The translations under genes and the position numbers were made by a program. A DNA stretch of 20,697 bases from a virus. Below, piece by piece: positions 1 to 20,697 of this stretch (positions within the stretch are counted from its first letter, which is position 1; each line of letters begins with the position of its first letter). The notes under the pieces were generated by a model. It ran no database searches. It saw nothing but the letters and a program-made list of their open reading frames with translations, and was not told the DNA's origin. The stretch is taken from IMG/VR virus record IMGVR_UViG_3300017914_002709, positions 1 through 20,697 of that record. One strand, given 5' to 3'.

Positions 1-1343
1 CCAGATGTGCCTGTTTCACTATCTCCAAACAATTGTGTGAATAAAGTACTAAAACTTGTTCCTAGTTTAAGAAGTTCGTCACCTAATTTACTATTGATTA
101 ATGTATCTAGAACTTCTTTCTTCAATAAGCTAACACTGTTTTCAAAATTGGTCAAGAGACTTGTAATTCTATCTTGTGTGGCTTGGTCTTCTAGAATTTG
201 TGCAGTATTGATGTTGCCTAATTTTTCCATTTCAGCAAGCACTTCAAAAAGTGCTGCAATTGGAGAACCAGCTTGAGTAAGCAAAGCCATTTGCTCAGGA
301 CTAAATTGTGCTCTAATATTTGCTGCAATATCGGGACCTAAATCAGCAGCTTGTTTCAAAAAGTCTTCAGGACTTAAATTCGCAGCATTTTCCATAAGAT
401 CTAAAAACTTTTGTCCGCCGTCAATGTTTGCAAGTGCTTTACCCAAGTCAGTTAGCTCACCAGTACCATTGGCCATTTGAATCAAGTCATCAGTAAATGC
501 TGGACCAATAATTTCTGCCATAGCTGCTAAATTGTTGGTCAAATTGCCTGCACCTTTGCCTGCCCTAGCCATCAAACTTTGGAATTGTGCATTGTTTGCA
601 AGTTGCTTGGTTTGTTCAATAAGTTGATCTCTGCTTTTACCAGTTGCTTTTGTAAGCAAATCAATTTCTGTCAAATACTCTTGGCTGCCTTTGATAAGCT
701 GACGCTGTGTCATACCTTCTAGTCTGCCTTGTATTGCTTGGTTTTCAACATAAGCCAAGAAGCCTTCATTTACATCACCAATAGTAAAGCCAAGATCAAA
801 CAAACGCTGTCCTACATCGCCGCTTCTAATTGACTTGCTCAATCTCACAAAGTCTTGCGCACCTCTAGTAACTGTTCCGCCTAACAGCCTCAACACTTCA
901 CTGTTGTCTTGTATAGTTGTGTAAAACTCATCTAGACGCATGCCTGATGTTGCTGCTGCAATGTTCATGTCAATGATACTGTTGTTGAAACTTGCACCAA
1001 CCTGTGACAATGATCTAAATTGATCAACACTGCCTTCAGCAAAATCAATTAGCTTTGATAGTCTGCTGTTTGCACCAAGCAAATGTTGACTAAAGTCACT
1101 GATTCTGTTTCCGCCGGCAAGAAATTCTTTGGTTAGGTTACCAGCTGCACGGAAAGTTTTACGCATGATGCTGTCGCCATCTTTCACAGCTTTGTTGTAA
1201 TTTTCCTGCAAACGTTGTTGCTGACGAGCAGCATTGGCCTGAGTAGTACCTTGCTTGGTTGTTGCATCCAACAGTCGTTGAAGTGTAGCTTCACTGGCGG
1301 CACCGTCACGTCCGCCTATATTGGTAATTTCTACTTCAGACAT
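1..1343 (-). CDS. Tape-measure-like tail protein (T4 gp29 analogue), 3' end runs off the window
   Basis: Not in the ORF track because it has no stop in the window. ATG at 1343 gives MSEVEITNIGGRDGAASEATLQRLL...FRSLSQVGASFNNSIIDMNIAAATSGMRLDEF...EIDLLTKATGKSRDQL. Ala/Gln/Leu-rich and helical-looking, next to tail chaperone-like genes, with CATAAATA late-type box at 1397-1404 (-). Confidence 0.65.
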   Translation of the reverse strand, partial: MSEVEITNIGGRDGAASEATLQRLLDATTKQGTTQANAARQQQRLQENYNKAVKDGDSIMRKTFRAAGNLTKEFLAGGNRISDFSQHLLGANSRLSKLIDFAEGSVDQFRSLSQVGASFNNSIIDMNIAAATSGMRLDEFYTTIQDNSEVLRLLGGTVTRGAQDFVRLSKSIRSGDVGQRLFDLGFTIGDVNEGFLAYVENQAIQGRLEGMTQRQLIKGSQEYLTEIDLLTKATGKSRDQLIEQTKQLANNAQFQSLMARAGKGAGNLTNNLAAMAEIIGPAFTDDLIQMANGTGELTDLGKALANIDGGQKFLDLMENAANLSPEDFLKQAADLGPDIAANIRAQFSPEQMALLTQAGSPIAALFEVLAEMEKLGNINTAQILEDQATQDRITSLLTNFENSVSLLKKEVLDTLINSKLGDELLKLGTSFSTLFTQLFGDSETGTS

Positions 1344-1363
1344 CTTTCTCTCTAAATTATATG

Positions 1364-1388
1364 CGCACTTTATATCGTTAGATATATA
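1364..1388 (+). promoter_or_regulatory. Putative late promoter (CGCAC-N14-TATATA) for the 1418 gene
   Basis: Same geometry as CGCAC-N14-TAAATA (8361-8385) and CGCAC-N13-TAAATA (18639-18662); SD GGAG at 1406-1409. Confidence 0.45.
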
Positions 1389-1396
1389 CTATACAT

Positions 1397-1404
1397 TATT
1401 TATG
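1397..1404 (-). promoter_or_regulatory. T4-type late promoter CATAAATA for the tape-measure-like gene
   Basis: 7/8 match to the gp55 consensus TATAAATA, ~55 nt upstream of ATG 1343. Confidence 0.6.
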
Positions 1405-1417
1405 CGGAGAAAACCAT

Positions 1418-2281
1418 ATGGACAATCCATCTCAGAATCCGTTAGCAAAACACTTTAGACAACCAAAACTGTTTATCAAGTTGCCGAGCAACGGAGCATT
1501 TTATCCTCAAGGATCACTTGAGCTAACAGAAAACATGCAGTTTCCAGTGTATGCTATGACAGCCAAGGATGAACTCATGTTCAAAACACCTGATGCGCTG
1601 TTGAACGGACAGAGCACAGTCAGTGTTATCGAAAGTTGCTTGCCAAACATCAAAAACGGATGGATGGTGCCAAGCATTGACATTGACGCAATTCTAATTG
1701 CTATTCGCATTGCAACCTATGGTGACACCATGGATATGGAATTCACTGTGCCAGTTGTTGGCGACAAGCGTGGATTTGAATTAAAACTCACTCCGCTGTT
1801 GGATCAGTTGCAAGCAAATGAGTACACTAATCTAGTGTATCACAATGAGTTTACATTTGAACTTGCTCCAGGCAATTACAAAACATTCACAGACAATGCA
1901 CTGAAAAGTTTTGAAGAACAAAGATTGTTTGCAACAATAAATTCAGATGACATGGATGAAGTTGAGCGTCTTAAAATTTTCCAAGAAGCATTTGCAAGAC
2001 TCACAACATTGAATATTCAAAACATTTTTGACACTGTTAAGAGCATCACTGTTGACAGCGAAACTGTTACCAACAGTGTGCACATCAAAGAATTTTTTGA
2101 CAATGCTCCTGCAGATGTATACAAAGCATTGTTGGATCATATTGACACACAACGTAAAAAATTCCAAGTAAAACCTTTTGAGATTACCACAACTGAAGAG
2201 GATAGAAGTGCAGGCGCACCTGAAACATTTGAAGTGCCGTTTACTTTTGATCAAGCAAATTTTTTCGCATTAGGATCTTAG
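1418..2281 (+). CDS. gp26: Baseplate hub/tail assembly chaperone, T4 gp26-like
   Basis: N-terminal IKLPSNG...VYAMTAKDELM...IESC...DIDAILIAIRIATYGDTM resembles the gp26 pattern (LPS..MT.K.E....D.D..L..IR..S.GE); tail context; GGAG SD. Confidence 0.7.
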   Translation: MDNPSQNPLAKHFRQPKLFIKLPSNGAFYPQGSLELTENMQFPVYAMTAKDELMFKTPDALLNGQSTVSVIESCLPNIKNGWMVPSIDIDAILIAIRIATYGDTMDMEFTVPVVGDKRGFELKLTPLLDQLQANEYTNLVYHNEFTFELAPGNYKTFTDNALKSFEEQRLFATINSDDMDEVERLKIFQEAFARLTTLNIQNIFDTVKSITVDSETVTNSVHIKEFFDNAPADVYKALLDHIDTQRKKFQVKPFEITTTEEDRSAGAPETFEVPFTFDQANFFALGS

Positions 2282-2321
2282 CACTACCACTAGAAGATAT
2301 CTTGGAAGAAGTTAAGATCCT
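2257..2321 (+). promoter_or_regulatory. Putative programmed -1 ribosomal frameshift signal
   Basis: In-frame slippery heptamers A-AAT-TTT (2257-2263) and T-TTT-TTC (2260-2266), followed by an 11-bp stem AGGATCTTAGC (2272-2282)/GTTAAGATCCT (2311-2321). The -1 frame is open from 2251 to TGA 2494-2496. Confidence 0.75.
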
Positions 2322-2496
2322 TGAAAACAGCAGCAAACAATTCAAATATGATTTAAGCAAACTGTGTTGGTACATGCGTGGAGGAATGACACTAGCCGAA
2401 GCGTATGAAACTTCTTACGAAGATAGAGAAGTGATCAGTCAGCTCATAGAAGATAATCTAGAGACTGCTAAGAAAACTGGGCAACCATTCTTTTGA
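2302..2496 (+). CDS. gp51-like baseplate/tail assembly module, probably made as the C-terminal part of a frameshift fusion with the 1418 ORF
   Basis: LCWYMRGGMTLAEAYETSYEDREVISQLIEDN resembles gp51-like 'LM..HKYSL.E.ENM..WER..Y..LL' in spacing. The TTG start has no clear SD and lies inside the loop of the frameshift stem. Confidence 0.6.
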   Translation: MEEVKILENSSKQFKYDLSKLCWYMRGGMTLAEAYETSYEDREVISQLIEDNLETAKKTGQPFF

Positions 2497-3150
2497 TTAT
2501 TTAGAAACTTTGTAGCCTGCTGCTTTGAGTTTGTCAATTGCAGCTTGTGTTTCTGCATCAGGTGCTGCTCTTTGTGATTTGAAACTGCCTTTAGGTTCAT
2601 CACCTTGAGCAAATCTACTTTTGTCAAAGCCGGCTGCACCGCCATAACCTTTTGCCACAACCTGTTTGATAATGTCTTTAACTTCACGCTTGGTGAGAAT
2701 GTCACCTGGCTCGGCTTCGTACATGCTTTGATTGATTTGATCTGCAGGAACAACACCACTTGCATTTTTCACAGCCGACGCAGCTTTTTGTGCGCCAACT
2801 TTGGCCATACCGCCAAGTTTAGCTGCTGCATCTCCTGCTGCTTTCATCTTGTCCGCACGTCCTTGCTTACGTGCTGCCTTCTTCATGCCTTTGGTTTGAT
2901 ATTGACCAACAATTGACTGTGCAATATCACCAAGTCCTTTTTGATCAAAGTACTTCATTACAGCATCAGCAGTTGCTTTTTGCTTTGATGTTTTTAGATA
3001 TGTCAGTAATTCAACTTCCATCTGACGTGCTTCATCTTTAGTAGCACCTTTAGCAGCCTTTTTGGCTTGCTTCATCATTTTTGCTTTTTTAGTGAATGGA
3101 ATTGCTTCTTCCAATTCATTTTGTTCTGCTATAATCTGAAATACTTGCAT
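2497..3150 (-). CDS. Hypothetical Lys/Ala-rich late protein, possible internal head protein
   Basis: 217-aa ORF with SD AAGGA and perfect TATAAATA at 3181-3188. Acidic N-terminus (MQVFQIIAEQNELEEA) followed by a basic, Ala-rich body. Confidence 0.7.
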   Translation of the reverse strand: MQVFQIIAEQNELEEAIPFTKKAKMMKQAKKAAKGATKDEARQMEVELLTYLKTSKQKATADAVMKYFDQKGLGDIAQSIVGQYQTKGMKKAARKQGRADKMKAAGDAAAKLGGMAKVGAQKAASAVKNASGVVPADQINQSMYEAEPGDILTKREVKDIIKQVVAKGYGGAAGFDKSRFAQGDEPKGSFKSQRAAPDAETQAAIDKLKAAGYKVSK

Positions 3151-3180
3151 GTTAGTAGTCCTTAAATGTGTTGTTATTAT

Positions 3181-3188
3181 TATTTATA
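3181..3188 (-). promoter_or_regulatory. T4 late promoter TATAAATA
   Basis: Exact consensus 30 nt upstream of ATG 3150; a gp55 homolog is in the window. Confidence 0.8.
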
Positions 3189-3194
3189 CATTTA

Positions 3195-3269
3195 AGATGA
3201 ACTAACGTTCATCTGTGTTATCGCTATCGCTCAACACATAATTTTTTTATTATTAAGTGCGAAGCACTT
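3195..3269. repeat. Cluster of three adjacent short hairpins
   Basis: AGATGAAC-taac-GTTCATCT (3195-3214); TGTGTT..cgctatcgc..AACACA (3214-3238); AAGTGC-gaa-GCACTT (3255-3269). Confidence 0.75.
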
Positions 3270-3668
3270 TAGTTTCATGTAGATCGTTTTGGTCAGACGG
3301 AACCTCTTGTAAGGTTCCACCTTCTCAAGCTTCATGTGAGTCATGATCGGCCGAGATCGGAAGTAGGTTTTTGTTTATACTGCTACGCAACGGGCTCTGA
3401 CCTTTCCCAACCTACGTCGACATCATACGCTATACCGTATATTTGAACAATATACGTTACACCGTATTATCCCCCGCTTCGTTCCTAGTGCTAAGGGTTT
3501 TTATGCGTAATGTGCAGTTTTTCGACAGCCAACAATCTATCTATACCGACGGATACTGGAATGGTAATGGTTAACCTACATCAGTCCATTAGTATGTTGC
3601 GTGTCCTATATCTCTATAGGTTTTTTCACAGCGGAATTATTAAACTGGCCCGCTAACCTTATGTGTTG
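3232..3668 (-). ncRNA. Candidate large structured non-coding RNA (~437 nt), family not recognised
   Basis: No ORF in the track. Perfect 10-bp terminal inverted repeat (3232-3241/3659-3668), many helices, CCUAUA-GAGA-UAUAGG GNRA hairpin, G-U pairs that work only on the minus strand, and a 7-bp pseudoknot GGUCAGA/UCUGACC. Confidence 0.7.
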
Positions 3669-3680
3669 GTTATTTGCCTA

Positions 3681-3989
3681 TTATATTTTGATTTGGCCTG
3701 TGTTGTAACGTCTAATCAGTTCGTTATTAGCTGCATGTTTTAAATGTTTTGATTTAAAATTTAAACCTGCCCATACAAGATACTTTTCGTTTAAGTCTTT
3801 TATCTTTGTGCCTGCATGGTTGCCTGTAGGCCAAACGCCTTGTTCTAATAATTTGATTTCGTTACTAACATTTTGTTTGTAATTGAAATATTTGTCTTGT
3901 CTTGCACTTGCTTCGTGTCGTTGTGACGCAACTGCTTCGCCTGTGAGCTTTGAATCTTTTGCCTTTTTCCAATCAAGACTTCTTGACAT
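3681..3989 (-). CDS. Small protein with an exonuclease-X C-terminal/DUF3820-like motif
   Basis: VWPTGNHAGTKIKDLNEKYLVWA matches the [MF]PFGK[HY]KG..I.DLP..YL.W pattern; overlaps the GIY-YIG gene end by 17 nt. Confidence 0.55.
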   Translation of the reverse strand: MSRSLDWKKAKDSKLTGEAVASQRHEASARQDKYFNYKQNVSNEIKLLEQGVWPTGNHAGTKIKDLNEKYLVWAGLNFKSKHLKHAANNELIRRYNTGQIKI

Positions 3990-4407
3990 GTTCTAACAAT
4001 GCTTTCCTAAGTTTATTAGACCCACCAACTCTTACATTGATGATACCATTATAGTATTCGTCTGTTTCTAATACACGCCTATCAAACTGTTCTCGTGCTT
4101 CAATGTAGCTCATTTCCGCTCTACTCTTGCAAAAGTAAAGTATTTCACGAGAAAATTTGTCTTCGCCTAAGTTTTTAACATCTTCGTTCAGTCTATCTGA
4201 ACTTCCCCAGTATTCACGCCAATCTGATTCTTTATATCCGCGGCGTTTGTTCTTTTTGCCTTTAAGTGGTGGCTTTGTTGTTTTAAACTTTGCTAATTTT
4301 TTGCCTATATACTTGCGATTGTCAGTCAAGTTGGTAATCAAATAAACAAATCCTTCATATTCATCTGATATTTCTGTGATTTGCTCACCTTGATATGTCC
4401 AACTCAT
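3973..4407 (-). CDS. Stand-alone GIY-YIG family endonuclease
   Basis: GFVYLITNLTDNRKYIGKK (GIY-x10-YIG), YWGSS, conserved Glu (YIEAREQ), YYN. 144 aa with no appended DNA-binding domain. Confidence 0.85.
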   Translation of the reverse strand: MSWTYQGEQITEISDEYEGFVYLITNLTDNRKYIGKKLAKFKTTKPPLKGKKNKRRGYKESDWREYWGSSDRLNEDVKNLGEDKFSREILYFCKSRAEMSYIEAREQFDRRVLETDEYYNGIINVRVGGSNKLRKALLEHVKKS

Positions 4408-4414
4408 ACTTTAA

Positions 4415-4660
4415 TTACTTGTTGGCCTTTACTTCCCTTGCCTTTTTTGGATTATTGTTCTTTCTGCCGTCTTGTACATGCCTAATGTGTTCTTCCATTA
4501 TCTCATCACGTCTCACTTTGCAGAGATCACGCAGTTCGCCTAGCTTTTTGCGAACCTTTCTGCGTTTTAACTCTGCAGGACGCTGTTGGAATATTTCATT
4601 GAGTGCGAAATAATCCAATACTGCCTTGATTATCTTGTCATGTGTGTCGTCTTCGTTCAT
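4415..4660 (-). CDS. Small basic helical protein, possibly Hc1 (histone H1-like) family
   Basis: THDKIIKAVLDY...NE.F...RRKVRKKLGELRDLCKVRRDEI resembles phage Hc1-like proteins; start overlaps the gp46 stop (ATGA). Confidence 0.45.
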   Translation of the reverse strand: MNEDDTHDKIIKAVLDYFALNEIFQQRPAELKRRKVRKKLGELRDLCKVRRDEIMEEHIRHVQDGRKNNNPKKAREVKANK

Positions 4661-6435
4661 TCTACTATTTCAATATCGTTCTCATATGTGGTAAAGCCGT
4701 TTTCTTTAACAACTTTTAATACATTATTCACTCTGCCTACTAGTTCGTCCTTGTGACTGATCAAGAACACGTTCTTATCACGTTCTCTAGTCATCTTTTT
4801 CAGTATGCCTATGCTGTTTTCTACTCCAGCAGTGTCCATTCCGCTGTCAATCAACTCATCAATGAACAATAAGTTGATGTTTTGGTATAAACTCTCCCAA
4901 ACATCACGGAAAGCAAAGCTAAGACCGAGAATTAACCTATTTCGTTCACCACGTGACAGGTTATCAAAGTCTAAATCTTGTCCTAACTGTGTAATTTCTA
5001 CGTTTAGGTCGTTTTGGAACACCACTTGATGTGGTAAGCCTATTTTATCTAAGTAATATGTGAGCCTTGCGTTCAAATATGCCAAGTTTTGGTCAATAAT
5101 CTTCTTTCTAATGAAAGAATCTTTGTTTGTCAACAGTTTCAACAGAAACTCTTGGTGTTCTTTAAAACTAGTCAACTGATTCACTGTTGTCCAGTCTATT
5201 TCTTGCAGTGCTGTATTGGTTAAGTCGTCAATCTGTGCCTGATAAGGGTCTTCTTCTTGCGTTTTACTTACCAATGTTTGCTTTAAGTTATCTACGTTGT
5301 TTCTATGTTCATATGCTTCACGTGCAGTTTCGTAAAAAGTGTTGGGTCTACCATTGATATCACCAATTTCGTCCAAGTTCTTTACTACACCTTCTAGTTT
5401 CACAGATACTTCCGTCTGATATGCCATACTATCCTGTAGATCTTTGGTTTTTGTGGCAAGAATCTCTGCTTTTTTGTCTTCATGCAGTGCTTGTCCACAG
5501 GTGTAGCAGGTTGCATCGTCTAATTCGGCAATATCCTTCTCTGCTTTCTCTACACTCTTGTTTGCTCGCATCAATGCACTGTCTAATGTAGCTCTTTCCT
5601 TGTTCAATGCAGTAATTGCAGCATTCAACTCGTTCCAATTAGCCAATTTATCGTGATTATCTAGTTCTTTTTCAATATCCAGCTTCTCTAGTTCGTCAAT
5701 TCCTGACTCTAACCGTTCAATATCGCTTTTTTGCTTGCTATTCCATGCTTTTTGTCTTCTAATCAACGAATCGATGCTGGTTTGAATGTTTTCATTGCTG
5801 GCTTTCACTGCATCAATGCGCATGTTCTCTTCTGTGATAGCATCTTTGGTAGTTCTTACCTGTTCTTTCAGCATATTTGCTTTTTCACTGAGCAAAGTAA
5901 TGCCTAACAGTTGTTCAATGATCTCTCTTTGATCATTTGTACGCATACTGAGGAAAGGTTCGGTATATGTATTGAGTGCAACCACATGTTTAAACATGTT
6001 ATGGCTCATACCCAATAGATCTTGTATACTTTCCTGTGTTTTTCTACTATCACCTTGGCTATTATCGTCAAATTCGTCACTTTGATCTTGATCATTGATG
6101 TAAAACTTCAGTACATTAGGTGATCTACCACGTTCGATGCGATACTTGTTGCCGTTTTTCTCAAAATTTAGGGTGACCAACATACCTTTAGAGTTTGTCT
6201 TGTTGATAAGATTGTTTCTCTTGATGTTGGTCAGTGCTTGGCCGTACAAGGCATAGGATAATGCATTGATTATCGTAGTTTTACCCGTACCGTTGCGTGA
6301 TCCTGAATCGTCACCTCCTTGGTCTAAGTTTTCACCAAGCACTAGAGTGAGTTGATCTTCTTCAAAATCAACTGCTTGGGTAACATTACCCACACTCATA
6401 AAGTTTTTAACTGTTAAATCTTTGATTTTTATCAT
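4657..6435 (-). CDS. gp46: Recombination endonuclease ATPase subunit (Rad50/SbcC-like, T4 gp46)
   Basis: KNFMSVGN, Walker A GSRNGTGKTT, coiled coil with CYTC zinc hook, LSRGE signature, Walker B LLFIDE, ISH loop. Confidence 0.95.
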   Translation of the reverse strand: MIKIKDLTVKNFMSVGNVTQAVDFEEDQLTLVLGENLDQGGDDSGSRNGTGKTTIINALSYALYGQALTNIKRNNLINKTNSKGMLVTLNFEKNGNKYRIERGRSPNVLKFYINDQDQSDEFDDNSQGDSRKTQESIQDLLGMSHNMFKHVVALNTYTEPFLSMRTNDQREIIEQLLGITLLSEKANMLKEQVRTTKDAITEENMRIDAVKASNENIQTSIDSLIRRQKAWNSKQKSDIERLESGIDELEKLDIEKELDNHDKLANWNELNAAITALNKERATLDSALMRANKSVEKAEKDIAELDDATCYTCGQALHEDKKAEILATKTKDLQDSMAYQTEVSVKLEGVVKNLDEIGDINGRPNTFYETAREAYEHRNNVDNLKQTLVSKTQEEDPYQAQIDDLTNTALQEIDWTTVNQLTSFKEHQEFLLKLLTNKDSFIRKKIIDQNLAYLNARLTYYLDKIGLPHQVVFQNDLNVEITQLGQDLDFDNLSRGERNRLILGLSFAFRDVWESLYQNINLLFIDELIDSGMDTAGVENSIGILKKMTRERDKNVFLISHKDELVGRVNNVLKVVKENGFTTYENDIEIVE

Positions 6436-7445
6436 TCTAATCCGTTGTATATTTCTAGTAACAACGATTTGTCAAAGTTTTCGCTGTCAATTGCAAGTAT
6501 TTCATTGGATACAATTTGATCTACACTTTCAAACTGTTCGATATCCAAATCAGTGTTTATTTCTTCAATGGTTTTCTGTGGAATAAGAGTTATTTCACGA
6601 CAACCATATTCGTTCATAAACGTTTCTTTAATAAAGGTTGCTTCCTCAAAGCTGATTGGCAAGTCTAGTGTAACTCTTAGGTACATTTTACTTTTAATCA
6701 ATGTATCCTTTTCATCAATCAGCTGAGAAAGTCTTACTGTTCTATACTTTGGACAATCAGTCCAGTTAATGTATTCAGGTTCTACATTGTTTTCTCTATC
6801 CAATACCATCATACCACGGTCATCGTCCCACGCATCAGCATAATTGTGCGGAAATGCATTGCCAATATAGTGTACATTCTTCTGACTTTGACGTTTGTGG
6901 AAGTGTCCAGTAAACACATATTCTGGTTTTGTGAGATTCTCGGCTCTAAGTTCGCCGTGATCTGGCATTCTCACCATTGCATTCATTAAAAAGTTTGGTA
7001 ATTCAAAGTGACCAAACATGTATTTGCAGTCCAGTGCTGCAACCTTCTTCCATTCGTCACTGACCATCCACGGTACAAGTGCAACATCTTCGATCTGTTG
7101 AATATCATCAACAACAGTTACACCTGGAATGTGCTTTGCCCATTCTGTACTTTTAATATCACGCTTGTCTTTGAAATACAAGTCATGGTTACCAGCAAAC
7201 ATAAAGAACTGGTCAAATGCTGCACCTAGCTTCTCTAAACTGCGGATACCAGCATCCATTGTAGTTAAATTTAAACTGTTTCGATTGTGATTCCAGTCAC
7301 CACAGAAGATTGCAGTTTCGCAACCTTGTTCTTTTGCTGTTTCGATAAACCAATCCACGTATTCTTCACAGTCTGTGTTGTGAATACGTGAATTACCCTT
7401 CATACCAAAGTGAATATCAGTGAATACTGCTGCTTTTTTAAACAA
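6432..7445 (-). CDS. gp47: Recombination nuclease subunit (Mre11/SbcD-like, T4 gp47)
   Basis: Metallophosphoesterase motifs DIH, GD, GNHD, GHF, GHFH; TTG start with GGAG SD; adjacent to gp46. Confidence 0.95.
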   Translation of the reverse strand: MFKKAAVFTDIHFGMKGNSRIHNTDCEEYVDWFIETAKEQGCETAIFCGDWNHNRNSLNLTTMDAGIRSLEKLGAAFDQFFMFAGNHDLYFKDKRDIKSTEWAKHIPGVTVVDDIQQIEDVALVPWMVSDEWKKVAALDCKYMFGHFELPNFLMNAMVRMPDHGELRAENLTKPEYVFTGHFHKRQSQKNVHYIGNAFPHNYADAWDDDRGMMVLDRENNVEPEYINWTDCPKYRTVRLSQLIDEKDTLIKSKMYLRVTLDLPISFEEATFIKETFMNEYGCREITLIPQKTIEEINTDLDIEQFESVDQIVSNEILAIDSENFDKSLLLEIYNGLE

Positions 7446-7469
7446 AATCTATACTCCGTGTAGACTTAC

Positions 7470-7498
7470 ATTGTAAAGTAGTCTAGAAGCAATGTCAA
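7470..7498 (-). promoter_or_regulatory. Sigma70-type promoter TTGACA-N17-TACAAT for gp47-gp46
   Basis: TTGACA 7498-7493, 17-nt spacer, TACAAT 7475-7470. Confidence 0.85.
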
Positions 7499-7502
7499 TC
7501 GA

Positions 7503-8327
7503 TTATTTTTTCTCTGATTCTCTACGAACTGCGGCTTCCCATTCACCTTGATGCAATCTAGTGTAACTTGGATTTAAGTCATTCATTTCAAGTATATCAT
7601 CTCTAATGTTTTGATTGCGCTTTTCAAGATTAATAACACGTACAAAGCTGTTTGTAACGGCTGCTGTGTAATAAGCAAATGGGTTTTGTGATTTACTTTC
7701 ATCAAATTGCAAACCAATCTGCGATAATTGCAAAATTGCTTGCCCTTTCATTTCGTCATTGTAAGTATAACCACGTACATTGCCCCTTGTGGCATATCTA
7801 TCTACCAATTTCATCCACATTTTAGCAAGTTCGTTTGTTGCTCTGCCGTGCTCTAGGCTGAAATATCCATTTTCCATGCCACCTGTCCAATGACTTTTGC
7901 CTACACATACCAAATTGTCGTCTTCGTCAAACTTGTAGTGTTGATAAGGAGGAAATGGCAATTTTACTTTGTGATCTGCAACTGTTTTTGGATTTTTCTT
8001 ACGTCCAGGTTCGTCTGGAATATGTTCAAATGTCATAACACGAAAAATTAATTCGTTCTTTTCAATTGTTTTGTAATCAATTTCACAGTCTGCAACTTTT
8101 ACACGCTTGCCATCTGCTTTGGCTTGTTCGTATGCAGCTTGTGATAATTTTTTTGCTTTGTTTCTTTTTGCTTCTGCAATAGTTCTAATGTTGATTTTTT
8201 CAACGCCTGGTAAAATAATATCGTAGTTTGCAAATGATGGTTCGATAAAACTGCTATAATTTATTTTACTCTTGTGTATCTCAGCCAACATGTCTTTGTT
8301 GTTGAGGTATTTTACTCTTCTTGCCAT
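7503..8327 (-). CDS. gp55: Late-transcription sigma factor (T4 gp55-like), 274 aa
   Basis: YLNNKDM..., YTYNDEM...FDESKSQNPFAYYT..V.NSF.R.I..EK motifs of gp55. True start reassigned to ATG 8327 (AGGAG SD) because the track's 8378 start lies inside the promoter. Confidence 0.9.
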   Translation of the reverse strand: MARRVKYLNNKDMLAEIHKSKINYSSFIEPSFANYDIILPGVEKINIRTIAEAKRNKAKKLSQAAYEQAKADGKRVKVADCEIDYKTIEKNELIFRVMTFEHIPDEPGRKKNPKTVADHKVKLPFPPYQHYKFDEDDNLVCVGKSHWTGGMENGYFSLEHGRATNELAKMWMKLVDRYATRGNVRGYTYNDEMKGQAILQLSQIGLQFDESKSQNPFAYYTAAVTNSFVRVINLEKRNQNIRDDILEMNDLNPSYTRLHQGEWEAAVRRESEKK

Positions 8328-8349
8328 GGAATCTCCTACAGTTGTATTT

Positions 8350-8378
8350 ATTATAATATACGCACATAAGTTTGTCAA
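8350..8378 (-). promoter_or_regulatory. Perfect sigma70 consensus promoter TTGACA-N17-TATAAT for gp55
   Basis: TTGACA 8378-8373, 17-nt spacer, TATAAT 8355-8350; overlapped by TAAATA 8350-8345. Confidence 0.9.
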
Positions 8379-8385
8379 CTAAATA
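8361..8385 (+). promoter_or_regulatory. Late promoter (CGCAC-N14-TAAATA) for the baseplate operon
   Basis: ACTAAATA 8378-8385, then SD AAGGAG and ATG 8401. Confidence 0.7.
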
Positions 8386-8400
8386 CAGTAAGGAGTAATC

Positions 8401-9255
8401 ATGGCTTTTTTCAACTTTTTAGAAACAGTAGCAGACAACGTAAATGACTTTGCAAACAAAGTACAAAAGGTACGAGATTTTGTTGACGTTATACGTGATC
8501 CTGCAAAACTTATCAGTGGTATTAGAAGCCGCAGTTTACCTCCAGGTGCAGTTCCTGTGCAAAAGGTTACAAATTACAGTACATTTGTAAAGCCGGGACA
8601 ACAAGATGGCGAAGATTGGCGAGTAAGAATACATTTGCCAGCACAGCCCGCAGTTTTCAGTACTTCGTCGTTGCTACAACCTTTGGTAAAAAGCAACAAC
8701 AGTTTGGTATTTCCTACTACACCGCAAATTCTTGTGACACACAGTGCAAACTATAACATGATGTCGCCTGTGCACACCAATTATCCTTATCCAGTTTATG
8801 AAAACAGCATGGTAGAAGATATTACCATCAGTGGCGAATTCCCTGTTGAGAACGAAATTGACGGATTGTACTGGGTTGCTGCTGTGCATTTCATGCGCAG
8901 TATAACAAAAATGTTTTATGGAGAAGGTGACAATCAAGGTTTGCCTCCACCTAGATGTGCTATCAGTGGATATGGAGACTTTGTGTTTGACCAAATGCCT
9001 ATCGTAGTAAAAATGTTCAGTATTGATTTGCCAAACAATGTTGATTATATTAGAGTACCGTTGGGCGGATTTAATGCTTCAAGCGAAATACCCGAATTGG
9101 CAAACACAACGTACACATATGTTCCAACTTTGAGCAGTATCAACATCACAGTTGCACCAGCATTTAGTAGAGATGCAACTAGACAGTTTAACTTGAATGA
9201 TTTTGTAAACGGTGCATACGTTGGCACAAGTGGAAGTAGAGGAGGATTTATTTAA
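8401..9255 (+). CDS. Baseplate-tail tube junction/tube initiator protein (gp48/gp54-like)
   Basis: LVFPTTPQI...ANY...Y.NS..DITISGEF...GLPPP....GYG..VF...P.VV pattern of tube-fold initiators; first gene of the baseplate cluster. Confidence 0.6.
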   Translation: MAFFNFLETVADNVNDFANKVQKVRDFVDVIRDPAKLISGIRSRSLPPGAVPVQKVTNYSTFVKPGQQDGEDWRVRIHLPAQPAVFSTSSLLQPLVKSNNSLVFPTTPQILVTHSANYNMMSPVHTNYPYPVYENSMVEDITISGEFPVENEIDGLYWVAAVHFMRSITKMFYGEGDNQGLPPPRCAISGYGDFVFDQMPIVVKMFSIDLPNNVDYIRVPLGGFNASSEIPELANTTYTYVPTLSSINITVAPAFSRDATRQFNLNDFVNGAYVGTSGSRGGFI

Positions 9256-9560
9256 TGGCAAATCAAATTTACTCAACTAGTAGTCCATATTATAACACAC
9301 CGGTGTTTGAAAACAACTTAGGATTTTTTGTACCAAGATCAATACCAGCTGAAGATAACGACATTACATATGAAATAGAACCACAGTATGCATATAGACC
9401 AGACTTATTAGCATATGACTTGTACAACAATGCAAAGTTATGGTGGGTATTTACAGCACGTAATATGGAATCTTTAAAAGATCCAGTTTTTGATTTTGTA
9501 CCAGGGCTTAAAATCAAATTACCGCAAAAACCAACAGTGGATGCAATACTAGGACAATGA
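9255..9560 (+). CDS. gp53: Baseplate wedge protein, gp53/LysM-like
   Basis: RPDLLAYDLYNNAKLWWVF..RN...DP.FDF.PG.KI.LP motif. Confidence 0.75.
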   Translation: MANQIYSTSSPYYNTPVFENNLGFFVPRSIPAEDNDITYEIEPQYAYRPDLLAYDLYNNAKLWWVFTARNMESLKDPVFDFVPGLKIKLPQKPTVDAILGQ

Positions 9561-12121
9561 GTGTAATTGAAAATCCATTAAACAAATTTTCTAGTTACAA
9601 TTACAAATGGAAATTTGGTTTAGTAAGTGTAGAAAGTATTAATAATCCTGAAAGATATATCAATTCAGGACCTGAGTTAGTATTGATTGAATCAGGCGGT
9701 TCACCGAACAAAACAACAACAACCTATAGCGAAGATGTTCTTGGTGTAAACGTAGAATTTTTTATAGATGATTTTTCTGCTGAATACCTCGTAACACCTA
9801 ATCGAGCAAGTAGTTTTAGCAATGCTATACAAATGGAATTCAAAGTAATTGAGCCATTAAGTGTAGGCTTATTTTTCCAAATATTAAAACAAGGTTGTCA
9901 AGACATGTATGGTGTAAGTCGTGGATATCTTGATGTGCCGTTTGTGCTTGAATGCGATTTTGTTGGATACAACGATGTTGGCGAAATTTCAGGCGGAGCA
10001 GGCAAACATATTTTGGCATTAAAACTTTTAAATGTAACATTCAGTGTTGATACTAGTGGCGCAGTGTACACTGTGACAGCAATTCCTTGGAATCACCAAG
10101 CAATGACAGATCAAGTACAAAGTGTACCAACAGATATTGAAATACAAGGCGACACTGTTGAGGCAATGTTGCAAGGTGGTGAGTTTAGTTTAACTAGTGT
10201 ATTAAACAAGCAACAACAAAAATTAGAAACAAATTCAATTGCAGCAACTAACCAAGCAAGTTATGAAGCTGAAGCATTTGGCGGTACATCAGTAGATACA
10301 CAAAAGATATCTGGAAATAGATATACAATACTATTTCCTCCTTCTGCTGGTGTAAAAACACCTGATGTAAACACATTGACAAGTATGAGACAGCAACGGC
10401 AAAATCTTGCAGTTGGACCAGGAGGTATATTCCAAATTGATACTGCTGCTGAAGCATTTAGAGAAAGAGAAGCACAGATTGCAGGACAATCATATTCATC
10501 ACCGTTTGATTTAGTTCCAAAATCTCCAATCAATATCAGCAGTGCAACAGCAAGTGGTGATGTAAACTACCTTGGATCTAGTAAAATTGTTACAGATTTT
10601 GAAGCATTTGGAACAATACCTTTTGGTTTAGAGGAAAACACAGGTCCTAATTTAGCTGGTAGCAACAATGGTGCAGCATTTGAATTTGATGCAGGTGATA
10701 CAAATGTAGCAGGTGACGAAGTTTACCGAAGAGGTGCTCTCACTATCGATGCAAACACAAGAGTATTCCAATTTCCTGTTGGTACAAAAATTGAAAAAAT
10801 TATTGAGAGTGTTTTATTAGCAAGCGATTGGGGGTTGAGTTTAATTAATCAACAACCTGATGCTGACGGAAACATTTTATGGTTTAAAATTCACACAGAA
10901 TCTAAGATACGTAATATTGACGAAATATTGAACAGTAGAGATTTTGCATATGATTTTACATATATTGTTACACCTTATCTTGTTGATATAAGTGTGATTG
11001 CTCCTGCTTGGAAAGATCAAAATTATACAAACAAGGCAAGGCAAGCGGCAAAAGTTTATAGATACACCTACACTGGATTAAATCAAGATATAATTGATTT
11101 TTCATTTAATATTGACAATGCATTCTATAAGGAAATATACAGAAATCCTAACGGACGTGAGGATGCTTTGAATGCGGGCGGATTAGCTACAGTTTCTAAA
11201 ACTGAAGCATATGCTGGTAATGCTGGTGCAAATGACGGTAGTGGCGACAGCTCATTTGGTACTAAAACCATTACCAAAGGCACAGCACCTAGTCTGACAG
11301 GAAGCGGCGGTACTAGCAGTAAACTAGATACTGCATTGTTGTTCAACGAAGCAGTGCTAAACAGCAGCACTGACATGATTACACTTGATATGAAAATTTG
11401 GGGAGACCCTTATTATTTCATGGATAGTGATGTAGGAAATTGGAGAGCGCAATCATCGAGTAATCCTAATGTTGATAGTAGAGGCAGAATAGATCCTAGC
11501 ACTGGGGAAAATTATGTTTTAATTGAATTTAAAACTGCTGTTGATTATAATGGAAATTTATTACAATTAGATGCTGTAAATAATTTTAGCGGGCTGTACA
11601 AAGTTATAACTTTTACTAATGATTTTAGCGGTGGATTATTTACGCAAACTTTGAATCTTGTGCGTATGCCAAATCAATCTAATGAAAGTGTTGCAAATAG
11701 TAACAAAATTGTAGATGCAAATTACAAAGGCAAATTACCTCTTGTATTGAGTAATTTAGACACAGAAAGTGCAGCACGTAGTGCAGAGTTTGACAAGTTA
11801 GTAAGACAAGCAAATGAATTAGAATCACAAATTACTGCATTCCAAACACAAGGTATACAAAATTTTGATGAAATATTACAAGGCACAGATTTGTTAGATA
11901 TTGCACAAAATCTTGGAGGAGCATTTAATCAAATTGCAAGTTTGCAACGCAATTTAAGCACAGTAATGAATGTTGTGCAAGGAGGATTACCAAATCTTGC
12001 TAGAGGGCTTGCGACTAATGCAATTAATAATACAATTGGAAATACAAAAGCAGGTCGTGCAATAAACAATGTAGTACAAATTAAATCAGACATTGATCGT
12101 ATAAGAGGCGCATTTCGCTAG
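9557..12121 (+). CDS. Baseplate hub protein (gp27/gpD-like), 854 aa
   Basis: C-terminal hub pattern MKIWGDP...FSGLYKV..F...FSGG.FTQTL.L.R; lies between the gp53-like gene and gp5. Confidence 0.6.
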   Translation: MSVIENPLNKFSSYNYKWKFGLVSVESINNPERYINSGPELVLIESGGSPNKTTTTYSEDVLGVNVEFFIDDFSAEYLVTPNRASSFSNAIQMEFKVIEPLSVGLFFQILKQGCQDMYGVSRGYLDVPFVLECDFVGYNDVGEISGGAGKHILALKLLNVTFSVDTSGAVYTVTAIPWNHQAMTDQVQSVPTDIEIQGDTVEAMLQGGEFSLTSVLNKQQQKLETNSIAATNQASYEAEAFGGTSVDTQKISGNRYTILFPPSAGVKTPDVNTLTSMRQQRQNLAVGPGGIFQIDTAAEAFREREAQIAGQSYSSPFDLVPKSPINISSATASGDVNYLGSSKIVTDFEAFGTIPFGLEENTGPNLAGSNNGAAFEFDAGDTNVAGDEVYRRGALTIDANTRVFQFPVGTKIEKIIESVLLASDWGLSLINQQPDADGNILWFKIHTESKIRNIDEILNSRDFAYDFTYIVTPYLVDISVIAPAWKDQNYTNKARQAAKVYRYTYTGLNQDIIDFSFNIDNAFYKEIYRNPNGREDALNAGGLATVSKTEAYAGNAGANDGSGDSSFGTKTITKGTAPSLTGSGGTSSKLDTALLFNEAVLNSSTDMITLDMKIWGDPYYFMDSDVGNWRAQSSSNPNVDSRGRIDPSTGENYVLIEFKTAVDYNGNLLQLDAVNNFSGLYKVITFTNDFSGGLFTQTLNLVRMPNQSNESVANSNKIVDANYKGKLPLVLSNLDTESAARSAEFDKLVRQANELESQITAFQTQGIQNFDEILQGTDLLDIAQNLGGAFNQIASLQRNLSTVMNVVQGGLPNLARGLATNAINNTIGNTKAGRAINNVVQIKSDIDRIRGAFR

Positions 12122-12131
12122 GAGATAATTT

Positions 12132-15100
12132 ATGGTAAAAAAGCCAACTAGAGTTAGTAGAACCAGTGATACAGTTTACACTGATCAGAGTGCTGATTCT
12201 GGCATTTATATTGGACGAGTTGTAAGTCACTTAGATCAAACTTTTATGGGTGCGCTTCGTGTGCAGTTGTTAAAAGTACGTGAAGCAGCTAATGACTTCC
12301 AAGAAGTCGGACAATTGATTACCTGTCATTATGCAAGTCCTTTCGGCGGGCAAACACCTCTACAAGATGTTGGTGCAAACAACACTTATCAAGAAACACA
12401 GCAAAGCTATGGTTTTTGGGCAGTTCCGCCTGATATTGGAACAAAAGTAATTGTAGTAAAAGTAGAAGGTGCAGCAGATTTTGGATATTGGATAGGTTGT
12501 GTAAACGATGATTTTATGAACTTCATGATTCCAGACGGAAGAGCTGCTACAAACAACAACAATGAAGGACAAAAATTACCTGTTGGCGAATACAACAAAG
12601 CATTGGTAGACCCAGATGGTGAATTACAGCCTACTAGATATCCAAAACCAGTGAATACAGATTTTGTAGATGCACTAGCAGAGCAAGGTTTGCTCGAAGA
12701 TGATATTAGAGGTTTAACCAGTAGTAGTGCAAGACGTGAAGTTCCAAGTGCAGTTTTTGGAATGAGTACACCTGGTCCACTGGATAAACGCCCGGGTGCC
12801 CCAAGAAATCCAAGAGGTCCAACTGGCAAAGAAGCTACAATGCCAAGCAGTCGTTTAGGCGGTACCAGTATTGTAATGGACGACGGTGATGATAAAATAT
12901 TACGTGTTGGCAGTGCAGCAGATACACCTAGCGAATATGTGGATATTGAAAACACAGATGCAAATGGCGATATTACAAAACCTGCAAATGAACTGTTTAG
13001 AGTGCGCACACGTACAGGTCATCAGATATTATTACACAACACAGAAGACCTAATTTATATTGGAAATGCTAGAGGTACTAGTTGGATAGAAATGACATCT
13101 AACGGTAAAATTGATATCTATGCAGAAGACAGTATCAGTGTGCATACTAGCCAAGACATAAACTTCAGTGCAGATAGAGACATCAACTTTAATGCCGCTG
13201 CAAACATCAACATGTCAGCAGGTGAAAAAGTCAAAACCACAGCAGGTTCTAGTTTGAATTTTACCAGCGTTGATTATACAGCATTTACCAGTGGTGCAGC
13301 ATTTACTGCAAAAGCAGACAGTTATGCCAGTATTTTCAGTGGTAAAAAACTGAGCATCGAAGGAACTAATAATGTTGATTTGGTTAGCAACAGTGCTAGT
13401 GTGAATATAAGTGCAAGCAAAACTGCAAACATAGCAGGTAAAACAGGTGTAAAAATAGGCAGCGATTCAGACTTGCATTTGAAGTTTGGCGGTAATATTT
13501 TCCAAGAAACAAATGCTTATCATGTAAATTCGCAAGAGTATTTTTTATCTACAAAAGGCGGTATGCATTTGAACAGTGCAGCAGATATGTACCTTACATC
13601 AAAAGTTACTATGAATGTAAAAGGCAAGAGCGCATATCTCACAAGTGTTGGTGGAGATACACATGTCAAAAGTAGTGCAGATATTAAACTTATGGCTGCT
13701 GTAGATTTAAACCAGTATTCAGTAAATAATTTTAGATATACAAGTTCCGCTATTCATGACAAAGCAGAGTCTAGTATTAATGTAGAATCAGCTGGTACAA
13801 TTGATACAAAAGCAGCCACTACATTGACCACACAATCAACTGGTTTGATGAGTTTGAACAGCACAGCAAATATACAGGCATCTGGTGCCCAAATTCATTT
13901 GAACAGTGATGGTAATCCTGCAAGCAGTGCAACTGCTGCAACAGTGGCCAAATCTGCTGTTGGTGCAATCAGTGCAGAAGCAGCAACAATTGCTATCAAA
14001 CCAAATCCAGTTACACCACAAACACCAATTGTGAGTTTGATTGCAAAAATACCAAGCAGAGTTCCACAGCACGAACCTTGGTTGCAACATGAGAATTTGA
14101 ATCCTGCAGAATACACACCTGAAAAAACTAGAGCAGGTGTTGAGAGCGTTGATAGTTTCTCGCAACCAATTCCAGATACGTTTATCAACATTGGGACACG
14201 TGATACTACTGGAACTACAACAGCAAGTGATCGTGGTGGTATAAGTGGATCTCAAAACTTTGTGCCAAGCACTGATGGCGAATATGCAGAAGAAACCTTG
14301 GGCGATTTCAAAGAACTACAACTTGATCAAGTGTATGTTGTTGGTGACGGACATGGTGTAAAAGTAGCAGAAGCAAACGGTTACAAAGGCAGCCCAAGAG
14401 CTGGTGCAACAATTGACCAAATTGCAAAAAATCAAGTTGGCAGAATACCACAAAATACTGTGGTGATTGTGGCGGCAGGTTCAAACAATTGGGATAGCAC
14501 TCCTGCAGAAGTTGCTGGTATTATCCAAGAAGAAATCATTGATCCGTTGCTGCTTAAAAATTGCTATGTAATTGTGCTGGTTCATCCTGATATAAATCTA
14601 GCAGGATCATATGCAAGTACGTATAGCAGCGCAGGATACACATCTAATTACAATGCAGTGAGAAATGCAATTGCAGATTTAAGTGCAAACGGCACAGTCA
14701 CACTATCACAAAATGACATTGACTCTAATGATCCGCAAAAAATATTTGCAACTGATGTTGCGTACAATAGAGTTGCAACAGTTGTAGATCAAGTTTTAGA
14801 TAATGTTGCAGTAGATTCACCGTTTGACAAATTTGAAGGATCGTTTGGTCCGTTGCTTGCTGCTATTAGAATCTGTGAAGTTAGCACTCCTGAACCAAGA
14901 GGTTATGATATTGTGTATGGAGGTATTCCGGATGCAATTAGACCTCCAAGACCAATTACACAGATGAGCATAGATGATGTACTCATTTGGCAAAAAAGCA
15001 TTAGAGGCAGTGTTGTAAGTACAGCATCAGGTGCATATCAGTTTATATATACCACACTAAAAGATCTAGTTGATAGACGCAAAGTTGTACCTCGCAGTGC

Positions 15101-16121
15101 CAAAATGGATGCAGCAACACAAGACAGACTTGCACTTGCACTCATGAAAAACAAAAACGAATGGAAAGAAGGCAATTTCAGCGATGAAGATTTTGGCTAT
15201 GGATTAGCAAAAGTTTGGGCAAGTATGCCGGTAATGCAAGTAGGTGTTGCTTTGAGTAAAGGCACATCAAAATCTGTAAATGATGCATACTGGGGAGGCA
15301 CAGCATCTAATCCTGACGTAGCAAGACATACAGCAAAATTTATCAAAGAAGCATTGGTTGCCAGCAAGCGTGGCAGTGATGATGAAAACAAACAAACTGA
15401 AGCAACCATTGCACCAGAAGATCTGATTGCACTAGGATATGAAGCAGGTGATCCGTATGAAGATTTAAATGAGCGTAGTGCATTTACAGATGCAGGCAGC
15501 AACATTGGCGAATTGACAAATGTTGATAGAGTAAGACAACGTCAAGGCGGTGCTACATTTAGAAAACTTCCTGTACAACAACAAATTATTGATATTTTAA
15601 ATAGAGCAGCAGCCGCAACTGGTGTTTATGTGCATATTACAAGTGGTGGTCAAATGCCACTAGATGAATTCTTATCAAAACCTAGAAGCCTACAAAAATT
15701 TGGAAGACCTGACAGTAGAAAAAATCCACCATACAAAGATTTTTATCTATTGAATGCTGAAGGTGATAAAATTGGTGCTAGAACCGGAAGTAGGCGTCAC
15801 GACACAGGATTAGCAGTTGATTGTTGGATCACTAGAAATCCTTCTCCTACTGCCAGCAAAGACAATGACGGCATTGGCTACAACTTTGGACGTCAAGGAC
15901 AGGGTGCTGATAATCAAACATGGGAACAGTTTATCTATCATGCGTTCAAAAACGGATGTAGAGGCTTTGGCTTTGCAAGTGGATACATGGGCAACAAAAC
16001 CATACACCTTGATACACTTGGTGCTCTTGCAGGCAGCGGATACAATTCAAACACAGTTGGACATTGGCTAACATCGAGTTATTTTGTGAATATTGCACGT
16101 AAAGGATTTGAAGACTCATGA
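12132..16121 (+). CDS. gp5: Baseplate central spike (gp5/VgrG-like) with SGNH-like, lysozyme-like and peptidase M15-like C-terminal domains
   Basis: OB-fold (GALRVQL...YASPF...GFWAVPPDIGTKVIV...YWIGC), RTRTGHQI...SWIEMTSNGKIDIYA, beta-helix repeats, VVGDGH..GSNN, STASGAYQF..T..QDRLA..WASMP, and SRRHDTGLAVD..IHLD. Confidence 0.85.
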   Translation: MVKKPTRVSRTSDTVYTDQSADSGIYIGRVVSHLDQTFMGALRVQLLKVREAANDFQEVGQLITCHYASPFGGQTPLQDVGANNTYQETQQSYGFWAVPPDIGTKVIVVKVEGAADFGYWIGCVNDDFMNFMIPDGRAATNNNNEGQKLPVGEYNKALVDPDGELQPTRYPKPVNTDFVDALAEQGLLEDDIRGLTSSSARREVPSAVFGMSTPGPLDKRPGAPRNPRGPTGKEATMPSSRLGGTSIVMDDGDDKILRVGSAADTPSEYVDIENTDANGDITKPANELFRVRTRTGHQILLHNTEDLIYIGNARGTSWIEMTSNGKIDIYAEDSISVHTSQDINFSADRDINFNAAANINMSAGEKVKTTAGSSLNFTSVDYTAFTSGAAFTAKADSYASIFSGKKLSIEGTNNVDLVSNSASVNISASKTANIAGKTGVKIGSDSDLHLKFGGNIFQETNAYHVNSQEYFLSTKGGMHLNSAADMYLTSKVTMNVKGKSAYLTSVGGDTHVKSSADIKLMAAVDLNQYSVNNFRYTSSAIHDKAESSINVESAGTIDTKAATTLTTQSTGLMSLNSTANIQASGAQIHLNSDGNPASSATAATVAKSAVGAISAEAATIAIKPNPVTPQTPIVSLIAKIPSRVPQHEPWLQHENLNPAEYTPEKTRAGVESVDSFSQPIPDTFINIGTRDTTGTTTASDRGGISGSQNFVPSTDGEYAEETLGDFKELQLDQVYVVGDGHGVKVAEANGYKGSPRAGATIDQIAKNQVGRIPQNTVVIVAAGSNNWDSTPAEVAGIIQEEIIDPLLLKNCYVIVLVHPDINLAGSYASTYSSAGYTSNYNAVRNAIADLSANGTVTLSQNDIDSNDPQKIFATDVAYNRVATVVDQVLDNVAVDSPFDKFEGSFGPLLAAIRICEVSTPEPRGYDIVYGGIPDAIRPPRPITQMSIDDVLIWQKSIRGSVVSTASGAYQFIYTTLKDLVDRRKVVPRSAKMDAATQDRLALALMKNKNEWKEGNFSDEDFGYGLAKVWASMPVMQVGVALSKGTSKSVNDAYWGGTASNPDVARHTAKFIKEALVASKRGSDDENKQTEATIAPEDLIALGYEAGDPYEDLNERSAFTDAGSNIGELTNVDRVRQRQGGATFRKLPVQQQIIDILNRAAAATGVYVHITSGGQMPLDEFLSKPRSLQKFGRPDSRKNPPYKDFYLLNAEGDKIGARTGSRRHDTGLAVDCWITRNPSPTASKDNDGIGYNFGRQGQGADNQTWEQFIYHAFKNGCRGFGFASGYMGNKTIHLDTLGALAGSGYNSNTVGHWLTSSYFVNIARKGFEDS

Positions 16122-18175
16122 GTGATAATAATTTTGTTGATCCAGATCAAATATATCCGTTTGTGCATCCAGACGAACTTGAAGTTGTTTTAGGCGGTAT
16201 TGCAGGAGACGATCCTTACAAGATTTATACTTTTGACACATTGGAAACATTAGCGGATTATGAGGACAATTACAAATTTCCATTCAGCGACGACGAAGGA
16301 AATAATCCTGCTCCTGGATGGAGTTTTTTAGTTAGGATTAATGAAACCTACGAAGGACAAGCTGGTAGACTTATTTTATGGTATGCTGTAGATTATGATC
16401 CTCCGATTGAAAACAATGATAAAAATCGCAATCTATCAAAATATTTGGAAATTCCTATTCAAAATGGTTATGCTGATAACGACGGAGATGGAACAAATGA
16501 TTCATATGTAGATGGAGGATTATTTGGTGATTACCAAATTACTCCTAACACTGTGCCATCAGCAACACTATCATTAGACGGGCAAACAAGAGAAGCAACA
16601 CCTCCGCCTACCAGTGAAGAATCTCCTAGCACAAAAGAAACAAGTGTAGAAGCAGCAGCAAAAAAATCAGCAGGTCCTGCAAAAACAGAAACCGACGCTA
16701 CACAAAGTGATGTTGAAGAAAAAATAGATCCTGCAAATGCACTCCCTAGTGGAGCAGAAAAAACCACTAGAGACACTGCATTAGCTGACCCTGCAATTGA
16801 CACTGCTATTAGAACTGCACCTGAATCTGACAGCACAGAAGCCGCAGCACTAGCAGATGAATATGCAGGCCTGCAAACAGAATTATCAGGAACGCCTACA
16901 CTAGCACGTACAAATGAAATTGTCACTAGAATGGATGCAATTGCAAACGAATTGCCTCCTAGTGCAAGTTCTGCAAAAACCGCAATACAAAACGCAATTG
17001 AAACCACAAAAAATCCTGGCAATATTGCTGGACTTGAAAGCGTAATTGGACAAGCTACACAGATTGCAGGAGATTTTATACCTGGAGCAAGTAGTGCAAT
17101 TGGAGACATTACAAATGAATTAGATTTTGCCAGTGGATTAAATCTAAGTAGTCTTAGTAACCTAGCACAAAGTGTTACCAGCAGTTTAAAAAGTACAAGC
17201 GGTTTACTTGGCGGTGGTAGTTTATTAAACAACTTGCCTGACATAAACAGTTTATTCCAATTTGATCCTAAAGCATTATTCAAAAGCATTGACTTAGGTG
17301 AAGTTGTAAATAGTCTTGCAAAAGTAGATACAGCAGCAATTGCAAATGATTTACAAGGCGGTGTGATGGATGTCGTTGACCAAACGGCTGCAATATATGG
17401 ACCAATAGGAAGAAACATAGTCGGAAGAAGCAATATTGGTACAGATGCCGGTGCAGGATATCTTGGATCACGTAGTTCAAGTAGTGGCGCAGCAGTTAAT
17501 CAAATAAAAACTGAAAAACCAGTTGATACAGAAAATGCAATTGCATCAGGAAATGTATATACAGATTTGTTAGAACTATTGAACAAATCTCTTAAACAAG
17601 ATTGGGCTGCAAAGTCTGGAAGTAATGCAGGACAAAAACCCAGCAGTCGAGATCCACGTCCGTATGATAGAATTGCAGCACCTCCTCCGGGAGCAAATCC
17701 ACTGATTATGGAAGCATATAGAATAAGTGGGCAAAATGGATTTACTAGAGATGGAATCACTGGTGAGTATAGTTGGCATACTGCTTTTGTAAATTATATA
17801 CTATCTAAAGCAGGACTGCCTATTGTAGCAAGTATGAGTGCGCAATCTTATTACTCATATGGACAAAGAGTAAATCACACAAATGTTCGCAACTTGCAAG
17901 CTGAAAAAGGCGATCTTGTAATATTCAATAGTAGAACAGGTGGTAAGTATATAGGTTTCTTTTGGGAGTATGATGCAAAAACTAGAAAAGTTACAATACT
18001 AGGTGGCAACATTGATGGTAAAGTAAAATTAGAACAGTTTCCATATACTCTTAAAAATGGAGATTTGTATGTAACTCATATACGTAGAAATTGGAAAATA
18101 CCTGCTAAGAAACCAAATACAAGCACAAGTACAACAACTACAACAGCTGGTGTGTTTAAAACTGGCCCGCAATAA
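16118..18175 (+). CDS. Tail-associated protein with C-terminal TIGR02594/CHAP-like domain (catalytic residues altered)
   Basis: NPLIMEAY..SWHTAFVNYIL.KAG..SA.SY..YG..GDLVIF..KYIGFF..ILGGN matches the TIGR02594 layout; acidic N-terminus and Ala/Ser/Thr linker. Confidence 0.65.
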   Translation: MSDNNFVDPDQIYPFVHPDELEVVLGGIAGDDPYKIYTFDTLETLADYEDNYKFPFSDDEGNNPAPGWSFLVRINETYEGQAGRLILWYAVDYDPPIENNDKNRNLSKYLEIPIQNGYADNDGDGTNDSYVDGGLFGDYQITPNTVPSATLSLDGQTREATPPPTSEESPSTKETSVEAAAKKSAGPAKTETDATQSDVEEKIDPANALPSGAEKTTRDTALADPAIDTAIRTAPESDSTEAAALADEYAGLQTELSGTPTLARTNEIVTRMDAIANELPPSASSAKTAIQNAIETTKNPGNIAGLESVIGQATQIAGDFIPGASSAIGDITNELDFASGLNLSSLSNLAQSVTSSLKSTSGLLGGGSLLNNLPDINSLFQFDPKALFKSIDLGEVVNSLAKVDTAAIANDLQGGVMDVVDQTAAIYGPIGRNIVGRSNIGTDAGAGYLGSRSSSSGAAVNQIKTEKPVDTENAIASGNVYTDLLELLNKSLKQDWAAKSGSNAGQKPSSRDPRPYDRIAAPPPGANPLIMEAYRISGQNGFTRDGITGEYSWHTAFVNYILSKAGLPIVASMSAQSYYSYGQRVNHTNVRNLQAEKGDLVIFNSRTGGKYIGFFWEYDAKTRKVTILGGNIDGKVKLEQFPYTLKNGDLYVTHIRRNWKIPAKKPNTSTSTTTTTAGVFKTGPQ

Positions 18176-18180
18176 CAAGG

Positions 18181-18186
18181 TAAATA
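18181..18186 (+). promoter_or_regulatory. Late promoter box TAAATA 4 nt before the gp25 ATG
   Basis: GGTAAATAcgatATG. Confidence 0.55.
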
Positions 18187-18190
18187 CGAT

Positions 18191-18634
18191 ATGAGCACAT
18201 TAGAAAAAAATCTTTACAAAAACTTGAAAATTAGTTCTCCAAGATCTAATGCTCAGCCTATTATTGATAAAAGTTACAAAGGTATTAGTACAATTGATCC
18301 TAATACTAAAAGTTTCAAATTACGCAATATTGATCTCATCAAACAAGATTTGGTAAATCACTTTCATATTCGCATGGGTGAAAAATTAGAAAATCCTGAA
18401 TTTGGCACAATTATTTGGGATGTGCTGTTTGAACCACTCACAGACAGTTTGATTGAAGCAATTACACAAAATGTTAATACTATTGTGAATTATGATCCTA
18501 GGATTCAAGCTGATGATATTGTTGTAGATACTTACGAAAATGGCATACAAATATACTGTACACTTACCTATTTAGAGTACAATATCAGTGAACAACTGCG
18601 TTTTAATTTTGATAGAGAAAACGGTTTAATTTAA
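18191..18634 (+). CDS. gp25: Baseplate wedge protein gp25
   Basis: LIKQDLVNHFHIRMGEKLENPEFGTIIWDVLFEP...YDPR (GPW/gp25 signature). Confidence 0.9.
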   Translation: MSTLEKNLYKNLKISSPRSNAQPIIDKSYKGISTIDPNTKSFKLRNIDLIKQDLVNHFHIRMGEKLENPEFGTIIWDVLFEPLTDSLIEAITQNVNTIVNYDPRIQADDIVVDTYENGIQIYCTLTYLEYNISEQLRFNFDRENGLI

Positions 18635-18638
18635 AACA

Positions 18639-18662
18639 CGCACTTTATTTTTTTCATAAATA
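18639..18662 (+). promoter_or_regulatory. Late promoter (CGCAC-N13-TAAATA) for gp6
   Basis: CATAAATA 18655-18662; SD GAGG 18674-18677; ATG 18686. Confidence 0.7.
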
Positions 18663-18685
18663 TTACAATAGTAGAGGAAGTGCGA

Positions 18686-20697
18686 ATGTCTGCAACAGAT
18701 AGACAAAATAAACTATTGTTAGCTGAAGATTGGCAAACAATATACCAAAGTTTCAAGTACGCTGATTTCAAAAGTTACGACTTTGATACATTGCGTAGAA
18801 CAATGATCAATTATATCAGGTTAAACTATCCTGAAGATTTCAACGACTACATCGAAAGCAGTGAATATCTTGCATTGATTGATTTGATTGCCTTTTTAGG
18901 ACAAAACATCAGTTTCCGCACAGACCTTAATGCAAGAGAAAACTATATTGAATTAGCAGAGCGCAGAGAAAGTGTGCTGAGATTGGCTAGACTTATCAGC
19001 TACAATCCAACACGAGTACAGCCTGCAAACGGACTTCTCAAAGTAAACAGTGTACAAACCAGTGAAAATATATTTGACAGCAATGGTGTAAACTTATCAA
19101 ATAGAAATGTACGTTGGAATGATAGCACAAACAGCAATTGGTATGAGCAATTTCTTAAAATTTTAAACAGTGCTCTTACAACAGGTAATCAATTTGGTAA
19201 TCCACGTAAAAGTGATTTGATTGGCGGTATACAAACTGAAAAATACAAAATCAACAATGTAGAATCTGTATTTCCTGTTTTTGGATTCTCAAAGCAAGTA
19301 AATGGCAAGGGATTAGAATTTGAAATTGTTAGCACAGACATTAATGATGGTGCTATTGTAGAAGAAGCACCTGCATTAGGTAATCAAGTTGGTATTTTGT
19401 ATAGAGACAACGGACAAGGTGCTGGCAGTAGCAATACTGGTTTCTTCATGCATTTCCGTCAAGGTACTTTGCAAAAAGCAGAATTTACTGTGAGCCTTCC
19501 TGTGCCCAATGAAAAAATTGATATTGATTCTCCTAACATCAACAATCAAGACATATGGTTATATGGATTAGACAGCAACGGTACACAGGTTGAATCATGG
19601 ACCAAAGTAGATGCTGTAGAAGGCAATAATGTAATTTACAACAGTGTTTCTAAAAACATTAGAAAGATTTTCAGTGTTCAAACTAGAGCATCTGACAGAG
19701 TAAGTTTAATTTTCAGTGACGGTGTGTTTGGTGAATTGCCAAAAGGCGACTTTAGAGCTTTTTATAGAATCAGTGAAAATGCTGATTATACTATTGCACC
19801 AAATGAGATTAGAAATGTAAAAGTGAATATTCCTTATGTAGGTGCACGAGGCACCACTGAAAATATCACTATACAAATGTCTTTGAAACAACCTGTAAGC
19901 AATGCAGCAAGCAGCGAAAGCACAGACAGTATAAAAACAAATGCACCAAGCACTTATTACACACAAAACAGACTTATCACAGGCGAAGATTACAATGTAG
20001 GACCTTTGGGTATAAGTCAAGATATTATCAAAACAAAAAGTGTAAACAGAACCAGCAGCGGTATCAACAGATATTATGATTTGAGAGATACCACAGGAAA
20101 ATACAGCACAACCAATCTATTTGGTACCGACGGAGTATTATACAAAGAATACTATGATGATGTTTACACATTTGATTTTACAACTCGTACAGATATTGAA
20201 GCAATAGTAGATAATTTAATTACAAGTATTATTGATGACAATAACACAAGAAATTATTACAGTGATAAATTTTTAAATCAAGATTATTCAGATTTAAATT
20301 TAGCATGGTCACAAGCAACCAGTGCAACTAATCAAAGTACAGGATACTTTTTAGATGAATCAAGCATTGGTGATGCTGACCCAACATATTACACAGTGGG
20401 ATCATTTACACAAGGACCTTTGCGTTTCCTTGAAGTAGGTGCAATGGTAAAATTTACTGCTCCTAGTGGAAAGCATTTTATGCCTGATGGTACGTTAATG
20501 AATGGTGCAGCCGATCACAAAGGTGCAACAACATACAAATGGACAAAAGTTGTTAGCATATTTGGCGATGGAACAGAAGAAAACAACAGCTCTGGTTCAA
20601 TTATGTTTAATGACGTAATCCCAACTGGTGCCATTTTAGACAGTGTAAAATTAAAATACACAAGAGACATATTAAACAGTGTTAAGGTTGATATTGT
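18686..20697 (+). CDS. gp6: Baseplate wedge protein gp6, 3' end runs off the window
   Basis: Not in the track (no stop). MSATDRQNKLLLAEDWQ...YDFDTLRRTMINYIR..YPEDFNDYIESSE..LID..AFLGQ..FR.DLNARENYIELAERRESVLRLA..ISYNP, later FSDGVFGELP and NRLITGEDY. Confidence 0.9.
   Translation, partial: MSATDRQNKLLLAEDWQTIYQSFKYADFKSYDFDTLRRTMINYIRLNYPEDFNDYIESSEYLALIDLIAFLGQNISFRTDLNARENYIELAERRESVLRLARLISYNPTRVQPANGLLKVNSVQTSENIFDSNGVNLSNRNVRWNDSTNSNWYEQFLKILNSALTTGNQFGNPRKSDLIGGIQTEKYKINNVESVFPVFGFSKQVNGKGLEFEIVSTDINDGAIVEEAPALGNQVGILYRDNGQGAGSSNTGFFMHFRQGTLQKAEFTVSLPVPNEKIDIDSPNINNQDIWLYGLDSNGTQVESWTKVDAVEGNNVIYNSVSKNIRKIFSVQTRASDRVSLIFSDGVFGELPKGDFRAFYRISENADYTIAPNEIRNVKVNIPYVGARGTTENITIQMSLKQPVSNAASSESTDSIKTNAPSTYYTQNRLITGEDYNVGPLGISQDIIKTKSVNRTSSGINRYYDLRDTTGKYSTTNLFGTDGVLYKEYYDDVYTFDFTTRTDIEAIVDNLITSIIDDNNTRNYYSDKFLNQDYSDLNLAWSQATSATNQSTGYFLDESSIGDADPTYYTVGSFTQGPLRFLEVGAMVKFTAPSGKHFMPDGTLMNGAADHKGATTYKWTKVVSIFGDGTEENNSSGSIMFNDVIPTGAILDSVKLKYTRDILNSVKVDI

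Follow-up and report, generated by a model that had tools for sequence, protein, structure and literature searches.

The window, as we call the 20,697 nucleotides of DNA analyzed here, is the start of a 117,247-bp virus record with an estimated completeness of 32%, and it raises the question of what is specified by the one sizeable gap between its genes. This gap, originally described as the sole long non-coding stretch, covers 3151-3680, and when ORFs of at least 70 amino acids are counted it is the single ORF-free gap of at least 200 nt in the entire contig. The original prediction placed in it a large, ornate RNA encoded on the minus strand, perhaps a GOLLD/ROOL-like RNA or a ribozyme, and possibly undescribed.

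The record codes for T4-like gp46, gp47, late sigma and baseplate proteins, and its nearest cultured relatives, by comparison of gp46 and sigma, are found among the jumbo phages (Phosso, PA5oct, Atu_ph07 and the GAP32/121Q group, for example). The gp46/gp47 pair is the syntenic anchor of the locus, with a similar neighborhood in cultured jumbo phages, and the genes preceding the gap are the following.

3681..3989, minus strand: 102-aa ORF of unknown function (phrog_3628, E 1.7e-5)
3973..4407, minus strand: gene for a minimal SegE-like GIY-YIG nuclease (PF19835, E 1.9e-34)
4657..7445, minus strand: gp46 and gp47 (SbcC/SbcD-like) recombination nuclease genes (phrog_77, phrog_100)
7503-8378: late sigma factor gene

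The 102-aa ORF sits between the nuclease gene and the RNA and is an insertion in a minority of relatives, as judged from the nuclease-to-RNA distance, which is longer in few loci. Near the opposite end of the gap lies TATAAATA (3181..3188, minus strand), a candidate that we take to be a T4-type late promoter box for the downstream gene.

Fold and conservation of the RNA

The minus strand of the element folds with a minimum free energy of -122.8 kcal/mol (z -4.35), a value that none of 100 shuffles equaled, compared with z -1.84 for the plus strand; the RNA body at 3669-3275 taken alone gave z -2.74, and again 0 of 100 shuffles equaled it. In an alignment of 82 homologs with a mean identity of 74%, 16 of the 80 model pairs were at least 95% canonical with at least four concerted changes on the tree, a combination found in 0 of 429 random variable pairs. 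Among the model pairs G-U cells outnumber A-C cells by 650 to 138, and the RNA strand is therefore the minus strand. This strong covariation bears out, as a predicted fold, the proposal of a large minus-strand phage RNA with multiple pseudoknots. The RNA most likely spans 3669-3275, its 3' end being predicted, by analogy with ncRNA004 of phage PA5oct (see below), to lie at the second of two direct repeats. In order along the minus strand, the parts of the element are these.

3275..3669, minus strand: structured RNA body of type A, about 395 nt (shuffle z, covariation)
3529..3669, minus strand: 5' domain closed by P1, with P2, P3/P3a and P4 (covariation of P1 and P4)
3416..3526, minus strand: central domain with P5, the 5' strand of pseudoknot K1 (3517-3503), P6, which carries the GGAA strand of pseudoknot K2, and the variable hairpin P7
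3359..3415, minus strand: P8 and a GGG/CCC hairpin with the loop GGUCAGA (5' strand of pseudoknot K3), with the 3' strands of K1 and K2
3329..3337, minus strand: repeat 1 (core 3337-3332), the inner candidate guide, from its 6-nt identity to repeat 2
3291..3318, minus strand: hairpin P10 and the 3' strand of K3, between the repeats (100% paired)
3272..3280, minus strand: repeat 2 (core 3280-3275), the predicted anchoring site, 57 nt after repeat 1
3255..3269, plus strand: hairpin H0 with a GNA triloop on the template strand (triloop counts, fold)
3239..3254: AT-rich spacer, a candidate unwinding tract (sequence)
3195..3238, minus strand: double hairpin H1 (GA-GC-N-GC-GA loop) and H2 on the non-template strand (motif counts, fold)

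Every complementary stretch named in the original prediction is present in the sequence, and the majority of the helices drawn from them hold up in the 82 homologs: the UAGCGG/CCGCUG hairpin is paired in 99% with 5 concerted changes, CCUAU/AUAGG in 83% with 65, GUAGGU/ACCUAC (P8) in 100% with 1, GGAACC/GGUUCC (P10) in 100% with 2, GUCGA/UCGAC (P5) in 88% with none, and the GGG/CCC hairpin is 100% paired and invariant. The long variable hairpin was upheld at its base (79% paired, 48 concerted changes), but its core is not alignable. The predicted pseudoknot between GGUCAGA and UCUGACC, K3, can pair in all 82 homologs, but no two-sided change was seen in them, and among the further variants 4 loci have a G-U pair, 5 near-identical loci have the helix broken by G-G, and in 2 loci it is weakened; since these are one-sided and some of them break a pair, K3 is plausible and short of proven.

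Four other predicted pairings did not hold up. The supposed closing helix 3668-3659/3241-3232 is paired in 56% of the homologs, and the 5' end pairs instead with 3534-3529 to form P1 (3669-3664/3534-3529), which is 100% paired with 22 concerted changes. CAACA/UGUUG is 95% pairable but has no concerted changes and competes with the true partner, AUACU/AGUAU is paired in 32% and AAUGG/CCAUU in 61% or 36%, and the last 40 nt at the 3' end, included in the RNA as first drawn, are separate hairpins. Besides P1, the alignment added P4 (3595-3591/3547-3543; 98% paired, 41 concerted changes), the long-range pseudoknot K1b (3508-3503/3390-3385; 84% paired, 43 concerted changes) and K2, in which GGAA at 3485-3482 pairs with UUCC at 3362-3359; K2 is 100% paired and invariant in the homologs, with a two-sided change in two outlying loci (L471 and L473). 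The segment 3359..3415 as a whole is 100% paired and almost invariant. When further variants of the pseudoknot were scanned for, 31 loci came back, and the repeat module described below was absent from all of them.

Searches of Rfam gave no match near the element at E<=5, nothing relevant in 30 type A-C loci and 16 cultured-phage loci, and no match to the window with the models of GOLLD, ROOL, HEARO, raiA, RNase P, group I/II introns or tmRNA. Several of these RNAs (GOLLD, ROOL, HEARO, raiA, RNase P and the group I/II introns) are similar in size and pseudoknot density. The absence of tRNA, tmRNA, RNase P and intron features, read originally by eye, agrees with these searches and with a negative tRNA/tmRNA search. 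We also considered raiA and rejected it, the model having no match in the contig; the ends of raiA are paired together (PMC10861870 and PMC12968392, each in part), and those of the element are not.

Homologs are plentiful: the element has hundreds of relatives in IMG/VR, and among 80 loci fetched through the nuclease gene 37 match it by nhmmer. Classified by an anchor motif, the same 80 loci comprise 32 of the window's type, type A, 36 of type B, which is a different conserved element at the same position, 11 that are too short and one cut type A element; an estimated 660 stretches contain a 19-nt type A motif. With nhmmer, types B and C find each other in all cases and are thus homologous, whereas the type A core scores against either of them no better than shuffles. 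We discarded the possibility that type B is type A read on the other strand, reverse-complement scores being no better than shuffles.

As to transcription, four RNA runs contained low-depth contigs of relatives in which parts of the element and the flanking genes appear alike, with no information on strand, ends or level. A sigma70-like promoter at 3709-3680 is within chance (7 found against 4.7 +/- 2.1 expected), and a -10-like box lies just upstream in only 2 of 75 relatives; an extended -10 box is found ahead of the element in all 5 of the cultured orthologous loci. Just 5' of the element (3686-3672 in the window) there is an AGGC motif, shared by 67 of 75 type A relatives and visible by eye 5' of types B and C, which may be a promoter or processing signal.

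Matched repeats and downstream hairpins

The covariation analysis also revealed alignment columns 57 nt apart that co-vary by identity and not by complementarity. These columns are two direct repeats, absent from the original prediction, of which repeat 1 lies inside the fold and repeat 2 at its 3' edge. The first 6 nt are the same in both copies of every element, in all 116 of type A, all 22 of type B and all 48 of type C (186 of 186), all located through anchors other than the repeats, with one locus left unparsed, and at least 17 different hexamers occur among the pairs. On trees built without the repeat columns, 14 changes at positions 1-6 in type A and 24 in type C hit both copies in all 38 cases. 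A further 22 elements were found through the matching-repeat pattern itself and are excluded from the 186 and from the permutation test described below, at most two of them entering the type A tree and at most one the type C tree. Eight of eight additional loci agree in the match and contribute two new repeat sequences. The simple pattern of the module occurs exactly once each in the genomes G000, G001 and G005 (complete, 347 kb), at the element. The type A repeats are spaced 51-68 nt apart, the spacing being a multiple of three in 30 of 116, and that of the window equals 19 codons; they follow a loose pattern ending in TRA, with a fixed CTC preceding repeat 1 and a fixed TCT preceding repeat 2.

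What keeps the two copies alike? No consistent complement to the repeats was found within -450..+400 nt, and several of the hexamers lack self-complementarity, which leaves the repeats unable to pair with each other or elsewhere in the RNA. With no complement in the RNA, the likeliest partner of the inner repeat is the template DNA at the outer repeat, and the template strand is also the most economical one. The tolerated mismatches are consistent with this: at positions 7-9 in 208 elements, 173 are of the kind that would leave a G-T or U-G wobble when repeat 1 is paired to the strand complementary to repeat 2, versus 1 of the reverse kind, while positions 11-13 have 50 forward and 52 reverse. 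At position 9 permutation shows the reverse type to be depleted (1 observed, 6.4 expected; P 0.001; 73 unique patterns), with no enrichment of forward wobbles over independence (14 against 15.6 expected), and the bias at position 8 is accounted for by a nearly fixed G, that is, by composition (P 0.11). The match would comprise 6 strict and about 3 tolerant positions, and from the pattern of sequence change we consider it quite probable that repeat 1 pairs with the complementary strand at repeat 2.

Beyond repeat 2 the hairpins have a marked strand preference. Triloops of the form C-GNA-G are typical of single-stranded DNA hairpins. In H0 of 108 type A elements, GNA triloops are on the antisense strand in 55 and on the sense strand in 3; in H1/H2 the sense to antisense counts are 67:3, 9:0 and 28:0 for types A, B and C. 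The H1 motif, present in 102 of 111 type A, 22 of 22 type B and 36 of 46 type C elements, occurs a single time in the contig, and H1/H2 fold as DNA with -10.1 kcal/mol, compared with -8.4 kcal/mol for the opposite strand. An AT-rich tract separates H0 from H1/H2, and the 30 nt before H1 have 73-78% A+T across types; the G+C content of the contig is itself 33-40%, so that the contrast is modest. H1/H2 are candidates for a single-strand loading signal or a terminator; they could be terminators, and a scan of 3100-4700 for intrinsic terminators found none. In some loci (L084, L153 and L219, for example) the place of H0 is taken by a hairpin of the H1 type on the opposite strand, so that two opposed hairpins flank the AT-rich spacer, an arrangement seen in 4 of 111 type A and 5 of 46 type C elements.

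Counterparts in other phages and neighboring genes

Types A to D, the GAP32-like elements and that of PA5oct were compared as one superfamily, the types of which share position, repeat module and terminal hairpins, with a CCG-N4 pseudoknot as a further possible link. The feature present in the window consists of matched 6-nt repeats 45-100 nt apart around a hairpin, followed by terminal hairpins. Of 90 non-A elements, 83 have the CCG-N4 pseudoknot with its partner downstream, and 10 different pair sets occur among them; in type A the order is reversed, the CCG strand lying 3' of its partner. The window is thus tied to the other subtypes by architecture and synteny only; its downstream gene is found in two type B loci as well.

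The 5' domain is an exchangeable module: different 5' modules stand on the same core in L063, L144, L147 and L149, and loci that are otherwise similar have exchanged 5' modules and core types. Chimeric elements (L149, L063, L144, L147 and L013) carry a type B-like or a third 5' module on a type A or B core, and the domains recombine as cassettes. After the same SegE-like nuclease gene, L462 (1905-2400), L362, L452 and L364 have divergent subtypes with other matched repeats and flanks, outside the standard pattern, and short tandem repeats lie 5' of the element in L462, L150 and L155. A type A element with its own repeat pair is also found two ORFs from the terminase genes of a small phage, G011 (L358:950-1900, the same record as L119; an 8,188-bp fragment, 28% complete) that has terminase and tail-like genes; this phage may be a satellite borrowing the origin of a jumbo phage. 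The complete genome G005 has further ORF-free gaps of 500-650 nt (11948-12498, 102154-102778, 261691-262214, 268255-268899, 303534-304104 and 344237-344842), and none of the six contains the CCG-N4 pseudoknot pattern or the repeat module. Many bacterial MAGs contain such phage loci (L359-L382), one Marinimicrobia bin having two such contigs of 335 and 153 kb; these are probably mis-binned phage DNA, and the MAG loci are therefore weak evidence of hosts.

Among cultured phages a long gap is present at the syntenic position in GAP32, EJP2, PA5oct and Phosso, and none in Atu_ph07 or Vibrio phage 2.275.O. The GAP32 element has relatives in 72 phage records; blastn with types A, C and D gave no match in cultured phages, and a match in the Caulobacter phage CcrBL9, 46 nt between tRNA genes, covers the variable hairpin only and was dismissed. 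GAP32 and EJP2 each have five copies on the same strand that are evenly spaced (P 0.004 and 0.02, the two not being independent of each other), while G000, G001 and G005 have one copy each. None of the 10 cultured-phage copies matches Rfam. Copies within one genome have different repeat pairs, each matched in cis, 9 of the 10 over at least 6 nt and the tenth with a tolerated G/A; a single partner acting in trans would explain such differing pairs poorly. In the Sinorhizobium phage Phosso the gap (L506:3760-4773) is 1 kb long, lies between the Holliday junction resolvase and RNase HI genes, and has a P10-like hairpin and H1-like motifs on both strands; no repeat pair was assigned in it.

In PA5oct a counterpart of the element has an annotated transcript. 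The ncRNA004 of this phage (246116-246734, 619 nt) was annotated from RNA-seq (Lood et al. 2020, PMC7318152), and the part of that paper concerned with the annotation assigns it neither structure nor function. Like the window it has the CCG-N4 pseudoknot pattern, a hairpin between repeats (two CATAAG repeats 63 nt apart) and a terminal hairpin, but no direct sequence match. By this one annotation, with the repeats assigned by pattern, ncRNA004 ends on the last base of its repeat 2. It accounts for 0.08, 0.03 and 0.02% of phage reads in the early, middle and late phases, compared with 1.2-5.1% for ncRNA001 and 002 (PMC7318152, Table 1). The PA5oct copy linked to gp46 is absent from the four annotated ncRNAs.

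A second counterpart is Polynucleobacter-1 (RF01718; Weinberg et al. 2010, PMC2864571), which has been classed as a probable cis-regulatory motif. Of 20 genome loci, 6 have it directly after a SegE-like GIY-YIG gene, as in the window type, and 5 of these 6 run on into a 3' module with two matching repeats around a hairpin, followed by H1/H2 hairpins where the contig is long enough. The position after the nuclease gene and the 3' module are seen in members of the family and lie outside the Rfam definition: the 141-nt model spans the 5' part only. Its first hairpin is similar to P2 by eye, whereas the 5' and central domains of type A differ, and the model (threshold 37 bits) had no match at E<=10 in the window, G000, G001, G005, G010 or G011. 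The element consequently belongs to no Rfam family, while the 5' part of one subtype is RF01718. In the literature searched we found no description of the RNA or its repeats, the search having covered in part the supplements of a study with more than 10,000 candidate viral RNAs (PMC10690425), and Polynucleobacter-1 appears only in the 2010 paper (PMC2864571, main text). The suggestion that the RNA is possibly undescribed thus stands as far as Rfam is concerned, but must be qualified by RF01718 and by ncRNA004, already annotated in PA5oct without a function.

Small nucleases of three unrelated kinds occupy the slot next to the element in different phages: a SegE-like GIY-YIG protein, a RusA-like resolvase or an endonuclease VII (L220, L231, L269, GAP32, EJP2, 121Q and BF). 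Given this interchange, the GIY-YIG protein, labeled 'NAD synthetase' in PHROGs 447, may be a junction resolvase, as the company it keeps suggests.

Possible roles of the element

Since the repeats imply pairing with the complementary strand of their own locus, they point to an RNA that acts in cis; the GOLLD/ROOL-like or ribozyme role first suggested is not supported. A precedent for such an RNA is RNA II of ColE1, in which a run of G residues inside the RNA pairs with a run of C residues in the template close to the origin. [quoted passage not shown] The element resembles it as a folded cis-acting RNA predicted to re-pair with its own template, but its anchor is a variable 6-9-mer in place of a homopolymer, it has three predicted pseudoknots, and its host is a lytic jumbo phage. 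The T4 origins oriF and oriG consist of a promoter and an A+T-rich unwinding element and form R-loops, with no specific sequence needed for R-loop formation and no motif shared among T4 origins (PMC3016281, in part). Here the likeness lies in a T4-like phage, a predicted transcript running into an A+T-rich tract, and several copies, as candidate origins, per genome in cultured relatives; the conserved fold and the matched repeat pair set the element apart.

The proposed action, by analogy with these systems, is of a known kind, an RNA-primed origin. The transcribed minus-strand RNA would fold into its multi-pseudoknot structure, and repeat 1 would re-pair with the template strand at repeat 2 of the same locus. 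The RNA-DNA hybrid in an elongating RNA polymerase is about 10 nt long (PMC5043065, in part), and given that the match of about 9 nt is close to this length, repeat 1 could invade the transcription hybrid as the polymerase passes repeat 2. The polymerase would then be released, or a persistent hybrid begun, with the RNA remaining tethered and its 3' end at or near repeat 2. This end, directly or after trimming by RNase H, would prime the phage DNA polymerase, while the AT-rich tract would open and the displaced strand fold into H1/H2, aiding the loading of helicase or primase. The likeness to ColE1 and T4, the spacing of the copies and the downstream signals make replication priming the most likely purpose; to the proposal in full, that the element anchors an R-loop and most likely primes phage DNA replication in the manner of RNA II, we give an even chance. 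In its favor, the syntenic gap of Phosso is adjoined by an RNase HI gene, and GAP32 and EJP2 both contain PF00075. Against it, third-position GC skew in the complete G005 and in G001 has no switch at the element, no PF00075 RNase H was found in G000, G001 or the complete G005, and these three have a single copy each; the evidence from the five copies and from PA5oct comes, moreover, from subtypes tied to type A by architecture and synteny.

It was also reasonable to consider that repeat 1 just stops the polymerase, as a self-anchoring terminator, and that the RNA is then set free to act in trans, as a scaffold or decoy of the GOLLD/ROOL kind. This would account equally well for the repeats, for the wobble bias and for the 3' end of ncRNA004, the stretch 3100-4700 has no intrinsic terminator, and the fold is far more elaborate than anchoring requires. 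A product acting in trans is, however, difficult to reconcile with the scarcity of ncRNA004 relative to ncRNA001 and 002, and neither the even spacing of five copies nor the strand-specific triloop hairpins would be explained; we regard this alternative as unlikely. Equally, repeat 1 might guide a GIY-YIG, RusA-like or EndoVII nuclease to nick at repeat 2 and so start recombination-dependent replication or module exchange. A GIY-YIG gene is upstream, near gp46/gp47, in 74 of 75 type A loci, and also in 26 of 34 type B/C loci; L220 (172-684, RusA-like), L231 (183-689, RusA-like), GAP32, 121Q, BF and Phosso have a resolvase gene there instead; and 5' modules and core types have been exchanged. 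Yet the nucleases are of three unrelated folds and in either orientation, 8 of the 34 type B/C loci have no GIY-YIG gene within 900 nt, the slot is without a nuclease in the small unrelated phage G011 and at ncRNA004, and in six cultured T4-like phages the GIY-YIG gene is not followed by a long gap. A search of five cultured jumbo phages for PF19835 gave no match, the control being silent there as well, and a structure search with the nuclease found nothing. Where an OMEGA-like system would have one nuclease family always paired with the RNA, here the nuclease is replaced, absent, or present without the gap. The GIY-YIG nuclease is a usual but replaceable neighbor and no obligate partner, and a guided nick appears decidedly improbable.

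The repeats might instead be paired sites for a protein, such as iterons or RNA sites with co-evolving specificity, and require no strand exchange. Their loose TRA-ending pattern and fixed flanks would suit this, and T4 oriE has direct repeats whose role is given as unknown (PMC3016281, in part); against it stand the 38 of 38 tree changes that hit both copies, the different pairs within one genome, and the asymmetry at position 9, which obeys the rules of base pairing, and we think it very unlikely. Finally, a template jump by a DRT2-like reverse transcriptase, or a ribozyme that splices or circularizes the 57-nt piece, would account for direct repeats flanking a structured segment, for the similar motifs preceding both and for a spacing of 19 codons in the window. 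This explanation seems to us the least credible, given that PF00078 is present in 0 of 15 phage records (including the complete G005 and five cultured genomes), that the spacing is in frame in just 30 of 116 elements, that there is no internal complement for splicing, and that no joint across the repeats appeared in the four RNA runs, whose contigs barely cover the repeats.

Replication priming, if correct, makes the element a precise candidate origin for a large group of T4-like jumbo phages, including cultured phages that grow on laboratory strains of E. coli and P. aeruginosa, and would provide a function both for an Rfam motif that has had none since 2010 and for PA5oct ncRNA004. What triggers the persistent hybrid of ColE1 is termed speculative in a review (PMC5043065, in part), and the rules of R-loop formation at origins are counted as open in a review of T4 (PMC3016281, in part). 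With dozens of natural matched mutations available, swap-and-rescue testing is direct. More tentatively, and with the doubt that so broad a claim deserves, the element may represent a widespread class of phage RNA in which a programmable 6-9-nt guide evicts the polymerase and passes the RNA's own 3' end to the replisome. If so, it would constitute an RNA-only replication initiator and a new mode of ending transcription, and the origins of a large group of T4-like jumbo phages would have been identified.
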